Shown here: piece by piece, positions 1 through 64,000 of the stretch
How positions within the stretch are numbered: the first letter of the stretch is position 1
How the letters are laid out: every line of letters begins with the position of its first letter
From: Candidatus Omnitrophota bacterium
GTDB taxonomy: Bacteria > Omnitrophota > Gorgyraeia > Gygaellales > Profunditerraquicolaceae
NCBI GenBank assembly: GCA_026387355.1
Contig: JAPLLW010000007.1
Span: forward strand, 42,198 to 106,197
Length of the DNA stretch: 64,000 nucleotides
Reading direction: 5' to 3'
The notes under the pieces: generated by a model
Seen by the model: only the letters and a program-made list of their open reading frames with translations
Told to the model about the DNA's origin: nothing
Database searches by the model: none
Made by a program: the position numbers and the translations under genes

Positions 1-53
1 GTAGTTAGTTGACAGTAGGTAGTAGTTAGGGAAAACCAAAGTTAAAGATAATT

Positions 54-86
54 AAAAACCCTCAGGGGAACTAGTCCCCTGAGGGT
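54..86 (-). terminator. Rho-independent terminator downstream of the outer-membrane protein gene
   Basis: Perfect 11-bp inverted repeat CCCTCAGGGGA/TCCCCTGAGGG (59-69 / 75-85) with a 5-nt loop. On the minus strand it is followed by the U-tract TTTTTAATT, immediately 3' of the CDS stop at 110. Confidence 0.8.
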
Positions 87-109
87 CAGTTGTTTCTACA
101 TTAGTTGTA

Positions 110-1507
110 TTAGAATACGACCTTTACATTACCAACAACCTGCATGGCACTGTGTGCATTATCCAGGAAAGCATCGCCTTTCCAGAAAGAACCATAGGTT
201 AAACCAAGTTGAACATCTTCAGTATAGTCATACTTAACTGTTAGGTCTAAAGCGCTACCAAGATTATTCTTGCTACCGTTCATGGCCATTACAGTATTTG
301 TGTATTGATTTGTTAAAGATGAAACTGCTGTGTCTAGCTGGTAGTAACCGTAGTTTGCTAATAAAGTTACATCCTCAAGCGGCTTTATGCTACCTCTTAC
401 ATTACCAACTCTCATGTTACTAAAAGGCAAGATAGCATATGCGATATTGTTTAAATTCTCATCCTGGTACATTGGATCCCAACCACCGCGAGAACCTCTG
501 TTGCCAGATAGCCAGGTATATCCACCACCAATACTAGGTTTCATTTTCAATTTGTTGAAAGTATAGTCACCTAATAATTGCAGAGCAAAAGCACTTACTT
601 CTTTTGGTTCAGAAGCAGCGCCAGTTGTGGTACCAGCGTGATTTGTGGCTCCAAACTGATATGCAGCTTCAGCAGATGCCTTTAAGTTCTGGCCATGGTA
701 GGTTAAAAGAAAACCAGGCGTAGCGACAACTTTATTCATTTTAGTATTTCCAGAGCTAGCTCCAGAGCTAGCATTGTTTGATTTATCATATTTAGCAAAT
801 GCATAAGCCTGTAAATTGACCTTTTTAGTAATATCATAAGAAACATTAACGCCATAAAGATTTTCTCTGGCATCAACAGTTGTAACGGTATTTCTTACTG
901 AAGCGTAGATAGCGTCAATTACTAAAGGATCATAGTTTAAAGTAGCTCTGATAGCATCAAATGCTTTGCTTACAGAAAGATCTTTTGGCAGATTATTATA
1001 ATCAGCAGCACCGTTTGCAAGCTGGCTGCCATTTCCAATAATTAACTTATTTCCGAACATCAATTCTTGGCGACCAATGGTCATGGTCAAAGGTGAATAC
1101 AAGAATTCTTTTAAAGTAATATAAGCTAAGTCTAAATTAATACCAATATTATTTGTGTTATTTGTATTATAGTTATTTTGATCAGTACCATTAACCTGAC
1201 CTGAAGTGTTTCCCCATCCTCTTTCCTGAAGTAATCTCACGGTTGCAGATACATTGTCAGTTAAGTCAGCGTCAACTCTTAAGCGGACCTGGTCAGCAAA
1301 AAGCCTTTGGTGGCTTCCATTAATGTCTTTAGGTTGAGGTTCGCTTGAACCACTTGGATAACCATACCCAAGATCAAAACCATCTCTTATGATTCCTATA
1401 GCATTGATATCACCAGATACCTTGATATTTTGCACTCCTGCGTAGGCAGCAAATGATGTGCTGACTACAAAAGCAAGCGCTAATACTAAAATTAAGCGTT
1501 TACTCAT
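110..1507 (-). CDS. Outer-membrane beta-barrel protein (putative porin)
   Basis: N-terminal signal peptide (MSKRLILVLALAFVVSTSFAAYA). Alternating amphipathic beta-strand composition rich in G/Y/N/T. C-terminal aromatic residue (…NVKVVF), typical of OMP barrels. SD AAGGAGGAG upstream. Confidence 0.7.
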   Translation of the reverse strand: MSKRLILVLALAFVVSTSFAAYAGVQNIKVSGDINAIGIIRDGFDLGYGYPSGSSEPQPKDINGSHQRLFADQVRLRVDADLTDNVSATVRLLQERGWGNTSGQVNGTDQNNYNTNNTNNIGINLDLAYITLKEFLYSPLTMTIGRQELMFGNKLIIGNGSQLANGAADYNNLPKDLSVSKAFDAIRATLNYDPLVIDAIYASVRNTVTTVDARENLYGVNVSYDITKKVNLQAYAFAKYDKSNNASSGASSGNTKMNKVVATPGFLLTYHGQNLKASAEAAYQFGATNHAGTTTGAASEPKEVSAFALQLLGDYTFNKLKMKPSIGGGYTWLSGNRGSRGGWDPMYQDENLNNIAYAILPFSNMRVGNVRGSIKPLEDVTLLANYGYYQLDTAVSSLTNQYTNTVMAMNGSKNNLGSALDLTVKYDYTEDVQLGLTYGSFWKGDAFLDNAHSAMQVVGNVKVVF

Positions 1508-1613
1508 TTTGATTCTCCTCCTTTGTTATGATGCCTTGTTATTGTTATATAAACTAGGCTTATAAGTGGTTATCTGCCTAGACGATAGCTATGCTTACCT
1601 AGCACTCTTTACT

Positions 1614-1642
1614 TTTTTATCATACAAGCCTTAATTTGTCAA
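1614..1642 (-). promoter_or_regulatory. Candidate sigma70-type promoter for the OMP gene
   Basis: Minus strand reads TTGACA, then a 17-nt spacer, then TAAAAA. Lies about 110 nt upstream of the start codon. The -10 is weak. Confidence 0.3.
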
Positions 1643-1662
1643 GTAAATTTATTAAAATTTCT

Positions 1663-2112
1663 CTATTTGAGTAAGCTTTTGGATCTCTTGTTAAAACCCT
1701 GTGATTTCGGCCCCATAGAGATACTGATCAGCGAGTTAGACCCTTTTGGCGCAATATTGATAATACAGCTCTCTGTCTCACGCTCAAAGTTCATCACACA
1801 GTCCCCGTATTCCATGACGTTTAGGAGATTCCAGTTGTACATGGGCATCTGTTCTTTATAGAAGTTAATTACTCGTTCAATTGAGGCAGGGCCCTGGTAT
1901 CTTAAGACACATGCCCTTAGCCCGGTGCTTTCAAAAGAATAAGAATTCTGTTGCAGTAATCTAAATCCAGCCGGAACAGGGATATCCTGGAACTTTAGGG
2001 CTACCTGTGATTTCAATGGTTCTAGGCTATTTTTATTAAACATGGAAGTGCAACCAGTAAGCGTTAATACTAAAGATGCTAAGATAGCTAGATACAACTT
2101 TTTTCTTTTCAT
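1663..2112 (-). CDS. Small lipoprotein, function unknown
   Basis: Signal peptide with lipobox (LTLTGC). No recognisable family. Confidence 0.55.
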   Translation of the reverse strand: MKRKKLYLAILASLVLTLTGCTSMFNKNSLEPLKSQVALKFQDIPVPAGFRLLQQNSYSFESTGLRACVLRYQGPASIERVINFYKEQMPMYNWNLLNVMEYGDCVMNFERETESCIINIAPKGSNSLISISMGPKSQGFNKRSKSLLK

Positions 2113-2122
2113 TGCACCCTCC

Positions 2123-2770
2123 TTATTTCTTTAAAAAATCAGTAACATCCTGGTAAATCTTATCCAGCTCGACTTCAGTTAAGCCAGCCTGAATTCCTAT
2201 AGCAGCCAGTTCTTGTGGCGAAATAATATCTTCTGGGGAATGGCTATCATTGTTCAGGATTAATTTTGCCCCAAACTTGCGAGCTTGTTTAATTACATGA
2301 TTATTGGTATTTGAATGCCCGCGACGGCTAGTAACCTCTAGGAAAACCCCTCTTTTTTTAGCCAGTAGCGTATCCTCGTCGGAGATTTTGCCAGGGTGAG
2401 CCAAAATATCAATATCTGCTTCTAAGGCCAGTCTATTAGTATCTTTTACTACCGGTTCAGTAGTAGTCTCACCGTGAGCAATAATAACTTTTATCCCCTC
2501 TTTTCTGGCAAATTTAGCCAAAGGTTTAAATTGAGCAGGTGGTAGATGTGTTAACTCAATGCCGGGATAAACTTTGATCAGAGAATCTTTAGGCCACTTG
2601 CGGTAGAATTCAACAATTGCTTTAGTCAAGGGTTTAATATTGCTGTAATCCGCATGGTCAGTAATTGCGATTGCCTTATACCCTTTGGCAAGGTAGCGTA
2701 CTGCTACTTCCGAAGGAAGCAGATCCCCGTCACTTAAAAATGTGTGTGCATGTAAATTGTAATTGTACAT
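2123..2770 (-). CDS. PHP-domain metal-dependent phosphoesterase
   Basis: N-terminal HAHT…SDG and ITDHAD motifs, characteristic of PHP (histidinol-phosphatase-like) domains. Confidence 0.7.
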   Translation of the reverse strand: MYNYNLHAHTFLSDGDLLPSEVAVRYLAKGYKAIAITDHADYSNIKPLTKAIVEFYRKWPKDSLIKVYPGIELTHLPPAQFKPLAKFARKEGIKVIIAHGETTTEPVVKDTNRLALEADIDILAHPGKISDEDTLLAKKRGVFLEVTSRRGHSNTNNHVIKQARKFGAKLILNNDSHSPEDIISPQELAAIGIQAGLTEVELDKIYQDVTDFLKK

Positions 2771-2781
2771 TTTAAAATAAG

Positions 2782-2855
2782 TGCGCCTGGCAGGAATCGA
2801 ACCTGCCGCACACAGTTTAGGAAACTGTTGCTCTATCCTTATGAGCTACAGGCGC
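2782..2855 (-). tRNA. tRNA-Arg (anticodon CCT)
   Basis: Hand-folded cloverleaf. Acceptor GCGCCTG/CAGGCGC. Anticodon stem ACAGT/ACTGT with loop TTCCTAA. T-arm GCAGG-TTCGATT-CCTGC. Discriminator A. CCA not encoded. Confidence 0.85.
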
Positions 2856-2859
2856 AAGA

Positions 2860-3393
2860 TTATTCTCCTTCAAACTTAATCAAAGAGTGAACTGGATAAT
2901 CCTTTAATTTATCTCTGCCCTTAAGGTCAACTAGCTCAATGACAAAGCCGATTCCCTGAATCTTGCCTTTTAAATTATTTACTAATTCAATTGTAGCTTT
3001 TACTGTCCCGCCCGTAGCCAGAAGGTCGTCGATAATTAAAACCTTTTCTCCCGGGTTAATGGCGTCCTTGTGGATCTCCAAAGTATCTGTGCCATATTCT
3101 AATGCGTAGGTTGTGGAGATGGATTTAAAGGGGAGTTTTCCTTTCTTGCGCACAGGGACAAATCCTGCGTTTATTTTATAGGCAATTGCTGCACCAAAGA
3201 TAAATCCGCGCGCCTCCACCCCTACTACCTTATCAATTTTTTTACCTTTAAATTTAGCTGTTAGCATATCAACGCTAGCCTTAAATGCTTTTTTATCTTG
3301 TATCAGTGTGGTTACGTCTCTGAATAATATTCCTGGCTTTGGGAAATCCGGAATATTACGCACATATTTCTCTAAGCAAAGTTTAGGGGTCAT
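2860..3393 (-). CDS. apt: Adenine phosphoribosyltransferase
   Basis: PRTase motif VLIIDDLLATGGT and the APRT-like N-terminus (FPKPGILFRD). Confidence 0.9.
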   Translation of the reverse strand: MTPKLCLEKYVRNIPDFPKPGILFRDVTTLIQDKKAFKASVDMLTAKFKGKKIDKVVGVEARGFIFGAAIAYKINAGFVPVRKKGKLPFKSISTTYALEYGTDTLEIHKDAINPGEKVLIIDDLLATGGTVKATIELVNNLKGKIQGIGFVIELVDLKGRDKLKDYPVHSLIKFEGE

Positions 3394-4205
3394 AGCTCTC
3401 CTTTTGTGCCTTCTACAAATTTTCTAATTTTCTTGAGGGCTGCCTCTTCGATCTGCCTGATTCTTTCTCTTGAGACGCCGAGCTTCTTGGCAACTTCGGC
3501 AAGTGTGTGTGTTTTAGTATCTGCCAAGCCAAAGCGCATATCCAGGATCTCTCGCTCTCTATCATTCATAATTTCAAGCAGGTTCTCCACTCTTTCTTTA
3601 TCCAAAAGATGCTCGATTCCGCTATCCGGTTGAGCAGAGTTCTCATCTTCGACTAAGTCTGAAATCTTCCCCTCGCTATCTTCACCTATTGGCGCATCAA
3701 GGGAAGAGGTTGTGGTAGTCATCCAGAAATTAATCTGCTCAATTTTATCTTTCGGGATCTTGAGTTTTTTGGCAATATCCATGTCAGACGGGATACGTTT
3801 TAATTTCTGGGCCATGCGCTCTTTTGTTTTGCGCCACTTGGTGATTATATCGTTCATGTACACAGGCACGCGGATCATTTTACCCTGTTCGGATATTGAG
3901 CGGGTAATCGCCTGCTTAATCCACCAAGCCCCATAAGTTGAGAAACGGAATCCTTTTCTATGGTCAAACTTATCTACAGCCTTCATTAATCCAAGATTCC
4001 CCTCTTCGATTAAATCAAGAAAGGGGATCCCTAGGCGCATGTATCGCTTGGCGATATTAATTACTAGGCGCAGGTTTGATTGGATCATTTGTTTACGCGC
4101 TTGTTCATCGCCTTTTTTGATGCGCTTACTTAAAGAAACTTCTTCCGCCGGAGTTAATAGCGGGATGTTTCTAATTTCTTTAAGGTATGTCCTTAATGCT
4201 TCCAT
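3390..4205 (-). CDS. RNA polymerase sigma factor, sigma-70 family (short alternative sigma)
   Basis: Region 2 (LDLIEEGNLGLMKAVDKFD…FSTYGAWWIKQAI) and region 4 HTH (TLAEVAKKLGVSRERIRQIE). At 271 aa it is too short for a primary sigma. Confidence 0.85.
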   Translation of the reverse strand: MEALRTYLKEIRNIPLLTPAEEVSLSKRIKKGDEQARKQMIQSNLRLVINIAKRYMRLGIPFLDLIEEGNLGLMKAVDKFDHRKGFRFSTYGAWWIKQAITRSISEQGKMIRVPVYMNDIITKWRKTKERMAQKLKRIPSDMDIAKKLKIPKDKIEQINFWMTTTTSSLDAPIGEDSEGKISDLVEDENSAQPDSGIEHLLDKERVENLLEIMNDREREILDMRFGLADTKTHTLAEVAKKLGVSRERIRQIEEAALKKIRKFVEGTKGEL

Positions 4206-4214
4206 GGTTTTCCT

Positions 4215-6953
4215 TTATTTCTTTTTGTCTTTCAGCGCTGCCTGAGCTGCTGCTAAATTCGCAATTGGAACGCGAAATGGCGAACAGCTTACGTAATTCA
4301 TTCCAACCTTATGGCAAAATTCCACTGATTTAGGTTCTCCACCGTGTTCACCGCAGATACCAACTTCTAATTTCTTATTGGTTTTTCTGCCGCGTTCAAT
4401 ACCGATTTGGATTAACTGGCCGATACCTTCCTGATCGATGCTTTGAAATGGATCTTCGGGGAGAATCCCTTTTTTAATATACTCAGGTAAAAAACCTCCG
4501 ATATCATCCCTGGAGAATCCAAAGCCCATCTGGGTCATGTCATTGGTGCCGAATGAGAAGAACTGCGCTACTGTTGCTAGTTTGTCTGCAACCAGTGCTG
4601 CGCGCGGGATCTCAATCATTGTTCCGTACATGGTTTTAATGTTCTTTAGATTGTATTTCTTTAAAACCTCTGCATAAACCTGTTTATAAATAACTAGTTG
4701 ATCCTCAAGTTCTTTTACATCGCAGACAACCGGGACCATGATTTCCGGGTATGGTTTTTTACCATCCTTGATCAGTTCAGCTGCTGCTTCAAATATAGCG
4801 CGAATCTGCATAGCGCTTACCTCAGGATAAGTTACCCCTAAGCGTACGCCGCGGTGGCCCATCATCGGGTTTGATTCGTGCAGTGCTTCAGCTCTCCTAG
4901 TTAGCTCCTCCATGTTAATATTAAGATCTTTGGCCAACTCTTCAAGCTTTGCTTTCTCGCGCGGAACAAATTCATGTAGAGGCGGATCAAGTAGGCGGAT
5001 AACTACAGGAAATCCGTCCATTGCTTCAAGTGTCCCTTTAATGTCTTTTTTGACATACGGGAAGAGCTGATTGATTGCGTTGGTTCTTTCTTCGAGCGTG
5101 TTTGAGACAATCATTTTGCGTAAAAGAAACAAAGCTTCATCAGAACCTTTTCCGTAGAACATATGTTCTGTTCTAAATAAACCAATACCTTCGGCTCCGA
5201 ATTGACGCGCCTTAGCAGCATCTTCCGGGGTGTCAGCATTAGTACGAATCCCTAGTTTCTTGATTGTACTGCAAATCTTCAAGAATCCAGAAAGCATCAT
5301 ATTTTCTTCGGAAGCATCCATCATAGGAAGCTTACCTATATATACATTGCCCTTAGTCCCGTTTAAGGTAACCCACTCCCCTTCTTTAAGGGTTTTACCA
5401 TCCACGTTGATCTTCTTGGCCCCTAAGTCAACATGCAAGGAACTGCATCCTACAATACAGCATTTACCCCAACCACGGGCTACCAGGGCTGCGTGTGAGG
5501 TCATACCGCCTCTGGCAGTCAAAATTGCCTGGGCAACGCGCATACCTTCAACATCTTCAGGGTTCGTCTCTTCGCGCACCAGTATTACCTGTTTTCCTTC
5601 TTTTGCCCATGCTACGGCATCAGCAGCTGAGAAAACAATCTGTCCACATGCACCACCCGGACCAGCAGGTAAACCCTTTACAAATGGTTTTTGCGTCAAT
5701 TCAACCTTAGGGTCAATGATCGGATGCAATAATTCATCTAACTGCGCAGGTGTTACGCGCATTACAGCTTCCTCTTTTTTAATTAATTTCTCTTTAATCA
5801 TATCCATGGCCATGCGCACTGCTGCCGGACCATTGCGTTTTCCTACGCGGCACTGCAACATAAAGAGCCTACCTTTTTCAATGGTAAACTCAATATCCTG
5901 CATATCGCGGTAGTGATTCTCTAGGCGAAGTTGTATTGCAAAAAGCTCTTTATAAATCTGAGGCATTGCTTTCTCAAGCGTTACCAGATCTTTATTATGC
6001 GTTGATTGCGAGAAGGTATTAATCGGTGCCGGGGTGCGGATACCTGCAACTACATCTTCACCCTGGGCGTTGATTAAATATTCTCCGTAGAAATGCGGGT
6101 CGCCGTTTCCGGGGTTTCTGGTGAAGGCAACTCCAGTAGCTGAAGCATTACCCATATTTCCAAAGACCATCGTCTGCACATTTACAGCTGTTCCCCAGGC
6201 ATCAGGGATCCCTTCGATGCGGCGATAGCTTATCGCGCGCTTTCCGTTCCAAGAGGAAAATACTGCGCCAATTCCTCCCCAAAGTTGTTGTATGGGTTCA
6301 TCGGGAAATTCTTTACCTAAAACTTCCTTAATCCGTGTTTTAAAACTTTTACATAATTCTTTTAAATCAGCAGCGGTTAAATCCGTATCTAGCTTGCTAC
6401 CTCTTTTTTGTTTTGCTTCATCCATGATGCGTTCAAGCTGCTTACGGATACCCATATCATCCTTAGCTTCAATTCCCGCAGCTTTCTCCATAACTACATC
6501 AGAGAACATCATAATCAACCTGCGGTAGGCATCATAAACAAAACGCTCATCGCCATTAGCTTGTTTGATTAATCCGGGGATAGTTTTTTCGGTTAAGCCG
6601 ACATTTAAAACAGTCTCCATCATACCGGGCATAGATTTACGCGCGCCGGAACGAACAGAGACTAAGAGTGGATTATTTGCGTCACCGAATTTTCTATCCA
6701 TGAGCTTCTCAACTTGAGCCAATGCTTTATTTACCTGTGTTTTAAGTTCTTTAGGATAAGACCGTTTGTTAGCATAATAATAGACACATACATCAGTGGT
6801 TAAAGTAAATCCCGGAGGAACAGGGAGTTTTAGATTTTTATGCCCTGCCATCTCGGCTAGATTTGCGCCTTTACCTCCTAAGAGGTTCTTCATACTTTCG
6901 TTTCCATCAGCTTTCCCTCCGCCGAAGGAGTAAACGTACTTTTTGTTACCCAT
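4215..6953 (-). CDS. ppdK: Pyruvate, phosphate dikinase
   Basis: Full-length (912 aa) match to PPDK architecture. N-terminal GGKGANLAEM, catalytic His domain (GGMTSHAALVARGWG) and PEP-utilising C-terminal TIM-barrel domain. Confidence 0.95.
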   Translation of the reverse strand: MGNKKYVYSFGGGKADGNESMKNLLGGKGANLAEMAGHKNLKLPVPPGFTLTTDVCVYYYANKRSYPKELKTQVNKALAQVEKLMDRKFGDANNPLLVSVRSGARKSMPGMMETVLNVGLTEKTIPGLIKQANGDERFVYDAYRRLIMMFSDVVMEKAAGIEAKDDMGIRKQLERIMDEAKQKRGSKLDTDLTAADLKELCKSFKTRIKEVLGKEFPDEPIQQLWGGIGAVFSSWNGKRAISYRRIEGIPDAWGTAVNVQTMVFGNMGNASATGVAFTRNPGNGDPHFYGEYLINAQGEDVVAGIRTPAPINTFSQSTHNKDLVTLEKAMPQIYKELFAIQLRLENHYRDMQDIEFTIEKGRLFMLQCRVGKRNGPAAVRMAMDMIKEKLIKKEEAVMRVTPAQLDELLHPIIDPKVELTQKPFVKGLPAGPGGACGQIVFSAADAVAWAKEGKQVILVREETNPEDVEGMRVAQAILTARGGMTSHAALVARGWGKCCIVGCSSLHVDLGAKKINVDGKTLKEGEWVTLNGTKGNVYIGKLPMMDASEENMMLSGFLKICSTIKKLGIRTNADTPEDAAKARQFGAEGIGLFRTEHMFYGKGSDEALFLLRKMIVSNTLEERTNAINQLFPYVKKDIKGTLEAMDGFPVVIRLLDPPLHEFVPREKAKLEELAKDLNINMEELTRRAEALHESNPMMGHRGVRLGVTYPEVSAMQIRAIFEAAAELIKDGKKPYPEIMVPVVCDVKELEDQLVIYKQVYAEVLKKYNLKNIKTMYGTMIEIPRAALVADKLATVAQFFSFGTNDMTQMGFGFSRDDIGGFLPEYIKKGILPEDPFQSIDQEGIGQLIQIGIERGRKTNKKLEVGICGEHGGEPKSVEFCHKVGMNYVSCSPFRVPIANLAAAQAALKDKKK

Positions 6954-6974
6954 TTCTTTAAAACCTACCTTTCT

Positions 6975-8318
6975 CTAAATAAGTTTGTCGGACAAATATT
7001 TTATTAGATTCTCAACTGGGATCCTGTCTTGAAGCATTGTGTCGCGATTGCGCACTGTCACCTGTTTGTCCTCCAGGCTCTGCACATCAACCGTAACACA
7101 GAAAAGCGTGCCTACCTCATCCTGTCTGCGATAAAGCTTACCGATTGCACCTGTGTCATCATAAACCGTAACCATTATTTTTTTCAAATCCCGGCAGATT
7201 TTCTTAGCTAATTCCACAATCTCCGGTCTGTTTCTTAAAAGCGGCAACACTGCTACTTTTGTCGGCGCAAGGTCCTTATGTATCTTTAGGACTACGCGCG
7301 TATCTTCTTTGACTTTCTCTTCGTTGTAAGCATCAGCTAAAAATGCTAATAGAGCCCGATCTACCCCGCCGGAAGGTTCAATAATATACGGATAAAACTT
7401 TTCTTTAGTGCTATCTTCAAAAAAGGTTAGTTCTTTTCCGCTATGTTCTGCGTGTTGTTTTAAATCAAAGTCCGTGCGGTTGGCTACACCCTCTAATTCC
7501 GACCACCCGAAAGGAAAGTTATATTCTATATCTGTGCAGCTGGCAGCATAATGTGCAAGCTCATCTTTTGCGTGCGGCCTTAATCTTAAATTATTTTTGT
7601 TTATTCCTAAATTAAGATACCATTGATAACGGGCATCTACCCATTCGTTGTAGGCTTTTTCTGCATCAAGCGGTTTTACAAAGTATTCAATCTCCATCTG
7701 TTCAAATTCGCGTGTACGGAATGTAAAATTACCCGGGGTGATTTCATTGCGGAAAGATTTTCCTATTTGAGCCAGGCCAAAAGGAAGCTTGGGGTGTCTG
7801 GAATCCAGGATATTAGCGAAATTTACAAACATACCTTGTGCAGTTTCCGGACGCATATAGATTTCATTTCCTGATTCTTCTACCGGTCCTTGGTAAGTCT
7901 TAAACATAAGATTAAAGGGCCTGCTTTCGGTAAGTTTCCCAGCGCATTCAGGGCACTTATTCTTATCTTTGAGGTCTTCGGATTTAAAACGTTTTCTACA
8001 AGACAAGCAGTCACTTTTTAGATCAAAGAAATTCTGCACATGTCCGGATGCCTCCCAAACCTTGGGGTGCATAAGAATAGCCGCATCCATTCCCATGATA
8101 TCGTAGCGCTCATAAACATTCGCCTTCCACCATGCACGCTTTAAATTATTCTTAAGTTCAACTCCGTAAGGCCCATAGTCCCAGGTATTGCTTAATCCTC
8201 CGTAGATATCCGAGGATTGAAATATAAAGCCCCTGCGTTTACAGAGTGAAACAATCTTTTCCATCAAGTTATCGCTCATGAGTCTTTCATTTTTAGCACA
8301 GTTTTGGATAAAAATCAA
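6975..8318 (-). CDS. glyQS: Glycine--tRNA ligase (dimeric class II type)
   Basis: IFQSSDIYGGLSNTWDYGPYG motif and class II motifs. The true start is probably the internal MSDNLMEK, around 8279. Confidence 0.9.
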   Translation of the reverse strand: MIFIQNCAKNERLMSDNLMEKIVSLCKRRGFIFQSSDIYGGLSNTWDYGPYGVELKNNLKRAWWKANVYERYDIMGMDAAILMHPKVWEASGHVQNFFDLKSDCLSCRKRFKSEDLKDKNKCPECAGKLTESRPFNLMFKTYQGPVEESGNEIYMRPETAQGMFVNFANILDSRHPKLPFGLAQIGKSFRNEITPGNFTFRTREFEQMEIEYFVKPLDAEKAYNEWVDARYQWYLNLGINKNNLRLRPHAKDELAHYAASCTDIEYNFPFGWSELEGVANRTDFDLKQHAEHSGKELTFFEDSTKEKFYPYIIEPSGGVDRALLAFLADAYNEEKVKEDTRVVLKIHKDLAPTKVAVLPLLRNRPEIVELAKKICRDLKKIMVTVYDDTGAIGKLYRRQDEVGTLFCVTVDVQSLEDKQVTVRNRDTMLQDRIPVENLIKYLSDKLI

Positions 8319-9040
8319 GCATTTTGCTCGCCAGGGCTGAGTGTGGAGATAATCGTTATAACTTTATTTAAATCCAGGGTGCACCTTGCGTCTCTTATGT
8401 AGACCTTAAAGAAGTCCCCTTCTTTATTAACTACACTACAGTCAAAATAATTAAACTTAGGGCTAATTGTGTAGTTAATGAAGCCGGCTTTATCTTCCAT
8501 CTCAAACTGAATCATCTTGACTAAGTTCTGGTTTCCTAAGTCAGGGGTAAAGATACTCTTCATAATTACAAAGAATGCGTCATTAAGATTATTAATTTGC
8601 GAAACTCTGGAGAACATCATGCTCGTAAGGAATTTATAGTTATCGTTGATTCCTAACTTTATTAGTTGGGGGAAAAGTTTACAAAAGTACCCTGGTCCTT
8701 GATGCAGGAGGTAGATTACAGGTTCGCCATTTCGGAACTTCTTTTTCTTATAATAAGGACGCTTAATTAATTCCTGGACAACTTTAAATCCTTTAGGTAT
8801 GTAGATCTCGACCTTGGGGAATTTATAGGGGATACAATCTTGAGCATAGCTCTTATCCGGTTGGAAAGTAGTTACTTCTTTTTCCGGTACTTTGCATAAT
8901 ATAGGAATAGTTTGACAATTTCCAATACCTGATTCAACGTAATTTGTTAAAATCTTTGGCCCGGCAAACTTTATTACAAAAACTATAGCCAGTGTAAAGG
9001 CTACTAAGGTAGCTAGCCTCTTTACCCATTTCTTTTTCAT
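8315..9040 (-). CDS. Hypothetical membrane-anchored protein
   Basis: N-terminal signal/anchor helix. No recognisable domain. Confidence 0.45.
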   Translation of the reverse strand: MKKKWVKRLATLVAFTLAIVFVIKFAGPKILTNYVESGIGNCQTIPILCKVPEKEVTTFQPDKSYAQDCIPYKFPKVEIYIPKGFKVVQELIKRPYYKKKKFRNGEPVIYLLHQGPGYFCKLFPQLIKLGINDNYKFLTSMMFSRVSQINNLNDAFFVIMKSIFTPDLGNQNLVKMIQFEMEDKAGFINYTISPKFNYFDCSVVNKEGDFFKVYIRDARCTLDLNKVITIISTLSPGEQNA

Positions 9041-9864
9041 ATTTTATTTAGCTCTTCAACTTTAATACTAAAGGAGTGTTCTGGCCCGGGAAATGTTTTT
9101 TGTGTAACCTCATCTTTGTAGCTTTGAATTGCCTTAAAAATCAATTCAGAGAGGTTCACGTATTTTTTTACAAATTTTGGGGTAAAACGCTCAAAAAGAC
9201 CGAGCATATCATTAGTTACTAAAACTTGTCCGTCGCAATAGATCCCCGCCCCTATTCCGATAGTTGGTATTTTCAGTTTTTCGGTTATTAGCTTAGCGAT
9301 TTTATCCGGGACGCATTCAAGGACTATTGCAAAGCAACCTAACTTTTCTAACTCTAACGCTTGTTCAATTAATTTACGCGCCGCATCCGCGTCTTTTCCC
9401 TGTACTTTAAAGCCACCGATCTTTTCTGCTGTCTGCGGGGTTAAGCCTATATGCCCCATTACCGGTATGCCTGCTTGCGCAATTTTCTTAGTTGCTTCAA
9501 GGCATTTATCAAACCACTCTAATTTTACCGCATCACAATTAGCTTCAACTAAGAATCTTCTAGCATTTTTTGCAGATTCATCAGGGTTTATCTGATAAGA
9601 TTCAAACGGCATATCCCCTACTACTAAGGTGCGTTTTACTGCGCGAGTTACAGCCTTAGCGTGGTGAAGCATTTCGCTCATTCCAACTTTGGTCGTTGAA
9701 TCTAACCCTAGGACTACATTTGCCAACGAATCTCCCACTAGAATCATATCAATCTCTGCCCGATCCATTAATGCGGCGGTTGGATAGTCGTAGGCAGTAA
9801 GCATGGTAATTTTGCGCCTGCCTTTTAATGCCTTTATATCATTTATAGTTATTTTAGCAGTCAT
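9037..9864 (-). CDS. panB: 3-methyl-2-oxobutanoate hydroxymethyltransferase
   Basis: PanB signature LTAYDYPTA…ILVGDSLANVVLG. Confidence 0.9.
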   Translation of the reverse strand: MTAKITINDIKALKGRRKITMLTAYDYPTAALMDRAEIDMILVGDSLANVVLGLDSTTKVGMSEMLHHAKAVTRAVKRTLVVGDMPFESYQINPDESAKNARRFLVEANCDAVKLEWFDKCLEATKKIAQAGIPVMGHIGLTPQTAEKIGGFKVQGKDADAARKLIEQALELEKLGCFAIVLECVPDKIAKLITEKLKIPTIGIGAGIYCDGQVLVTNDMLGLFERFTPKFVKKYVNLSELIFKAIQSYKDEVTQKTFPGPEHSFSIKVEELNKI

Positions 9865-9876
9865 TTTGTCCTCTTT

Positions 9877-11151
9877 TTACTTAAAGAATCTTTGTAGATA
9901 CCCAATTATTGGGGATGCTATAAGCATGATAGTTAGTGAAATTAATATTACAGTTGTTGACCAGCCTACGGTGTTTTGAAAAGCATTATTAGTGTATTTG
10001 CCCATAATCTTCTTATTATTTACCATAGTAATCATCGAGATTAGCACTACTGGTAAGAGCATGGCATTGATTATCTGCGACCAGATAGTAATAGCAATCA
10101 GCGGTGCGTTTGGTATGAGTATTATGATAACCGAGGTTACTATAATGAATGTAAACAAGGAATAAAATTGCGGGGCTTCATTGATTTTTTTATTTATCCC
10201 TGCCTCAAAACCAAATGCCTCACATACATAAAAAGCTGTAGCTAGGGGTAAGATGGTTGCGGAAAATACCGAGGCAACAAATAAGCCAAAGGCAAATAAC
10301 TGTGAAGCAAAGATACCGGCAAATGGCTTAAGCGCTATCGCAGCATCTCGAGCTTCGGTTATTACTATTCCATTTACGTGTAGAGTTGCAGCGCAGGCAA
10401 TGATAATAAATGACGCAACTACGATAGTAGCGACGCATCCAATGATTACATCCCAGATGACAAATTTATAATCCTCGATCTTGATCCTCTTCTCTATTAC
10501 TGCTGACTGCATATAGAATTGCATCCATGGGGCTACGGTGGTTCCTACGATTCCCAGAACCATCCCTAAGTACTCTTTATTTATTTGCATAGTTGGGTTA
10601 ACAAAGGAAGTTCCGATCTGTTGCCAGTCGGGTTTGGATAGAACCGCGGATACTATATAAGATAAAAGGCAAAAACTAAAAAGCAAAAATATCCTTTCGG
10701 AGATTTTGTAATCCCCTTTAACCACGAGTATCCAGACTCCGATTGCAACCAGTGGTACAGAGATATATTTGGATACTCCAAATATATCCATACTTCCGGC
10801 AACCCCGGCAAATTCTGTGGCAGTATTTCCGATATCCGCGGCAACTAAACCTAGAAAAATAAAAAATGTGATTTTTACGCCGAAATTCTCTCGGATTAAA
10901 TCAGCTAGTCCTTTACCGGTTACTATTCCCATCCTAGCGTTCATCTCTTGAACTACCGCGAGGATTATAAAAGATGGGATCATTGTCCACAATAATTTAT
11001 ATCCGTATATAGCTCCGGCTACCGAATAAGTGGTGATACCGCCTGCATCGTTATCAACGCTGCCTGTAATAATGCCAGGTCCAAGGATGGCCAAAAAGAT
11101 TAATAGATTCCTCATTGTGGGGTTTTCTTTAAGTTTTTCTATGAATTTCAT
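9877..11151 (-). CDS. NRAMP-related transporter with non-canonical metal site (NRMT-like, putative Mg2+ transporter)
   Basis: 11-12 TM protein. TM1 aligns to the NRAMP GPG…DPGN…AGA…GY…LLW block, but DPGN is replaced by D-A-G-G. TM6 TVMPH is replaced by TVAPW. The Met-to-Ala and Asn-to-Gly swaps are those described for NRAMP-related Mg2+ transporters. Confidence 0.7.
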   Translation of the reverse strand: MKFIEKLKENPTMRNLLIFLAILGPGIITGSVDNDAGGITTYSVAGAIYGYKLLWTMIPSFIILAVVQEMNARMGIVTGKGLADLIRENFGVKITFFIFLGLVAADIGNTATEFAGVAGSMDIFGVSKYISVPLVAIGVWILVVKGDYKISERIFLLFSFCLLSYIVSAVLSKPDWQQIGTSFVNPTMQINKEYLGMVLGIVGTTVAPWMQFYMQSAVIEKRIKIEDYKFVIWDVIIGCVATIVVASFIIIACAATLHVNGIVITEARDAAIALKPFAGIFASQLFAFGLFVASVFSATILPLATAFYVCEAFGFEAGINKKINEAPQFYSLFTFIIVTSVIIILIPNAPLIAITIWSQIINAMLLPVVLISMITMVNNKKIMGKYTNNAFQNTVGWSTTVILISLTIMLIASPIIGYLQRFFK

Positions 11152-12437
11152 TGCGATTCCTCTGTTTCTTTACGTATTTGATGAAATACTGATTCAAATG
11201 CGTCCTTCATTGTAATGATACCTTGAATCTTTCCAGATTTATCAACCACTGGAACCACGGTAAAGTCATATTTATAGAAGATTTCAGCAACGTCTTTAAT
11301 GCTAGCATTTACTTTAGTTTTGGCTACGCGTTTACGCATAAACTCAGAGACTAATTTTTCAGGCGCAACAGTGAGCAATTGCGGTAAGGTAATTACTCCG
11401 ATTAACAGGTCTAGGTCGTCTAAAACATAAATATAATAAATATTCTTATTTTTCTTGGTCTCTTTTCTTATTTTTTCTAAAAGAACGCCGGCAGTAATGT
11501 TGTGTTTGGTAGTCATAAATTCCGTATTCATGATACTACCCGCTATATCATGGGCGTGTCCTAAAAGGCTGGTAATTTGCGCCACCTTCTCTTGGGGTAG
11601 GCGCATAAATATGGCATTCATCCTCTTTTTAGGAAGCTGTGAAAACAAGTCAACTACTTCATCAATTGCCATCTCATTAATAAAATCAACAAAGAGTTTC
11701 TGATCCAGTAATTCAGCTACCTGAATGCGTATTTTTAAAGGTAGCTCTTGGATGGTACTTGCGGCAGTGGCATTATCCATAGACTTGAGGATATTTATTC
11801 TCTCCTCATTTCCTAAGTCAACAAGGATATCTGCAAGATCGGCAGGATGCAATTCCGCAAGTCTTGAATGGTGCACCTTTAGCGCTAGTGCGTCATTTTG
11901 TGCCGCATTGTTTATAGGCTGGACAAATTTCCAGGATATTAGCCTGTCTTCAACTTGGTATGAAGATAGCAGCTTAACTATAAATTCAAATATTTTAATA
12001 CAACCAAGCCTGCGAATTAGCCCGGTTACTCCTATATCCATGTGCACAACCCAAAGATTTAACCCTTCCCTAAGGAGATGCAGGTCATTTATTCTAACTA
12101 CTTTTGAGCCGGATATATCAACGATCTGCTTATCCCAGAATGTGTCCTTAAGTAAAATCTCATTTTCTTCTAACTTGTAGTTTTCTTTAATGGATTCGCT
12201 GGTGTTTTCTACAAAAATACCCTTATCTTCCGTAAACATCTTAACGAATCTCCAAGGAAGGTAGGCTTTCTTACCCCTTCTGGTACGTATAATTAAGCTG
12301 GTTACTTTAGGATACATTTCTTTAAATGTTACGGTGAGGTCTAAAACGCGGCCTAATCTCTTGCCTGTAGCAGAATCAATAACCGGTAAGTTAATTATGT
12401 AATAAAGGAAGATAAATTTCTTTGGTAGATTGTTCAT
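11148..12437 (-). CDS. Stand-alone MgtE cytoplasmic module: PRC-barrel + MgtE N-domain + CBS pair, no TM domain
   Basis: Strong similarity to the MgtE sensor region (LHPADLADIL…, DIAGSIM, NIYYIYVLDD…, YDFTVVPVVDKSGKIQGIITMKD). The protein ends right after the second CBS with no hydrophobic pore domain. Its stop overlaps the downstream transporter start by 4 nt. Confidence 0.75.
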   Translation of the reverse strand: MNNLPKKFIFLYYIINLPVIDSATGKRLGRVLDLTVTFKEMYPKVTSLIIRTRRGKKAYLPWRFVKMFTEDKGIFVENTSESIKENYKLEENEILLKDTFWDKQIVDISGSKVVRINDLHLLREGLNLWVVHMDIGVTGLIRRLGCIKIFEFIVKLLSSYQVEDRLISWKFVQPINNAAQNDALALKVHHSRLAELHPADLADILVDLGNEERINILKSMDNATAASTIQELPLKIRIQVAELLDQKLFVDFINEMAIDEVVDLFSQLPKKRMNAIFMRLPQEKVAQITSLLGHAHDIAGSIMNTEFMTTKHNITAGVLLEKIRKETKKNKNIYYIYVLDDLDLLIGVITLPQLLTVAPEKLVSEFMRKRVAKTKVNASIKDVAEIFYKYDFTVVPVVDKSGKIQGIITMKDAFESVFHQIRKETEESQ

Positions 12438-13255
12438 CAGTTTAAGGTGTCTTTAAGCCGTTTATGTTTTAAAAACTCAAAATGTCCGGCTAATTCATTT
12501 AAATCTAGATCCGTAGCATCAAAATCAGGACCGTCAGAGTATTTAAAGACTTTATTTTCAGTTGTTTTGCAGCTGCAGGTTCCGCAAATTCCTGTAGTAT
12601 CAACTAGGACTGGGTCCAGGCTTAGAATAGTTTTAATCTGATTCTCTGCGCTAAATTCTGCGACCTCTTTCATCATCGGGATTGAACCCATGCAGTAAAT
12701 TAATTTAGGATACTGGGTATGAGTAGATTTTTCGATCACCTGAAAAAGATCCTTAAGCGTGTTTATGGCTTTGTCAGTAATAAGCAGCTCACTAGAAACC
12801 TCGCGTATTTTATCCTCAAGTAAACACCTGGGCTTATCTTGTGTTTCGATTATCGAGATTATCCTGTTGCCGTGTGCCTTAAGGGCTTTTAATATAGGAT
12901 AAGATCCAGTTAGTCCGTTATCGTCTGCGATAAAATACACTTCTCCTAGTTTTTCTATCTTGCTCATTTGCCCGAGGGGGCCAAAAAGCTCACTTATAGC
13001 ATCCCCTTCGTTGATTCTTTCAAGATTCTTCGCAGTGTAATCGGTCCTGCGGAAAATAATATTAATCTCGCCATTATCTGCGTCCCAGTCCGCAAGCCTT
13101 AAAGGTATGCGTTCATTTGTATCTTTAGTGATTATGGATATAAATTGTCCGGGTCTAATCTTTTTGACCAAATCTCTCGCCTCTATGCCGATAGAGACAA
13201 ATTCCTTATTTAAATTAGTCACCTCAATTACCTTGAACATGCTCTTCTTCGACAA
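12437..13255 (-). CDS. PyrK-like FAD/[2Fe-2S] oxidoreductase subunit (ferredoxin-NADP reductase fold)
   Basis: RIPLRL (RxPxS-like FAD motif). C-terminal cysteine cluster CMGSIP…GICGTCSC resembling the PyrK/sulfide dehydrogenase [2Fe-2S] motif. NAD motif degenerate (DDNGLTGSYP). Confidence 0.55.
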   Translation of the reverse strand: MSKKSMFKVIEVTNLNKEFVSIGIEARDLVKKIRPGQFISIITKDTNERIPLRLADWDADNGEINIIFRRTDYTAKNLERINEGDAISELFGPLGQMSKIEKLGEVYFIADDNGLTGSYPILKALKAHGNRIISIIETQDKPRCLLEDKIREVSSELLITDKAINTLKDLFQVIEKSTHTQYPKLIYCMGSIPMMKEVAEFSAENQIKTILSLDPVLVDTTGICGTCSCKTTENKVFKYSDGPDFDATDLDLNELAGHFEFLKHKRLKDTLN

Positions 13256-14186
13256 TAATAATCGAGACTCCCTTAAACCTTTTTTCTAAAAGCCTGCCCT
13301 CTTTTTCTCCAAGAACAAATACTGCCGTTGAAAGGGCATCTGCGCATAGGGCTTGGTCGGAAATTACAGTTACTGATGCAATCTTTGAATCAACCGGAAC
13401 TCCTAGCCTTGGGTCTAATATGTGACCGTAGCGTTTTTTGTCTTTTAAGAAGTACTGTCTGTAGTTACCAGATGTTGATACGGATTTATTTGTTAACCAT
13501 AAAGTGCCTATTGGTCTATTGCTATTCGGGTCTTTTATCCCTACGCTCCAAGGCTTGGAAAAATAATTTCCCAGGCAATAAGCTTGTCCGCCGGCATTAA
13601 TCAGGCAGCTAGTGACTCTAGCTTCCCTTAATTTATTTGCTGCGCAATCTAATGCGTACCCTTTTGCGATTGCACCTAAATCTATTTTCATTCCAGAAAG
13701 AGTAAATTGTATCACATTATTTTTATCATGCAAAATAATTTTATCAGATCCGATTAATTTCAGTGTTTCTTTAATTTGTTCATCTTTGGGAATCGTATAT
13801 TGTTTATTAGTAAGCCCCCAGAGCCTCATTAGTGGCTCGATTGTGATATCAAATGCGCCGTTAGTAGCAAAGCAGTATTCCTTTGCCTTATTAATTATAT
13901 AAAATGTCTCAGGACTTGCTTTCAAATACCCGCTTTCATTAAGTTTTGAGACTTCGCTCTGCGGGTTATATTTACTAAGCAGTTTCTCTATTCTTCCAAT
14001 TTCATTAAAAACAATTCCCGGTGCCCTTTTGTCTGGAGAGACCACTTTAACGAAGGTCCCCATTAAAACGCGTGTCTCAATGTAAAGTAATTTATCCTGA
14101 GCTTGTCTATCGGGAAGTAGTAGCGTTAATCCAGAGAGAAGTAAGAAGGTAACGGTTAAGTTTTTAATAATTTTGCTTAGGCCCAT
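13224..14186 (-). CDS. apbE: FAD:protein FMN transferase (ApbE family)
   Basis: Signal peptide followed by ETRVLMGT, the ApbE hallmark. Full-length ApbE fold. Confidence 0.8.
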   Translation of the reverse strand: MGLSKIIKNLTVTFLLLSGLTLLLPDRQAQDKLLYIETRVLMGTFVKVVSPDKRAPGIVFNEIGRIEKLLSKYNPQSEVSKLNESGYLKASPETFYIINKAKEYCFATNGAFDITIEPLMRLWGLTNKQYTIPKDEQIKETLKLIGSDKIILHDKNNVIQFTLSGMKIDLGAIAKGYALDCAANKLREARVTSCLINAGGQAYCLGNYFSKPWSVGIKDPNSNRPIGTLWLTNKSVSTSGNYRQYFLKDKKRYGHILDPRLGVPVDSKIASVTVISDQALCADALSTAVFVLGEKEGRLLEKRFKGVSIIIVEEEHVQGN

Positions 14187-14202
14187 TTTTAAACGAAGTT
14201 CC

Positions 14203-15129
14203 TTAAAGCGCTAGTGAGTATCCGGCTTCAATAGTCTTTACCAGGTCTAGGAGCATGGAGTTAATCGGTGCCGGTATATTTAATTCCTGGGCAAGGCGGA
14301 CTATCACGCCATTAATAAAATCTATCTCAGTGCGTCTCTTGCGTAGGACATCCTGGAGCATTGATGATATATTTCCTGAAGTAGCCTCGCAAACCGCTTC
14401 AACTTTCGCAAGCGGGTCATCGTAGGCTAATTTTATCCTCTTTCGTTTTGCTATGCGGATAGCCTCAGTAACTGCTTCGCGCATAATTCTACGCGTCCCC
14501 TCAAATTCAGTAAGCTTCCCGTTGTTAAGGCGGGTTATCGCGGTTAAGGCGTTGATACCTGTATTAATGATTAGTTTTGACCATAGGATAGATTTTACGT
14601 CGCGGGTGATACGTGTTTCAAGGCCTACCTTGTTAAATATTTCGCGTATAGAGCGCATCTCAACAGTAATTTTTCCATCAAGACGGCCGATTACTGTCTC
14701 GCCTTTTCCCGCATGCTTAACGCGGCCTGGTTCAAGTAGAGTTGCCCCAAGAGAAGTTACTCCTGCGATAACCCTTTCGCTGCCTATAGCCTCAGCAATA
14801 ATCTCAATATTGCCTAAACCATTTTGCAGAGTTAATACCGCACTCTTTTCATTAACTAATGTTTTTGATTGTTTAATTGCATTCTTTGTATCGTAGGATT
14901 TAACGCAGATAATTACCAGGTCGGCAATACCGATTTCCTTAATATCAGAGCTAGTCTTAGGTTTAGCTTGCCAATCCCCTGATAGTCCTTCAAGCGATAT
15001 TCCAGTTTGGTTCAGCTTTAAAGCCCGTTCCTTGTTGTAGTCTAAGAGCCAGATCTCTTCTTTACTTTTGGATAAAAAGGCAGCTAATAGGGTGCCTATT
15101 GCACCTGGGCCGACAATAACAATTTTCAT
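14203..15129 (-). CDS. panE: 2-dehydropantoate 2-reductase
   Basis: N-terminal Rossmann IVIVGPGAIGTLLAAFL and the ketopantoate reductase C-domain. Confidence 0.8.
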   Translation of the reverse strand: MKIVIVGPGAIGTLLAAFLSKSKEEIWLLDYNKERALKLNQTGISLEGLSGDWQAKPKTSSDIKEIGIADLVIICVKSYDTKNAIKQSKTLVNEKSAVLTLQNGLGNIEIIAEAIGSERVIAGVTSLGATLLEPGRVKHAGKGETVIGRLDGKITVEMRSIREIFNKVGLETRITRDVKSILWSKLIINTGINALTAITRLNNGKLTEFEGTRRIMREAVTEAIRIAKRKRIKLAYDDPLAKVEAVCEATSGNISSMLQDVLRKRRTEIDFINGVIVRLAQELNIPAPINSMLLDLVKTIEAGYSLAL

Positions 15130-15162
15130 AGCGCTCCTCCCTGATTATCCTTTAGAATGTTT

Positions 15163-15918
15163 TTAGCCGACTTCCACTAATCTATTCAATACTTTTTGTG
15201 ATTTTAGTTCTTTCTCTAGATGGAAATTAAGAAAGGCATTTAAAATAATTTCAAGTTCCTTTTTTATCTCTGGATTTAAACCCAGATTGAGATTACTTTT
15301 AAAATTATTTCTTTCAATATGCAGTATGGAGGCGACTGTCCCGCGGAATATAGATCGGCTGCTTAGGTCCTTAAAGTAGCATTTCTCACACAAAAGTCCA
15401 CCCAGGCATAAAGAAAACTTTGATTGTCCAAGTATCTTACTGTCGCATGAGACGCATGAGTCAAAATGCGGCTTGAAACCCGAAAGCGAGAGCATTTTTA
15501 TCTTAAAGATAGTTAAGACCTTCTGCGGATTATTGGTTATCTCTAGTTCTTTCAGGCAATCCAAGGTTAAGTTGAAAACGTCTTCATTTTTATCTTCAGT
15601 TTGCATGACGGTTGCAACCAACTCCATCATGATGCCAAGGAACCCCGCTTTAACCATACTATTCCTGATATTAAAGAAGTTATCTTTAAGATCGCATGCG
15701 CTTACTAGGTGTAATGTAGAGCTCGTCTTTTTATAGAATATTATTTCGTTGTAGGAGGATACTTCTACGGGACTTGCAAATTTGGAAGGCTCTTTGCGTA
15801 TCCCCTTAAGTATACCGCTAAGCTTACCAAAATCCCTGGTGAAGAAATCAATGATTAGCGAGGTCTCTCGAAAATCCATACGTCTAAGAATTATAGCTTC
15901 GCTTTTATGAATTGGCAT
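15163..15918 (-). CDS. recO: DNA repair protein RecO
   Basis: RecO N-terminal OB fold (EAIILRRMDFRETSLII) and zinc-finger cysteines (CVSCDSK…CEKC). Confidence 0.85.
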   Translation of the reverse strand: MPIHKSEAIILRRMDFRETSLIIDFFTRDFGKLSGILKGIRKEPSKFASPVEVSSYNEIIFYKKTSSTLHLVSACDLKDNFFNIRNSMVKAGFLGIMMELVATVMQTEDKNEDVFNLTLDCLKELEITNNPQKVLTIFKIKMLSLSGFKPHFDSCVSCDSKILGQSKFSLCLGGLLCEKCYFKDLSSRSIFRGTVASILHIERNNFKSNLNLGLNPEIKKELEIILNAFLNFHLEKELKSQKVLNRLVEVG

Positions 15919-16324
15919 AAAGCGTTTCTTTCTTACGCATAAGTCTTATCTCCTTAGCGCTTCTATCTTTGTAGCCTAATAAATGTAATACGCCGTGCAG
16001 GGCGTAGAGGCTTAATTCAAAAGCAGGCGTAGTTTTAAAAATCTTTGCGTTACGCATGGCCGCATCAGTAGAAATAATTATATCTGCAAGCTCTCCCTTT
16101 CCGGCTATACCCTTACCTAAATTAAAGGCCAATACATCTGTGGAGGCGTTAGTCTTGTGATATTTTGTATTTAACCTACGCATTTCTTTTTCAGTTACAA
16201 AACAGAGAGTTATTTCGCCTAATTCGCGTAGCCCTTCGGACTTTAAGGCTTTAAGAATTGGTTTTTTTATCCTTGTCGGATAGACGGGTATTTTCTTTTG
16301 AAGATTTCTTATGGTTATTTTCAC
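15905..16324 (-). CDS. ybeY: Endoribonuclease YbeY (rRNA maturation)
   Basis: HGVLHLLGYKD metal-binding motif. N-terminal TDVLAF block. Overlaps the upstream gene. Confidence 0.9.
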   Translation of the reverse strand: MKITIRNLQKKIPVYPTRIKKPILKALKSEGLRELGEITLCFVTEKEMRRLNTKYHKTNASTDVLAFNLGKGIAGKGELADIIISTDAAMRNAKIFKTTPAFELSLYALHGVLHLLGYKDRSAKEIRLMRKKETLYANS

Positions 16325-17672
16325 TTCTTTCGCTTTCAGGGTAATATGCCCTGCTATGGTATATGCCGCAGAGTAATCTTATGAATACCGCTGAGATTTT
16401 CTCCAGGTCCTTAAGGGTTAGGTCGCATTCGTCAAGCTGGCCATCGATAAACTTATTGTTAATTACCTTATGCACTAGTTCTTCGATTTTTGAAGGGTTA
16501 GGTTCTTTTAGGGCCCGAGTTGCTGCTTCTACTGAGTCGGCCAATAAAACAATAGCTGTTTCTTTAGAGTTTGGTTTTGGTCCGGGGTAGCGAAAACCCT
16601 CTTCATTTACTTCCTGATATTCTTCAATATTTTCTAATGCCCTGCGGTAAAAATAGTAAACCAGCGAGTTGCCATGGTGTTGTTCTATAAAATCAATTAT
16701 CGTTGGGTTTAGTCTATATTTCTTAGCTAATTCCGAGCCCTCTTTAACGTGGTTCATGATTACTAATTTGCTCATTGTTGGAGCCAGCTTACTATGTTTA
16801 CTCTCTTCTTTTTCTTGATTCTCGCTGAAATATTCAGGTTTTTGAAGCTTACCGATATCATGGTAATAAGCGCCGATTCTAGCAAGTAGTGCATTTGCTC
16901 CTACTGCCCTGCAGGCAGTCTCAGAGAGGTTGCCGACGCTTAAACTGTGCTGATATGTGCCTAATGCTTCCTGGGCCATGCGCTGCAATAGCGGATGATG
17001 GGTATCTGCTAATTCTAAAAGGCTTATATTTGTGGTTGTGTTGAATAAATATTCAAAAACCGGCAATATACCTAGAACAATAATACTTGAAACGATTCCG
17101 TTTAGAAGGAGTATCAGGTAGCGTTGCCCAGAATATATAGCTAAGTGATCGATAAAGATCAGGGTAATTACTTGCAGAATTCCGATGATTAGGCCTGCGC
17201 GGATAATTGTGTTACGTTTACGCGCATTTAGGATAAGCATGCTAGAGATTATCCCGCTGATTAAAGAAAATACAATTACCTGAAGCGGAAAAGGCGAGAT
17301 AGTCGCGATTGCAACAGAAGTTGATATGGCGATTAGTAAAGAGACCTCAAGGCTGCAAAATAATAAAGTCGCTATCATCGGCACAATCGAGAAGGGAATA
17401 TAATAGATCTGAAGCTTATTTTTGATTAATAAATAAGCGCAAGAAAAGATAATTAAAAAGAGGAATGATAAATGTAGAAGGTTACAATTCTTCTTCTCTA
17501 GCCCTCTGAATTTAAAGTACCAGAATATGCAGGCTAAGAGCAGGGTAACTGCAAGGTTTAGTTGTGCGATATAGCCGAAAATAAGAATAAGCGCAACCAG
17601 ACTAGCTGTTTTAAGATTGATTTTTGCGATTAGATTTATCATATGCTTCAATGATTCTCTGTACCAAGGCAT
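16251..17672 (-). CDS. 7TM-receptor HD-domain hydrolase (PgpH/YqfF-like, possible c-di-AMP phosphodiesterase)
   Basis: Seven N-terminal TM helices followed by an HD domain (YYHDIGK). Lies in the conserved phoH-yqfF-ybeY arrangement. Confidence 0.8.
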   Translation of the reverse strand: MPWYRESLKHMINLIAKINLKTASLVALILIFGYIAQLNLAVTLLLACIFWYFKFRGLEKKNCNLLHLSFLFLIIFSCAYLLIKNKLQIYYIPFSIVPMIATLLFCSLEVSLLIAISTSVAIATISPFPLQVIVFSLISGIISSMLILNARKRNTIIRAGLIIGILQVITLIFIDHLAIYSGQRYLILLLNGIVSSIIVLGILPVFEYLFNTTTNISLLELADTHHPLLQRMAQEALGTYQHSLSVGNLSETACRAVGANALLARIGAYYHDIGKLQKPEYFSENQEKEESKHSKLAPTMSKLVIMNHVKEGSELAKKYRLNPTIIDFIEQHHGNSLVYYFYRRALENIEEYQEVNEEGFRYPGPKPNSKETAIVLLADSVEAATRALKEPNPSKIEELVHKVINNKFIDGQLDECDLTLKDLEKISAVFIRLLCGIYHSRAYYPESERSENNHKKSSKENTRLSDKDKKTNS

Positions 17673-18573
17673 GTCTTACTACATCAGAGCCGCTAAAATA
17701 TATGAATTTGATTCCTTCAATTTCGCTTAATATATCTTGAGCTTGTAATAACCCTATGGGTTTAGCGTTTGGCAGGTCGCTCTGAGTCATGTCTCCGGTA
17801 ATTACTGCTTTAGAATCAAAGCCTAAGCGGGTTAAAAACATCTTCATCTGTTCAGCAGTGCAATTCTGTGCTTCATCCAAAATGATGAAGGCATCATTAA
17901 GGGTTCTACCTCTCATGTAAGCAAGTGGGGCAACTTCAATGATTCCTGTCTCTAGATACTTTTCAATACGTTCTGCCTCCATCATATCATAGAGGGCATC
18001 ATAAAGAGGGCGTAAATAGGGAGATATCTTTTCATGTATATCTCCCGGTAGAAACCCTAAAGATTCCCCTGCTTCAATTGCCGGACGGGTAAGGATAATT
18101 CTGCGCACTTCTTGTTTCTTTAGCGATTCAACTGCGCATGCCATAGCTAGGTAAGTCTTTCCCGTTCCGGCAGGGCCTACGCCAAAAACAATATCAAACT
18201 TTTTTATTGCCTCAACATATTCGCGTTGTCCGGTAGTTTTAGGGCCTATCTCTTTGCCGCTTGAGGAACGGGTAACTCCTGAGCTAGGAATTTCTAAAGC
18301 GCCAACTTTTTTTTGTTTTTTAAAATTAGCGATAAGATAAGCTAGATCAAGTTTTCCCAGTGCGTCTTGGCCTGTGCGTTTAGCTTCCAGTAGATATTCA
18401 ATAAGGCCAGAGGCTTTTTTAATATTAACAGCAGTGCCGCTGATATTAATATGTTCTCCACGCAAAGTCAGCTTTACCTTAAACTCTTTTTCTATGGATT
18501 TAACGTTAGCGTCATGAAGGCCGAATAATTCTTGGGCCTCTTCATGAGTATGCAGCTTTACCGATTTATTCAT
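17611..18573 (-). CDS. phoH: PhoH-like ATPase
   Basis: Walker A GVGPAGTGKTYLAMA. PhoH family C-terminus. Confidence 0.9.
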   Translation of the reverse strand: MNKSVKLHTHEEAQELFGLHDANVKSIEKEFKVKLTLRGEHINISGTAVNIKKASGLIEYLLEAKRTGQDALGKLDLAYLIANFKKQKKVGALEIPSSGVTRSSSGKEIGPKTTGQREYVEAIKKFDIVFGVGPAGTGKTYLAMACAVESLKKQEVRRIILTRPAIEAGESLGFLPGDIHEKISPYLRPLYDALYDMMEAERIEKYLETGIIEVAPLAYMRGRTLNDAFIILDEAQNCTAEQMKMFLTRLGFDSKAVITGDMTQSDLPNAKPIGLLQAQDILSEIEGIKFIYFSGSDVVRHALVQRIIEAYDKSNRKNQS

Positions 18574-18579
18574 GAGAAA

Positions 18580-19113
18580 CTATTTTAAGTTTTCCGTAGG
18601 TTCTTTTAAGGTTTGAGTACCTTGTAATTCAGGAATATTTATTACCTGTCCTGGATAAACTTTGTCCGGACCCTTTAAAACATCTTTGTTTGCTTCGTAG
18701 ATCTTCATCCACTTTTTGCTGGTGCCATAGAACTTAGTTGAGATCTTTTGTAATGTGTCATTCTTCTCTACGGTATATTTTTGAAATGCGCCTGAAGATG
18801 CAGATTCCGCGATATATGTGGAATCAGATTCGCTCTTGTCGCTGGTTAAATTAGCATCTTGAGTTGTGGAGAGATTATTGTTTTTTACTTTGTAAGAGGG
18901 CCCGAGTTCAATTTCAAAGACTTGCACTGTGCGATCGGTCTTTCTTGGTTCAGTACTCTCTGCGGGAGCTGTACCTGAAAGATAGCCTCGGTTACCGCTG
19001 GTTAAATCCTGGTCTACTCTATCCCTGGTTAAAGGATACGTTCTTGCAACGCAACCCGATAATATAAAGATCGAAGCTAGTACTAGCAAAAAAATAAAAT
19101 TCTGTTTCTTCAT
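18580..19113 (-). CDS. LysM-domain lipoprotein
   Basis: Lipobox LSGC. C-terminal LysM (YTVEKNDTLQKISTKFYG…YPGQVINIP). Confidence 0.75.
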   Translation of the reverse strand: MKKQNFIFLLVLASIFILSGCVARTYPLTRDRVDQDLTSGNRGYLSGTAPAESTEPRKTDRTVQVFEIELGPSYKVKNNNLSTTQDANLTSDKSESDSTYIAESASSGAFQKYTVEKNDTLQKISTKFYGTSKKWMKIYEANKDVLKGPDKVYPGQVINIPELQGTQTLKEPTENLK

Positions 19114-20507
19114 TTCTTCTCCCTTCCTTTCTTGATGGTTAGATTTAATTCGTTTAATTGTTTTTCATCTACTAAAGAAGGCGCATTGGTTAACGGACAG
19201 ACTCCTGCGCTCGTCTTGGGAAAGGTGATTATCTCCCTTATGCTTGATTCTCCTGCTAAGATTGTTAATAGTCTATCTATGCCAAAGGCAAATCCGCCGT
19301 GCGGAGGCGCCCCAAATTGAAATGCCTCTAGAAGAAAGCCAAAGCGTAACATGGCATTTTCTTTATCGATGCCAATAATTTTAAATATCTTTTCTTGTAA
19401 TTCTTGCTTATGTATTCTAATTGACCCTGAGCCAAGCTCTGTTCCGTTTAGAACTAAGTCGTAAGAGCGCGATTTCACCTTATCCGGGGCTTGCTCTAGC
19501 ATAGATAAATCTTCTTGGGCTGGCGCAGTAAATGGGTGGTGTTCGCTCTCCCAGCGGTTTTCATCTTTATTGTATTTAAAAAGCGGAAAATCTACAACCC
19601 AGGCAAAGGCAAACTCGCTATTAAAGTCTTTGCGTAAATCCGGTTTGTCAGTTTTGTATTTTTCTTGCGCCTCTTTAAAAGTTATACGCAAGAAGGGTAT
19701 TTTAATCTCTATGCCTTTTAATTCTTTGAATATAAGACACATAAGCTCTTCAATGACAGCGAATACATCCTCCTCATTTATAAAAGACATCTCTAAATCA
19801 AGCTGGGTGAATTCTGGCTGACGGTCAGCTCTTAGGTCTTCATCGCGGAAACATTTAGCAATCTGATAATACTTTTCTATGCCTGCGACCATCAGGATTT
19901 GTTTGAATAACTGGGGTGATTGCGGGAGTGCATAGAATTGTCCGGGATTAAGCCGTGAAGGTACAAGATAATCCCTTGCTCCTTCCGGAGTGGATTTTGT
20001 AAGAATCGGTGTCTCGCACTCAATAAATTTCTGTGAATCAAGATAGCCGCGTATGACTTTATAAAGATTGCTGCGTAGCTGCAAGTTTTTTAACACCTTT
20101 TCGCGCCTTAAATCCAGATAGCGGTATTTAAGCCGGGTTTCTTCAGTAATATCTAAGTCGTCTGCAATCTCAAATGGCGGATTATCACTAGGGTTGAGGA
20201 TTTCAAGCTCTCGAGCGAGTACTTCTATCTCTCCTGTGGCTAATTTTGCATTAATCGTCCCTTGCGGCCTTTTATTTACAGTACCTTTTAATTTAATTAC
20301 AAATTCGCTCCTTAGATCCTGGGCAAGTGTGTAAGCATCTGCGGATTCTTTAGGGATGAAAACAACCTGGGTGAAGCCAAATCTATCGCGGACATCAATA
20401 AAAATAAGCTTTCCATGGTCGCGTCTTTTAGCTACCCATCCGCAGAGAGTAACTTCTTTGTTTGTGTCTTTTGCCGTCAGTTCTCCGCAAGTATTTGTTC
20501 TTAGCAT
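19110..20507 (-). CDS. aspS: Aspartate--tRNA ligase, short form lacking the GAD insertion domain
   Basis: Bacterial AspRS motif 2 (LPQSPQLFKQILMVAG…YYQIAKCFRDEDLRADRQPEFTQLDLEMSF) and OB N-domain. Only 465 aa because …DKPDLR is followed directly by …WVVDFPLF, so the ~130 aa GAD insertion is absent. Confidence 0.85.
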   Translation of the reverse strand: MLRTNTCGELTAKDTNKEVTLCGWVAKRRDHGKLIFIDVRDRFGFTQVVFIPKESADAYTLAQDLRSEFVIKLKGTVNKRPQGTINAKLATGEIEVLARELEILNPSDNPPFEIADDLDITEETRLKYRYLDLRREKVLKNLQLRSNLYKVIRGYLDSQKFIECETPILTKSTPEGARDYLVPSRLNPGQFYALPQSPQLFKQILMVAGIEKYYQIAKCFRDEDLRADRQPEFTQLDLEMSFINEEDVFAVIEELMCLIFKELKGIEIKIPFLRITFKEAQEKYKTDKPDLRKDFNSEFAFAWVVDFPLFKYNKDENRWESEHHPFTAPAQEDLSMLEQAPDKVKSRSYDLVLNGTELGSGSIRIHKQELQEKIFKIIGIDKENAMLRFGFLLEAFQFGAPPHGGFAFGIDRLLTILAGESSIREIITFPKTSAGVCPLTNAPSLVDEKQLNELNLTIKKGREKK

Positions 20508-21739
20508 TTTAGTTCCTTTATAATATCGCTAGTCTTGATTTCTTTTTGTTCTCCCGAGACCATATCTTTTAAATTAATTACGTCTTTTGCAATCTCATCG
20601 TCTCCAATAATTAATACAAAGTGAGCGCCTTCATCGTTAGCTTTACGCATTGCACCTTTAATTGATTTACCTTCGTAATCGGCGTCAGCGCAAATATTAT
20701 TCTTACGCAGGTTCTCAAGCAAATTTAAACCAGTTTTTCTAGCTTTATCTCCTAGCGTTATGATGTAAACAAGATTCTTATCTGTATCTTGAATTTTAAG
20801 TTTTGTTAATAAGAGGAGCCTTTCTACGCCGAAGGCAAAACCAATTGCGCCGGATTTATTGCCACCTAGTTCCTCAATTAAATTATTATACCTTCCTCCA
20901 GCTCCGATAGCGTCTTGAGCGCCTAAATCTTGATGCGTAATCTCAAAGACAGTCCCTGTATAATAATCTAAGCCCCGCACAAGATGGCTGCTTACTTCAT
21001 AGCCTATCTTAAGCATGCTTAATCCTTCTTTTACCTTATCAAAATGAGCTTTACAATCAAGGCATAGGTATTCATCGCGGATATCCAGGCCCCTTACAAC
21101 TTCTTTACAGTCGTCATTTTTGCAGTCTAAGATTCTTAGAGGGTTGTTCTCGAATCTATTTTTGCAGTCATCGCAGAGTTTGTCTAGCTTTGTGTTCAAT
21201 TGCTTGCGTAGGATCTCAACTAGTTTCATTTTGTCATTTACGCAACCCAGGCTATTAATTTTAATTTTGTAACCCTCAATCAGAAAATTACGCAATAAAT
21301 TATCAGCTAAAGATATAATTTCAATATCCAACCCTGCGTCGGTTGAACCGATTGCTTCGGCTCCGATGTGGTGGAATTGTCTAAGTCTGCCTTTTTGCGG
21401 GCGCTCTAGCCTAAACATTGCTCCCATATAATAGAACTTAGCAAAACCGTAAGTTTTATCTAGGTTATTTTCAATATATGCGCGCACAATCGAAGCTGTT
21501 CCTTCAGGACGTAAGGCGTAAGTCTCAACTTTATTGTTTATAAGAAACATCTGTTTTTGCACTATTTCTGTGGATTCGCCTAGGGAGCGGTTAAATAAAG
21601 CTGCTTCTTCGATTAAGGGTGGGCGAATTTCCTTGAAGTTGTATAAAGCAAAAATGCTGCGGCTAATTTCTTCTAACTTTTGCCAAAGCTTAACATTATC
21701 GGGCAGGATATCTTTTGTTCCGGATACTCTTTTAAACAT
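20501..21739 (-). CDS. hisS: Histidine--tRNA ligase
   Basis: HisRS class II motifs (RPEGTASIVRAY, GGRYNNL). hisS-aspS arrangement with a 7-nt overlap. Confidence 0.9.
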   Translation of the reverse strand: MFKRVSGTKDILPDNVKLWQKLEEISRSIFALYNFKEIRPPLIEEAALFNRSLGESTEIVQKQMFLINNKVETYALRPEGTASIVRAYIENNLDKTYGFAKFYYMGAMFRLERPQKGRLRQFHHIGAEAIGSTDAGLDIEIISLADNLLRNFLIEGYKIKINSLGCVNDKMKLVEILRKQLNTKLDKLCDDCKNRFENNPLRILDCKNDDCKEVVRGLDIRDEYLCLDCKAHFDKVKEGLSMLKIGYEVSSHLVRGLDYYTGTVFEITHQDLGAQDAIGAGGRYNNLIEELGGNKSGAIGFAFGVERLLLLTKLKIQDTDKNLVYIITLGDKARKTGLNLLENLRKNNICADADYEGKSIKGAMRKANDEGAHFVLIIGDDEIAKDVINLKDMVSGEQKEIKTSDIIKELKC

Positions 21740-21818
21740 ATAAATTCAGTATGTAGTATTTAGTAGTTAGTATGTAGGTTGGCCTGTCCACTGTCTGCTA
21801 GCTACTCTCGATTTATTT

Positions 21819-22091
21819 TTATTTTACCTTTTGTTTCATTTCCAAGCCGGATTTAAAGACTACCACTTTTCTCGGCGGGACAGGGATGACCTGGTTTGTA
21901 CGCGGGTTTCTTCCTGTGCGGCTCTTTCTTTGCTTGACCTTAAAAACTCCAAAATTACGTAGCTCAATCTTCTCGCCCCTAACCAGAGATTCAATTATGC
22001 AGTCAAAGGTCTTTTGCACAACGAGTTTAACGTCTACCTGTTTTAAGCCTGTTTGATCAGCTACCTTTAAAATTATATCTTTCTTGGTCAT
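21819..22091 (-). CDS. hup: HU/IHF-family DNA-binding protein
   Basis: 90 aa. GRNPRTNQVIPVPPRKVVVFKSG is the HU arm signature. Confidence 0.9.
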   Translation of the reverse strand: MTKKDIILKVADQTGLKQVDVKLVVQKTFDCIIESLVRGEKIELRNFGVFKVKQRKSRTGRNPRTNQVIPVPPRKVVVFKSGLEMKQKVK

Positions 22092-22138
22092 TTCATCCTC
22101 CCTTGCCTGCTCAAAGACAGGCAGGCTTATTGCTAACT

Positions 22139-22168
22139 ATAGTAACAGCAAAAAGTTACGTTGTCAAG
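22139..22168 (-). promoter_or_regulatory. Candidate sigma70 promoter for the HU gene
   Basis: Minus strand TTGACA, 18-nt spacer, TACTAT. The 5'UTR contains a GCCTGC/GCAGGC hairpin (about 22105-22128) before the GGGAGG SD. Confidence 0.45.
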
Positions 22169-22192
22169 GTCATTTTTTCTAGAGACAACCTT

Positions 22193-25100
22193 CTATACCG
22201 CTAACGATAGTCTTTCTTCGCCTAACAGATCTTCAATCTCCTGAATCAGTTTTTCAGATGGTAAGACATAAAGGTTTTCTCCTACGACGAGCTGTACCTT
22301 TGATTTTGCGGGAGTGTTTAAGTTTAGATATATCGGGATGTTGCCGCGAGAGACAGTCAGAATCTCCTTGAGGGTTTCAAAGACATTCTCTCTTAAGCCG
22401 GATAAATTAATGCTCATAGCCGTGATCAATTTGTAGATTTCTTCAAAAGGGAAGAGATCATTCACGATAATCTTAGGCGTTTCTTCTTTCAGGTTAAGTG
22501 TCCCTCGCACCAAAACTATTGTATTTGGCTGAATATAGCGGGAAACTTTCTGGAATGTGCGCGGAAATACTAGCAACTCTACCGAGCTATCTAGGTCTTC
22601 AAGCTTTAGGATGGCCATTTTTTCCTGTTTGGCTCTAGTGGTTGTATGTTTTATTTTGCATATTAAACCCACGATTTTTACTTCGTCTTCGTCTTTGTGT
22701 TGATGTAAATTTACTATTGATGAAGAGACAAAACGTTTTAATTGTTTGGCGTAACGGGCCAAAGGATGCCCGCTTACATAGAAACCAAGCATCTCTTTTT
22801 CAAAAGCCAGTAGTTGTGGCTCAGGCCATTCTTTAACTTGGGGGATACTATTTGTAGTCGCCATAAAGGAATTTGTGGATTGGCCTTGATCAAAAAAAGA
22901 AAGTTGGCCCTTAGCCCTTTCCCTTTGTTTGCGTGAGGCTGATTCTAAGATTGTATCAAGGGCAGATACCATTTGCGCCCTAGGCATCTTAAATGTATCT
23001 AGCGCGCCGCATTTAATCAGGCTTTCTAAGACCTTGCGGTTAGTTGATCGTAAATCAATACGAAGGCATAGGTCTTCCAGAGAGAGAAATTCCCCATGTT
23101 TTCGGGCTTCAACTATAGATTCAACTGCTCCTCGGCCAACATTTTTTACCGCAAGCAATCCGAACCTGATTAATTTATTATCTATGACTTTAAAGAGCGC
23201 AGAGCTTTCGTTGATATCCGGAGGCAAAACGGTTAAACCCATACGCGATACCTCGTTTACATATTCCACTATCTTATCTGTGTTATCGCGTTCCGAGGTT
23301 AAAAGAGCTGTCATAAATTCAACAGGATAATTTGCTTTCAAAAATGCTGTGCGATAAGAAATAAGCGCGTAAGCTGTTGAGTGAGATTTATTAAAGCCGT
23401 ATCCGGAGAAGTAGTCGATTAAATCGAATATTTTATTTGCTGTCAATATCTTGATTCCGTTTTTAACGCAGCCGTGGATAAAATTGCTCCTCTGTTTCTC
23501 CATTACCTCAGGTATCTTTTTGCCCATAGCCTTACGTAAAATATCCGCCTGGGCCAGGCTAAAGCCAGCGAGGGTGGATGCGATCTGCATAATCTGTTCC
23601 TGATAAACCATGATTCCGTATGTTTCTTTTAGGATTGTTTCTAACTTAGGGTGCTCATATCTAATGGGAACTAAGTTATGTTTACGTTTCATAAAATCAT
23701 CAAGCATCCCTGAGCCAATAGGTCCTGGCCGGTATAATGCAAGGAGCGCGATTAAATCTTCAAAACGTTCGGGTTGAAGTTTCTTAAGTAGATCGCGCAT
23801 CCCTGAACTTTCTACTTGGAATATTCCCATGGTTTGTGAGCTGGCCAGAAGTTCGTAAGTTTTTTTGTCATCAAGCGGGATTTTATCTATTTTAATCTCT
23901 AGGTTTCTGGTTGCTCGGATTATTTTTGTCGCTTGGTCAATTACGGTTAAGGTCCTTAGCCCCAAGAAATCTACTTTCAGTAAGCCGATTTTTTCAAGGA
24001 TCCCCATGCTAAAGCCTGTAGTTATTTGGTCGTCGCTGGTTTTAAAAAGCGGACTATAGTTGTCAAGAGGTTTATCCGCGATAACAACTCCGGCAGCATG
24101 CACTGAGGCATGTCGGTTTAGGCCTTCAAGCGATAAAGCTGTATTTATAAGCTTAGTGATCTGTGGGTCGTTTTTGTAGAGGTTATTTAATTCAGGCTCA
24201 CTCTCTAATGCTTTTTTAAGCGTCATATCAAGTTCAGGTGGAATTAATTTTGCGATACGGTCAACATCCGCATAAGCTATCCCCATAACTCTTCCAACGT
24301 CACGAATAACCGCACGCGCTTGCATAGTTCCGAATGTAATTATCTGAGCAACGTTCTCCTGGCCGTATTTTTTAGTCACATATTCAATAACCTCTTGCCT
24401 TCTTTCGTAGCAGAAATCAATATCAATATCCGGAAGGCCCATGCGTTCAGGGTTTAGAAATCTTTCAAAAAGTAATCCATATCTAAGGGGATCTAAATCC
24501 GTAATACCTAAAAGATAACTTACCAGGCTTCCTGCGGCTGAGCCTCTTCCCGGGCCAACAGGGATACCTTGGCTTTTGGCGTAATGTATAAAATCCCAGA
24601 CAATAAGAAAATAACTTACAAACCCCATGCTTTTAATAATCTTTAATTCGTGTTCCAGGCGCTCAGTTATTTCTGGGGTGATTAATTCGTACCTATCAGT
24701 TATTCCTTGATTACAAAGTTCTACTAAATAATCTTCTTTAGTCTTACCAACCGGAGGTTCATATTTAGGTAGGTGTACTTTGTTAAAATCCAGCTCCAGA
24801 TTGCATCGGGAAGCAATCTCGCAGGTATTTTTTATCGCCTCAGGAATATCTTTGAATAAATTCTTCATCTCCTGGGGAGATTTAAAATAGAATTCTTCAG
24901 TTTGCATGCGCATGCGATTAGGGTCTTCCAAAGTTGTTTGAGTCTGAATGCATAAAAGGGCTTCATGCGCTTTCGCTCGGTCGCGGGTTAAGTAATGTAC
25001 GTCATTTGTAGCTACAAGGGGGAGCTTAAGCTCCTTACCTATTTTTATCAAGGCTTCATTCACAATTCTTTGTTCAGGGATTGCATTTTCCTGTAGTTCG

Positions 25101-25636
25101 AGGAAGAAGTTATCCTTCTCAAATATATTTAAGTAAGTATCCGCCATCTTTAAGGCGTCATTGAAACGTTTTTTCTGGATTAACTGGGGGATCTCTCCTT
25201 TTAAGCATGCGCTCATCCCGATTATTCCTTTTGCGTGTTGGCTGAGGATTTCTTTATCTATACGCGGCCGATAATAAAATCCTTCAAGGTAGGCCTTTGA
25301 TACCAGTTTCATAATATTGCGGTATCCGATTTCATCTCTTGCCAAGAGTATTAAGTGAAAGGCTGCTTCGTCAATCCCTTTTGGTTCTTTATCCAGGCGG
25401 CTACCCGGGGCAATATAGGTTTCGCATCCGATTATTGGTTTGATCCCGCTTTTTTGCGCCTCAAGATAGAAATCAATTGCGCCGAACATATTTCCATGGT
25501 CGGTGATAGCCAGAGAATCCATTTGATGCGTTTTAGCGAGGTTTAATATTTCCGGTATACGGCAGGCGCCGTCAAGGAGGCTATATTGAGTATGTAAATG
25601 TAGATGGATAAACTCGTTTCGAAGCATAAGAGGCAA
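22193..25636 (-). CDS. dnaE: DNA polymerase III alpha subunit
   Basis: PHP domain (HLHLHTQYSLLDG), polymerase core and OB domain. 1147 aa. Probable TTG start with AAGGAT SD. Confidence 0.95.
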   Translation of the reverse strand: MPLMLRNEFIHLHLHTQYSLLDGACRIPEILNLAKTHQMDSLAITDHGNMFGAIDFYLEAQKSGIKPIIGCETYIAPGSRLDKEPKGIDEAAFHLILLARDEIGYRNIMKLVSKAYLEGFYYRPRIDKEILSQHAKGIIGMSACLKGEIPQLIQKKRFNDALKMADTYLNIFEKDNFFLELQENAIPEQRIVNEALIKIGKELKLPLVATNDVHYLTRDRAKAHEALLCIQTQTTLEDPNRMRMQTEEFYFKSPQEMKNLFKDIPEAIKNTCEIASRCNLELDFNKVHLPKYEPPVGKTKEDYLVELCNQGITDRYELITPEITERLEHELKIIKSMGFVSYFLIVWDFIHYAKSQGIPVGPGRGSAAGSLVSYLLGITDLDPLRYGLLFERFLNPERMGLPDIDIDFCYERRQEVIEYVTKKYGQENVAQIITFGTMQARAVIRDVGRVMGIAYADVDRIAKLIPPELDMTLKKALESEPELNNLYKNDPQITKLINTALSLEGLNRHASVHAAGVVIADKPLDNYSPLFKTSDDQITTGFSMGILEKIGLLKVDFLGLRTLTVIDQATKIIRATRNLEIKIDKIPLDDKKTYELLASSQTMGIFQVESSGMRDLLKKLQPERFEDLIALLALYRPGPIGSGMLDDFMKRKHNLVPIRYEHPKLETILKETYGIMVYQEQIMQIASTLAGFSLAQADILRKAMGKKIPEVMEKQRSNFIHGCVKNGIKILTANKIFDLIDYFSGYGFNKSHSTAYALISYRTAFLKANYPVEFMTALLTSERDNTDKIVEYVNEVSRMGLTVLPPDINESSALFKVIDNKLIRFGLLAVKNVGRGAVESIVEARKHGEFLSLEDLCLRIDLRSTNRKVLESLIKCGALDTFKMPRAQMVSALDTILESASRKQRERAKGQLSFFDQGQSTNSFMATTNSIPQVKEWPEPQLLAFEKEMLGFYVSGHPLARYAKQLKRFVSSSIVNLHQHKDEDEVKIVGLICKIKHTTTRAKQEKMAILKLEDLDSSVELLVFPRTFQKVSRYIQPNTIVLVRGTLNLKEETPKIIVNDLFPFEEIYKLITAMSINLSGLRENVFETLKEILTVSRGNIPIYLNLNTPAKSKVQLVVGENLYVLPSEKLIQEIEDLLGEERLSLAV

Positions 25637-25690
25637 GTTTATCCTTGCTCACGTTGTTCGCAAGGATTTTTCTGGATCAAAGATTAAGGA

Positions 25691-27232
25691 TTATTCCCAC
25701 TCTATAGTTGCTGGAGGCTTAGAAGATATGTCGTAAACAACGCGATTAACGCCGCTTACCTCATTAATAATACGATTTGAAATCTTCTCTAAAATTTCAT
25801 AAGGTATTTTAGCCCAATCCGCAGTCATTCCGTCCATACTTGTTACGCAGCGTAAGGCCACAACATTTTCGTAGGTGCGTTCATCACCCATTATCCCCAC
25901 GCTCTTTATAGGTAATAATATTGCAAAAGACTGCCAGATCTGATCATAAAGTCCAGCTGTTCTTATCTCATCGATTACCCTTCTATCGACCTCTCTTAAT
26001 ATATTCAATCTTTCTTCAGTTACCTCTCCTATAATTCTTATGGCAAGTCCCGGTCCAGGAAATGGCTGTCTTTGAATTATGGTATCCGGAAGGCCTAATT
26101 CTCTGCCAATTGCGCGCACTTCGTCTTTGAATATCTCTCGAAGCGGTTCAATTAGCTTAAGCTTCATGTGCGCAGGTAGGCCCCCAACATTGTGGTGGCT
26201 TTTAATCTTACGGCTGGGTGCGCCAGTTGGAGATATAGATTCAATTACATCAGGGTAAAGTGTTCCCTGCACTAAGAATTTCACCCCTTTTACTTTTTCC
26301 GCTTCTTCTTCAAAAGTTTTGATAAACTCATCTCCGATGATTTTACGTTTTTCTTCAGGATCGGTTATTCCTTTAAGCCGAGCAAGGAATTTTTTGCTCC
26401 TGTCTACGTAACAAAGATTTAAGTGATAGACATCGCGAAACACTTTTTTTACCTGTTCAGGTTCGTCTTTTCTTAATAAACCGTTATTGATAAAAATGCA
26501 ACGGGAATTTCTTCCGATGGCTTTATGTAAAAGCAGGGCTGCTACAGATGAGTCAACTCCTCCGCTTAAGCCTAGCACGACCTTAGCGCTTCCGGCAGTC
26601 TTTTTAATATTCTCAAGTGCCTCTTTGATGAATGCCTGCATAGTCCAACGCGCAAGGCAACCACATATTTTAAATAAAAAGTTACTTAAGATCTGGTTTC
26701 CTTTTTCTGTATGCGTTACTTCAGGGTGAAATTGCACGCCGAAGATCTTTCGTTTGCAGTTACTGATTGCTGCAATAGGCGTATTCATAGTATGCGCGCT
26801 AATGTGAAATCCGGAAGGTACCTTAGTGACAAAATCTCCGTGACTTGCCCAACAGGTAAAGTTTCCAGGCATATGGCTAAAGAGGTCGCGATTATCGTCA
26901 ATAAATAATTCTACTTTGCCGTATTCGCGATCTTTTGTATGCTTAACCTTACCCTCTAGCATTTCGGAGATAACCTGCATACCGTAGCAGATTCCAAGAA
27001 TCGGAATCCCCAGTTTAAATATGCCCTTATCCGGTTGCGGCCCCTTTTTATCTACAATGGAAGCAGGGCCTCCGGATAGAATTAACCCCTTAGGCGACAT
27101 CCCTGCTATCTCTTTAGCTGGGGTATTGTAAGGTATAATCCTAGAGAATACTTTATTCTCCCTAACTCTGCGTGCAATTAGCTGTGTGTATTGCGATCCA
27201 AAATCTAAAATCAGTATTGTTTGTCTGGTCAT
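25691..27232 (-). CDS. guaA: GMP synthase (glutamine-hydrolysing)
   Basis: GATase triad region (GICYGMQ), PP-loop SGGVDSSV, and the C-terminal dimerisation domain ending …PATIEWE. Confidence 0.95.
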
Positions 27233-28389
27233 TTTCCCATCCCCACTCTTTGCCCAACTTGAAATATCTTGCCTTCTGTTTGTATAGATGGCGCTATAAT
27301 TATCTCTACGTCATGCATCTCCTTGAGACTAGGGGCACCAAGTGAACCCATGGAAGTTTTTAATGCGCCGATTAAATTTTGTGAACCATCGTCAACCTTT
27401 GCCGGTCCAAAAAGAATTTCCTTTAATGAACCGGTAGTACCGACATTAATGCGTGTTCCTCGAGGCAAATTAACATGAGAAGTTGCCATTCCCCAATGGT
27501 ATCCTTTACCCGGGGCTTCTTTTGCTCGGGCAAAGCTTGATCCGATCATTACGGCATCAGCTCCGCAGGCAAATGCCCTGCAGATATCTCCGCCGCGATT
27601 CATTCCGCCATCTGTAATTACAGTTATATATTTGCCTGTTCTTTTTAAATAAAAATCACGCGCACCAGCAGCATCTACAGTTGCGGTAACTTGGGGTACG
27701 CCTATCCCTAATACCCCTCTTGTTGTACATGCTGCTCCAGGACCTATCCCTATTAATAGGCCGCATGCCCCGGTATCCATAAGCTCTAAGGTTGTTTCGT
27801 AAGTTACGCAGTTTCCTAAGATAACCGGAATTTTTGTGGCTTTGCAGAATTTATAAAGGTCTAATGTTTTATATTCTTTTGAAATATGTTTGGTAGTAGT
27901 AACCGTAGATTGTACAACAAAAATGTCTGCGCCGGCAGCAATAGCCAGCTTTGAGAACTTATCTGCGTTTGCCGGTATGCAGCTGACTACCGCGGTCCCC
28001 TTTCTCTTTTTGATTTCGGAGATTCTTTTTGAGATTAATTTTTCTTTAATTGGGGTAGTGTAAATTGATTGAATTAATTCTGTAGCTTTTTGGGGTGAGG
28101 CCTGGGAGATCTCTTGTAATACTGATGTTGGGTTTTCGTAACGCGTCTGCACGCCGTCTAGATTTAAAACCGCGATTCCGCCTAAATTGGACATTTCAAC
28201 CGCAAAATTTACATCAACTACTCCGTCCATAGCAGCAGCAAGTATAGGGACTTTGAATTTTCTACCGGCTAATTCGAAACTGGTATCTGTTTCGTTAGGG
28301 TTTACTGTCTGTGCGCCTGGAACAAGCGCTATCTCATCAAAGCCGTAACATCTGCGAGCACGCCTACCTATACCTATCCACTCTGCCAT
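27229..28389 (-). CDS. guaB: IMP dehydrogenase/GMP reductase-family protein lacking the CBS subdomain (putative GuaB)
   Basis: Catalytic loop [11 protein letters not shown] in a TIM barrel. 386 aa with no CBS pair. 4-nt overlap with guaA. Confidence 0.65.
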
Positions 28390-28480
28390 TTTATAAGTCT
28401 CCTATTCTCATAAGTTGTTGTTTGACAATAAGTTAAGATATTCTAGCACTTTTTGAAGATTTGTTTAGAAGGAATGTTAA

Positions 28481-28509
28481 ATTTTACCCTAGTTAGGGGA
28501 TTTTGTCAA
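28481..28509 (-). promoter_or_regulatory. sigma70-type promoter for guaB-guaA
   Basis: Minus strand TTGACA, 17 nt, TAAAAT: a perfect -35 and a near-consensus -10. Predicts an ~85-nt leader ending in the AGGAGA SD 8 nt before the ATG. Confidence 0.6.
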
Positions 28510-28520
28510 TATTTATTTTT

Positions 28521-28625
28521 TAGCGTCTGGCTTGTCTTGTTTCTCGCGGGGACGCTTGTTTTGCCCCAGCGTGGCAAAACTGCGCTCGGGCCGGCTGGCG
28601 TCGCTCTCTGACATAAAAGTGACGG
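28521..28625 (-). ncRNA. GC-rich structured element, copy 1 (E1), homologous to 29283-29392
   Basis: Stands out as GC-rich against AT-rich flanks. 8-bp hairpin GTTTTGCC[CCAGCGT]GGCAAAAC at 28558-28580. On the minus strand the loop reads ACGCTGG. About 75% identity to E2 over ~110 nt, with compensatory stem changes. Strand assignment is arbitrary. Confidence 0.35.
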
Positions 28626-28707
28626 AATTGTGCGTGCACATCTGACTTACAACTCATATTTCTCAATTCTTATTCCTCCTGTTACCGTTTTTAAGATAGC
28701 GTGCCAT

Positions 28708-29040
28708 TTATTTTTTTGTCTTTGAAATTAGTTTTGAAATAAGCCAACCGATACCATACCATTGCAATCCGCCAAGAATTGAAGCTAAAGCAGGAATAAG
28801 GATGAACGGAGAAACCTTATAAATGTTATCAATGAAATCGGATAAAGGCATAATGACAAAAGTAGCAGGAATTTCCATTCCTAAAATCGCTACTAAACCA
28901 AATCCCCTGCTGGTATTCAAGCTGTCAAGATAAGCGATAGTTATTACTATTGCCGCATTAACTATGGCAAGAAGCAAACCTAACTTACTAATCTTTGCCC
29001 AGTTCACTCTTGCCTCCCTCTCCAAAGCTTCCAGTTTCAT
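28708..29040 (-). CDS. Small membrane protein (3 predicted TM helices), function unknown
   Basis: 110 aa. Native AT-rich codon usage. Charged N-terminus followed by three hydrophobic segments. No match to CrcB or SMR signatures. Confidence 0.55.
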   Translation of the reverse strand: MKLEALEREARVNWAKISKLGLLLAIVNAAIVITIAYLDSLNTSRGFGLVAILGMEIPATFVIMPLSDFIDNIYKVSPFILIPALASILGGLQWYGIGWLISKLISKTKK

Positions 29041-29204
29041 AAAAGGTTGATTAAGTATATTTTACCAAGGATTTCAGGAAATGGTATCAATTTTGTGAGA
29101 GGGTTTGTATAGACGAATGTATGCCCGTTCATTGCCGACACCGCCCTCACTCGAAATCAAACCAAGTCATCCGCTAGGTTATCTCTATCAATATTGATAA
29201 AGCT

Positions 29205-29425
29205 GCTATAGTCCTGACTTGGCTGTGGTTGAGCGGGGCGTCCGAGGATGCCGAGCGGGCACGGTTCGCCTTCTACAAGCGAAGCCAGCGAGAGCGAGGC
29301 ACCGCAGGTCGAGTGCAGTTGCGGCACGCTGGGCCGCAACAAACGTACCCGCGAAAACACAGGCAAGGCAGGACCTACTCGAAAATAATAAGGGCGAGAG
29401 TATTGAATACCCTCGCCCTTATATT
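29205..29425 (+). ncRNA. Candidate structured RNA (E2) ending at the groEL bidirectional terminator
   Basis: Noncoding and visibly GC-rich (the six-frame ORFs here are Arg/Ala-rich noise). Long-range helix 29211-29230 pairs with 29355-29374 (17 of 20 positions). Internal 8-bp hairpin GTTGCGGC[ACGCTGG]GCCGCAAC at 29318-29340. 3' end at the terminator hairpin. Confidence 0.4.
29391..29422. terminator. Bidirectional rho-independent terminator (groEL, minus strand; E2 RNA, plus strand)
   Basis: GGGCGAG…CTCGCCC stem. U-tract on the minus strand (TTATTATTTTCG) just 3' of the groEL stop, and on the plus strand (TTATATTGTT). Confidence 0.8.
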
Positions 29426-29448
29426 GTTAAATATTTGATTCTATGGGT

Positions 29449-31104
29449 TTAGTACATTCCTCCGCCCATACCGCCCATTCCACCCATTCCTCCTGGTGGC
29501 ATTCCGCCGGGCATCTTATCATCTTTTTCAGGCTTATCAGCAATCAAGGCCTCGGTAGTTAAAAGCAATGATGCTATACTCGCAGCATTTTGTAACGCTG
29601 AACGCGTAACTTTCTTTGGATCGATTACGCCTGCCTCGATCATATCCACATAATCATCCTGAGAAACATCATAACCTATGTTTATTTTTTCTTGTTTTAC
29701 TCTTTGAACGACAACTGAGCCTTCCAGTCCTGCATTTTGAACAATCTGTCTGATTGGCTCTTCCAATGCACGTTTGACTATATCAACTCCGATCTTTTCA
29801 TCCCCTTCTAACTTTAATTTGTCTAATGCAGGGATGCAGCGGATTAAAGCCACGCCACCGCCAGGGATAATCCCCTCTTCGACTGCTGCACGGGTAGCAT
29901 GTAAGGCATCTTCTACGCGAGCTTTTTTCTCTTTCATTTCGCTCTCTGTAGCAGCGCCAACATTAATTACTGCAACTCCGCCTGCAAGTTTCGCTAGACG
30001 TTCCTGCAGTTTCTCTTTGTCGTAATCGGAATCAGTATCATCGATCTGTTTTTTAATTTGGGCAATACGTGCATTAACCTGTGCTTGTTTTCCCGCACCT
30101 TCAACGATAGTTGTATTTTCTTTATCGATTTTTACTTTCTTAGCGCGGCCAAGATCATCTAGGTCAACATTCTCTAGCTTTATGCCTAAATCTTCAGTTA
30201 GAGCTTTTCCGCCTGTTAAGATTGCGATATCTTCAAGCATTGCTTTGCGTCTATCGCCGTATCCGGGTGCTTTTACTGCGCAGGAAACAAACGTCCCTTT
30301 AAGCTTGTTTACAACTAAAGTTGCCAATGCTTCGCCGTCAACCTCTTCAGCAAGAATCAAAAGCGGTTTTCCTGTGCGGGCAATTTTTTCTAACAAAGGA
30401 AGCAGGTCTTTTAAAGATGAGATCTTTTTCTCATGGATTAAGATATAAGCATCCTCTAAGACGCATTCCATTCTTTCAGCATCTGTAACAAAATAAGGCG
30501 ATAGATAACCTTGATCAAACTGCATACCTTCTACTAATTCTAAGGTGGTAGCAGTTGTTTTAGCTTCCTCTACGGTAATTACGCCGTCTTTGCCAACCTT
30601 TTCCATTGCTTCAGCGATTAAGTCCCCAATGGCAGTATCGCCATTAGCAGCAATAGAAGCAACTTGGGCTACTTCTTTTTTTTCTTTTACGTTGATTGGT
30701 TTGGTTAATTTAGCTAATTCTTCTACGGTTCTTTCTACCGCTTTCTCAATTCCGCGCTTTAAGGCCATGGGATTTGCTCCGGCAGTAACATTCTTTAAGC
30801 CTTCGCGATAGATTGCTTCGGCTAAGACTGTGGCTGTAGTGGTGCCATCACCTGCGATATCGGATGTTTTCTCGGCAACTTCTTTAACCATCTGAGCGCC
30901 CATATTCTCATATGGACATTCCAAATCGATTTCTTTGGCCACCGTTACTCCGTCTTTGGTGATAGTAGGCGAACCGAATTTCTTATCAATTACTACATTG
31001 CGTCCTTTTGGGCCGAGTGTTACTTTAACTGCGCGAGCTAATTGCTCTACGCCACTGAGTAATTTTCTACGCGCTTCATCTTGGTACAATAACTGCTTAC
31101 TCAT
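29449..31104 (-). CDS. groL: Chaperonin GroEL
   Basis: Full-length. C-terminal GGM repeat tail ([15 protein letters not shown]). Confidence 0.97.
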
Positions 31105-31143
31105 ACTTCCTCCTTTTGAAATACTTAGTTAATCGTTAGCGAA

Positions 31144-31443
31144 TTATTTGATAATTCCTAAAATATCCTCTTCGCGCATAATTATAAGCTCTTCTCCATC
31201 TTTGGTCGTGATTTCGTTACCGGAATATTTTCCGTACAGTACTTTATCGCCTACCTTAACTTCAGGGGCCTGGACTGTGCCGTTTTCTAGAACCTTACCT
31301 TTGCCGACCGCTACAACTTTGCCCTCTTGGGGCTTTTCTTTGGCTGTATCAGGAATTACAATGCCGCCTTTTGTTTTTGTTTCTGCCTCTAAAGGCTTTA
31401 CTACAACTCGATCTCCCAATGGTTTTATATCCATCTTCTCCAC
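31144..31443 (-). CDS. groS: Co-chaperonin GroES
   Basis: 99 aa. [11 protein letters not shown]…GKVVAVG. Confidence 0.95.
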
Positions 31444-31462
31444 CTCCCTTAATTTGGTTAAT

Positions 31463-31489
31463 TTAGCACTTTCTTTCTAAGAGTGCTAA
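31463..31489. promoter_or_regulatory. CIRCE operator (HrcA binding site) for groES-groEL
   Basis: TTAGCACTt-N9-GAGTGCTAA. One mismatch to the consensus TTAGCACTC-N9-GAGTGCTAA. Sits immediately downstream of the promoter -10. Confidence 0.85.
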
Positions 31490-31516
31490 TTATAATTTAA
31501 AAAATTTTCTTGTCAA
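31489..31516 (-). promoter_or_regulatory. sigma70 promoter of groES-groEL
   Basis: Minus strand TTGACA, 16 nt, TATAAT (consensus hexamers). The -10 abuts CIRCE. Confidence 0.7.
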
Positions 31517-32253
31517 GTATTTTTTATATAAATTAAATACAGGCCTTTTAAAGTTAAATTAATATCTTTAGCGTTTATGCTTGTGCAGTATTTAGAGATC
31601 AAGTCGATATTGCCTCCTGTGCCAACTACTAAAGTATTCCTGCCCGTCTCTTTTTTAATGCGCATTATCAAATCATCGGTGAGGCAGCCAAAGCCATAAA
31701 CTATCCCACTAAGCATACTAGTTTTTGTATCCTTACCGATAAATTCCTTTGGCGCCTTGAGTATTATTCTAGGGAGCAAGGCAGTGCGTTTATTTAAAGC
31801 CTCTAGGGATATGCGTAAACCAGGTAAGATCATTCCTCCCAGGTATGCTTTATCCTTTGATATAATATCAAATGTAACTGCAGTTCCAAAGTCAACGACA
31901 ATTAAGGGAGAGCCATATAGAGTGACTCCGGCAAAGGCATTAACTAGGCGGTCTTGACCTACCTGTTTTGGATTACGATAAAGATTTTTTATCGGCACTA
32001 TTAAATTCTTACCTATTATAAATACTCTACCAGGTAGGATTTTCTTTAAATCGCCAAGCAAAACCGCAGTTTTCTTAGGGACAACGCTGCAAATTACGGC
32101 ATCAAGCGGTTTTAATTTAGCTAATTTATTTTTAAGCTTGTTTAAAGCGTAAGTCTGGGTGGGTATATCAAACTTGCGTTCAATATGCTTACCCTTAAAT
32201 ATACCAAAGGTAATATTAGTATTTCCTATATCAATGGCTAGTAGCATCTTCAT
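31513..32253 (-). CDS. coaX: Type III pantothenate kinase
   Basis: LLAIDIGNTNITFGIF N-terminus. ASKHA fold. About 246 aa. Confidence 0.85.
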   Translation of the reverse strand: MKMLLAIDIGNTNITFGIFKGKHIERKFDIPTQTYALNKLKNKLAKLKPLDAVICSVVPKKTAVLLGDLKKILPGRVFIIGKNLIVPIKNLYRNPKQVGQDRLVNAFAGVTLYGSPLIVVDFGTAVTFDIISKDKAYLGGMILPGLRISLEALNKRTALLPRIILKAPKEFIGKDTKTSMLSGIVYGFGCLTDDLIMRIKKETGRNTLVVGTGGNIDLISKYCTSINAKDINLTLKGLYLIYIKNT

Positions 32254-34226
32254 TTACTCATTTTTAATAATTTAAACTCTTTTAGTTTATCTCTTATTAA
32301 TGCAGCTTTCTCAAATTGCAGGTTTCGCGCAGCTAACTCCATCTCATATTCTAACTCAGAAATATACTTACGCAACTGATAAGTATCTAGGGCTTCCCCT
32401 GTAAGGTTAGCTACGAATTCCTCGGCCTGCTCCAGGCCTTCGATCCCCTCTTTAATTGATTTTATAATTGTGCGCGGGGTGATATTATTTTTAGCGTTAA
32501 ATTCTAACTGTATTTTTCTTCGGCGCATACTTTCGTTAATTGCCTTTTTCATTGATTTTGTAACTGTGTCGGCGTACATAATTACCCGTCCATTAATATT
32601 ACGTGCGGCTCTTCCGGAAACTTGAATAAGGCTGGTGCTTGAGCGTAGGAATCCTTCTTTATCAGCGTCTAGGATTGCAACTAAAGATACTTCCGGTAGA
32701 TCTAGGCCTTCCCTGAGGAGGTTGATTCCTACTAGGCAATCAAATTCACGTTTTCTTAAGTCTCTTAGGATCTTAGAGCGTTCTATGGTTTCAATCTCTG
32801 AGTGTAAATATTTTACCTTAAGCCCTTTCTCTTGCAGGTAAGTGGTTAGATCTTCAGAGATGCGCTTAGTAAGTGTTGTAACTAAAACACGCTCGCCTAA
32901 TTTTGCGCGTAGTTTTATCTCTCGGATTAAATCTCCAATTTGATCTTTGGTTGGTTTAATAACAATCTCTGGGTCAATTAATCCTGTAGGCCGGATAACT
33001 TGCTCGATTACAATATTTTTGCTTTTATTAATCTCGTAATCATTAGGTGTGGCTGAAACAAAGATAGTATTTTTCACTAATTTATTAAATTCATCGAACT
33101 TTAATGGCCGGTTATCCAGGCAACTTGGCAGGCGGAACCCGTAATCTACAAGCACTTCTTTTCTGGCGCGGTCACCGCTATACATCCCGTTTATCTGAGG
33201 TATGGTTACATGCGATTCATCAATTATGGTAAGAAAACCGTCTGGGAAATAATCAATTAGTGAGTAGGGCCTGCTCCCAGTGGGCCTGCCGGAGAGATGA
33301 CGTGAATAATTTTCTATGCCGTGGCAATAGCCAATCTCTTTTAACATCTCTAGGTCGTATTTAGTACGTGATTCAAGGCGTTGGGCCTCAAGCAGCTTAT
33401 TCTTAGACCTTAAAAAAGTCAAATGAACCTTTAGCTCTTTTTTTATAGAGTTTATCGCTGTATCAATTTTATCTTTTGAGATAATAAAATGTTTAGCCGG
33501 ATAGATAGCTATTTTTTCTAATTTACTTAAGATTTCTCCGGAAATAGGATTAAATTCGCTAATCTTTTCGATCGTATCTTCTGACAATTCAATACGCACG
33601 CCTTTTTCTTGATAAGAAGGAAATATTTCTACTACATCCCCTCTTACCCTAATACGCCCGCGTATAAATTCATAATCATTTCTCTCGTATTGTATTTGAA
33701 TTAAGCTGCTAATAAGCTCTTCTCTGGAGAGTTTCTGACCTGTTTTCAGAAAGACAAGTTCTTCTTGATAGCTTTGTGGATCTCCTAAATTATAAATACA
33801 AGATACCGAGGCAACTACTATCACATCCTTTCGACTCATGAGCGAGGTGGTTGTTGAGAGACGTAGCCGGTCTAGCCTATCGTTAATTGAAGAATCCTTT
33901 TCGATATAGGTATCTGTTGAGGGCACATATGCTTCAGGTTGGTAATAGTCGTAATAGCTGACAAAGTATTCAACAGCGTTATGCGGGAAAAAATCTTTAA
34001 ACTCAGAATAGAGTTGAGCAGCAAGTGTTTTATTGTGCGATATAATTAATGTAGGAAGGTTTAATTTGCTAATGAGATTGGCTAAGGTAAAGGTTTTCCC
34101 CGATCCAGTAACTCCGAGTAACGTTAAATAACGCTCTCCCGAAGAGATAGCACGGACAAGCTCTCTTATTGCCTTAGGCTGGTCACCGCAAGGTTTGAAT
34201 TTACTAACAAGATTAAATTTCTGCAT
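32250..34226 (-). CDS. uvrB: Excinuclease ABC subunit B
   Basis: Walker A GVTGSGKTFT, helicase motifs, C-terminal UVR domain. Confidence 0.95.
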   Translation of the reverse strand: MQKFNLVSKFKPCGDQPKAIRELVRAISSGERYLTLLGVTGSGKTFTLANLISKLNLPTLIISHNKTLAAQLYSEFKDFFPHNAVEYFVSYYDYYQPEAYVPSTDTYIEKDSSINDRLDRLRLSTTTSLMSRKDVIVVASVSCIYNLGDPQSYQEELVFLKTGQKLSREELISSLIQIQYERNDYEFIRGRIRVRGDVVEIFPSYQEKGVRIELSEDTIEKISEFNPISGEILSKLEKIAIYPAKHFIISKDKIDTAINSIKKELKVHLTFLRSKNKLLEAQRLESRTKYDLEMLKEIGYCHGIENYSRHLSGRPTGSRPYSLIDYFPDGFLTIIDESHVTIPQINGMYSGDRARKEVLVDYGFRLPSCLDNRPLKFDEFNKLVKNTIFVSATPNDYEINKSKNIVIEQVIRPTGLIDPEIVIKPTKDQIGDLIREIKLRAKLGERVLVTTLTKRISEDLTTYLQEKGLKVKYLHSEIETIERSKILRDLRKREFDCLVGINLLREGLDLPEVSLVAILDADKEGFLRSSTSLIQVSGRAARNINGRVIMYADTVTKSMKKAINESMRRRKIQLEFNAKNNITPRTIIKSIKEGIEGLEQAEEFVANLTGEALDTYQLRKYISELEYEMELAARNLQFEKAALIRDKLKEFKLLKMSK

Positions 34227-34227
34227 T

Positions 34228-35013
34228 TTATTTATAGGAAGAGAGTAATCCGTAGATATACCCTATTTTTGTACGAATTCTAAAGAAAACCGGTAGGCGT
34301 CTTTTATCGACTGTTAAATAAATCTCAGCATCGTTAAATCCGGTAACGCGCATATTCAGGTCAGTGCGAAATATGGCTTTAACCGCATCAAAATTCCCCA
34401 ACTGGCTGATTACTACGCTATGAATATTTTCTAAAGTAACATCTGCATTCCAAATCTTACCGTTGTAGATTACCTTGATAGGATAGTTTTTGCCACTGAC
34501 AATGTCTTTGGCCCTAAATGAATAGATTGCAGATAACAAATCTTGCACGTCTCCGGTCACAACCAACTTCTTTTTCTTTTTCTTTGTAGTTTTCCATTCT
34601 GCTGAGTTACCTTCGGGGCTAAATTGCAGTTCTTCTTCGGTTAAGTTGTTGTCTTTTGTGCGACGCGATTTATAGAACCTGACTGGCCTTAACTCCGCAG
34701 CATCAATATAGCTATGCACTATATATTCAGTGTTGTAGAAGAATTTTATTAAACCACTGGGATTAGCTGTAGCTATAATGTGGTATACTGGACGGTTATT
34801 TATTTGGGTGAGTTCCTTTATTTCTAAGGTAATATTTCCGGAAGAGATATTTAACCATCTTAAAGTGTAAACTAATTTTTCTCCGACACGTAGGGCCTCA
34901 GTGGGTTTTTCTAGGCAGACTGGCAATTTTTCCGAAGCAATATTTCTAATACTTACCTGGTGAGCACAGGAACAAAGGATTATTGATAAAAGTAAAATTG
35001 CTAGTTTTTTCAT
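34228..35013 (-). CDS. Lipoprotein, function unknown
   Basis: Lipobox LCSC. Internal poly-Lys tract (KKKKKK). No recognised domain. Confidence 0.5.
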   Translation of the reverse strand: MKKLAILLLSIILCSCAHQVSIRNIASEKLPVCLEKPTEALRVGEKLVYTLRWLNISSGNITLEIKELTQINNRPVYHIIATANPSGLIKFFYNTEYIVHSYIDAAELRPVRFYKSRRTKDNNLTEEELQFSPEGNSAEWKTTKKKKKKLVVTGDVQDLLSAIYSFRAKDIVSGKNYPIKVIYNGKIWNADVTLENIHSVVISQLGNFDAVKAIFRTDLNMRVTGFNDAEIYLTVDKRRLPVFFRIRTKIGYIYGLLSSYK

Positions 35014-35891
35014 AAAACATCTAAAGACATATCAATTGTTTCAATAGAGTGAGTCAACTCGCCAACTGAGATTATGTCTACGCCTGATGCGGCAATCTTT
35101 CTTACGGAGTCAAAATCAACTCCTCCGCTGGCTTCAAGCATAGTAGGCAGATGATGGCTCTTAAACTCTGTATTATCCCTGATCTTTACTGCCTTTTTGA
35201 TATTTTCAAGGTCCATATTATCAAGCATAATTACATCAGGTTTAAAGTAAAGAGCGTGCTTAAACTCTTCCAGATTTTGAACTTCTATCTCAATCTTAAA
35301 GCCCTTAGGTACGCTTGGTAGTTTTTCATACCCCTCGGTAACTTTGATATGGTTATCTTTAATTAAAATCATCTCGTCTAAGCCCATGCGATGGTTGTGG
35401 CCCCCACCTACTCTAACCGCATATTTCTGTAATTCCCTAAGCCCGGGGAGAGTCTTCCTGGTATCAGTAATTTTAGTTTTGTAGGGCTCGATGTGGTCAA
35501 CATACTCCCGTGTTTTGGTGGCAATCCCAGAGAGCATACTCAATAGATTTAAAGCCACTCTTTCTGCACTTAAGATGCTTGAAGCTAGCCCATAAATGCT
35601 AATTATTACCTTAGGCGCTTTTACTTTCTGGCCTTCTTCAACTCGGGTAATAAAGTTAATATTTTTATCCACTGTTTTAAAAACTTTCTCAGCAACGCCA
35701 AGCCCGCAGAGAATACAGTTCTTTTTCACCACGATGGTAGCTTTAATCTTTTTATCTTTCGGTATAGTTAACAAAGTTGTGATATCGCCACGACCGATAT
35801 CTTCAAGCAGGGCATGTCGAATGATGTGATCAAGCTTATCCGGGTCAAGTTTTGGTTCTGCTTCAGAAAGAAAATATTTACCTAAGGCCAT
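35010..35891 (-). CDS. nadC: Nicotinate-nucleotide pyrophosphorylase (carboxylating)
   Basis: QPRTase motifs (…IMLDNM…). Confidence 0.85.
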   Translation of the reverse strand: MALGKYFLSEAEPKLDPDKLDHIIRHALLEDIGRGDITTLLTIPKDKKIKATIVVKKNCILCGLGVAEKVFKTVDKNINFITRVEEGQKVKAPKVIISIYGLASSILSAERVALNLLSMLSGIATKTREYVDHIEPYKTKITDTRKTLPGLRELQKYAVRVGGGHNHRMGLDEMILIKDNHIKVTEGYEKLPSVPKGFKIEIEVQNLEEFKHALYFKPDVIMLDNMDLENIKKAVKIRDNTEFKSHHLPTMLEASGGVDFDSVRKIAASGVDIISVGELTHSIETIDMSLDVL

Positions 35892-38517
35892 CTTTCACTC
35901 CTTTTAGTTTTTGTACTTCACTTTTAAGGTTTTTTAATTTCTCTATTTCATTTTCTACTATATCTCTGGGAGCTCTTTGCAAGAAATCTTTTTTTGCAAG
36001 CATCCCCTCTTTTGCCTTTATCTCTGACTCAACTTTTTGAATCTTCATTGAAAGTTTTTCTTCATGTTTGGCTATATCAATTACTCCTGTTAGCGGAATT
36101 GAGATATGTAGATCTCTTAGCACATTTACAAATTCACCTTTAGTTTCTTTGAAATCTACAAAGATCTCTAGCTTATTAAGTCTGGCAAGGTTCATTATTT
36201 GTCCTGAGACAGACTCTAACATCGCCTTTTTAGCTTTACTTGTAGTAAAGATTTTAGCTCCTAGATTATTTGCTTGCACAGGAATATCCAGCTCCATGCG
36301 CATATTTCTTATGGTCGTGATAATTTCAAGCGCTTCGCTAAAGGTCTTCTCTGTTTTTTTATCGATTATTTTTTCTTGGATGTGCGGGTAGCTGCTAAGC
36401 ATTATCGAACTTGTTTGAGTGGCGAGCTTCTGCCAGATTTCCTCTGTGATAAAAGGCATAAACGGATGCATTGCCCTTAAAAACTTATCCAGTATCTTGT
36501 ACATCACTAACTGATTGTGGGCATTCTTAATATCATGTTTAATAATTTCCAGGTACCAGTCGCAGAATTCATGCCAGAAGAATGCATATAATGTATTTGC
36601 CGCTTCATTAAACTGATAATTATCCAGGTTTTTTTTAGTTTCTTTAAGTGTTGAGTAAAATCTGCTTAAGATCCAGCGGTTAACCAGGGTTAGTTCTTCT
36701 TTCTTAAGAAACTGGCAAAGATCCGTTTTGATCATGGTGCTATCAAGATTCATTAGGATAAACCTTGAGGCGTTCCAGATTTTGTTCGCAAAGTTTCTTC
36801 CCTGTTCAAAACGCTCTTTAGACAAGAATACATCCTGTCCTTGGGCAGTAATAGAGATAAGACTGAAACGCAAGGCATCTGTTCCGTATTCATTGATAAT
36901 CTCTAAAGGGTCAATAATATTACCCAGCGATTTAGACATCTTTTTGCCCTCTATATCGCGCACAGTTCCATGAATATAAACATCTTTAAAAGGTATATCC
37001 TTTTGAAATTCTAATCCTGCCATAATCATCCGCGCTACCCAGAAGAATATTATCTCTGGTGCCGTGACTAAGGTGGCAGTAGGATAGAAGTACTTCAAGT
37101 CTTTTGATTCGTTGGGCCAGTAAAAAGTCGCAAAAGGCCACAACCAGGAAGAGAACCAGGTATCTAATACATCTTCGTCTTGGCGCAGGTCGTTACTTTT
37201 GCACTTAGGGCAGTTCTGCGGTTTAGCTGCACTAACTATTGTTTCGTTGCATTTATTGCAATAATAGACTGGGATGCGATGTCCCCACCAGATTTGCCGG
37301 GAGATGCACCAATCTCGGATATTCTCCATCCAGTTTAAATAAACCTTGCTCCAGCGTTTGGGGTAGAAGTTTACCTTACCCTTCTTTACTGCATCGATTG
37401 CGCCTTTAGCTAGTGGCTTCATTTTTACAAACCACTGTTTTGACAGATATGGTTCTACAATTGTGTGGCAACGATAACAATGCCCGGCAGATAATTCATG
37501 CGCTTCAACTTTTTCAAGCAGGCCCTGCTTTTTAAGGTCTTCTAGTATTGCCTCTCTAGCCTTAAACCTATCCATGTTTTGGTAATCGCCCGCTAATTCA
37601 TTCATTGAGCCGTCAGCACGCAACACATTTATAAATTCAAGGTTATGTTTCTTTCCTAACGCATAATCATTAGGGTCATGCGCAGGAGTTACTTTAACAG
37701 CTCCAGTTCCGAATTTTGTGTCAACCATATTGTCACCAATAATCGCTATCTCCCTATTTACTAAAGGAAGGTTTAGTTTTTTACCAATTAATAATTTATA
37801 ACGTTTATCTTTAGGATTTACCGCAACCGCTGTATCTCCCAGCATAGTTTCGGGCCGGGTAGTTGCGACAATAACAAATTTATTCGGATTTTCTTTCAGG
37901 GGGTATTTTAAGTAATAAAGATTGCCCTGCAATGAATGGTGCGCAGCCTCTTCATCAGAGAGGGCAGTCTGGCAGCGCGGACACCAGTTAATAATGTAGC
38001 TGCCGCGATAAATCAAGCCTTTATTGTAGAGTCGAACAAAGGCCTCCATTACTGCTTTAGAGTATTCTTCATCCATCGTAAAGCGCAGGCGTGACCAATC
38101 GCATGATGTGCCTAATTTCTTGAGTTGCCGGATTATGGTTGAGCCGTATTCTTCTTTCCAGCTCCAAACTCGCTGAATAAATTTGTCCCGGCCCAAATCC
38201 TGCCGTTTAAGACCGACTTTAGCTAGAGATTTTTCTACAACGTTTTGAGTGGCGATACCGGCATGATCTGTCCCCGGCATCCAAAGCGTATTAAACCCTT
38301 GCATGCGCTGATAGCGGATTAAGATATCCTGAATAGTGTTATTTAATGCGTGGCCCATATGTAGAATTCCGGTTACATTGGGCGGAGGGATAACTATGGT
38401 GTAGGGTTTTTTCTTAGGGTCAGGTTTGGCTAAAAATAAATTAGATTCTTCCCAGAATTTATACCATTTATCTTCGGTATCTTTGGGGTTGTACTGCTTT
38501 GCAATTTCATCTGTCAT
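35878..38517 (-). CDS. valS: Valine--tRNA ligase
   Basis: HMGH and KMSKS motifs. C-terminal coiled coil. 879 aa. Confidence 0.95.
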   Translation of the reverse strand: MTDEIAKQYNPKDTEDKWYKFWEESNLFLAKPDPKKKPYTIVIPPPNVTGILHMGHALNNTIQDILIRYQRMQGFNTLWMPGTDHAGIATQNVVEKSLAKVGLKRQDLGRDKFIQRVWSWKEEYGSTIIRQLKKLGTSCDWSRLRFTMDEEYSKAVMEAFVRLYNKGLIYRGSYIINWCPRCQTALSDEEAAHHSLQGNLYYLKYPLKENPNKFVIVATTRPETMLGDTAVAVNPKDKRYKLLIGKKLNLPLVNREIAIIGDNMVDTKFGTGAVKVTPAHDPNDYALGKKHNLEFINVLRADGSMNELAGDYQNMDRFKAREAILEDLKKQGLLEKVEAHELSAGHCYRCHTIVEPYLSKQWFVKMKPLAKGAIDAVKKGKVNFYPKRWSKVYLNWMENIRDWCISRQIWWGHRIPVYYCNKCNETIVSAAKPQNCPKCKSNDLRQDEDVLDTWFSSWLWPFATFYWPNESKDLKYFYPTATLVTAPEIIFFWVARMIMAGLEFQKDIPFKDVYIHGTVRDIEGKKMSKSLGNIIDPLEIINEYGTDALRFSLISITAQGQDVFLSKERFEQGRNFANKIWNASRFILMNLDSTMIKTDLCQFLKKEELTLVNRWILSRFYSTLKETKKNLDNYQFNEAANTLYAFFWHEFCDWYLEIIKHDIKNAHNQLVMYKILDKFLRAMHPFMPFITEEIWQKLATQTSSIMLSSYPHIQEKIIDKKTEKTFSEALEIITTIRNMRMELDIPVQANNLGAKIFTTSKAKKAMLESVSGQIMNLARLNKLEIFVDFKETKGEFVNVLRDLHISIPLTGVIDIAKHEEKLSMKIQKVESEIKAKEGMLAKKDFLQRAPRDIVENEIEKLKNLKSEVQKLKGVKDGLR

Positions 38518-40094
38518 TGCGTTCTTTTATTCTTTTGGTCTTTCAGTAGTTTATATTCTACGCTATCTAATAAAGCCTGCCAGCTAGCTTCAATAATATT
38601 TTCTGAAACACCGATTGTGTTCCAGGAATCAGCTTCATCCTGCGATTGAATTAAAACGCGCACCTTGGCTGCTGTCCCTGTCTTTTCATCTAAAACGCGC
38701 ACTTTAAAATCCGACAAATGCATTTTAGCGAGAGTTGGGTAGAAGTCTTTTAGGGCCTTACGTAGGGCGTTATCCAGGGCATTCACCGGGCCATCTCCCA
38801 TAGCTACTGCATGCTCATTCTTCTTGCCCACCTTTAATTTGATCACTGCTTCCGTAGTAATCTTTTTGTCCGAAAGCTTCTCGATGACTACGCGGAATCC
38901 TTCAAGCTCAAAGAATTTAGCATATTTTTTAAGCGTTCTCCTTAACAGAAGCTCAAATGATGCCTCCGCAGCTTCAAAATGATAACCTTGGTGCTCTAGT
39001 TTTTGTACTAATTGAAGAATCTTTTTAGTTTTAGGATCATTCTTACTTAAATCTAGCTGCATATCTTTGGCGCGGATAAGCATCCCCGTCTTACCCGCTA
39101 ATTCAGAAACCAAGATTCTGCGATTATTGCCGACTAATGTAGGGTCGATATGTTCGTAGGTCTTAGGATTCTTCATAATTGCATTAATATGCATGCCGCC
39201 CTTATGCGCAAAACTGGATGTCCCTACGTAGGGTTGATTAGTGAGCTGTTTCATATTGCTGATTTCGCTAATATAATGCGATACATAAGTCAGCTCTTTT
39301 AATTTCTCATCGGAAATACAATTAATACCCATTTTTAGTTTTAGATTAGCGATAACCGGAATCAAATCCGCGTTTCCGCAGCGCTCACCTATGCCATTGA
39401 TAGTTCCTTGTACCATATCTACGCCTGCTTCAACTGCGGCAAGGGAATTGGCCACCGCTAGGTCAGAGTCGTTATGACAATGAATGCCTAGGTTTACATT
39501 TATCTTAGGTCTAACTTCAGAGATAACTTGGAAGATTTCGGAGGTAAGCGCTCCGCCATTAGTATCGCAAAGACATATTGCTTTAGCGCCGGCACTTTGG
39601 GCGGTGAATAAAGTCTTAAGCGCGTAAACTTTATTTGATTTATAGGCATCAAAGAAGTGTTCGGCATCGTAAAATACAGTCAAGCCTAGAGAGCTAAGGT
39701 AATTGATTGTGTCGCTAATCATGCTAATGTTTTCATCTAAAGTTGTTTTTAGTACATCCTTAACATGTAAATCCCAGGTTTTGCCTACAATAGTAATAAT
39801 TTTAACTTTAGATTTAACCAGCGAACTAATGTTGGGATCAAGTTTTGCCTGAGTGTTTAATCTGCGCGTCATACTAAAAGCAGTAAGTTTTGCATTTTTT
39901 AATGGAGTTTTCGCCATTTTAAGATAAAACTCCATATCTTTAGGATTAGACCCTGGCCAGCCACCCTCAACATAGTGAATACCTAGCAAATCTAGCTCTT
40001 TAGCGATAAGCATCTTATCCGAAACTGAATAAGAGATCCCTTCTCCTTGCGAACCGTCACGCAAAGTGGTATCGTATAATTTTACCTTAGACAT
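38514..40094 (-). CDS. cimA: (R)-citramalate synthase (LeuA family)
   Basis: LYDTTLRDGSQGEG N-terminus. LeuA-dimer C-domain. ~526 aa, typical of CimA. Confidence 0.8.
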   Translation of the reverse strand: MSKVKLYDTTLRDGSQGEGISYSVSDKMLIAKELDLLGIHYVEGGWPGSNPKDMEFYLKMAKTPLKNAKLTAFSMTRRLNTQAKLDPNISSLVKSKVKIITIVGKTWDLHVKDVLKTTLDENISMISDTINYLSSLGLTVFYDAEHFFDAYKSNKVYALKTLFTAQSAGAKAICLCDTNGGALTSEIFQVISEVRPKINVNLGIHCHNDSDLAVANSLAAVEAGVDMVQGTINGIGERCGNADLIPVIANLKLKMGINCISDEKLKELTYVSHYISEISNMKQLTNQPYVGTSSFAHKGGMHINAIMKNPKTYEHIDPTLVGNNRRILVSELAGKTGMLIRAKDMQLDLSKNDPKTKKILQLVQKLEHQGYHFEAAEASFELLLRRTLKKYAKFFELEGFRVVIEKLSDKKITTEAVIKLKVGKKNEHAVAMGDGPVNALDNALRKALKDFYPTLAKMHLSDFKVRVLDEKTGTAAKVRVLIQSQDEADSWNTIGVSENIIEASWQALLDSVEYKLLKDQKNKRTQ

Positions 40095-40104
40095 GAGCTC
40101 CTCT

Positions 40105-41325
40105 CTATTTGCCTAATCCAAACTTATCATGTAAACTCTTTACCGCTGTTTCAGCAAACCTCTTTTGTATTATACAAGAAATGCTTATATCGGAAGTTGA
40201 GATCATCTCAATATTTATTTTGTTAATTGCTAAAACCTCAAACATTTTTGCGGCAACTCCCGGGTGAGACTTCATGCCAACTCCCACAATAGAGACACGC
40301 GCAATATCAGCATCTTCCAAAACTTGGCCCGCTCCGATTTTCTTAGCAACTTTTTTTGTAATCTTTAGAGTTTTAGGCGATGCAGTTTTATTAACCGTAA
40401 AAGAAATATCTGTTTGACGCAGATGGCCTACGTTTTGCACTATCATATCAACGCTAACCCCATTACCGGCTAGTTCTTTAAATATCTTAGCAGCTACTCC
40501 TGGATGGTCCGGAACATCGCATATTGTAATCTTAGATTCTCCTCGATTTAGGGTTATTGCTGAAACAACAACTTCTTCCATTTTTTTAACCTCCTTAATA
40601 ATCATTGTTCCAGTATCTTTTTCAAAACTCGAACGCACATGTATTGGAACGTCAAATTTCTTGGCTACTTCGATGGAGCGTCCTTGCATCACCTGAGCTC
40701 CTAAAGAAGCCATTTCAAGCATTTCATCATAAGTGATTTCGTCAATCTTTTTAGCATTCGGTTCAATTCTAGGATCAGTTGTGTAGATGCCTTTTACATC
40801 AGTATATATCTCGCATTCGTCTGCCTTTAATTCTTTAGCCAAAGCAACTGCAGTTAAATCAGATCCTCCGCGGCCTAAAGTAGTAATATCTTGGTTTAAA
40901 GTAACCCCCTGAAATCCGGCCACGATAACAATCTTACCATTCTTTATCGCCTCTTTTATTTTATCCGCATTAATTTTTATAATTCTTGCGCGCGTATGGC
41001 TTGAATCGGTGATGATTCCAACTTGAGCCCCGGTAAAAGAAATTGCCTCGAAGCCTAACTTGTGTATAGCCATGGCTAGTAGAGCTACAGAGATCTGTTC
41101 TCCCGTAGATAGCAGCATATCCATTTCGCGTTCCGCCGGGTGCTGATTAATTTTAGCTGCTAATTCAATTAATTCATCGGTAGTATCCCCTAGGGCCGAG
41201 ACAACCACTACCAGGTCATGTTTTTTCTTCCTATAGCTAACCACGCGCTTAGCAACATTTTGAATCCGTTCAACATTAGCGACAGAAGAGCCGCCAAACT
41301 TTTGTACAATCAACTTCTTACCCAT
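40105..41325 (-). CDS. lysC: Aspartate kinase
   Basis: KFGGSSV N-terminus. Two C-terminal ACT domains. Confidence 0.9.
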   Translation of the reverse strand: MGKKLIVQKFGGSSVANVERIQNVAKRVVSYRKKKHDLVVVVSALGDTTDELIELAAKINQHPAEREMDMLLSTGEQISVALLAMAIHKLGFEAISFTGAQVGIITDSSHTRARIIKINADKIKEAIKNGKIVIVAGFQGVTLNQDITTLGRGGSDLTAVALAKELKADECEIYTDVKGIYTTDPRIEPNAKKIDEITYDEMLEMASLGAQVMQGRSIEVAKKFDVPIHVRSSFEKDTGTMIIKEVKKMEEVVVSAITLNRGESKITICDVPDHPGVAAKIFKELAGNGVSVDMIVQNVGHLRQTDISFTVNKTASPKTLKITKKVAKKIGAGQVLEDADIARVSIVGVGMKSHPGVAAKMFEVLAINKINIEMISTSDISISCIIQKRFAETAVKSLHDKFGLGK

Positions 41326-41340
41326 TTTTCTTTTCTCTCC

Positions 41341-42543
41341 TTAACTTGCTTCTTTAATAAAATAATCTAACAGCTCATGGCCTCTATCAAAATAAAGATC
41401 GGATTTTAAAGCTTCTTTTTCGCTGTAATTAAGAAAGCCTCTAGCCGTAATTCCCTCTCCTAATATGCCAAAAGGCACAGGATCTGCGACATGGGTTTTA
41501 AGCGCAACCGGGGTTGCATGGTCTGGTAAAACCATAATTCTAAAGTTAGCCTTAAATTTATATGCTTCTAAAATAGTTCCAATTACTAGCTGGTCGAATC
41601 TTTCGATTGCAGTAATCTTTTCTCTTAAGTCACCATTATGTCCTGCTTCATCAGCTGCCTCAACATGCACAAAGACAAAATCGTTAACTTCCAGCGATTT
41701 TAATGCCGCCCTTGCTTTACCTTCGTAATCCGTATCGTAATAACCGGTTGCGCCAGGCACATTAATAACTTTTAATCCGATAAGCTTTCCTAACCCTTTT
41801 ATAAGATCTACTGCAGAGATTACACTGCCGCTTAAGTTATATTTATCCGTAAACTTTGGCATATCTGGTTTTCTGCCTTGTCCCCAGAGCCAGATCATAT
41901 TCGCTGGGTTTTCTTTTAGATCAATGCGTACTAAATTTATTTCATGTCTTCCCAAGATATTACGGGATTCTTCCAATAGTTTAATTAGTAGCGCTGACCC
42001 GTCACCTTTAGGGAGATTCTTAGAAATACTCTGTCCGCTTATATCGTGAGGCGGCGTGCAGCGCGCGCGATCAAGCAACTCCTCAGTACCCCTTTTAGCT
42101 ACCATTAAGTGCCGATAGCTTATTCCGGGATAAAACTTGATTTTGTTTGTCCCTAATTTCTCATCAAGGAACTTAATTAAAATTGATGCTTCCTTTGTGC
42201 TGATATGTCCGGCGCTGTAATCCGTAAGAGTATCCTGGGCGGTTGTGATGAGATTACAGCGAAAAGCTACATCATCATCTTCAAGTTTAACGCCCAGATT
42301 CGCTGCTTCTAGCGGACCTCTCCCAGTGTAATATTTTTTAGGATCATACCCGAGTATTGATATTTGCGCAACATCAGATCCAGGGGTAAATCCTAAAGGT
42401 ATGGTTCGAGCCCTACCTAATCTACCGTGTTTAGCAATAAAATCCATATTGGGAGTTTTTGCTACCTCTATAGGTGTGCGATCGCCAAGTTCTGCTATAG
42501 GGTAGTCACTCATTCCATCACAAACTAAAACAAGGTATTTCAT
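41341..42543 (-). CDS. apgM: Cofactor-independent phosphoglycerate mutase, archaeal type
   Basis: YLVLVCDGMSDYP N-terminus and the aPGM family layout. Confidence 0.85.
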   Translation of the reverse strand: MKYLVLVCDGMSDYPIAELGDRTPIEVAKTPNMDFIAKHGRLGRARTIPLGFTPGSDVAQISILGYDPKKYYTGRGPLEAANLGVKLEDDDVAFRCNLITTAQDTLTDYSAGHISTKEASILIKFLDEKLGTNKIKFYPGISYRHLMVAKRGTEELLDRARCTPPHDISGQSISKNLPKGDGSALLIKLLEESRNILGRHEINLVRIDLKENPANMIWLWGQGRKPDMPKFTDKYNLSGSVISAVDLIKGLGKLIGLKVINVPGATGYYDTDYEGKARAALKSLEVNDFVFVHVEAADEAGHNGDLREKITAIERFDQLVIGTILEAYKFKANFRIMVLPDHATPVALKTHVADPVPFGILGEGITARGFLNYSEKEALKSDLYFDRGHELLDYFIKEAS

Positions 42544-42552
42544 ATTATTTTA

Positions 42553-43140
42553 TTAAAATTTTACCTCTGGTACAATTTTAGCCTTATCCTCTGTTTTAAA
42601 ATAAGCAGTTGCTACTTTGTAGTTAAAGATGCCTGCGATTATGTTCCCCGGGAAAGTGCGCACAGTAATGTTGTAGTCTTGAACAGCTTCGTTATAGCGC
42701 ATCCTTTCAACCGCTATGCGGTTTTCTGTTCCAGATAATTCATCCATCAGCTTTAAGAACGTTTGGTCCGCTTTAAGATTAGGATAGTTTTCAGCTACAA
42801 AAAGCAATCTGCTTAAAGCTGCATCTAGTTGTCCTGCTGCCTTGACCTTTTCATCAATTGTGCCTGCTTTTGCCCATTGAGAGCGGGCATTGGTTACATT
42901 CTCAAAAACTGTTTTTTCGTGACTAGCATAACCTTTGACTGAGTTTACAAGATTAGGGATTAGGTCGTTACGTCTCTGCAACTGGTTTTCTATCTGAGCC
43001 CATTTTGCGGTAATCACCTCATGTTTTGTTACTATGCCGTTATACGTTCCAATAATAGAAAAAATAACTATAACTGCTACAATAATTAAACCAGTTAAAA
43101 CCTTCTTCATTTTATTCCTCCCTTTCTGTAGTTTAAGCAA
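42553..43140 (-). CDS. lemA: LemA family protein
   Basis: N-terminal TM plus the LemA core (AKWAQIENQLQRRNDLIPNLV). Confidence 0.85.
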   Translation of the reverse strand: MLKLQKGRNKMKKVLTGLIIVAVIVIFSIIGTYNGIVTKHEVITAKWAQIENQLQRRNDLIPNLVNSVKGYASHEKTVFENVTNARSQWAKAGTIDEKVKAAGQLDAALSRLLFVAENYPNLKADQTFLKLMDELSGTENRIAVERMRYNEAVQDYNITVRTFPGNIIAGIFNYKVATAYFKTEDKAKIVPEVKF

Positions 43141-43223
43141 TTCATTGCCGAAACTATAAGTTCGGACATATAACTTATGTTCGTTCTACCTTACGGTGAG
43201 TACTCCATAAGTCATGTCCTCAC

Positions 43224-44126
43224 TTAGAAACCTCCGCCGCCTCCGCCGCCACCGCCGCCTCCGCCGCCAAATCCGCCGCCACCACCCCCAAAACTGCCAC
43301 CCCCAAATCCACCTGAACTTCCTCCGGAATAGTTTTTACCACTACCTAAAACCATTAAACCTAAAAGAATCCATTTCCAAAAGCTTTTTCTAGTTGTTTT
43401 AGGAGTGCTTCTCCATATGAAGTATCTTAATATAATTGCTCCAAGATAACCAATTAAAGGGAAAAGCCCCATAATTGGTGATGCCTGGGCAAACCCGGCA
43501 GCAAAGAGTAAGGTTGCCGGTAATCCAATAAAAATAGGCCAGGGTATATTCCATAAGAAAAAGAAACCTAAAACAAAAATTGCTCCCGTAAATTTACTAA
43601 AGTTATTACCGAACTTTGCCAGGCTAGTATTGCTATTTTCGCTTGGCGAAGATTTATCTCCAGAGAGCCTTTCGGCAACTTTTGAAACTCCTATATAGAG
43701 GCCTTGCGAATAGTCGCCGCTTTTAAAATACGGGACCATATAATTGCGGCCAATTTCTCCGCATAAGCCATCAGGTAAAACCCCCTCTACGCCGTATCCT
43801 GTTTCAATACGCCAGCGTCTTTCTTTCACGGCCAAAAGGATTAATACTCCGTTATCCTTTCCTTTCTTTCCGGGCTTCCATTTATCAAAGAGCATGCGGG
43901 CGTAATCTGTTTCGCTATACGGTGCAATCGAACTTACCGTAACAACCGCAATTTCCGATGTAGTCTTTTGTTCTAAATCCTGTATAAGAGCGTTTATCTT
44001 TTCCTTGTATTTCTGGGTAATTACTCCGGCAAAATCATTAACCCATCCGGAAGGCTCAGGTATATTTTGCGCAAAAGCTAGTAAAGGTAAAAACAAAAAT
44101 AAGGTAGCTACGCAAAATCTACGCAT
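43224..44126 (-). CDS. TPM-domain protein with TM segment and Gly-rich C-terminal tail
   Basis: Signal peptide, TPM phosphatase-like domain, TM region, then a (G)n tail encoded by a GCC/GGC simple repeat (43227-43300). Confidence 0.75.
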   Translation of the reverse strand: MRRFCVATLFLFLPLLAFAQNIPEPSGWVNDFAGVITQKYKEKINALIQDLEQKTTSEIAVVTVSSIAPYSETDYARMLFDKWKPGKKGKDNGVLILLAVKERRWRIETGYGVEGVLPDGLCGEIGRNYMVPYFKSGDYSQGLYIGVSKVAERLSGDKSSPSENSNTSLAKFGNNFSKFTGAIFVLGFFFLWNIPWPIFIGLPATLLFAAGFAQASPIMGLFPLIGYLGAIILRYFIWRSTPKTTRKSFWKWILLGLMVLGSGKNYSGGSSGGFGGGSFGGGGGGFGGGGGGGGGGGGGF

Positions 44127-44130
44127 GCAA

Positions 44131-44853
44131 TTATAGCTTATCCACGTAATCGACTAATTTCTGAAGCTCATTTGTAAAGCTTATAAAGTTACTCTCTATA
44201 TCTGAATTTCGTAGCCTAGTCTTTTTATTTTTGGCAGAGAGTAGTTCTCTCCACAGATTAATGTCGATTATAAATACTTCCGACAATCCGTTTATGACTA
44301 GCTCTTTTTTATATACTAACGGCTTTTCTTTTAAGCGTAAAATGTTTTTCGAGATATGCAATACCGAAGTAAATGTTTTCAGCAATGCTTGTAATAAGGC
44401 AGGTTTATCAATATGGTTTCTTAAATAGAATTGGCGGAGGCCGATGAGTTTTATCTTTAACTCCTGCTCGCATTGGAAGCGCAAGTTTTTTATATCAATA
44501 CGTAATTCTTTTAATACGTCTTTACCATAGATTAGTAGGTAGTTCTCTTGCATATCTAAGAATTCAATCGGAAATATATCGACTGAACTAGTTATGTAGG
44601 CTTGCGTTAAGAATAATGGCTGAAATAGTGGAAACTTTTCAGTAAGTTTTGAGATTCTCTTAAGATTCTGCAAGTCAGTATTCTTTAAAACGATCAAAAA
44701 GTTTACATCCGAATGGTTATCCACAAATTCATTGCTTACAGCGCTACCATATATGCTTATTGAAACTAAATCTTCTTGCAATGTGGATTTTAATTTATCA
44801 ACAAATAAATTAATATGCTGCTTAATTTTATCAGGAACGTTAATTTCTAGCAT
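44131..44853 (-). CDS. Nucleotidyltransferase (Pol-beta superfamily) fused to a helical HEPN-like domain
   Basis: GS…DhD motif (IYGSAVSNEFVDNHSDVNFLIV). Helical C-terminal half with an Rx6H-like LRQFYLRNH. Confidence 0.5.
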   Translation of the reverse strand: MLEINVPDKIKQHINLFVDKLKSTLQEDLVSISIYGSAVSNEFVDNHSDVNFLIVLKNTDLQNLKRISKLTEKFPLFQPLFLTQAYITSSVDIFPIEFLDMQENYLLIYGKDVLKELRIDIKNLRFQCEQELKIKLIGLRQFYLRNHIDKPALLQALLKTFTSVLHISKNILRLKEKPLVYKKELVINGLSEVFIIDINLWRELLSAKNKKTRLRNSDIESNFISFTNELQKLVDYVDKL

Positions 44854-45491
44854 GCTCTTTCTCCCGCTAATTTTATTAAGTTGGCTACTAGCGCTTTCTT
44901 AGATGTAAGTGGACCGCTACTATCAATAGAACTAACTAGATAAGCAAAGTATTTATTTTTAGAGACGGTGTTTGCTACAACTAAATTCAATTTAGCCTTT
45001 TTAATAAGAAGCTTAGCTTTTTTTATTAGCTGCTCATCTTTAAAATCCGGCTCAAATTTAAATCCCACTAAAAAAGCAGCCGCATTCTTCTTTCGCAAAG
45101 ATTCAATTAATTTCGGAGTTCGCTTAAGCACTAACTTCATCTGTTTTGAATTAGAGTTAAGTTTAGTTTTACTAATAAATTCTGGCCTATAATCTGAAAC
45201 CGCAGCAGAATGAATTATGATATCGTATTTTTTCTTAAGCAGCCTGCTTAGTAATAAACTTAGCTCGTCAAAGAACTCAAAGCGAATAATCTTAACGCTA
45301 CTTTCTACATTGCCTACTAGTGCAGAGCCCAATAAAAGTGTCACCTTAGCTTTTAGTTTGGCAAAGCTATTGGCTAATAAAATACCAGTTTCACCGGTTG
45401 CGCAATTAGTGATCACCCTTACACTATCAATAGGAACAGCTGTGGGCCCGGCGGTGATTAAAACTTTTTTATTTTTTAGGTCAATAGCCAA
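44847..45491 (-). CDS. coaB: Phosphopantothenate--cysteine ligase (monofunctional CoaB)
   Basis: [25 protein letters not shown] resembles the CoaB ITAGPT…SG motif. No fused CoaC. Confidence 0.7.
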
Positions 45492-46542
45492 TCGTTTTTA
45501 AGATTTCTTTTATATCAGGTTTAACTGTTTTAGGCTCTTTTATACTCTTTATTGCTCTATCCGGGTCTTTTAAGCCATGGCCGGTTAATATGCAAACTAA
45601 TTTAGCCTTAGCTTTAGCTTTAAAGTATCCTTGTGTGTTAAGTTTAAGTAGGCCTGCGATAGATGCAGCAGAAGCAGGTTCAACAAATACTCCGTCATGT
45701 GAAGCAAGTAGTTTATAGGCCTCCAAGATCTCTGTATCCGAAACCATATCAATTAAACCTTTTGATTCATCACGTGCCTTTTCAGCTAGGGTCCAACTCG
45801 CCGGGTTCCCTATGCGAATCGCAGTTGCGATTGTCTCCGGGTTTTTAATAGGGTGACCTCTTACAATGGGTGCCGAGCCCTCTGCTTGGAAACCAAGCAT
45901 TTTAGGTAACGTATTAGACTTACCTTCCTTTTTGTATTCTTTATAGCCTTTCCAATAAGCAGTAATATTTCCGGCATTACCCACGGGCATAATTTGAAAA
46001 TCGGGTGCGTCCCCTAGAAAATCGCAAATTTCAAAACTGCTCGTTTTTTGTCCTTCAATCCTGTAAGGGTTAAGAGAATTTACCAATGTAATCGGGTATT
46101 TCGCAGTGATCTCTTTTGCTAGTTCCAGGGCATCATCAAAGTTTCCTTCTACGGCTAAAACTATTGCTCCGTGAATAAGCGCCTGGCTTAATTTACCTAA
46201 AGCAATTGCGCCACTTGGTATAAGCACTATGCATTTTATCCCTGCGCGCGCGGCATATGCAGCTGCCGAGGCAGAAGTATTTCCGGTTGAGGCGCAGAGA
46301 ACTGCATTCGAACCGTCTTCACAAGCTTTAGATATGGCCAAAGTCATCCCTCTATCCTTAAATGACCCGGTTGGATTCAACCCTTCGTATTTTAAGTAAA
46401 CTTCGGATTTATTGCCTACAAGCTTGCTTAGGTGAGCAGAATAAATCAGAGGGGTATTGCCTTCATTTAAGGTTATAACCGGAGTCTTCTTGGTAACGGG
46501 AAGATATTTTTTGTACTTGTTAATTATTCCTTCGTATCTCAC
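45481..46542 (-). CDS. thrC: Threonine synthase
   Basis: PLP lysine motif [10 protein letters not shown]. Confidence 0.9.
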
Positions 46543-47834
46543 ACTTCCTCCATCCTGATCGCAACCGATTTTTCTTTTATCGCACTTAAGTGGTTAATGC
46601 TATTCAGGGCTAAGCGTAGTTCTTTTTCTCTGGCCTCGTGTATGACCATAACTATCGGAACAAGTTGGGTTTTGCTTCTTTGTTTCTGAGTAACTGAGGC
46701 AATGCTAATCTTGTATTTAGCAAGTATTCCGGAAATCTTTGCTAATACCCCGGGCTCATCCAAAGCCATGAAGCGAATGTAATAACGGCTTTCGAAGTCA
46801 TCTATCTTACGTAACTTATTAATTGTCTTATCCAAAACTATATTTAAAGTGGGTCTGAAGAACCCAGCCTTTATGTCTTGAGTTAAATCAACTAAATCCG
46901 AGACTACTGCTGAGGCGGCAGATGTCTGTCCAGCCCCTGGTCCGTAAAATAATAAATTTCCCGCTAAATCGCTTGAAACGTAAATAGCGTTGAATACCCC
47001 GTCTACAGAAGCCAAAAGGTGGTCCTCTGGAACTAGCGTTGGATGTACCCTAACCTCCAAGTCGCTTTCTTCCTTTTTTGCGATAGCCAACAATTTAATT
47101 TCAAAACCTAGTTCTTTTGCGTAATTAACGTCTGCTGAGGAAATACGAGAAATTCCTTCAACGAAAACTTCTTTTAAATTTATAAATTTACCGAATGTTA
47201 AATAAGTAAGCAAAATCAGTTTATGCGCGGAATCCATGCCTTCTATATCTAAGGTAGGATCTTTTTCTGCAAAGCCTTTGGCCTTAGCCTCTTTAAGCGC
47301 TTCTTCAAAGCTGCAGTTATTTCTAGACATTGATGAGAGTATGTAGTTAGATGTCCCGTTTACAATACCGAAGATGCTATTGAATCTGTTAGCAACTAAT
47401 CCTTCGCGTAAAGATTTAATAATCGGTATCCCGGCACCTACAGATGCCTCAAAATAAATATTTTTGGAACGATCAGAGGCCTCTGCAAATAATTCTTGGC
47501 CGTGTAGGGCAAGAAGCGCCTTATTCGCTGTAACTACGTTTTTGCCCTTCCTCAGGGCCTCAAGAATTAATTCTTTGGCCGGATGTATGCCTCCGATTAA
47601 CTCCACTAGAATATCGATCTTGGGGTCATTAATGACTTCTTTTGCATCGCGGGTAAGTAGATCTTTATCCAGGCTAACATTTCGTTTTGAAGTGATATCC
47701 TGGTCGCAAACCTTCTTGACGGCTATGTCAATGCCGATCTTCTCAATAAGTAAAGCTTTTCTTTCCCGGAGAATCTTTATTACACCTACGCCGACATTTC
47801 CAAAACCGATTAAACCTACATTAATCTTCTTCAT
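46539..47834 (-). CDS. hom: Homoserine dehydrogenase
   Basis: N-terminal Rossmann ([10 protein letters not shown]), catalytic domain, C-terminal ACT. Confidence 0.9.
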
Positions 47835-47836
47835 GA

Positions 47837-48196
47837 CTATTCCTTTTCCTTCTTTAAGTAATATTCTACGGTTTCACCGATAACTTTTCTGTGTCTTTCG
47901 TCAACCGCCAAAAATTCCATGCGTGTATCGTAAATCATATCTTTCATTATTTCGCGCGAATCTATAACTTTGCCAATAAGCATAATAGGGTGCGGATCAA
48001 AGGGGAGCCTAATTTCAAGAGCAAGGTTAGTCCCGGAGTTAAACTTTCTATTGGTAGTTAGGAGCATGCCGCCTAATGAAATGTTTTTAGTTTGGGTTAT
48101 ATCAACATTGTTAATTTCATCCATTATGCGGTACGAAACAATGAAGCGCCCCATAATTCTTGGGTGTTTCCTTCTTTCTTGTCCAGTAAAACTCAT
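47837..48196 (-). CDS. PilZ-domain protein
   Basis: RKHPRIMGR…NISLGGMLL (RxxxR and D/NxSxxG c-di-GMP motifs). Confidence 0.7.
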   Translation of the reverse strand: MSFTGQERRKHPRIMGRFIVSYRIMDEINNVDITQTKNISLGGMLLTTNRKFNSGTNLALEIRLPFDPHPIMLIGKVIDSREIMKDMIYDTRMEFLAVDERHRKVIGETVEYYLKKEKE

Positions 48197-48218
48197 TTTT
48201 TCACCTCCATTTTTTTAT

Positions 48219-48237
48219 GTCGGGGCGGACAGATTTG
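48219..48237. repeat. 19-nt direct repeat of the tRNA-Pro 3' end (att-like)
   Basis: GTCGGGGCGGACAGATTTG at 48219-48237 is identical to 48362-48380, which spans the 3' acceptor/T-stem of tRNA-Pro. The copies are separated by 124 bp. Confidence 0.6.
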
Positions 48238-48362
48238 TCCACCTTCGCGCTATAATAGACTTTGCTGTTAGCTTTGATGCGCTACGGTGGATTCTCCGAA
48301 GCCCGCCAAAGCTATTAGAAATCTATTAAAGGGCGCAGGAGAAAACTGTCACCCATTTCAAG

Positions 48363-48437
48363 TCGGGGCGGACAGATTTGAACTGTCGACCTCTTGAACC
48401 CCATTCAAGCGCTCTAGCCAAACTGAGCCACGCCCCG
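48363..48437 (-). tRNA. tRNA-Pro (anticodon GGG)
   Basis: Acceptor CGGGGCG/CGCCCCG. Anticodon stem CTTGA/TCAAG with loop ATGGGGT (G37). T-arm GACAG-TTCAAAT-CTGTC. Discriminator A. Confidence 0.85.
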
Positions 48438-48522
48438 TAAATCTTTTTAATCGCGTGGCGAATCCGCCAAGCTTTATGGCGGAGAACCACGCCCCCACTA
48501 CATCCCGTATTTATCTAATGTA

Positions 48523-49524
48523 CTATTCTTCCTTTTTCTGCCTCGACATTAAGTCTTTAAAAGCCTTAAGCGCAGGTTTATTTTTATAAAGTACCTTGTA
48601 AACCTCCCGCGTGATAGGCATATCAACTTTATATTTTAACGCTAAGTTGTAACCCGCTTTTGCGGTAGGAACTCCTTCAGCTATCATTTGCATATGCGTA
48701 ATTACATTTTTTAAGGTTTTTCCTTTACCTATCTCTTCTCCCACAAATCTATTACGACTATGCGTACTAATGCAAGTAGTAACTAAGTCTCCCAAGCCGC
48801 TGATTCCGCTAAATGTTTGGGCCTTAGCTTTCATAGCTAGTCCTAGTCTTGAAATCTCAGCTAGTCCTCGTGAGAGTATAGCTGCTTTAGTATTAGTTCC
48901 AAACCCCAGGCCATCTGACACCCCGCAGGCAAGAGCAATAACATTCTTCAGGCTCCCTCCTAATTCAACGCCTATAACATCATCATTAGTATAAATTCTG
49001 AATCGATCGGTTGTAAATGTTTCCTGTAAAAACTTCCTTACTCCTAGATTATGCGAAGCTATAACTGCTACCGTAGGGATTCCTTGCGCTACTTCGCAGG
49101 CGATAGTTGGTCCGGATAAAACAGCTAGTTTCACCCTTCCTAGTTCACTATGAATTACTTCGGAGATTCTTTTGAGTGTTCCGATTTCAAGCCCCTTGAT
49201 CACGCTTAAGTAGGTAGCCTCTTTAGGGTAACCGATGCTCTTTATTTTCTTTAAGACTCCCCGTAGATATTGCGACGGAATTGCTAGTACAATTAAATCC
49301 TTATCGTTTATGGTATTTCTTAAATTATGAGTTATTAAAATTTCCTTAGGTATTTTCTTGCCGGGTAAGAATTTCTTGTTCTCTCGGTGCTTATTCATAT
49401 AGGCAACATTCCCAGAGAATGCCCCCCAAATAGTAACTCGTAGTCTTTTCTTTGCCAGAAGAATACCCAGGGTAGTTCCCCATCCTCCGTCACCTATAAT
49501 AGCTACATTTGGCTTATTTTTCAT
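48523..49524 (-). CDS. gpsA: NAD(P)H-dependent glycerol-3-phosphate dehydrogenase
   Basis: VAIIGDGGWGTTLGILLA Rossmann. GpsA C-domain. Confidence 0.9.
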   Translation of the reverse strand: MKNKPNVAIIGDGGWGTTLGILLAKKRLRVTIWGAFSGNVAYMNKHRENKKFLPGKKIPKEILITHNLRNTINDKDLIVLAIPSQYLRGVLKKIKSIGYPKEATYLSVIKGLEIGTLKRISEVIHSELGRVKLAVLSGPTIACEVAQGIPTVAVIASHNLGVRKFLQETFTTDRFRIYTNDDVIGVELGGSLKNVIALACGVSDGLGFGTNTKAAILSRGLAEISRLGLAMKAKAQTFSGISGLGDLVTTCISTHSRNRFVGEEIGKGKTLKNVITHMQMIAEGVPTAKAGYNLALKYKVDMPITREVYKVLYKNKPALKAFKDLMSRQKKEE

Positions 49525-49924
49525 CTGTTTTAAGAGCCTGTTTAATTAAATTGACTTCTGGGATAATACGTGTTTCGTTATGTTCCTCGCGGGTAACAAA
49601 TCTTATCCCTACGTCAAAGTTGTTGTAGCCTTTTGGCTCAACCCTGATTACTTTTCCAATGATACCATTTTGATATATCAAAACGCGCTTTTCCAATTCC
49701 TCACATATACTCAATACCCCTCGGTCAAAACAGAGCCAGAGTATATCATCAGGATTAACCAATTCTCTTATGTTACAGAGTAATCCTGCAGCGCTGATGT
49801 TAGAAGTGTATCCTTGAAGAAGTCTTGAGATAGTCTCTTTTTTGCATATCTTGCATGCTAATGGAGATGCGTAATTAAGTCTGGTAAATGCTCTTTTTTC
49901 GTTATCGCTAGTTATAGTTGTCAT
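49514..49924 (-). CDS. PilZ-domain protein
   Basis: KRAFTRL…SNISAAGLL motifs. Overlaps the upstream thyA-like stop by 4 nt and gpsA by 11 nt. Confidence 0.6.
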   Translation of the reverse strand: MTTITSDNEKRAFTRLNYASPLACKICKKETISRLLQGYTSNISAAGLLCNIRELVNPDDILWLCFDRGVLSICEELEKRVLIYQNGIIGKVIRVEPKGYNNFDVGIRFVTREEHNETRIIPEVNLIKQALKTDEK

Positions 49925-50670
49925 TTTAATACTAAGTTTAGTTTATTTGTTCTAAGTTTAGCTAGGTCCCAGACATAATCATAAAGGTGTAGACCTTTGC
50001 TTGCTGCTATGATTTCACCGTCTTCTACGCCGATTTCTTCAGCCATATATTGTTTAACTAACTGTAGTCCACCCAAGTTTGAGGGAAATCCTCCCCATAA
50101 GTCCCACGAGCGGAAATATAATATAAAGTGTAGCTTACCGTAACGCACCCTTGTATCAATTAATCTTAAGCAAGGGGGATCAACTAATTTTATATCTGAA
50201 GGCATTCCGATCTCCATTACCGCTTGATTCGTACCGGAACCTTTTTCTTTATAGAGTTTTATTACTTCTTCAATCTGGTTAACGTTTAGCGGAACTTCTT
50301 GGAGCATCTCTTTCCCGCCAACATTTTGTTTTATTTTTACTCTTGGATCAACCAGTCTTTCTCCATAGGTGTAATCCTCGGTTTGTGTCTTAGCGCCGGT
50401 TAATAAATAGCTAAGGTAGCCCTGAATATAATCCATATCTGTTGGCGCAGGGATACTCATTCCTTCTGGAATTATAGGGATTATTTGATGCGCAGGTTTC
50501 TTGATTCGCACAACCGCAAAATCAAATTCAAGTCTCTTCTGGCCCTCATAACTACCTTTAGTTATTGTATAAATATGGCCATGGTCGAGTATCTCGGATA
50601 AGCATTGAAACCAGGCATCATCTAAATCAAACGCGTCTATATAAACTGGTTTTAATAATTCTTCAGCCAT
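49921..50670 (-). CDS. thyA: Thymidylate synthase, divergent short (archaeal-like) ThyA
   Basis: Aligns to the ThyA catalytic core. PPCLRL (active-site Cys), RSWD matching RSCD, PSN, HLYDY. 249 aa. Confidence 0.6.
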   Translation of the reverse strand: MAEELLKPVYIDAFDLDDAWFQCLSEILDHGHIYTITKGSYEGQKRLEFDFAVVRIKKPAHQIIPIIPEGMSIPAPTDMDYIQGYLSYLLTGAKTQTEDYTYGERLVDPRVKIKQNVGGKEMLQEVPLNVNQIEEVIKLYKEKGSGTNQAVMEIGMPSDIKLVDPPCLRLIDTRVRYGKLHFILYFRSWDLWGGFPSNLGGLQLVKQYMAEEIGVEDGEIIAASKGLHLYDYVWDLAKLRTNKLNLVLK

Positions 50671-50691
50671 AGCACCTTTCTTAAAAATAGT

Positions 50692-51075
50692 CTACTTAAT
50701 TGTTTCTTTTGCGTTTTTAATATAAAGCTTAAAGTTACTCAAAATTTGCGTAATAGGCATATTCTTGCCGATATAGCCAGCGCAGCCATATTCCTTAGAT
50801 TTACGGATCAGTTCATCGTCATAGCCAAACCCCGTAATCATAATCACTATCATATTTGGCTTTAGATTCTTAAGCATTTTTAAAGCTTCTAATCCACTCA
50901 TGCCGGGTAGTTTTATGTCAAGCAAAACAACGTCAAAGTCCTCTTTCTTTACGGTTTCTAAGGCTTCCTCTCCTGTGGCAACTGCAGAGATTCTAAAGTC
51001 TTCTTTTTTTAATAATTCTTCAAACATCTCTCTTACCGGAGCTTCGTCATCTACTACTAAGACCTTGAGAATCAT
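50692..51075 (-). CDS. Single-domain response regulator (CheY-like receiver)
   Basis: VLVVDDE…D54-equivalent LLDIKLPGMSG…K. Confidence 0.85.
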   Translation of the reverse strand: MILKVLVVDDEAPVREMFEELLKKEDFRISAVATGEEALETVKKEDFDVVLLDIKLPGMSGLEALKMLKNLKPNMIVIMITGFGYDDELIRKSKEYGCAGYIGKNMPITQILSNFKLYIKNAKETIK

Positions 51076-51076
51076 A

Positions 51077-52543
51077 CTAACCTCCTTTTTTAATAAAGGG
51101 CAACTTAATTATAAAAGTTGTTCCTTGATTTAATTGGCTTCGCACATCTATAGTGCCATTATGATTTTTAATTATACTATAACATATAGATAAACCCAAG
51201 CCTGTTCCGTCTTTTTTAGTTGAAAAAAAAGGCATAAACATGTTTTTGAGATTTATGGGTGCAATCCCATTGCCAGTATCGGAGATTGTAATTTCTGCAA
51301 ATGTATCGTCTAATCTATTGGTTTTTATGGTAAGTGTACCGCCTTTTTCCATTGCCTGGCAGGCATTGATAAATAAATTCAGAAAGATCTCTTGTAGCTG
51401 GTGAATATCTCCTCTAATTAACAAAAGATTATCAGAGAAATATTTTATTATGTGTATTTTGTGCGAAGGTAGCTTATGATATGCTAATAACGGAAGCACA
51501 TTCTTAATTACTTTATTTATATCTAAATCCACAGCTTGAGGAGGTGTTTTGCGAGCAAAGACTAAAACTCTATCAACAAGCGAACGAATCCTCTGTGCCT
51601 GGGTTTCAATTGCTTTTAGATCGGACTTAAGCTTGTTTCCAAATCTCTTATTAGCTAGCAATAGGTTTATTTTTCCCGAAATGACAAAAAGAGGGTTGTT
51701 TATTTCATGTGACATGCCCGCGGCTAGTTGTCCAACGGCTGCCATCTTTTCAGATTGGAATATCTGGTATTCCAGTCTTTTTTGTTCAGTGATATCTTTA
51801 GCCATAAAGATGTAGCCTAAAATCGTATCCGACGATATAAATTTACTCACGTTTAGAATAACCGGAAAAGACGTTCCATCTTTTTTTATAAGGAATGTCT
51901 CTAGTTCGTATTCTCCCTGTTGCATAACTTGTTCTAAAATGAAAGGAAGTTTATAAGCAACATCATCATAAGCGTGAATCATACTCACATGTTTAAAAAT
52001 AATCTCATCTCGTTTCCAGCCAAACATTAACTCCGCACCCATTCCGTAATAAGTTATATTTCCTTCTAGATTAATAGCGTATAAGGCAAATTCTTTTATG
52101 TTAGATATGATATTCTTAAGTGTAGCGTCAATGTTTTGCATTGAGGTCTCTCTCTCTTGAAGCAAGGTTATGTCGCTACCTAGAAGCAAAACACCTTCCA
52201 TTTCATCGTTTGCGTTTAACAGGGGAGAAATATTCCAGGATATTGCAAGATCATTTTTTGTTCTATCAGTGAGGGTGCCTTCAAAAATATTCGGCCTTTT
52301 ATAATTAAAAGAATCATCTACTACGGCTTTAAACAGTTGTTGTTTTATCTCCATACTTGAATCCGGGCACAAGGCGCCGAACCAGTGTTTACCAATAAGT
52401 GTTTCTCTGGTTACCCCGGTTAGCTCTTCCGTCTTCTTATTGCAAAGAAAAATATTCCCAAAGCGATCTAAGTAAAGTGCGATAGCATTGCAGTCATCAA
52501 ATACCTTTTCTAGTAAATCTTTATTTTGTTGACCGTTAGCCAT
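51077..52543 (-). CDS. PAS-domain sensor histidine kinase
   Basis: Two PAS-like segments. H-box SHEINNPL. HATPase_c (DTGNGI…GLGLS). Confidence 0.85.
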   Translation of the reverse strand: MANGQQNKDLLEKVFDDCNAIALYLDRFGNIFLCNKKTEELTGVTRETLIGKHWFGALCPDSSMEIKQQLFKAVVDDSFNYKRPNIFEGTLTDRTKNDLAISWNISPLLNANDEMEGVLLLGSDITLLQERETSMQNIDATLKNIISNIKEFALYAINLEGNITYYGMGAELMFGWKRDEIIFKHVSMIHAYDDVAYKLPFILEQVMQQGEYELETFLIKKDGTSFPVILNVSKFISSDTILGYIFMAKDITEQKRLEYQIFQSEKMAAVGQLAAGMSHEINNPLFVISGKINLLLANKRFGNKLKSDLKAIETQAQRIRSLVDRVLVFARKTPPQAVDLDINKVIKNVLPLLAYHKLPSHKIHIIKYFSDNLLLIRGDIHQLQEIFLNLFINACQAMEKGGTLTIKTNRLDDTFAEITISDTGNGIAPINLKNMFMPFFSTKKDGTGLGLSICYSIIKNHNGTIDVRSQLNQGTTFIIKLPFIKKGG

Positions 52544-52550
52544 AGTCTGG

Positions 52551-52621
52551 AGCGAGCGATCGGAATCGAACCGACATATATAGCTTGGAAGGCTATTGTT
52601 CTACCATTGAACTACGCTCGC
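52551..52621 (-). tRNA. tRNA-Gly (anticodon TCC)
   Basis: Acceptor GCGAGCG/CGCTCGC. Anticodon stem ATAGC/GCTAT, loop CTTCCAA. T-loop TTCGATT. Discriminator U. Confidence 0.85.
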
Positions 52622-52725
52622 AAATCTCCGCTTGCATTGAAATGTGTTTCTCGATTCGCTTCATTTGTTCGAAGTCGCTCGGTTGAATGGTTTACCGCGA
52701 GCGAGCAACGTAGTTGCGAGTCGAG

Positions 52726-52811
52726 TGGTGGGCAGGAAAGGATTCGAACCTTTGAAGCACATGTGCAACAGATTTACAGTCTGTCCCCTTTGGCCACTTG
52801 GGTACCTGCCC
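52726..52811 (-). tRNA. tRNA-Tyr (anticodon GTA), CCA encoded
   Basis: Class II tRNA with a long variable arm. Anticodon loop CTGTAAA. Close to E. coli tRNA-Tyr in the D, anticodon and T arms. Ends …CCTGCCCACCA. Confidence 0.9.
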
Positions 52812-52857
52812 AAATTATCAAAAAAATAATCAAAGCTATCAGCTATGAGCTAAATCA

Positions 52858-52930
52858 AGCCGGCGAGAGGAATCGAACCCCCGACCCGCTGTTTACAAAA
52901 CAGCTGCTCTACCAACTGAGCTACGCCGGC
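52858..52930 (-). tRNA. tRNA-Thr (anticodon TGT)
   Basis: Acceptor GCCGGCG/CGCCGGC. Anticodon stem GCTGT/ACAGC, loop TTTGTAA. T-loop TTCGATT. Confidence 0.85.
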
Positions 52931-53778
52931 AAATATCCGTTCTTTCTCAAGGCGTATGGGATTTTATCAATAATATCCGAAGCAATCAAGGAAATTTGCG
53001 TTTTTTCTTTGGCGCCAAGGTCGCCGGCTAAACCGTGCAGATATACTGCATATTTGGCGCTAGCAAAGGCATTTAGACCCTGACCAAGAAACGCAGCAAT
53101 CATCCCAGTTAAAACATCACCGCTTCCCGCAGTAGCCATACCTGGATTGCCAGTCTTATTGATGAACAGAATCCCATTCTCGTTACTTACTAGAGTATGA
53201 TTACCTTTTAAAACTAAAATGATTTTATGCCTCTTTGCAAATGACTTAGCCACTTCTTTTCTGTTGCTTTGGACGTAAATTACGCTTTTTTTTATAAGCC
53301 TAGCCATTTCTCCAGGGTGCGGCGTAATAATTGTACCTTGCTTAAGATATTCAAGATAACCTGTTAGCGCATTTAATCCGTCAGCGTCAATAACCAGAGG
53401 TAACTTTACAGTTTTTACAAGATTACGCACCAGCAATTTAGTGGATCTTTCAAGTGCAAGTCCCGGACCGATTACTAATACATCAATCTTCTTCAGGAAT
53501 TCGAGTAATTTTTTATAACCCGTGACTCCGAAGTAACCCTTTTTATCCTCCGCTAAAGGCAGGATCATAACTTCTTTGGGTTTTATTTTCAATAAAGTAG
53601 ATTTCAAGCTTTCAGGAACTCCTAAAGTTACTAATCCAGCCCCTGATCGTAGGGCACTCTCTGCGCAAAGTTGCGCTGCACCTAAGAATTTAACAGATCC
53701 GGCCAAGATAAAGATATGGCCAAAATCACTTTTGTTACTATTAACTTTTCTTCTTAACAATTGCGTTGGCAACCGCAT
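52921..53778 (-). CDS. nnrD: ADP-dependent NAD(P)H-hydrate dehydratase (YjeF C-terminal family)
   Basis: GHIFILAGSVKFLGAAQLCA… and GSGDVLTG motifs. Confidence 0.8.
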   Translation of the reverse strand: MRLPTQLLRRKVNSNKSDFGHIFILAGSVKFLGAAQLCAESALRSGAGLVTLGVPESLKSTLLKIKPKEVMILPLAEDKKGYFGVTGYKKLLEFLKKIDVLVIGPGLALERSTKLLVRNLVKTVKLPLVIDADGLNALTGYLEYLKQGTIITPHPGEMARLIKKSVIYVQSNRKEVAKSFAKRHKIILVLKGNHTLVSNENGILFINKTGNPGMATAGSGDVLTGMIAAFLGQGLNAFASAKYAVYLHGLAGDLGAKEKTQISLIASDIIDKIPYALRKNGYLPA

Positions 53779-54097
53779 AATTTTTTACATGCGAGATAGA
53801 AACAATAACATCTACTCCTTTTCCTCTTGAATTTAGAATCTTACAAAAAGGTTTTCCTACCTTATCGTTTAATATCTCAACGTCTTTCCAATTTAACGCT
53901 GCATCGCCAAGCGCTTTAAATACAGCTTCTTTTGCGGCAAATCTACCTGCAAGATGCTGGTATAAGCTCCCCCTAGTCTTGGCGTTAAGTAGCTCGTTGT
54001 TAGTAAAGACGCGACCCAGGAAAGCCTGGCCCCATTTTTCCGCTGCTTTTTTTATCCGGCTTACCTCAGTAATATCTACGCCCGTACCTAAAATCAT
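53741..54097 (-). CDS. acpS: Holo-[acyl-carrier-protein] synthase
   Basis: MILGTGVDITEVSRI…, 118 aa. Confidence 0.85.
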   Translation of the reverse strand: MILGTGVDITEVSRIKKAAEKWGQAFLGRVFTNNELLNAKTRGSLYQHLAGRFAAKEAVFKALGDAALNWKDVEILNDKVGKPFCKILNSRGKGVDVIVSISHVKNYAVANAIVKKKS

Positions 54098-54807
54098 TGC
54101 TTGATTAAATCCTTCATTTCTTTAACGGCTTGGCCCAGGCCCGCAAAGAGGGCACGTGCAATAATTGCATGCCCAATATTTAGCTCTTCGATTTCTTTTA
54201 TACGCGCGACATCGAAAACATTGCAGTAATTCAGTCCATGGCCGGCAAAAACACTTAAATCCTGACCCTTGGCGAATTTTGCTGCGGCTTTAAGTTCAAT
54301 CAAAAACTTACTTTCTTGAGCTTTATTTTTAGCGTTAGCGTAAGAGCCGGTATGAAGCTCGATCATCCTAGCCCCTGCTTTTTTAGCAGCAATAATTTGA
54401 CGAATATCAGGGTCTATAAATAAACTTACGTCTATCCCCGAGCCCGCTAGCCTCTTTATAACCTCTTTAATTCTTGCAAAGTTAAGTAGGACATCTAGTC
54501 CGCCTTCGGTGGTAAGTTCAGCTCTTCTTTCCGGGACTAGAGTTGCTTGCTCAGGTTTTATTTTTAAAGCAACCTTTATGATTTCAGGCGCTATAGACAT
54601 TTCAAGATTAAGCCCGACCTTGAGCACTTTTTTTAATATAAACAAATCTTCGTCTTTAATATGCCTACGGTCTTCTCTTAAGTGCGCGACAATTGAATCA
54701 GCTCCACCTGCTTCAGCGATTATCGCCGCAAAAGCAGGTTCCGGGTCTAGCCCTCCCCTGGCTTCTCTTAAAGTGGCAATATGATCAATGTTTACGCCAA
54801 GTCTCAT
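54094..54807 (-). CDS. pdxJ: Pyridoxine 5'-phosphate synthase
   Basis: LGVNIDHIATLREARG N-terminus. Confidence 0.9.
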   Translation of the reverse strand: MRLGVNIDHIATLREARGGLDPEPAFAAIIAEAGGADSIVAHLREDRRHIKDEDLFILKKVLKVGLNLEMSIAPEIIKVALKIKPEQATLVPERRAELTTEGGLDVLLNFARIKEVIKRLAGSGIDVSLFIDPDIRQIIAAKKAGARMIELHTGSYANAKNKAQESKFLIELKAAAKFAKGQDLSVFAGHGLNYCNVFDVARIKEIEELNIGHAIIARALFAGLGQAVKEMKDLIKQ

Positions 54808-54950
54808 AGTATGATTATTGGAAGATAGCCATCTCTCCTTTTATATAAAACCAGAAGATTAGCGCTAATATTAAAGAAATAATTTTGAGTGCCGGGTGAT
54901 TAGTGAATAGATGCAGAATTCTGTAGCCAAGAGTTATTTTGTTTTTAGCT

Positions 54951-55715
54951 TTATTCATTTTTTGATCTTATTAGTTCCTTGACTTTTATAAATATATCTT
55001 CATGCGTCAAATCTTTATAAAGTTTTCCCTGGTGAACCAAAGAGATATCGCCTCTTTCTTCAGAGACTATAATAATAATTGCATCTGTCTCTTCGCTTAA
55101 ACCTAGAGCTGCCCTATGGCGTGTTCCAAATATGCGGTTGATATCATGTCTTTGGGCCAGAGGAAAAAGACTCCCTGCGCTTATTATTCTGCCCTGCTGA
55201 ATAATTATTCCACCGTCATGTAATGGATTGTTGGGTGTGAATATCGCTTGAATAAGTTCTGAGGTTATCTTTGCGTCAGTCCTAATTCCGCTCTCAACGT
55301 ACCTAGAGAGAGGATCAGCTTTTTCAACGGCAATCAATGCTCCGATTTTATCGTTAGCTAGGATCTCTGTCGCCTTGCTTATCTCTTTAAGTATAAGATC
55401 TAGGTCTTCTTCGCGCATAGTCGTAATAAAAATATGTTTCTGGCCTAAGCGCGCCAAAGCCTGCCTTATCTCAGGATGGAAAATAATCAGAATAGCAATA
55501 ACAGAGGTAGCAAAAAAGCTCCTGAACAACCAGTCTAATCTTTCAAGTCCCAGTTTTTGAAATAGGAAAAAGGCTATTAGAAGCATCGCTATTCCGCGCA
55601 CAACTTGTATAGCGCGCGAACCTTCGAAAAAAACTATTACTTGATAAATAAATGCCCACAAAATTAAAATCTCAAGTATTGCTTTCCAGTGGGTTAAGAT
55701 AGCAGTTAATTCCAT
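54951..55715 (-). CDS. cdaA: Diadenylate cyclase (membrane-anchored CdaA)
   Basis: N-terminal TM helices plus DAC domain (DGGIII…RHRAALG). Confidence 0.9.
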   Translation of the reverse strand: MELTAILTHWKAILEILILWAFIYQVIVFFEGSRAIQVVRGIAMLLIAFFLFQKLGLERLDWLFRSFFATSVIAILIIFHPEIRQALARLGQKHIFITTMREEDLDLILKEISKATEILANDKIGALIAVEKADPLSRYVESGIRTDAKITSELIQAIFTPNNPLHDGGIIIQQGRIISAGSLFPLAQRHDINRIFGTRHRAALGLSEETDAIIIIVSEERGDISLVHQGKLYKDLTHEDIFIKVKELIRSKNE

Positions 55716-56908
55716 CTTTTGATCTCGTCCCTGACTAATAAAGCCTCTTTGACTTGCGCGACATCATGAACCCTGAGAATATTAGCCCCGTTTTCGCAAG
55801 CTACTATACACGAAGCTATTGTTCCACAAATCTGATCCCGTACTTGGGTACCCAATATTTTACCAATAAATGATTTTCGGGAGGTTCCCACTAAAATGGG
55901 TTGTCCCAACGTTTTAAATTCAGAAAGTTTATTCAATATCTCTAAATTATGTTCTAAGGTTTTACCGAAACCGATTCCTGGGTCAACGATAATATTCTCT
56001 CTCTTAATACCGTTATCTAACCCCTTTTTAATTGCGTCATTTAGATATAAGATTATTTCGCCGATTAAGCAGGAATAGCTTGGTTTCTTCTGCATAAAGC
56101 GTGGAATTCCTTGCATATGCATAATTACTACGCCTGCGTTATATTTAGCGATAATTTTTGCCATCTTTATATTTCTCAATCCGCTTATATCATTGACTAA
56201 ACTTGCGCCGTTATCCAGGGCCTGTTTGGCTACTTCATGCTTGGTTGTATCAATTGAAATCGGAATCCGTGTATTCTTGGATAGGGATTTTATTACCGGT
56301 ATAGTCCTGGATAGCTCTTCTTTTAAAGAGATACTCTTTGCCCCCGGACGGCTAGATTCGCCTCCGATATCAATAATATCCGCGCCGTCTCTGACTAATC
56401 CTTGCGCATATTTAACAGCGTTCTTTGGAAAAGAATGGGCGCTATAAAGTCCATCGCCGCTAAAAGAATCTGTGGTCGCGTTAAGAATTCCCATAATATA
56501 AGTGCTCGTTCCCAGGTTAAGTTTATATTTTCCTAAAGCTAATTTAAAAGAATCTTTTCTAAAATTCTCCAAAGCTGAAGTTAGATCAATAGCCACTTTA
56601 CTTAATCCAAATGGCTGTCTATGCAGCTTATAACTTAAGCGGTTAAACTGGGCAAGGTTTCCCATTATAAGACAATCTGTTACCTTGCTTTTCCCGGTTA
56701 AGGCGCCGCGGCTAACCGCTACGTCTCCTCCTAAGGAAAGCATCTCTTGTTTTAATATATTAGCGCAGATATTGCTCAGGGATTTAATCTTTAAAAGATA
56801 AGCCTGTGCCTTAGGCAGCATAATCTTTATGCCATAAGTATCCACATTGATGCTCTTCATAACTTGCAGAATATTTTTTTCTTTACTTGCGTCTAAGATT
56901 TGCAGCAT
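55706..56908 (-). CDS. folP: Dihydropteroate synthase with a ~130 aa N-terminal extension
   Basis: Pterin-binding core (GILNATTDSFSGDG…DIGGESSRPGA) preceded by an extra N-terminal domain of unknown family. Confidence 0.85.
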   Translation of the reverse strand: MLQILDASKEKNILQVMKSINVDTYGIKIMLPKAQAYLLKIKSLSNICANILKQEMLSLGGDVAVSRGALTGKSKVTDCLIMGNLAQFNRLSYKLHRQPFGLSKVAIDLTSALENFRKDSFKLALGKYKLNLGTSTYIMGILNATTDSFSGDGLYSAHSFPKNAVKYAQGLVRDGADIIDIGGESSRPGAKSISLKEELSRTIPVIKSLSKNTRIPISIDTTKHEVAKQALDNGASLVNDISGLRNIKMAKIIAKYNAGVVIMHMQGIPRFMQKKPSYSCLIGEIILYLNDAIKKGLDNGIKRENIIVDPGIGFGKTLEHNLEILNKLSEFKTLGQPILVGTSRKSFIGKILGTQVRDQICGTIASCIVACENGANILRVHDVAQVKEALLVRDEIKRWN

Positions 56909-56914
56909 ATTCTT

Positions 56915-58753
56915 CTAGGCTAAATCGCTTTTTTCTATTCCTAATATTCGCTTCACCTCTTCGCCACCTAAAACTTCTTTTTCGGATAGCGCGGCGGATA
57001 AAGCTTTCAATTTATCTATATTCTGTTCAAGAAGGTTCCTGGCCTTAGCGTATGATGTTTCAATAATCTCCCTCACCTCTTCATCAATCATGCGGGCAGT
57101 CTCTTCGCTGTAGTTTTTTTCTTCTGTAATATCTCTACCTAGAAATACAAGGCCTTCTCTGCGGCCCAAGGTTATATGTCCTAATTTATCAGACATTCCA
57201 AATTGAGTAACCATGCGCCTAGCCATGCCTGTCGCCATCTCAAGGTCGTTTTGGGCCCCGGTTGTTACTTCGCCTAAAGTTAATTCTTCGGAAGCGCGGC
57301 CTCCTAGCATCATGGCAATCTCAGCAACTAGCTCCTTTTTTGTCCAGTAATGCCTGTCTTCTAGGGGCGGAGTAAAAGTATATCCACCTGCCAATCCTCT
57401 AGGGATGATAGATACTTTTTTTAATGGATTAACTTCGGGCAGCAGTAATGACAAAAGCGCATGGCCTGATTCATGAAAAGAGGTAATCTCCTTTTCCTTC
57501 TTGGAGATAATACGGCTCTTTTTTTCAGGACCCATGAGCACTCTTTCTACTGATTTATCAAGGTCAATTTCTTCAATCGCTTCCTTGTTGCTTCTTGCAG
57601 CAAGGAGCGCTGCTTCGTTGCATAAGTTTGCCAGATCTGCACCAGAGAATCCCGGGGTTTGAGAAGCTATTGATTTTAAATCTACGGAAGGCGAAAGTTT
57701 TAATTTACGCGTGTGTACCTTTAATATTTCTTCTCGTCCTTTAATGTCGGGTAAATTTACGATAATATTACGATCGAATCTTCCAGGGCGCATTAAAGCG
57801 GGATCCAGGGTATCTGGTCGATTGGTTGCAGCAATAAGGATCAATCCAACAGTGGTATCAAAGCCGTCCATTTCAACCAGCAGGGCATTTAAGGTTTGCT
57901 CTCTTTCATCATTGCCTCCACCGATTCCAGCAAAACGCAGGCGGCCTACCGCATCAATCTCGTCAATGAAAATTATTGCACCTTTTCCTGAAACTTTAGC
58001 CGCCTTCCTTCCTTGTTCAAAAAGATTGCGTACGCGGCTAGCGCCAACTCCCACAAACATCTCTACAAAGTCAGAGCCGCTTATAGAAAAGAAAGGCACT
58101 CCCGCTTCTCCAGCTACAGCCTTAGCGATTAAAGTCTTTCCGCATCCGGGAGGGCCTACTAATAACACCCCCTTAGGAATCTTGCCACCAAGCTTTTGAA
58201 ATTTCTTAGGATCTTTTAGAAAATCAATAACTTCTTTTAACTCTTCTTTTGCCTCATCCACCCCGGCTACGTCGTCATAAGTTACCTTCTCCTTATCTCC
58301 ATGGATCTTTGGTGCAACTTTTCCGAAAGACATAATCTTGTTGCCTAGCTGTTCTCCGCGTGAAGCCATCATCCACCAGAAAAATATCAGAAGAAGTATC
58401 GGGCCAAGATTAAAAAGAAGCGAAGTCCAGAATGTGCGCGGGGCCTTAACGTCGAAAGCTTTAAGGTTTGCACGCATAAGATCAAGTAATCCGGGGTCAC
58501 TTTCGGGGATATTCACAAAAAATCTTGAGTTATCTTTTAACTCGCCTTCAATTTTATTCTCACCGTTAATTAAAACCGCAGATTTTATAGTATCAGGCTT
58601 ATTTTTTAGGATATCGTAAAAATTACCATAGACAAGTTCTTTAGGTACGCCGTTTAAGGGTATACTCAATGAGTTTATAATTACGAAAAATAAAATTATT
58701 GCCAGTATCCAGCCAAAAGGAGAGCGTTTTAAAATATTGTTTTTCTTAGCCAT
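56915..58753 (-). CDS. ftsH: ATP-dependent zinc metalloprotease FtsH
   Basis: Two TM helices. AAA Walker [14 protein letters not shown] (HESGHAL). Confidence 0.95.
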
Positions 58754-58789
58754 TTTTAACCTTTCATTGATGTTATTAATAGAATAATA

Positions 58790-58818
58790 ATTATAACTTT
58801 AAATGTTCGTAAAATCAA
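58790..58818 (-). promoter_or_regulatory. sigma70 promoter for ftsH
   Basis: Minus strand TTGATT, 17 nt, TATAAT. Confidence 0.5.
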
Positions 58819-58831
58819 GTAATTTATAGAG

Positions 58832-59797
58832 TTACCTGCGATAGAAAGTAATGGTTTTTGCTTTCTTAAGTACAGATATCCCCTTAGGCAGGTCTACAAT
58901 AGAATTAGTAGGGCGGGCAATGATTAAGTCTTCGATCTCCTTGATATGCTGGTAGGTAATTCTTCTGGTTGAGCCTTGTAATTTAGCGACTTTTAAGCGT
59001 AAAATCATTCTTTGAATTGCGGGGTGAAGCCTTCGAAATTTAACTAAATTTATACTGCCGAATTTTTCTTTAATTAATTTAGCGGAATAGCGGCTTAAGA
59101 AATCATAATCAAGGCTTGAACTTTGAGCCAAATTGCTTAAGGCTTGTGTGATCTGCGGGTTATATTCTTTTTTTAACATAGGCAGCAACTTATTGCGAAG
59201 CCTATTCCTTAAATAAATATCTTCAAGATTTGTCTTATCAAGACGCGATTTAATTTTTCTGATTTTTAAGTATTTATCTATCTCTGTTCTAGGTACTTCG
59301 ATTAATGGCCGGATAATTTTATTGCCTTGGATTATTTTCATTGGAAGAATTCCTGATAATCCAAAGAGCCCGCTTCCTCTAATCAAGCGCATAAGTAATG
59401 TCTCTGCCTGATCATCTAAATTGTGAGCAAGGGCAATTTTGTCCGCTTTAATTTTTTTTGCTGTTTCGAACAAAAACTTTAACCTGGCATCTCTGGCAAT
59501 TTCTTCAGTCGACCCTTTTGCACCTAAGTTCTTGATGTCGATTTTTCCAATTGTTACAGGAATGCTCAATTTAAGGCCCAGTTTTCTGACGAATTCTGCA
59601 TCTAGCGCGGAGTCTTTACGTAACATATGATCAAGGTGGGCGATGGCTAACTTCAAATTAAACTCTTTGCTTAGAGATTTAAGTAAATAGAGTAAACATA
59701 CCGAATCCGCCCCCCCCGAAACTCCGACGAGAATTTTATCTCCTTGCTTGATGAGGAGGTTGCGTTTAATTGTATTTTTTACAATATTAGCGATCAT
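58832..59797 (-). CDS. tilS: tRNA(Ile)-lysidine synthetase
   Basis: PP-loop GVSGGADSVCLL. tilS-ftsH synteny. Confidence 0.9.
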   Translation of the reverse strand: MIANIVKNTIKRNLLIKQGDKILVGVSGGADSVCLLYLLKSLSKEFNLKLAIAHLDHMLRKDSALDAEFVRKLGLKLSIPVTIGKIDIKNLGAKGSTEEIARDARLKFLFETAKKIKADKIALAHNLDDQAETLLMRLIRGSGLFGLSGILPMKIIQGNKIIRPLIEVPRTEIDKYLKIRKIKSRLDKTNLEDIYLRNRLRNKLLPMLKKEYNPQITQALSNLAQSSSLDYDFLSRYSAKLIKEKFGSINLVKFRRLHPAIQRMILRLKVAKLQGSTRRITYQHIKEIEDLIIARPTNSIVDLPKGISVLKKAKTITFYRR

Positions 59798-59885
59798 TTT
59801 ATCGAACTAGATTTTAGCATACCTAGGTATTTTTTCAAGGTTAAAGATTGACAAATTCAAACTTAAAGAGTAAATTAATAATCAA

Positions 59886-61184
59886 ATGATCCCAAAAATT
59901 ATAATCTCAGACTCAGATAAGACAGTTGTAAAGAATTTCTTCTCCCTTTCTACGTTGCAGGGGATTAGTTATGTCTTACCGGTTCTGATATTACCTTATT
60001 TGGTAAGAACAATAGGCCCAGAGAAATTTGGGCTTATTGCATTTGCCCAGGCCTTTATCCAGTACTTCATAATATTTACTGATTACGGTTTTAGTCTTTC
60101 TGCAACCAGGGAAATCTCCATTCATCGTGACCATAAGATTAAAGTCAACTCGATTTTCTCGGCGGTTATGACAGTAAAGCTGCTGCTTGTGGCATTAAGC
60201 CTGGCAGTTGCGTTTACAATCGTCTATTTTGTCCCTAAATTTAGAGACGACTGGTTACTTTATCTATTAAGCTTTGGTGCGGTTTTAGGGAATGCTCTTT
60301 TTCCTGTTTGGTTTTTTCAAGGGACAGAAAAGATGAAGTATATTACTTTAATAAACTTAGCCGGAGGGATTCTTTATGCGCTTTGTATCTTTATTTTTAT
60401 CAGGGCCCCTAAGGATTATTTGTTAATCCCTGCCTTTAATTCACTTTTCTTTCTTGGAACAGGCCTTGCTGGGCTACGCACTGCTTTTAAGAAGTTTCAT
60501 TTAAAGTTCGCCATCCAAACTTATGCTGATATTTTGCATCAGATAAGAGCTGGTTGGAGCGTTTTTCTCTCTGTTATTGCTGTAAATACTTATACCACTA
60601 GCCGTATTTTTGCTGTAGGTTTACTTACTAATAATACCGTTACCGGTTTTTATTCTATTGCCGAGCGAATCGCAGGTATAATACAGACTTTTCCTCTGGC
60701 ATCTATCTCGCAGGCAATATATCCTAGATTAAACAAGATATTCATAAAAAATAAGAAACGGGCTGTAGGATTAATGTATATGATTCAGGATGCAACAACC
60801 TCAGCTTTTTTCCTGGCTATACCAGTAGCTATCTTCTTCTCTCACTTGATTGTGCGTATAATCTGCGGGCCGGGATATCCTGAGGTGGTCATTGCGTTAC
60901 GCTTGCTACTATTCTCGGTATTTTTTATTAGCGCGAATGCTTTTAAAGTGCAGTTTTTATTGATTTGCGAAATGCAGAAAGCTTATTCCAGGATTCATAT
61001 CTTTGCGGCAAGTCTTGGGCTCCCCTTAATTTTTATACTTACGCATTATTTTTCATATCTTGGGGCTGCCCTGGCAACAGTAATTATCGAAGCAATTATC
61101 TATATCTTGACTTCCCAGGTTCTTTTTTATACTATCTCTAAGAAATTTAGAGGTATCTACCCGAAAACAATAAACTCTATCTAA
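59886..61184 (+). CDS. Polysaccharide/oligosaccharide flippase (Wzx/MOP family)
   Basis: About 12 TM helices and the typical PST-family length. Only convincing plus-strand gene. Candidate promoter TTGACA-17-TAAATT just upstream. Confidence 0.7.
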   Translation: MIPKIIISDSDKTVVKNFFSLSTLQGISYVLPVLILPYLVRTIGPEKFGLIAFAQAFIQYFIIFTDYGFSLSATREISIHRDHKIKVNSIFSAVMTVKLLLVALSLAVAFTIVYFVPKFRDDWLLYLLSFGAVLGNALFPVWFFQGTEKMKYITLINLAGGILYALCIFIFIRAPKDYLLIPAFNSLFFLGTGLAGLRTAFKKFHLKFAIQTYADILHQIRAGWSVFLSVIAVNTYTTSRIFAVGLLTNNTVTGFYSIAERIAGIIQTFPLASISQAIYPRLNKIFIKNKKRAVGLMYMIQDATTSAFFLAIPVAIFFSHLIVRIICGPGYPEVVIALRLLLFSVFFISANAFKVQFLLICEMQKAYSRIHIFAASLGLPLIFILTHYFSYLGAALATVIIEAIIYILTSQVLFYTISKKFRGIYPKTINSI

Positions 61185-61187
61185 TCC

Positions 61188-61766
61188 TTAGAAATTCTCT
61201 GCTAAGACCTCAAAATAAGCTTGCGGATGCTTACATGCAGGACATGCGTTAGGGGCATCTGGACTTTCTGTAACGTAACCGCAGTTGATGCAGTGCCATT
61301 TAACAGTAGCCTTCTTTTTAAAAACTTCAGCATCGGCTAGATTATTAATCAGTTTTCTGTATCTTGCTTCATGAAAACGCTCGACTTTTGCAATCTGCTC
61401 AAAAGTGCGTGCAACCTCAGCTAACCCTTCATCTTTGGCAGTTTTGGAAAAATCTTGGTATATGGCTGTCCACTCCATGTTTTCTCCGGCAGCAGCTGCC
61501 TCTAAGTTGCTTTTGGTATCTTTTATCATGCCTGCAGGAAATGTAGCTGTAATCTCAGTATCTCCGCCTTCTAAGTGTTTAAAAAATAGCTTTGCATGTT
61601 CCTTTTCGTTTTCAGCAGTTTCAGTAAAAATATTAGCTATCTGCTCAAAACCCTCTTTTTTAGCAACGCTAGCAAAATAAGTATACCTGTTTCGCGCCTG
61701 AGATTCTCCTGCATAAGCAGTAAGTAGATTTTTCTCTGTTTTTGACCCTTTAAGTGACTTACTCAT
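61188..61766 (-). CDS. rbr: Rubrerythrin
   Basis: Ferritin-like di-iron E…ExxH motifs. C-terminal rubredoxin-like CINCG…CPACK. Confidence 0.9.
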   Translation of the reverse strand: MSKSLKGSKTEKNLLTAYAGESQARNRYTYFASVAKKEGFEQIANIFTETAENEKEHAKLFFKHLEGGDTEITATFPAGMIKDTKSNLEAAAAGENMEWTAIYQDFSKTAKDEGLAEVARTFEQIAKVERFHEARYRKLINNLADAEVFKKKATVKWHCINCGYVTESPDAPNACPACKHPQAYFEVLAENF

Positions 61767-61808
61767 TGTTTTCCTTTCTCTGCGTCGTAAGACTGCGTCG
61801 CTAGTATC

Positions 61809-61885
61809 TGGTGGCGGCGACTGGATTTAAACCAGTGACCTGTCGGGTATGAGCCGATTGCTCTATCAGGCTGAGCTACGCCGCC
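61809..61885 (-). tRNA. tRNA-Met (CAT), elongator type (a lysidine-modified Ile2 identity cannot be excluded)
   Basis: Acceptor GGCGGCG/CGCCGCC with G1-C72, so not an initiator. Anticodon loop CTCATAC. CCA encoded. Unusual D-loop with no GG and T-loop TTTAAAT (U56), consistent with an A19-U56 covariation. Confidence 0.7.
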
Positions 61886-61898
61886 ATATAATTTTTTT

Positions 61899-61927
61899 AT
61901 ACTATCAGAAAGAACCTTGTCTTGCAA
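61899..61927 (-). promoter_or_regulatory. Candidate promoter for tRNA-Met
   Basis: Minus strand TTGCAA, 17 nt, TAGTAT. Ends 13 nt before the tRNA 5' end. Confidence 0.35.
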
Positions 61928-61954
61928 GTGACACTTTATTTAGATCAGCTAAAG

Positions 61955-62341
61955 TTATTTAAGAAACCTATGAATAAACAAAACGTAACCGATAAGAAGC
62001 GCATTTACGCAGGTAATAACCACAACTCCTGCGGCGATATCCTTAATTAATTTAATTTTATAATTGTACTCTTTAGTTACTGCATCAAGCATGAGCTCTA
62101 TAGCTGTATTTAAAATCTCGGCAACAAATACTAGGGTTATGGTAATAGAAAGCGCAATAAGCTCAATTCCATGTAATTTAAAATAGAAGCCTAGTAAAAT
62201 AGCAGCAATACCAATAAGAAAAATAAAGCGCATATTGCGATGGTGCAGAAATAAGTACGAGATTCCTTTCGTGGCAATCTCAAAGCTTTCTCCTAAGCCA
62301 CGCGGATTCAGTAAATCAAATACTGTCTTCTTCCCTTTCAT
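61955..62341 (-). CDS. dgkA: Diacylglycerol kinase / undecaprenol kinase family
   Basis: Three TM helices. EILNTAIE catalytic motif. Confidence 0.8.
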   Translation of the reverse strand: MKGKKTVFDLLNPRGLGESFEIATKGISYLFLHHRNMRFIFLIGIAAILLGFYFKLHGIELIALSITITLVFVAEILNTAIELMLDAVTKEYNYKIKLIKDIAAGVVVITCVNALLIGYVLFIHRFLK

Positions 62342-63130
62342 TTATTTCTTCCTGTAGGCCTCCAAGTATTTATCGCAGAATATATGTTTGTTCAGGATTA
62401 AGTCTGCGGTAATTCCAGCATCCATAAGTTCGCTATCTAGCGGATCAAGAATAGCAGCATCCAAGCCAAAGCTTTGAGCCATTACCAAGAATGTGCGGTT
62501 AATTAATGGCCGCACAAATGTACCTTGCGAAACATTGCTTAAGCCAACAATTGTTTTTGGGCTAGGTTCGGATAGTATCTTAAATTCCCTTATTGATTCC
62601 AGTATTTCATTTTGCTGAGATTGAGCTACATTAACCGGCATAACTATCGGGTCAAGATAAAGGTCGTCGAGTAGAAAGCCCGCCTCCGAACAGGTAGCTA
62701 CAATCTGGGCAGCTAATTCAAGGCGTTGATCCTTATTCTGTGGAATTCCTTTTGCGCTTATTGTTAAACCTATTAATTTGGCGTGGTATTTCTTAGCCAA
62801 AGGAATAAGTTTGTCTAATTTTGCCACGTCAGCAGTAGTCGAGTTAATTATAGCTTTATTTTTAGTTACTTTAAGTCCGGATTCTATCACATCAGGCTTA
62901 CTTGAGTCTATACATATAGTTTTATCTGTTACCTCTTGGATTGTTTCAATCAACCATTGTATATCTAAAATGGGTTGTTTCGAAGCCGGACCACAATTTA
63001 CATCTAGAGCATCAGCCCCGGCCTTAAGTTGATCAAGCGCATATTTCTGTATAACGCCTTTATTTTTCTCCGCAATAGCTTTTCCTATATAAGAGTACAT
63101 CCCGTTAATTAATTCGCCGATTATAAACAT
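62342..63130 (-). CDS. acsE: 5-methyltetrahydrofolate:corrinoid/iron-sulfur protein Co-methyltransferase (MeTr)
   Basis: 262 aa and collinear with acetogen MeTr. MFIIGELINGM…LDVNCGP…INSTT…GLSNVSQ…PLINRTFL pterin-binding TIM-barrel motifs. Confidence 0.85.
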   Translation of the reverse strand: MFIIGELINGMYSYIGKAIAEKNKGVIQKYALDQLKAGADALDVNCGPASKQPILDIQWLIETIQEVTDKTICIDSSKPDVIESGLKVTKNKAIINSTTADVAKLDKLIPLAKKYHAKLIGLTISAKGIPQNKDQRLELAAQIVATCSEAGFLLDDLYLDPIVMPVNVAQSQQNEILESIREFKILSEPSPKTIVGLSNVSQGTFVRPLINRTFLVMAQSFGLDAAILDPLDSELMDAGITADLILNKHIFCDKYLEAYRKK

Positions 63131-63153
63131 GTTAAACTCCGAAGGTATAGGTA

Positions 63154-64000
63154 CTATTTATGATTAAATAGTTCTTCTATATATTTGTCAATTTTCTCTA
63201 CTGCTTTAGGATGACGCATTACCAGTAAATCTGCACCAGCTTGAATTAAAGCAGTAGAGGTAAGCGTCTCCCAGATAATTCCTTGCTCTGGATGATCGGT
63301 TTTTGCTTCTTTTACTCTCCAGGTTTCTTGCCCGACAAAGCAGACAAACGGGCTAGCTACGGTTTTATCTCCGGAAAGAGCAGCAAGCCTTGCGCGTTCC
63401 ATAATCGAATAAGCATATTCTAACCCGTAACCTAAAGCTCCGATAGTAGGATTTATAACAATGCGCTCTAAAGGTAGCCCCATGTCCGAAATTAAAATAT
63501 TTAGTTGTTTAGCGATGTTTATGTCAATAGGAGATTCTGCGATAAGGCTATGACCATCAGCAAGTGCGCTGGCAGTAATCGTCTTATAATTGTCTCCGAC
63601 AGCGCTGCCAATTAGACAGCGTTCTCCTTTTGCAGCTTCAGAGCAAGCAGGAAGTAAGAGATTATCTTTAGTATCGTCACCGCAACCCAGGATAATTAAA
63701 GGTACGCTCACTCGTTTTAGTAACTCTTTAACAAGCGCAGCTTCTTCTTTTTCTGATCTATTGCCAAAATCCGGATGTGCCCCCTGCATTTTGATACACA
63801 GGCTTTGAGCCTTAAACTCTTTTACGCATTTTTCTGCCCATTTTAGAGGATCATTTAGGACATTGCCGTAAACTTTATTTAATTCATCAAGCCAATCGCT
63901 TGGAGCAATATCCCAAATCTCAAAAGCAATAGCAGGTTTATTGGGAATAGGTGCCTCTTGAAATAGGCAAGGTAGCGACTCTTCTCCTCCGATTCTTATT
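63154..64000 (-). CDS. acsD: Corrinoid iron-sulfur protein small subunit (AcsD/CdhD-like), 5' end beyond the window
   Basis: The reading frame continues with no stop to the window edge (…IRIGGEESLPCLF…). It sits immediately upstream of acsE, as in acetogen acs clusters. The ATG at 63789 listed in the ORF track is internal. Confidence 0.55.
   Translation of the reverse strand, partial: IRIGGEESLPCLFQEAPIPNKPAIAFEIWDIAPSDWLDELNKVYGNVLNDPLKWAEKCVKEFKAQSLCIKMQGAHPDFGNRSEKEEAALVKELLKRVSVPLIILGCGDDTKDNLLLPACSEAAKGERCLIGSAVGDNYKTITASALADGHSLIAESPIDINIAKQLNILISDMGLPLERIVINPTIGALGYGLEYAYSIMERARLAALSGDKTVASPFVCFVGQETWRVKEAKTDHPEQGIIWETLTSTALIQAGADLLVMRHPKAVEKIDKYIEELFNHK

Follow-up and report, generated by a model that had tools for sequence, protein, structure and literature searches.

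An NRMT-type transporter gene overlapping the gene for a pore-less MgtE-like cytoplasmic module: an Omnitrophota copy of a widely conserved pairing

The window analyzed here is a whole stretch of 64,000 nucleotides from a Candidatus Omnitrophota bacterium (contig JAPLLW010000007.1). On its minus strand lie two adjoining genes, one for a transporter of the SLC11/NRAMP family and one, directly upstream of it, for a soluble protein that we call the partner. The two genes and their junctions are as follows.

9877..11151, minus strand: NRMT-type SLC11/NRAMP transporter gene, an ORF of 424 aa (Pfam Nramp; PDB match 7qia)
11148..12437, minus strand: partner gene (NRMT-associated protein), an ORF of 429 aa, soluble, with a tandem PRC barrel, MgtE_N and a CBS pair
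11148..11151, minus strand: ATGA, the 4-nt overlap of the partner stop codon and the NRMT start codon, read from the sequence
11158..11162, minus strand: GAGGA, a Shine-Dalgarno-like motif 6 nt upstream of the NRMT ATG, within the 3' end of the partner gene
12435..12439, minus strand: TGATG junction, where the stop codon of the upstream gene for a 272-aa FAD/NAD-binding protein overlaps the partner ATG by 1 nt

An earlier note, made from the sequence alone, had described both reading frames and the ATGA overlap, and these are confirmed in position, strand and length, as are the peptide blocks it quoted from the translations (NDAGG, GTTVAPW, DIAGSIM, IYYIYVLDD, and YDFTVVPVVD). The GAGGA motif is a putative ribosome-binding site for NRMT. 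Overlapping junctions join the pair into a longer string of genes in a housekeeping setting, namely apbE, the FAD/NAD protein, the partner, NRMT, and panB. Because the upstream stop codon overlaps the partner ATG, there is no space for a leader or riboswitch, and Rfam at its gathering threshold returned only tRNAs across the window, with no riboswitch, the M-box (RF00380) included. With only tRNAs from Rfam and no intergenic leader, riboswitch control of the window operon was rejected. Promoter and terminator scans from 6.5 to 17.5 kb gave site numbers not above those of shuffled sequence, and are uninformative on the operon limits.

The transporter belongs to the NRMT clade of SLC11/NRAMP, and is not an MntH. 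Pfam Nramp (PF01566) matches it over profile positions 1–356 of 357 (E = 1.4e-95), and the best solved match is EleNRMT from Eggerthella lenta (7QIA; E = 2.3e-109, 369 bits, 44% identity), compared with at most 100 bits for any MntH, DMT or NRAT chain in the PDB search (MntH at E ~1e-27). The NCBIfam MntH model scores 159 bits, under its cut-off of 430. The earlier assignment to NRMT, to which an MntH with an intact metal site had been the stated objection, therefore stands. An identical protein is present in the database (P0121). Two stretches of the transporter are metal-site motifs.

11038..11049, minus strand: helix-1 metal-site motif D35-A36-G37-G38, aligning with EleNRMT D55 to G58 and invariant in our alignment (A1)
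10525..10542, minus strand: helix-6 metal-site motif T204-T-V-A207-P-W209, aligning with EleNRMT T224, A227, and W229 and invariant in A1

The canonical NRAMP motif of helix 1 is DPGN, as against DAGG in the window transporter, and that of helix 6 is A-x-x-M-P-H. In the alignment, D35, G38, T204, A207, and Q359 of the window transporter correspond to EleNRMT D55, G58, T224, A227, and Q379, and the two proteins have clade, fold, and metal-site residues (D, G, T, A, Q) in common. The first histidine of helix 6b is replaced by Trp (W209), likewise in EleNRMT, and the position of the second is Met214 in the window and Asn in EleNRMT. The window transporter thus combines the fold, D-x-G-G, T-x-x-A-P, the loss of the helix-6b histidines, and a closer relation to NRMT than to MntH, the features by which NRMTs are recognized. 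Of the substitutions around the metal site, the Met-to-Ala and Asn-to-Gly swaps had been read correctly beforehand, whereas the Mg2+-relevant Ala-to-Thr swap (Thr204) had gone unflagged. Judged from the alignment, Thr204 itself is the NRMT-specific, Mg2+-relevant change, since canonical NRAMPs have Ala at this position and the equivalent EleNRMT residue is T224, whose mutation to Ala abolishes Mg2+ transport (PMC8806188). The roles of the metal-site residues in EleNRMT were described by Ramanadane et al. 2022 (eLife, PMC8806188), and the same work describes a LeuT-fold transporter that has no proton coupling, carries Mn2+ as well, and is active in proteoliposomes without a partner. The words “channel” and “pore”, used for NRMT in the earlier note, are in this light loose.

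The partner is a pore-less MgtE cytoplasmic module, soluble, and not an MgtE channel. Its parts, from the N-terminus, are listed here.

12210..12419, minus strand: first PRC-barrel domain, aa 7–76
11916..12161, minus strand: second PRC-barrel-like domain, aa 93–174, with two inserted helices
11865..11912, minus strand: linker between the PRC module and the MgtE-like module, aa 176–191, predicted disordered (pLDDT <50)
11550..11852, minus strand: MgtE_N helical domain, aa 196–296 (PF03448, E = 1.1e-19)
11190..11543, minus strand: CBS pair, aa 299–416 (Pfam CBS match and 2yvy alignment)

Pfam places PRC at aa 9–76, MgtE_N at aa 196–296, and CBS at aa 363–416, and finds no match to the MgtE membrane domain PF01769 in the partner. 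The earlier picture of a pore-less MgtE module behind an N-terminal PRC domain is borne out by these matches, and all four families named for the two proteins (Nramp, MgtE_N, CBS, and PRC) were recovered. The partner is a PRC-barrel protein by profile (PF05239) and by its PRC beta-barrel fold, and the second barrel holds the most distinctive conserved block of the family, with the invariant signature D102, Q104, D107, G110, K112, R115, N117, D118, G136, R143, and W169. An identical database protein (P0001) from a Candidatus Omnitrophica MAG is annotated only as “CBS domain-containing protein”. The best solved relative is the cytosolic domain of Thermus thermophilus MgtE (2yvy, E = 1e-28), the top Foldseek matches are all MgtE cytosolic domains, and the N domain and CBS pair of T. 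thermophilus MgtE (2YVX, 2YVY) align with partner residues 191–416. Neither the partner nor its complex with NRMT has a solved structure in the PDB, where the best matches in sequence and fold are MgtE. The NCBIfam mgtE model (TIGR00400) gives 134 bits against a cut-off of 232.75, covering only profile positions 24–252 of 450. In comparison with MgtE, the partner is without the membrane pore and without a clear plug helix, and has an extra tandem PRC barrel. A full-length AF2 model has a pTM of 0.44, and its domain arrangement is therefore unreliable.

No hydrophobic window of 19 residues occurs anywhere in the partner, its C-terminus lies 13 residues past the CBS pair, and at least 120 homologues, among the matches listed, end at about the same length. 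That the pore might be encoded elsewhere as a frameshifted continuation had been raised earlier as a way in which the pore-less reading could fail. No such continuation, and no MgtE membrane-domain homologue, was found among window ORFs of at least 80 aa, using a query that agreed with the Thermus MgtE sequence. With no pore in these ORFs and the same end shared by the orthologues, a frameshifted or separate MgtE pore was rejected.

Several Mg2+-site residues of MgtE are retained in the module. D259 and D263 of the partner MgtE_N domain correspond to D91 (Mg4 site) and D95 (Mg6 site) of T. thermophilus MgtE (TtMgtE), and D391, F392, D412, and E415 of the partner CBS pair to D226, F227, D247, and D250, so that the Mg4 and Mg6 aspartates, D226, F227, D247, and an acidic residue at D250 are all kept in the window. 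Taking the list of MgtE Mg sites from PMC5882242 and counting residues over 75 partner orthologues, we find Asp at the D91 position in 70 and at the D95 and D247 positions in 75 each, and Glu or Asp at the D250 position in 61. The conservation of the Mg4 and Mg6 residues suggests that Mg2+ may be the ligand of the partner. At the Mg5 position (D226 of TtMgtE) most orthologues have Asn, and at the Mg7 position (E59) the window partner has Ser. The plug-helix residues E258 and D259, which touch the pore domain in MgtE, are not clearly kept in the poorly conserved tail of the soluble partners.

The pairing is conserved well beyond the Omnitrophota. We surveyed NRMT loci from Omnitrophota, Bacteroidota, Ignavibacteriae, Bacillota, Spirochaetota, Acidobacteriota, Verrucomicrobiota, Fibrobacteria, and Bdellovibrionales, and among the 77 that have upstream DNA, a partner lies directly upstream on the same strand in 76. 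Full-length partners (411–475 aa) account for 74 of these; one is cut by a contig end (L015) and one is truncated (L072). The junction between partner and NRMT ranges from −10 to +22 nt in 59 of 74 related loci, with longer spacers at 12 junctions and three larger apparent overlaps that are due to over-extended NRMT ORF starts. In a reverse scan, seeded solely on partner sequence motifs, two of three in the PRC module, NRMT was adjacent in 70 of 73 partner loci (66 co-directional and 4 convergent), leaving 3 without NRMT. The co-occurrence that the earlier reading depended on is thus kept in both directions, and adjacency of partner and NRMT is close to obligatory, at >95% both ways over about ten phyla.

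These counts bear on whether the partner acts on NRMT at all. It could instead be a CBS protein that senses Mg2+ or a nucleotide, has another target for its PRC tandem, and is co-expressed with NRMT only within a low-Mg2+ response; PRC barrels are known in the ribosome maturation factor RimM and in archaeal division proteins. Two-way adjacency above 95%, mostly of overlapping or near-touching genes, is however the pattern of physically interacting products, and membrane-anchored variants (described below) set the module at the membrane. We regard an independent function as unlikely.

Transcriptional control differs among lineages. An M-box precedes the partner gene in 5/6 Bacillota loci with an NRMT 67–71% identical to that of the window, and in 0/7 examined loci from other phyla. 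The M-box ties these Bacillota operons to Mg2+. Among Clostridium NRMTs with 70–71% identity, the M-box is present in the C. manihotivorum and C. ljungdahlii loci and absent in C. arbusti. A riboswitch was found neither in L109, L114, and L130, within the long spacer between partner and NRMT, nor in the loci with a membrane-bearing form of the partner. Because the M-box is confined to Bacillota among the loci examined, its absence in the window says little, and this weakens one argument for a manganese system, in which Mn2+ would be both the main import of the NRMT and the ion that the partner senses. Such a system would also agree with the Mn2+ transport of EleNRMT (PMC8806188) and with the homologue of A. 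capsulatum, which has a partner but no M-box and behaved mainly as a Mn2+ transporter (PMC4072509). On the other hand, T204, the residue specifically required for Mg2+ in EleNRMT, is kept, and the window NRMT is 67–71% identical to Bacillota orthologues under M-box control. A manganese system at this locus seems to us rather improbable.

The gene pair itself has been described. Shin et al. 2014 (PLoS Genet, PMC4072509) reported that “most group members” of NrmT adjoin a gene for a homologue of the MgtE N-terminal cytoplasmic domain, depicted the gene neighbourhood (Fig. S5), and speculated about a role of the fragment in “cytoplasmic feedback regulation of transport” or “metal chaperone activity”. 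The window shows the same kind of partner, with homology to the MgtE N domain and CBS, no membrane domain, and nrmT adjacent. Compared with their NrmT operons (C. acetobutylicum CA_C0685; A. capsulatum ACP2976/ACP2977; PMC4072509), gene order, domain content, and feedback hypothesis are the same; the window copy differs in its Omnitrophota origin, in having neither M-box nor leader, and in its place, with overlapping junctions, within a housekeeping string. Co-expression of ACP2976/2977 gave no better rescue of a Mg2+-transport mutant, and NRMTs acted without a partner in B. subtilis (PMC4072509). That assay sought improved rescue, not inhibition (PMC4072509). For the A. capsulatum transporter an apparent preference for Mn2+ was reported (PMC4072509), so the ligand could vary by lineage.

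The window unit is therefore an Omnitrophota copy of a two-gene pairing known since 2014, and not a new kind of system. The statement in the earlier note that no precedent had been described was wrong, as the pairing had been reported, illustrated, and partly tested (PMC4072509), and the sensor-gating mechanism it proposed is the hypothesis already published at that time. The earlier note was right on the anatomy, but the 2014 description refutes the novelty, and we give next to no credence to a modular two-protein system of Mg2+ uptake that had not been described before. Some features of the partner do appear to be absent from the searchable literature. The term “PRC” has 0 occurrences in PMC4072509, where the partner is a “small protein” and its N-terminal tandem PRC barrel of ~175 residues is not mentioned, and EleNRMT was studied alone, as a monomer, with no discussion of a partner in PMC8806188. 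We found no paper linking “PRC-barrel” and “MgtE”, and the partner is not discussed in the later NRMT, SLC11, and Mg2+ transport papers that we examined. In the searchable literature we did not find the conserved N-terminal tandem PRC barrel with its invariant polar signature, the ~600-aa relatives whose MgtE-like membrane domain lacks the pore aspartate (several of them upstream of NRMT), or the single-membrane-helix end of the partner in close relatives of EleNRMT.

As a rule, a bacterial route of Mg2+ entry has a cytoplasmic Mg2+ sensor of its own, and to our knowledge NRMT is the one Mg2+ importer without a known gating mechanism. CorA and the self-gated Mg2+ channels, where a cytoplasmic sensor closes electrogenic Mg2+ entry, may serve as an analogy only, as the sensor of CorA and MgtE is in the pore chain, whereas in the window it would be a separate polypeptide beside a LeuT-fold carrier. 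The residues for proton coupling are absent from the window transporter as they are from EleNRMT, so that Mg2+, and probably Mn2+ too, would be taken up driven by the membrane potential. From established Mg2+ physiology, a Mg2+ uniporter that is electrogenic and has no gate would probably overload the cell with Mg2+. An NRMT without proton coupling would therefore need a brake, and the conserved partner is the obvious candidate, with one negative co-expression test from 2014.

On balance, we lean towards the reading that the partner senses cytosolic Mg2+ and restrains the adjacent NRMT, in a post-translational negative feedback. The partner would be a soluble descendant of an MgtE channel that kept the N domain and CBS pair and lost the pore, and cytosolic Mg2+ would be sensed where the N domain meets the CBS pair, through the sites that were kept. 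At sufficient Mg2+, the partner would undergo a conformational switch and restrain the transporter beside it; its effect on NRMT would be inhibitory, probably through physical contact. NRMTs transport in B. subtilis and in proteoliposomes with no partner present, which fits a regulator, and not an essential subunit. Speaking against a brake are the null result of co-expression, the Asn at D226 in most orthologues, the Ser at E59, the plug-helix residues that are not clearly kept, the AF2 pTM of 0.44, the apparent Mn2+ preference in A. capsulatum, and the lack of an M-box in the window.

Free cellular Mg2+ is millimolar, which leaves little rationale for a Mg2+ chaperone. This, the function of NRMTs on their own in B. 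subtilis and liposomes, and the failure of co-expression to improve rescue make it doubtful that the partner is a positive accessory factor, either a metal chaperone or buffer taking Mg2+ (or Mn2+) from the inner vestibule of the transporter, or a factor for assembly or stability. Chaperone activity was nonetheless the alternative of Shin et al. (PMC4072509), the acidic residues of the Mg2+ sites are conserved, and the close translational coupling suggests that the two proteins are made in matched amounts. With regard to the feedback brake, our surveys sharpen the question, through the close-to-obligatory pairing, the tandem PRC barrel that is always present in the partner, with its invariant polar patch, the pore-dead relatives, and the tail-anchored partner in close relatives of EleNRMT, and they point to specific constructs and mutants with which regulation could be tested directly.

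Membrane-bearing relatives of the partner suggest where such a module may have come from. Rare PRC-MgtE_N-CBS relatives of ~600 aa (P0329, P0362, P0378, P0372, and others) share the tandem PRC signature, the N domain, and the CBS pair with the partner, and retain an MgtE-like 5-TM domain that is absent from the window partner. In 4/6 informative cases they are directly upstream of NRMT. The idea of the PRC barrel as an NRMT-specific docking module is weakened, as the barrel is also on the membrane-bearing forms, two of which are not beside an Nramp gene. The ~600-aa relatives have lost the pore residue D432 as well as N329 and N332, and have kept the plug-helix residues E258 and D259. Where the NRMT is 75% identical to EleNRMT, as in a pair from the Eggerthellaceae, the partner has one membrane helix at its C-terminus; the window partner, in contrast, is fully soluble. 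As predicted from sequence, these membrane-anchored variants would place the partner module at the membrane.

It is possible, though we hold this more tentatively than the feedback brake itself, that the soluble partner is the end point of a series that began with a PRC-bearing MgtE, and that it now gates in trans, in response to Mg2+, an NRMT of unrelated fold. A PRC-bearing MgtE would first have come to adjoin NRMT; its own pore would then have decayed, with loss of D432 and of the GGNTGNQ asparagines while the plug-helix Mg2+ sites were kept; a stage as a membrane-anchored regulator would have followed, and finally the membrane domain would have been shed entirely. The patch of the second PRC barrel (D-x-Q-x-x-D...K-x-x-R-x-N-D) may under this series be a docking site or an extra ligand site. 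If the series is true, it would provide the first case of a carrier other than MgtE under an MgtE-type sensor, and EleNRMT would so far have been studied minus its natural regulator. In a rough NJ tree (single outgroup, no bootstrap), the ~600-aa relatives branch near the root, a position that is consistent with this order of events.

The transporter gene and the gene immediately upstream of it are confirmed as a further instance of the published NrmT/MgtE-like unit. The earlier note knew of no precedent for the pairing, a claim that does not survive the literature: Shin et al. 2014 (PLoS Genet, PMC4072509) defined the group of NRAMP-related Mg2+ transporters (NRMT or NrmT) and published the pairing, with the adjoining MgtE-like gene frequently co-transcribed under an M-box riboswitch and split in two in C. 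acetobutylicum. The sensor-plus-pore reading is reasonable, but it is the 2014 hypothesis and no new system. In the same study, co-expression of A. capsulatum ACP2976 and ACP2977 did not improve rescue, and a PRC barrel is nowhere mentioned (PMC4072509). Our literature search for "PRC-barrel" with "MgtE" found no paper combining both, and the partner, as we call the MgtE-like protein, is undiscussed in the later NRMT and Mg2+-transport papers checked.

ORF reading places both genes where the note had them, and all the sequence blocks it quoted occur in the two proteins, which are already in NCBI under generic names:

9877..11151, (-), NRMT ORF, 424 aa
11148..12437, (-), partner ORF, 429 aa

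The partner stop overlaps the NRMT start (ATGA), with a GAGGA motif 6 nt 5' of the NRMT ATG, and the partner ATG shares one base with the stop of the preceding gene (TGATG), which leaves the pair without a separate leader. Pfam bears out the proposed domains, with Nramp in the transporter (E 1.4e-95) and PRC (aa 9-76), MgtE_N (aa 196-296) and CBS (aa 363-416) in the partner.

The note was right to assign the transporter to NRMT and not to MntH. Among all PDB chains its best match is the solved Eggerthella lenta NRMT, EleNRMT (7QIA, E 2.3e-109, 369 bits), MntH, DMT and NRAT chains all score 100 bits or less, and the NCBIfam MntH model, with a cut-off of 430, gives 159 bits. The metal site defined in EleNRMT (D55, G58, T224, A227 and Q379; PMC8806188) is kept whole, as D35, G38, T204, A207 and Q359. 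The helix-6 motif TVAPW had been read correctly as NRMT-like, except that its Thr, which replaces the canonical Ala specifically in NRMTs, went unflagged; in EleNRMT, which transports Mg2+ and Mn2+ without proton coupling, T224A abolishes Mg2+ transport (PMC8806188). Helix 6b has Trp (W209) in place of the first proton-pathway His, as in EleNRMT; at the second position the window has Met214 and EleNRMT has Asn.

That the partner lacks a pore also stands. In an alignment to Thermus thermophilus MgtE (2YVY, E 1e-28), residues 191-416 of the partner match its N domain and CBS pair; Foldseek ranks MgtE cytosolic domains highest for the AlphaFold model (mean pLDDT 78), and the NCBIfam mgtE model covers only profile positions 24-252 of 450, under its cut-off. 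The chain stops 13 residues past the CBS pair, with no Pfam match to PF01769 and no hydrophobic 19-residue window across the whole protein, and no MgtE membrane domain is encoded elsewhere in the window. The N-terminal extension of ~190 residues is found throughout the surveyed partners and is thus a core part of the family. A linker at aa 176-191 is predicted to be disordered in the AlphaFold model. The extension includes a second PRC barrel:

11916-12161, second PRC barrel, partner aa 93-174

This barrel carries a polar signature (D102, Q104, D107, G110, K/R112, R115, N117, D118, G136, R143 and W169; K at 112 in the window) that is near-invariant over 84 cluster representatives, membrane-bearing forms included, and may mark a so far unrecognised site for a ligand or for docking. 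D33 of the first barrel is likewise conserved in soluble and membrane-bearing forms.

The proposed co-occurrence proved to be conserved from both sides. When an NRMT alignment was scanned against one genome per species, at least 574 loci matched. Among the best 80 of these (NRMT 64-86% identical), a partner homologue lies immediately upstream on the same strand in 76 of the 77 with upstream DNA; 74 are full-length (411-475 aa), one is cut by a contig end (L015) and one is truncated (L072). The sole locus without one, in 5 kb searched upstream, is from a Spirochaetota MAG (L007, NRMT 5001-6269). Among the phyla covered are Omnitrophota, Bacteroidota, Ignavibacteriae, Bacillota, Spirochaetota, Acidobacteriota, Verrucomicrobiota, Fibrobacteria and Bdellovibrionales. 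Junction lengths run from -10 to +22 nt in 59 of 74 loci; three apparent overlaps beyond that stem from NRMT ORF starts extended too far, and the spacer is longer in 12. The truncated partner, in a Bacteroidales MAG (L072, 3684-4580), is a 298-aa ORF (query residues 83-294) with a 408-nt gap to NRMT; the ORF may have been frameshifted or misassembled, or the gene may be split as reported for C. acetobutylicum. In Clostridium manihotivorum a further NRMT copy lies close by (L030, 8284-9582 (-)), and a Bacteroidales MAG has a second partner copy (L047, 7814-9115 (-)), much as C. acetobutylicum is reported to have two NrmT paralogues.

Starting from the partner, a metagenome scan seeded solely on three partner motifs, two of them in the PRC module, found NRMT downstream and co-directional in 66 of 73 loci with room, convergent in 4 and absent in 3 (L135, L139 and L160, within 3 kb). 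The convergent genes lie tail to tail on high-GC metagenome contigs, with gaps of a few to ~40 nt, and a response-regulator-like gene lies beyond NRMT in at least three of the four:

L121, 416-2954
L138, 2983-5538
L155, 2155-5094
L157, 834-2654

Three related contigs (L109, L114, L130) have unusually long spacers from partner stop to NRMT start, ~410-455 nt, in which no Rfam family matches.

Relatives with a membrane region emerged when 1.84 billion cluster representatives were searched with only the tandem PRC module, a search that gave 374 clusters at E <=1e-10, mostly of 410-450 aa. Seven are ~600 aa, with PRC, MgtE_N and CBS followed by an MgtE-like 5-TM domain (called MgtE, PF01769, by Pfam in 5/7); an NRMT-type Nramp lies directly downstream in four of six with informative context and not in two. 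The loci at which ~600-aa relatives lie directly upstream of NRMT-type Nramp genes are:

L163, 1752-4802
L164, 4001-7259
L165, 1189-4447
L167, 4001-7071
L168, 1347-4417
L169, 143-3445

Aligned to the verified Thermus sequence, all seven keep the plug-helix Mg2/Mg3 residues E258 and D259, except for Gln at E258 in cluster P0310, and all seven have lost the pore aspartate D432 with N329 and N332, so that, by sequence, the domain looks like a pore-dead MgtE in a membrane-anchored version of the partner. Six of the seven are basal to the soluble partners in a rough neighbour-joining tree (TtMgtE root, no bootstrap). On human-gut contigs (L148-L150, L152, L153, L156; e.g. L148, 3019-4368 and 4384-5706), an NRMT 75% identical to EleNRMT has a 449-aa partner 15 nt upstream that closes with one hydrophobic helix at the C-terminus (WGQFAITLAVFIVLMIPYTFFVL), absent from the other 144 of 150 partners; EleNRMT itself was probably studied without its natural partner. 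These relatives and the shared signature are compatible with an origin from a PRC-bearing MgtE by decay of its pore, and with a partner acting at the membrane, any contact with NRMT being putative. Together, the membrane-bearing relatives, tailed partners and PRC signature make partner function more testable.

The TtMgtE Mg2+ sites listed by Maruyama et al. 2018 (PMC5882242) were scored on 75 partner orthologues:

Mg4 D91, D in 70/75, window D259
Mg4 D247, D in 75/75, window D412
Mg6 D95, D in 75/75, window D263
Mg5 D250, E or D in 61/75, window E415
Mg5 D226, N in 57/75, window D391
Mg7 E59, D in 61/75, window S227

By this count the sites through which the N domain is clamped to the CBS pair are kept, a requirement for a Mg2+-dependent conformational switch. 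An M-box lies 5' of the partner gene in 5/6 Bacillota loci and in 0/7 from other phyla, which ties the orthologous Bacillota operons to Mg2+; Rfam finds none in the window. The partner is not needed for NRMT transport (PMC8806188, PMC4072509), as would be expected of a regulator more than of a subunit. Knowledge of CorA and MgtE leads us to infer that an uncoupled electrogenic Mg2+ carrier would need a brake.

The pair is part of a string of housekeeping genes that share its direction and often overlap, in the order ybeY, recO, a panE-like reductase, apbE, a 272-aa FAD/NAD protein, partner, NRMT, panB, a 241-aa protein and glyS. Two other Omnitrophota loci (L002, L003) share the order apbE, partner, NRMT, panB without the 272-aa gene; beyond Omnitrophota, conservation is limited to the pair. 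Scans for consensus promoters and terminators did no better than on shuffled sequence. Other features of the window are:

12437-13255, (-), 272-aa sulfide/dihydroorotate-dehydrogenase-like FAD/NAD-binding protein (NCBIfam PRK06222, 216.5 bits against a 220 cut-off), overlapping at both junctions, with apbE and partner
8315-9040, (-), 241-aa protein without Pfam match whose N-terminus includes a hydrophobic segment, overlapping both panB and glyS and kept in the same position in L002 and L003
52551-52930 (-), 2782-2855 (-) and 61812-61885 (-), five tRNA genes, the sole Rfam matches in the window, three of them clustered at 52.5-52.9 kb

Follow-up and report, generated by a model that had tools for sequence, protein, structure and literature searches.

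The spacer between groEL and guaB3 in a 64,000-nt stretch of DNA from a Candidatus Omnitrophota bacterium (the whole of which is called the window below) contains two GC-rich structured sequences, E1 and E2, in inverted orientation, together with an open reading frame (ORF) for a predicted small membrane protein. What are these two sequences, and how did they come to lie there? The initial annotation offered three candidates: a new small or cis-regulatory RNA family, a REP/MITE-like element that targets the small gene or had brought it along, or binding sites for a structure-specific protein. We found that E1 and E2 both belong to a new GC-rich repeat family of Omnitrophota, about 175 nt long and here called E. 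The locus is composed of the following features, with helices numbered P1 to P7.

28481..28509, minus strand: guaB3 promoter (TTGACA-17-TAAAAT, 11/12 matches), right boundary of the inserted block
28519..29384: whole inserted block of ~870 bp, made up of E2, the spacer and E1 with its ORF insert
28519..28626, minus strand: 3' part of E1, with a P5 remnant, P6, P7 and the 3' strands of P4, P3, P2 and P1
28558..28580, minus strand: P7 hairpin of E1, GTTTTGCC-ACGCTGG-GGCAAAAC, as RNA GUUUUGCC-ACGCUGG-GGCAAAAC
28627..29120, minus strand: AT-rich insert of 494 nt at position ~57-61 of the E HMM, seen as the break between two nhmmer segments
28708..29040, minus strand: ORF of 110 aa, predicted small membrane protein, inside the 494-nt insert
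29121..29176, minus strand: 5' part of E1, with the 5' strands of P1, P2, P3 and P4, then GAACGGGCA
29177..29206: AT-rich spacer at the centre of the doublet, where E1 and E2 face each other with their 5' ends, holding the palindrome ATCAATATTGAT
29207..29384, plus strand: E2, a complete E copy with P1-P7 and a three-way junction (covariance model R1, nhmmer, fold z)
29318..29340, plus strand: P7 hairpin of E2, GTTGCGGC-ACGCTGG-GCCGCAAC, as RNA GUUGCGGC-ACGCUGG-GCCGCAAC
29388..29422, minus strand: groEL intrinsic terminator (16-bp stem and T-tract), left boundary of the inserted block

The covariance model R1 recovered E2 over its positions 1-177 (133.2 bits, E = 1e-32), nhmmer matched it over 29215-29380, and the fold of 29200-29435 gave z = -6.1; the terminal stem P1 of E2 is re-registered, as GUCCUG/CAGGAC. 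E1 is likewise complete, and split. Its 3' part matched positions 61-172 of the E HMM (nhmmer, E = 4e-23; local covariance-model match at 28551-28655, 51 bits). The 5' part, found beyond the ORF insert, matched positions 3-57 (nhmmer, E = 1.4e-5) and also aligned with full copies, which led us to reject the reading of E1 as a 5'-truncated copy, a hint of retroposition. The two parts pair with each other in P1-P4: they fold into these helices when joined, and with the insert kept, 33 of the 65 nt at the 5' end are still paired to the last 125 nt. Other E copies carry hairpin inserts of 35-46 nt at the site of the 494-nt insert, a site that tolerates insertions. E1 (minus strand) and E2 (plus strand) are 77% identical over 84 nt (blastn E = 2e-9; MAFFT alignment). 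Their GC content is 0.57-0.67, against 0.40 for the window, and they are its only GC islands apart from short coding stretches, including the tail of a Gly-rich protein. The homology, the inverted arrangement and the GC-rich islands of the initial annotation were thus borne out; its elements of ~110 nt proved to be ~175 nt long, and the ORF, which it had placed between two separate elements, sits inside E1.

The annotation had based its case for selection on structure on an 8-bp hairpin with an identical loop. This hairpin is exactly as described, three stem pairs differing between E1 and E2 and each being changed on both sides, but it is only one helix, P7, of seven. The 24-base pattern common to E1 and E2 occurs at two places in the window only, and none were expected from 100 shuffles. 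The hairpin was tested independently by scanning public collections with a pattern in which the 5' arm was unconstrained. The 5' arm was complementary to the 3' arm in 34 of the 34 true matches in genome_contigs, with many different stems. Together with these 34, matches at 71 metagenome loci were obtained, and the covariance model gave 99 matches; ~100 copies of the family were recovered, spread over 71 metagenome contigs and 18 species-level MAGs, nearly all of Omnitrophota.

The E fold consists of a rod, P1, P2 and P3, ending in a three-way junction; P4 and the variable hairpin P5, together with a purine-rich internal loop that is conserved, make up one arm of the junction, and P6 and P7 the other. 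Double-sided changes were found in 41 of 49 base pairs among ~83 distinct copies, so that the compensation extends well beyond the hairpin first noticed. Paired cells made up 89.3% of the alignment, compared with 35-46% when the partners were slid, and the covariation score of 0.288, compared with ~0.05, was reached by none of 500 shuffles. P7 was paired in 98.5% of cells, with covariation at five of its eight pairs. Covariation of P3 is likewise seen in copies that were retrieved independently of the search pattern (GCAGGA/UCCUGC, GCGCGG/CCGCGC). P2 contains ~30 G.U pairs and ~5 A.C pairs, and this large excess of G.U indicates that the structure is specific to one strand. The ends TTAGCGGGT...ACCCGCTAA form a perfect 9-bp inverted repeat, whose sequence varies between copies while the pairing is kept, in the manner of an RNA helix; the outermost pairs of P1 are the most variable and the inner pairs the most conserved. 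Sequences in the junction and loops that lie outside the search pattern, GAGCGGGCA.GG and GAGAGCGA, are conserved, and loops and junction strands in general are conserved beyond what mere hairpin formation would lead one to expect. Copies also differ by 1-nt indels and by peripheral hairpin inserts of 35-60 nt.

The fold matches no known RNA family, as the initial annotation had stated. Rfam 15 at the gathering threshold returned five tRNAs only over the whole window; at E <= 10 over 28380-29460, chance-level matches alone appeared, from the groEL terminator or AT-rich flanks, and a doublet of E with a second family, F (L113:700-1250), gave no match at E <= 1. No description of E was found in the literature on Omnitrophota repeats and RNA motifs. 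Resemblances to known motifs (hammerhead core, group II domain V, K-turn, SRP, 6S and ykkC) were dropped because the matching bases lay in covarying helices or the motifs were incomplete.

The site itself can be compared with that of close relatives. The groEL-guaB3 spacer measures 1060 nt here and 199-221 nt in four loci (L120, L121, L124 and L125) whose GuaB3 proteins are 89-91% identical to the one in the window. The order in these relatives is groEL, terminator, promoter, guaB3, with an equivalent groEL terminator and a conserved guaB3 promoter, and the covariance model detected no E in the four spacers. Since the close relatives have no E at the orthologous site, the whole ~870-bp block appears to be an insertion, placed between the two signals; formally, loss from the relatives instead of gain here is an alternative. 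E1, the ORF and E2 are absent there as one block. A second empty site emerged from the locus L090, where an E copy fills an intercistronic gap, separated by 12 nt from the stop codon before it and by 15 nt from the start codon after it (27-nt flanks in total), while the two corresponding genes in L075 overlap.

The copy number of E varies from 1 to at least 11 per genome, the MAG CAIVOB01 carrying at least 11 similar copies, many of them at contig ends. Mini-derivatives of 72-75 nt retain the basal stems only. The neighbouring genes are unrelated (recA, ligA, uvrC, murJ, rpsI, crcB and others), and E shows no orientation bias toward them, with nine copies sense and eight antisense. Where copies are syntenic across species, beside purD and in the uvrC-murJ interval, many compensatory changes distinguish them, and the purD copy is inverted in one locus (L020). 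No sign of target-site duplication was obtained in 63 copies, the longest common substring of the flanks averaging 5.25 nt compared with 5.22 nt for mismatched flanks.

E1 and E2, whose facing 5' ends are ~28 nt apart, form a head-to-head doublet. This arrangement was seen in 24 neighbouring pairs of copies, and a tail-to-tail one in none. The partner in a doublet is often a member of the second new family, F, rather than E, and E was also found nested inside the arms of F. A third repeat, R2, is present as well in Omnitrophota intergenic DNA. In some doublets genes are located between the copies, among them genes for DpnI (2.6e-80) and ORFan membrane proteins, and such cargo genes always run into a sense copy at their own 3' end. 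The 110-aa ORF belongs to no Pfam or PADLOC family; its homologues in other Omnitrophota (60-81% identity) lie in different contexts, and neither E nor F was found around them (L001-L011). The idea that this membrane ORF travels with E was therefore rejected.

Taken together, these observations make it probable that E is a non-autonomous mobile element and that an enzyme acting in trans recognises its folded single strand. The two empty sites, the copies in CAIVOB01, the mini-derivatives and the nesting in F argue for mobility, as does the finding that a copy in a different MAG (L046, 85%) resembles E1 more closely than E2 does. The enzyme would be encoded elsewhere in the genome, and it would recognise folded ssDNA or RNA rather than inverted repeats in duplex form. 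Doublets, with their outward-facing 3' ends, would represent the two ends of a unit able to hold cargo genes. Several observations count against E being mobile: no adjoining transposase, autonomous element with E ends or copy on viral contigs was seen; the syntenic copies with compensatory changes also fit a long-lived functional RNA; and the loops and junctions are conserved more than a hairpin would need. Searches beside the ~100 copies (~870 kb of loci) covered transposase, reverse transcriptase, recombinase and RAYT genes and detected none, and no enzyme gene recurred among the neighbours, the recurrent clusters being all housekeeping. Of the three candidates first offered, the REP/MITE-like element thus fits best.

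The closest parallels are provided by several known systems. REP, BIME and REPIN sequences resemble E as GC-rich extragenic repeats of short intergenic or intercistronic spacers, present in either orientation, frequently as inverted doublets, with no target-site duplication and with structure prevailing over duplex sequence; their mobilisation in trans by RAYT, an IS200/IS605-like Y1 HUH enzyme, would be a further common trait. E is extragenic, multicopy, arranged in inverted doublets and free of duplications as they are, but it is not a short single hairpin: REPs are simple hairpins of 20-40 nt, whereas E has ~175 nt, a three-way junction, seven covarying helices and conserved loops. A REPIN doublet is moreover the same unit twice and folds into a single long hairpin; the partner of E, by contrast, is dissimilar, being either F or a divergent E, and no RAYT gene, which in REP-bearing genomes the repeats typically flank, was seen in the ~870 kb around the copies. 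MITEs and MICs, such as the IS231-derived MIC231, are likewise non-coding, multicopy and shorter than 300 nt, with inverted termini and deletion derivatives, and their doublets may enclose passenger genes without a transposase; E differs from them by the lack of target-site duplication, by strand-specific covariation well beyond the termini and by its strict head-to-head pairing.

Integron attC sites share with E, if our proposal is correct, recognition as a folded single strand, and like E they have a basal helix, an unpaired spacer, a bulged second helix and a variable terminus, with structure conserved above sequence and an association with small promoter-poor accessory ORFs. They are however 57-141 nt long and form direct-orientation arrays beside intI/attI, whereas E copies are scattered among housekeeping genes, alone or in inverted doublets. 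The E ends TTAGCGG/CCGCTAA do not match the attC core R'/R'' (GTTRRRY/RYYYAAC), CCGCTAA(C) and (G)TTAGCGG agreeing with it at 5/7 positions at best, and no integrase was found adjoining E copies. IS200/IS605-derived PATEs and the omega-RNA ends of TnpB/IscB elements are non-autonomous too, with structured ends specific to a single strand, no target-site duplication and a structured RNA at the element end followed by variable flank. The end hairpins of IS200/IS605 lie both on the top strand, whereas the structured strands of an E/F doublet are opposite; no tnpA, tnpB or iscB adjoined E, and Rfam gave no match to HEARO or IS605-orfB. Mobile group I and II introns are similar to E1 in that peripheral loops take up hairpins or ORFs while long-range core pairing is kept. 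Unlike them, E is intergenic and far smaller, neither an intron core nor splice-site features can be recognised in it, and no reverse transcriptase or homing endonuclease accompanies it.

The main alternative is that E and its partner F are functional non-coding RNA genes, maintained by the host and spread by duplication or horizontal exchange; such RNAs could bind proteins, act in trans, or stabilise, process or insulate neighbouring transcripts. The deep covariation, the preference for G.U over A.C on one strand, the high conservation of GAGCGGGCA.GG and GAGAGCGA, the compensatory differences between syntenic copies and the peripheral expansion hairpins, which are typical of functional RNAs, are all consistent with this. 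So are three features of context: the groEL terminator, read on the plus strand, is a strong hairpin after E2 that could end an E2 transcript; the intercistronic copy of L090 must be co-transcribed within its operon; and cargo genes always lead into the 3' end of a sense copy. On the other hand, a consensus promoter scan upstream of E2 and in doublet centres revealed neither outward nor mutual promoters, doublet spacers of 7-27 nt are too short to hold one, and one solo copy in two runs antisense to the operon around it. The burst of copies in one MAG, the mini-derivatives, the nesting, the presence/absence pattern and the variation from 1 to at least 11 copies per genome are traits of a mobile element. 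We therefore regard host-maintained RNA genes as possible but rather unlikely, and a free-standing sRNA family fits poorly.

A wider reading extends the mobile-element proposal to both families: E and F may be the structured ends of a new cassette-capturing system of Omnitrophota, recognised through their folded, outward-facing ends. Accessory and defence genes (DpnI, DUF3800, small membrane proteins) would enter the space between the 5' ends as well as permissive loops, and genes would be shuttled in an integron- or intron-like manner, without a known recombinase or through a self-processing RNA. This is a speculative extension, which we consider unlikely as a whole.

Another reading takes the block for a DDE-type MITE or composite transposon of the classical kind, in which P1 is simply a duplex terminal inverted repeat (TIR) and the apparent covariation is due to co-evolving transposase-binding ends. 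E does have perfect 9-bp terminal inverted repeats, its deletion derivatives retain the ends, and cargo-bearing doublets resemble mobile insertion cassettes. The 63 copies nevertheless lack target-site duplications, and P1 is variable outside and conserved inside, the reverse of TIRs at a cleavage site. P4-P7 covary and have conserved loops, which a transposase recognising duplex DNA would not need, and the G.U bias is confined to one strand. Pairs are head-to-head only, whereas TIR logic allows any orientation, and no transposase was seen near the copies. A DDE origin is thus improbable.

Regulation in cis fares worse. E would be a leader, riboswitch or attenuator, controlling its neighbours, which at this locus are guaB3/guaA or the membrane ORF; the location of E1 upstream of guaB3/guaA, like that of other copies just upstream of purD, makes a purine theme conceivable, and GAGCGGGG and GAGCGGGC could pair alternatively with CCCCGC. 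The guaB3 promoter is however located downstream of E1, leaving E1 outside the guaB3 mRNA, and relatives have this promoter driving this gene but no E. E2 faces the 3' end of groEL, the neighbours are unrelated, the nine sense and eight antisense copies show no preferred direction, and the purD copy is inverted in L020. A purine-gene riboswitch was rejected on promoter position, empty sites and mixed orientation; the leader reading is largely refuted by context and very unlikely, and with it the cis-regulatory part of the first candidate loses favour. Least probable of all is a coding role for the conserved segments, as small basic peptides of 42 aa (28513-28641, minus strand) and 46 aa (29248-29388, plus strand): although these share a frame, an aligned stop, the string ..SES.A....S..TLG.NKR.RE.. 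and four synonymous differences, 41 of the 71 distinct copies have fewer than 40 open codons around the frame, the homologues do not jointly keep an open frame that has a start codon, a stop often directly precedes 'ERG..' without a start codon, 1-nt indels and 35-60-nt hairpin inserts fall within the region, amino-acid changes coincide exactly with covarying stem pairs, and there is neither a Pfam match nor a properly spaced Shine-Dalgarno sequence.

Omnitrophota are abundant, uncultured and poorly annotated. E, F and R2 account for the GC-rich islands in their AT-rich intergenic DNA, and these repeats break assemblies, as seen from the many copies at contig ends in one MAG; the E covariance model is ready for use in annotation. 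E joins the behaviour of a selfish repeat at the population level to a covarying fold of riboswitch or ribozyme grade, an unusual mix, and makes it possible to test mobility that would depend on structure and leave no target duplication. It also marks variable sites that lodge accessory genes, including a restriction enzyme. If its ends do mobilise such cargo, they would give genes a new way to spread within a candidate phylum of major importance.

The window derives from a Candidatus Omnitrophota MAG. All genes of the locus (groES, groEL, a 110-aa ORF, guaB3 and guaA) lie on the minus strand, and NCBI MAG proteins match the ORF product at 99% identity and GuaB3 at 100%. The groEL-guaB3 interval contains two copies, E1 and E2, of the structured repeat E, which the initial annotation had described as homologous elements of about 110 nt bracketing the ORF. 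Alignment recovered the homology (77% identity over 84 nt, E = 2e-9). As homology among copies reaches about 115 nt upstream of the segment first delimited, the E unit measures about 175 nt. The central hairpin is present as described, with three base pairs differing on both sides between E1 (minus strand) and E2 (plus strand), and both copies are indeed GC islands in a window of 40% GC. The only other strong GC island (43224-43340, minus strand, up to 75% GC) is coding, and specifies the C terminus of a 300-aa protein, a long Gly-rich tail. A 24-base pattern common to E1 and E2 occurs at these two window sites only, with 0 occurrences expected by chance. The ORF does not lie between two separate elements, as had been proposed. 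Searches with nhmmer returned E1 as two segments, indicating that the intervening 494 nt, ORF included, are an insertion inside E1; recovery of the 5' part as a segment of its own also led us to reject E1 as a 5'-truncated copy, as which it had first appeared.

Features of the groEL-guaB3 locus
29449-31104, minus strand: groEL
29207-29384, plus strand: E2, complete copy (133 bits with R1, the covariance model of E)
29121-29176, minus strand: E1 5' part (nhmmer, family HMM positions 3-57)
28708-29040, minus strand: 110-aa ORF
28519-28626, minus strand: E1 3' part (nhmmer, family HMM positions 61-172)
27229-28389, minus strand: guaB3

The insertion point in E1 is the site where homologous copies L017, L036, L041, L037 and L057 carry hairpins of 35-46 nt, and copies L072 and L116 also break there. 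When the E1 halves were joined, folding gave the canonical P1-P4 form (P4 = GUCGGC/GCCGGC); with the insert retained, 33 of the first 65 nt of E1 still paired with its last 125 nt. P1 of E2 is re-registered (GUCCUG/CAGGAC) and nonetheless closed. The facing 5' ends of E1 and E2 are separated by an AT-rich spacer of about 28 nt. A strong Shine-Dalgarno-like AGGAGG (28667-28680, minus strand) was noticed 8 nt before a TTG at 28666, which starts a 48-aa Arg-rich frame (28520-28666) crossing the E1 3' part; this frame is unconserved in E2 and probably fortuitous. A small ORF common to E1 and E2 was rejected as a conserved gene: in the family it is broken by stops, inserts and 1-nt indels, or has no start codon. 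On contig L005, which encodes a homologue of the 110-aa protein, two fragments resembling tRNA 5' ends (GCTGGCGTAGCTCAGTTGG) follow downstream of that gene (4530-4690), some 105 nt from each other and adjoining an rve-family integrase gene; the pair looks like an integration scar.

E1 and E2 had been proposed to represent a possible novel family, and such a family was recovered with the pattern ACGCTGG-N7-CAA-N-CGT-N-CCCGCGA, in which the hairpin 5' arm was purposely left free. Scanning of a one-genome-per-species collection gave 37 loci, 34 of them true homologues from 18 MAGs labelled Omnitrophota/Omnitrophica, "uncultured Planctomycetales" (five) or "bacterium" (one); the remaining three were chance matches in unrelated phyla, with no hairpin. 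Metagenome contigs added 71 loci, and the same scan of viral contigs gave no E copy. The free 5' arm was complementary to the 3' arm in all true matches, through many P7 stem variants (among them GUUUUGCC/GGCAAAAC, GUUGCGCC/GGCGCAAC, GCCCCGCC/GGCGGGGC and GGUGCGC/GCGCACC). The R1 search gave 99 matches from 98 sources, 83 of them distinct. No known RNA family had been recognised initially, and neither gathering nor permissive thresholds produced a match of E to Rfam 15. Rfam matches in the window are confined to five tRNA genes, of which three form a cluster (sites 52551-52930, 2782-2855 and 61812-61885). A literature search for E found nothing.

Elements of the E fold, derived from 19 full copies
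P1: terminal stem, UUAGCGGGU/ACCCGCUAA
After P1: asymmetric internal loop, GG/ACAGG
P2, then tandem G.A loop: C-GA-G/C-GA-G
P3: GCGGGG/CCCCGC, then three-way junction
Junction arm 1: P4, conserved internal loop GAGCGGGCA.GGU / GAGAGCGA.G, variable hairpin P5
Junction arm 2: P6 and P7, the latter being the hairpin first annotated

Selection on structure, first claimed from two copies, extends to the family. In the R1 alignment 89.3% of cells were paired (35-46% with partners slid), 41 of 49 pairs were changed on both sides (16-22 with partners slid), and the covariation score was 0.288, against about 0.05 in the control, with 0 of 500 shuffles reaching the observed score. P6 contains a Y:R pair with perfect covariation (GAG-Y-G versus CAA-R-CG). 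In copies found by the model and lacking the search pattern, P3 covaries too (GCAGGA/UCCUGC, GCGCGG/CCGCGC) and the P7 loop varies (ACGGUGG, ACGCCGG), so that ascertainment explains part of the invariance of the loop and of P3 seen elsewhere. G.U pairs outnumber A.C pairs by about 30 to 5 in P2, indicating that the functional strand is the strand as read here, either as RNA or as single-stranded DNA. Some copies bear extra hairpins, at three permissive sites.

Presence or absence of the block among relatives had been suggested as a check. The order uvrB-coaX-groES-groEL-guaB3-guaA-dnaE is kept in contigs L120, L121, L124 and L125 (GuaB3 89-91% identical), whose groEL-guaB3 spacers measure only 199-221 nt, against 1060 nt in the window, and gave no E in the R1 search. 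Their spacers run from a terminator hairpin through 24-42 nt to TTGACA-17-TAAAAT and the 5' UTR; the additional 870 nt or so of the window extend from directly past the terminator T-tract (29388-29422) to directly before the -35 box (28509). We infer that this block is an insertion, gained here rather than lost in the relatives. In a further relative (contigs L122, 1343-4500, and L123) this spacer has a different insertion, which lacks E and contains four genes: one HMGL-like, an aldolase gene, a PCC gene and a 251-aa ORF without recognised family. Different insertions at the same spot make the interval between groEL terminator and guaB3 promoter look like a recurrent insertion site. At a second empty site, in L075, the orthologous genes overlap (ATGA) without E; the filled site in L090 has a sense E 12 nt past one stop codon and 15 nt ahead of the next start codon.

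Solo copies occupy short spacers of co-oriented housekeeping genes (purD, uvrC/murJ, recA, ligA, rpsI and others), nine in sense and eight in antisense; upstream of purD, E is antisense in L020 and sense in L030, L031 and L034. Similar copies number at least 11 in MAG CAIVOB01, where many lie at the end of a contig. One of these, L046, is 85% identical to E1 without gaps; E1 and E2 are 59% identical without gaps and 77% with gaps. No target-site duplication was found over 63 copies (mean length of the longest substring common to both flanks 5.25, versus 5.22 in controls), and no recurrent transposase, reverse transcriptase or integrase in about 870 kb of E flanks. In derivatives of 72-75 nt only P1 and P2 remain, together with the GG/ACAGG and tandem G.A loops, under a short hairpin cap.

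Mini-E derivatives
L083:1464-1535, plus strand
L117:68-142, plus strand
L083:~1281-1330

The same contigs contain a second structured and likewise undescribed repeat, F (about 215-250 nt, 21 loci, fold z = -8.25), with 5' end AAAUGAAUCUGGCGG.UUUUCGAGCGAAU... and 3' end ...GAGCGAGAAAA.CGACAGAUUCAUUU. The basal motif UUUC-GA-GCG / CGC-GA-GAAA is common to F and E; F has no Rfam match and no copy in the window.

Four of the 21 F loci
L034:2491-2713, plus strand
L058:1282-1537, plus strand
L107:1043-1268, minus strand
L113:937-1185, plus strand

With HMMs of both families, neighbouring elements formed 24 head-to-head pairs and no tail-to-tail pair, with gaps of 7-38 nt in 14 and 130-2665 nt in 10; where F and E face each other in this way, 7-27 nt separate them. 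A few pairs called "tandem" were fragments of single elements or F arms. At several loci a complete E is directly enclosed by F arms, so that the elements are nested. A scan for consensus promoters in doublet centres found none. Widely spaced doublets enclose AT-rich accessory genes. The head-to-head E/F pair of L063 encloses, at 7434-9176, a 235-aa ORFan and a restriction endonuclease of the DpnI family, complete (Pfam DpnI at 2.6e-80, and DpnI_C), near which no methylase was noticed. Other cargo comprises ORFan membrane proteins and weak ParE-like and PycTM-like matches; a DUF3800 gene adjoins one E copy. In the cases examined, cargo genes are oriented toward the sense copy at their 3' end. 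A third, MITE-like repeat, R2, with terminal inverted repeats of about 60 bp (AAGCTTAAGTTTTGCGGAGGGGTTCGTGAGCGTGCATTAGAAAATTTTTGGCAAAAGTGCGC), often lies immediately 5' to E, in several MAGs (L018, upstream of E at about 2290-2480, minus strand; also L012, L027, L031, L037, L053, L056, L057, L060, L063, L076, L085, L099, L110 and L111) and absent from the window.

These observations are consistent with a non-autonomous mobile repeat propagating via a folded single strand. This reading is based on strand-specific structure and lack of target duplication, nesting, and presence or absence among close relatives; on insertion into tiny intercistronic spacers or ones beside terminators; and on deletion derivatives in which the basal rod is preserved. 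Its main rival, which we keep alive, is that E constitutes a family of functional RNAs, perhaps domesticated: junction strands are very strongly conserved and syntenic copies differ via compensatory changes. A cis-regulatory element, a peptide gene and a classical DDE-MITE were each rejected on a defining point. The closest systems in mode of working are REP/REPIN-RAYT, MITEs and mobile insertion cassettes, and integron attC is close in its dependence on a folded strand and its association with small cassettes. E belongs to none of these classes: it differs from REP in size and fold, from MITEs in lacking target-site duplication, from attC in lacking core sites, arrays and integrase, and from IS200/IS605 in having its two structured ends on opposite strands.

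The exclusively head-to-head pairing suggests that a doublet's 3' ends, which face outward, are the termini of a larger unit able to carry cargo. The block in the window would be such a unit, with the ORF additionally placed in a permissive loop of E1; doublets would move as units through a single-stranded DNA or RNA intermediate on which an enzyme would act. We rate E as a structured extragenic mobile repeat, an undescribed variant of that class, with a modest probability of being a new cassette-shuttling system.

Follow-up and report, generated by a model that had tools for sequence, protein, structure and literature searches.

The 64,000-nucleotide stretch of Omnitrophota DNA that we analyzed (referred to here as the window) carries groES-groEL (29449-31104) on its minus strand. 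Along that strand there follow a terminator hairpin (29422-29388), a GC-rich element termed E2, a 14-bp palindrome, an open reading frame (ORF) for 110 amino acids, a second element termed E1, a promoter, and guaB3-guaA (Table 1). The GC content of the window is 40% overall and rises to 66% between 29180 and 29406, such that the E2 region is one of only two GC-rich islands present. A GC-rich island at 43163-43354 was considered as a further copy of the element and rejected, as it proved to be Gly-rich coding sequence. The guaB3 promoter is located directly beyond the 3′ end of E1. The GuaB3 protein encoded in the window matches, with 100% identity, an Omnitrophota entry at NCBI that derives from a metagenome assembly.

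The spacer between groEL and guaB3 measures 1,060 bp in the window, compared with ~200 bp in six relatives (loci L001, L006, L116, L117, L119 and L120) in which groEL is directly upstream of guaB3 and the GuaB3 protein is ~89-92% identical. No GC-rich element was found in the spacers of these six relatives, which hold a terminator and a promoter only. The additional ~870 bp of the window is flanked by the terminator of groEL and the promoter of guaB3, is bordered exactly by the 3′ ends of E2 and E1, and contains E2 head-to-head with an interrupted E1 that encloses the ORF. Another relative, L004, carries four unrelated genes at the corresponding position, and thus the groEL-guaB3 spacer is a variable spot. 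As judged from these alignments of related loci, the presence of E in the window is a lineage-specific insertion.

Table 1. Coordinates of features in the groEL-guaB3 spacer of the window, with the equivalent parts of the E family
Feature	Position	Strand	Details	Form in the family
guaB3 promoter	28481-28509	-	TTGACA, 17 nt, TAAAAT; aligns with the promoters of relatives	
E1, 3′ part, degenerate	28512-28630	-	nhmmer HMM positions 75-179, E 1.2e-22; covariance model 52 bits; lacks P2/P3 5′ strands here	
110-aa membrane-protein ORF (cargo or insertion)	28708-29040	-	between the two E1 parts	
E1, 5′ part, P1 to GGGCAT	29121-29177	-	nhmmer HMM positions 3-58, E 1.1e-4	
14-bp perfect palindrome	29186-29199		in the 29-nt spacer between the E1 and E2 5′ ends	
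E2, full-length repeat copy	29207-29384	+	covariance model R1 141.4 bits, E 3.5e-38, model positions 1-183; nhmmer E 9e-37	
P1 closing helix, 5′ strand	29211-29230	+	pairs with 29355-29374; mapped on family structure	outer AGCGGG/CCCGCU, conserved 3′ bulge ACAGGA, CUUGGNCUG/CAGNCCAAG, UUUC/GAAA
Tandem G-A motif	29231-29232, opposite 29353-29354	+	start of segment 29231-29238	G-A/A-G, between P1 and P2
P2, 5′ strand GCGGGG	within 29231-29238, after tandem G-A	+	pairs with 29347-29352	GCGGGG/CCCCGC
P3 long arm, 5′ strand	29239-29252	+	pairs with 29298-29311	encloses near-invariant internal loop GAGCGGGCAYGG/AGCGA and variable hairpin
Near-invariant internal loop GAGCGGGCACGG	29253-29264	+	opposite AGCGA 29293-29297; columns invariant or nearly so in 62 sequences	
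Variable hairpin Pvar	29265-29292	+	base TTCGC/GCGAG; opens with conserved U-G pair	
P5/P6 hairpin	29313-29344	+	invariant loop ACGCTGG at 29326-29332	hairpin, loop ACGCUGG
P1 closing helix, 3′ strand	29355-29374	+	includes conserved CAAG.CAGGAC motif	
groEL intrinsic terminator, outside E2	29388-29422	-	16-bp stem, then TATTTTCGAG (minus strand)	

An initial annotation of this region had proposed a gene for a trans-acting or regulatory RNA, placed under repressor control by the palindrome and ending at its own terminator. E2 is indeed a discrete, non-coding and highly structured element, although its length is ~165-178 nt (29207/29211 to 29374/29384) rather than the ~220 nt that had been assigned. 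Dismissal of the overlapping ORFs as artifacts was justified, since none of the reading frames stays consistently open among the 77 relatives compared and the lengths of indels are not multiples of three; a coding function for E was rejected on the same grounds. The strong hairpin GGGCGAG/CTCGCCC exists and, as had been stated, terminates groEL, for which it forms a textbook terminator on the minus strand. However, it does not serve as a terminator for E2: it passes a terminator scan on the minus strand only, and relatives that lack E have an equivalent hairpin at this place. The perfect palindrome TATCAATATTGATA is likewise present, but its proposed role as an operator finds no support. The window holds seven perfect 14-bp palindromes compared with 5.4 ± 2.1 in dinucleotide shuffles, 29 of 100 of which reach seven, and the palindrome is absent from all 120 loci that were fetched (0/120). 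A search for further sites that might define a regulon yielded a single other match in the window, with two mismatches and at chance level. The palindrome is incidental to the junction of the two head-to-head copies, between whose 5′ ends it falls.

The secondary structure proposed for E2 fared better. When 29200-29425 was folded, the minimum free energy (MFE) structure included the predicted closing helix, and 0 of 200 shuffled sequences folded as well (-102.7 and -100.9 kcal/mol for the two strands, with z values of -5.3 and -5.4). The closing helix forms on either strand, and thus thermodynamic folding alone cannot assign the strand. The proposed pairing of 29211-29230 with 29355-29374 is real and corresponds to helix P1 of the family described below; 17 of its 19 positions pair, and the other two are single mismatches. 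The hairpin with an ACGCTGG loop is also genuine (GTTGCGGC-ACGCTGG-GCCGCAAC, 29318-29340), and constitutes P6, which is conserved with compensatory change. A second stem that begins with TTCGC exists as well, but GCGAA is not its partner; the pairing consistent with the family is to GCGAG (29288-29292). Comparison with 6S RNA, RNase P RNA, tmRNA and SRP RNA was negative, as had been anticipated, and so was comparison with all other Rfam models.

Relatives of E2 were sought with a degenerate pattern in which the hairpin stem was left free, scanned over JGI metagenome contigs. This search returned 90 loci, 83 of which are true relatives: 7-8 of the 8 stem pairs form, the contigs have 37-50% GC, and the sequences align with E2 over its whole length. 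The remaining seven were rejected as chance matches in GC-rich contigs. The motif pattern for the family is GCAG-N7-ACGCTGG-N8-AANCGTNCCCG. An alignment of 62 full-length members made with MAFFT contains 40 invariant and 33 nearly invariant columns. It is nearly certain that E2 belongs to this multicopy family of structured elements.

The fold shared by the family was derived from RNAalifold together with column covariation. A long closing stem, composed of P1, a tandem G-A motif and P2, leads into a three-way junction with two arms. The first arm comprises a long P3, an invariant internal loop and a variable hairpin, and the other is the P5/P6 hairpin with its ACGCUGG loop. The P1/P2 block is 92% paired in 77 copies, with two-sided changes in 17 of its 21 pairs; the U and A runs that flank outer P1 also covary. 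The top pair of P2 is G-C in 53 copies and A-U in 21, a covarying position. P3 covaries between subfamilies (ACCC/GGGU, UGCC/GGCA and GCCCC/GGGGC), although its middle aligns poorly and is only 60% paired because the register differs between subfamilies. The variable hairpin is 97.6% paired and the U-G pair of its base is found in 71 of 77 copies. P5/P6 is 98.7% paired, with changes on both sides in six of eight stem pairs and stem variants among the copies that include TTTTGCC, TTGCGGC, GCGCGGC, CCCCGCC and others. E2 maps on this fold helix by helix with three deviations. The outer part of its P1 5′ strand (GTCCTG) is paired to CAGGAC, a segment that bulges out unpaired in most relatives; a G-A mismatch takes the place of the top P2 pair; and P3 carries one extra bulged U.

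Covariation supports the fold in two alignments. In the MAFFT alignment of 62 copies, 85% of cells are paired, compared with 73% after shuffling and ~45% when partners are slid, and the covariation score is 0.318 (shuffled 0.119). A model-based alignment of 77 full-length copies gives 89% paired cells (shuffled 72%, slid ~45%) and a covariation score of 0.415 (shuffled 0.134), with changes on both sides in 43 of 52 pairs and none of 500 shuffles reaching the observed values. The model-based alignment is biased towards the structure to which it is fitted, and the MAFFT result agrees with it.

The two ends of the element are related as terminal inverted repeats, in that the 5′ end (TTTAGCGGGTGGCTTGG...), when inverted, imperfectly matches the 3′ end (...CCAAGACAGGACCCGCTAAA). 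These same ends form P1, and thus the inverted repeats of a transposable element are present but indistinguishable from an RNA helix. The strand that folds can be assigned. G-U combinations exceed A-C combinations by 163 to 26 in the well-aligned helices, and by 63 to 26 when two conserved U-G pairs are left aside. The raw totals are 167 and 123, with the A-C cells derived from the misaligned middle of P3. This excess indicates that the fold is selected on the plus strand of E2 (the E-sense strand). Copies in the sense (13:4) and in the antisense (19:4) orientation relative to the surrounding genes show this excess alike.

Database comparisons returned no known counterpart of E. Only tRNAs pass the gathering thresholds of Rfam 15 in the whole window, and nothing credible falls on E2 when 28900-29600 is searched at E ≤ 10; the best matches below threshold are to the L20 leader (25.5 of 58.7 bits, located over the terminator) and to sraA (19.6 of 56 bits). 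A scan of ten other family members at E ≤ 1 similarly gave no Rfam match on E. Two patterns retrieved no copies from 2.9 million viral contigs, and none were found in phage and plasmid collections. For the distant member L042, the named best matches of one neighboring gene are Omnitrophota proteins only. A single paper on Omnitrophica and RNA motifs was present in the library searched; it relied on Rfam annotation, and this family is not described in it. E is a previously uncatalogued intergenic repeat of Omnitrophota, roughly 180 nt in length and absent from Rfam 15.

The second copy in the window, E1, came to light in a blastn comparison of the region with the window as an inverted copy of the 3′ half of E2 (28527-28608; 77% identity over 84 nt). 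Its hairpin stem differs from that of E2 at three base pairs, all of them compensated, and the ACGCTGG loop is identical. The 5′ part of E1 is ~78% identical, as aligned by eye, to the 5′ part of the copy in L030. E1 is best read from its sequence as a single minus-strand copy, probably split in the variable hairpin by ~475 nt that carry the ORF, and it is oriented head-to-head with E2. It may alternatively consist of two adjacent remnants, since a short segment resembling GGGCA..TTC.GTC lies on either side of the ORF. The 110-aa ORF itself was considered as a regular partner of E and rejected, because homologues with 60-81% identity elsewhere have no adjoining E.

The E family is multicopy. 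In L091, a stretch of 7.9 kb, five copies are found within 5.7 kb, one in almost every intergenic spacer, and three diverged types coexist that are each structurally intact. Pairs of copies are present in L026, L036, L072, L093, L098, L105 and L108, as they are in the window. Of the 41 copies that have both neighbors within 450 nt, 38 are flanked by co-directional genes, and many of them fill the entire spacer. Seventeen of the 38 are sense and 21 antisense to the flanking genes. There is also no bias relative to GC skew, which on the E-sense strand is positive for 20 copies and negative for 29 (p = 0.25). The neighboring genes have diverse housekeeping functions (uvrC, tmk, purD, purM, recJ, lysA, ribF and others), and the largest cluster of neighbors comprises six loci whose products resemble TPR-type repeat proteins, as judged by eye. 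Beside the 83 copies there is no conserved partner gene of the kind that a riboswitch, a toxin-antitoxin system or an RNA-guided enzyme would suggest. Cis-regulatory leaders and riboswitches are expected in the sense orientation before a coherent set of genes, whereas E occurs in mixed orientation among diverse neighbors. The copies have no recurrent neighbor that encodes a transposase, integrase or reverse transcriptase, and no autonomous parent element with the same ends was found among the neighbors of the 83 copies.

Signals for independent expression are scarce. No position between -80 and -1 upstream of the element is conserved above 52%, and a -35/-10 pair resembling a sigma70 promoter, the type for which we scanned, precedes six of 70 copies. 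No such promoter is found on the plus strand upstream of E2. A weak TATAAT-like majority signal precedes the start of the element at -10 to -5, with A at -9 in 52% of copies. Terminator-like sites occur within 100 nt downstream in two of 68 copies and are lacking from the other 66. Many sense copies are followed by a start codon at a distance of 10-25 nt, and thus E must belong to the mRNA of that gene.

Many copies are incomplete or rearranged. Partial copies are common, with the break points of truncations and insertions clustered at the variable hairpin; mini-copies that consist of the ends only also exist, as do solo 3′ ends that are stacked behind complete copies. A second repeat family, X, contributes a closing stem that encloses some E copies in chimeras and nested arrangements, and the same IS-like sequence abuts truncated E copies at three different positions. 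Head-to-head orientation is found in eight of 13 neighboring pairs (p ~0.006 by binomial estimate). Head-to-head copies only 5-45 bp apart occur, and small membrane-protein ORFs lie between the partners in the window, L026 and L093. Flanking direct repeats that would signify a target-site duplication are absent from 70 of 72 copies, the same as for shuffled flanks.

Certain positions have been retained for longer. Four contigs carry E in the sense orientation just upstream of uvrC, and their UvrC proteins share 54-66% identity. These copies of E are 61-80% identical, roughly tracking the identity of the protein, and differ by 6-12 compensated pairs per comparison. Similarly, E precedes tmk in two contigs and purD in two, and compensatory change measured for the tmk pair falls in the same range of 6-12. 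From these alignments, the uvrC-upstream copies look like products of old vertical inheritance, with a fold that appears to have been maintained under selection.

E2 is not a repressor-controlled small RNA gene. It is one of many copies of a GC-rich interspersed family of ~180-nt elements in Omnitrophota, and we consider it somewhat more likely than not that the family acts as a non-autonomous repeat, mobile or dispersed. Several attributes fit a mobile repeat better than they fit RNA genes: insertion polymorphism with the element ends as borders, multiple copies, random orientation with respect to both transcription and GC skew, the absence of promoters and terminators, deletions that retain the ends, nesting, and head-to-head pairing. 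Under such a scheme, the ~870-bp block in the window would have been inserted as a unit, and a trans-acting enzyme would recognize the element ends (P1, and especially the 3′ end ...CAAG.CAGGAC...). The strand-specific fold might reflect a single-stranded copying intermediate composed of either DNA or RNA, and resident copies would be transcribed passively with neighboring operons. Counting against a mobile repeat are the absence of target-site duplications, the lack of a recurring transposase, integrase or reverse transcriptase and of an autonomous parent, and the presence of ~40 invariant unpaired bases and a three-way junction, which far exceed what known MITE or REP elements require. The copies upstream of uvrC, whose identity keeps in step with the protein and which differ by 6-12 compensated pairs per comparison, argue against a purely selfish nature of resident copies. 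In addition, a lagging-strand mechanism of the IS200/IS605 type is made less likely by the unbiased orientation of the copies with respect to GC skew.

The main rival, and a serious one, is that E copies are functional RNAs selected by the host, whose mobility is only historical. They could act in trans or within RNPs, be ribozymes, or serve in cis as operon-spacer modules that would set mRNA processing, stability or translation. This is a real if less probable possibility, in keeping with the complex and strongly covarying fold with its ~40 invariant bases, the G-U excess on the sense strand, the diverged yet intact paralogues of a single contig, and the conserved positions upstream of uvrC (four loci), tmk (two) and purD (two). 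The location of sense copies within mRNA, 10-25 nt before a start codon, and the weak TATAAT-like signal at -10 to -5 point in the same direction. Half of the copies, however, are antisense to their own operon yet keep the sense-strand fold, and conserved promoters and terminators are absent, and head-to-head copies 5-45 bp apart are too close together for two promoters. A host function also accounts poorly for the many truncated, ends-only and chimeric copies, for the lineage-specific insertion in the window, and for neighboring genes that share no common class. We more tentatively consider that E might represent a new class of structured RNA specific to Omnitrophota, which could either propagate via a single-stranded sense intermediate, for example as a SINE-like element whose RNA is reverse-copied into DNA by a trans-supplied enzyme, or be a multicopy catalytic or RNP RNA domesticated by the host at sites like the uvrC leader.

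Two further explanations seem far less plausible. It is quite unlikely that E is an orphan guide or scaffold RNA, or a DNA end, of a known RNA-guided or single-strand transposon system, such as the TnpB omega RNA of IS200/IS605 (PATE elements), the HEARO RNA of IscB, the IS110 bridge RNA or a retron msr-msd. The size of ~180 nt, the strand-specific fold, the truncated and multiple copies, and the absence of target-site duplications would fit such systems in a general way. Yet no Rfam model matches, including those for HEARO, IS605-orfB, group II introns and retrons, and genes resembling tnpB, iscB, an IS110 recombinase or reverse transcriptase are beside or overlapping none of the copies (0/83). 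The even distribution relative to GC skew (20:29, p = 0.25) and the absence of copies from 2.9 million viral contigs and from phage and plasmid collections are also contrary to such an origin. Still more improbable is the model of the initial annotation, a single autonomous RNA gene of ~220 nt with a promoter controlled by a repressor at TATCAATATTGATA and a terminator of its own. Its palindrome, closing helix and hairpin do exist, the fold is far more stable than that of shuffled sequence, and T-rich sequence flanks the terminator stem on both sides. However, the palindrome does not exceed chance expectation and occurs at 0/120 loci, no sigma70-like promoter precedes E2 on the plus strand, and the terminator is that of groEL, passes the terminator scan on the minus strand only, and has an equivalent in relatives without E. 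Moreover, 66 of 68 relatives have no downstream terminator, and the element is multicopy. Orientation in either direction within operon spacers and the insertion observed here likewise do not fit a single RNA gene.

Several known repeat families resemble the E family in part. ERIC (or IRU) sequences are ~127-bp non-coding intergenic repeats of enterobacteria that occur in multiple copies and are essentially one imperfect palindrome. Both ERIC and E are multicopy and reside in either orientation in transcribed spacers of co-directional genes, their ends pair into a long stem, their presence varies between related genomes, and both have internally shortened or expanded variants. E differs in having a three-way junction, ~40 invariant bases that are unpaired, and a G-U pattern specific to one strand. 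Moreover, its GC-rich sequence stands in an AT-rich genome of another phylum and shows no similarity to that of ERIC. REP units are hairpins of 20-40 nt, and the REP/BIME and REPIN arrangements of these units are mobilized by RAYT transposases of the HUH tyrosine type. Like E, they are structured on one strand, lack target-site duplications, often form inverted head-to-head doublets, persist for a long time in a lineage, and build mosaics with other repeats, as E does by adjoining or nesting with X. In contrast, E is ~180 nt in length and has several helices rather than a simple hairpin, and no RAYT-like gene was seen among the neighbors of E copies in the metagenome contigs examined.

Bacterial MITEs, among them Correia/NEMIS, RUP and Nezha, are delimited by terminal inverted repeats. 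They share with E a small size, non-coding sequence, inverted termini, multiple copies, insertion polymorphism, deletion derivatives that keep their ends, and composite-like pairs around small genes. Unlike MITEs, E has no target-site duplication, no parent IS sharing its ends was encountered beside the copies, its internal helices covary, and its conservation is deep across genomes and extends into unpaired bases. The association with tnpA or tnpB and the replication-orientation bias characteristic of IS200/IS605 PATE elements and TnpB omega RNAs are absent for E. A different group of comparable elements are raiA, HEARO, ROOL and OLE, large structured RNAs of unknown function among the classes reported by the Breaker laboratory, which stand out as GC-rich islands against AT-rich genomes and usually occur in single or few copies with characteristic gene neighborhoods. 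E resembles these orphan RNAs in being a GC-rich intergenic island with a fold supported by covariation and invariant loop bases, but is dispersed, randomly oriented and often truncated, and matches neither these RNAs nor any other Rfam model. The behavior of E is closest to that of ERIC/IRU, REP/REPIN and MITE-type repeats, and the complexity of its fold is closer to that of the orphan structured RNAs. The absence of an Rfam match, a target-site duplication, a short hairpin unit and an associated enzyme gene places E in none of the families compared.

The non-coding repertoire of Omnitrophota, which are uncultivated and ultra-small bacteria, has to our knowledge been annotated with Rfam only. 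The R1 model and its alignment will allow annotators to mask or label these GC-rich islands, and so avoid calling them Arg/Ala-rich ORFs or small RNA genes. We know of few dispersed bacterial repeats in which the behavior of a selfish repeat is combined with the conservation of a functional RNA. E unites multiple copies, random orientation, truncation and insertion polymorphism with a covarying junction, ~40 invariant bases, a strand-specific fold and old syntenic copies. Identification of the active strand and of the molecule involved, whether RNA or single-stranded DNA, could reveal a new mechanism of mobilization or a new class of RNA.

Outside the window, other contigs carry a second conserved structured element, termed X, which is ~250-340 nt long, distinct from the intergenic repeat E and absent from the window itself. 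The closing stem of X is long and covarying (AATGAATCTGNCG..TTTCTCGCTCAAG / CATTCGCTCGAAA..CGNCAGATTCATT). X mostly resides on the same strand as an E copy, 20-130 nt to its 5' side, but at loci L026, L040, L079, L112, L027, L052 and L062 the X stem sequence instead flanks the E copy on both sides. When the X copy in L097 was scanned, no Rfam match was obtained for it. The same contig, which harbors both X and E, contains at 1533-1676 (+) an FMN riboswitch, identified by Rfam model RF00050 at 115.9 bits.

Coordinates of elements associated with E (L numbers denote loci outside the window)
Feature	Locus	Position	Strand
ORF of 110 aa, three-helix membrane protein	window, inside E1	28708-29040	-
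X	L068	5423-5757	
X	L100	940-1285	
X	L030, L033, L057, L069, L088, L094, L097, L106, L115, L091		
aaattgacgctctcaccactgtggaagtgtcaacagatctccgaacgtgtaca sequence beside truncated E	L037	about 2700-2768	
aaattgacgctctcaccactgtggaagtgtcaacagatctccgaacgtgtaca sequence beside truncated E	L041	about 1290-1350	
aaattgacgctctcaccactgtggaagtgtcaacagatctccgaacgtgtaca sequence beside truncated E	L054	about 1660-1720	
Reduced E (mini-copy or solo 3' end)	L072	1463-1540	
Reduced E (mini-copy or solo 3' end)	L112	67-147	
Reduced E (mini-copy or solo 3' end)	L098	3903-3998	
Reduced E (mini-copy or solo 3' end)	L101, L037	downstream of full copy	
Third block	L064/L103, L038	about 100-300 nt upstream of E copy	

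E itself also occurs in reduced forms. Mini-copies retain nothing except the closing helix P1 and the tandem G-A motif, and solo 3' ends of 30-35 nt are stacked downstream of a full E copy. Furthermore, 5'-truncated copies at three loci, each with a different break point, adjoin the same ~55-nt sequence (aaattgacgctctcaccactgtggaagtgtcaacagatctccgaacgtgtaca), possibly the terminus of an insertion sequence landing in E copies.

The ORF within E1, the interrupted E copy of the window, has homologues in other contigs (60-81% identity) that are located in variable regions, some of them adjoining split tRNA-like fragments and an rve integrase (L019-L022). E was never seen beside these homologues in the other contigs.

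The sole other GC-rich island in the window (43163-43354) is not an RNA element; it encodes the Gly-rich, GGGGGGGGFGGGG-type end of an ORF on the minus strand. A GC-rich stretch (0.64) is also found in the relative L001, at 1399-1510 in the spacer separating the pantothenate kinase gene from groES, where the model for E yields no match.

Nearly all spacers in L091 1-7898 contain an E copy (orientations in order: -,-,+,-,-), with one X copy besides, and the genes are small, unrelated and mostly hypothetical. This array-like arrangement is reminiscent of a cassette array. A third intergenic block (...cgtaaatccttgcgcacttttgcc.aaaattttctaatg...) adjoins E at L064/L103 and L038, which suggests that in these genomes several repeat families form a mosaic.
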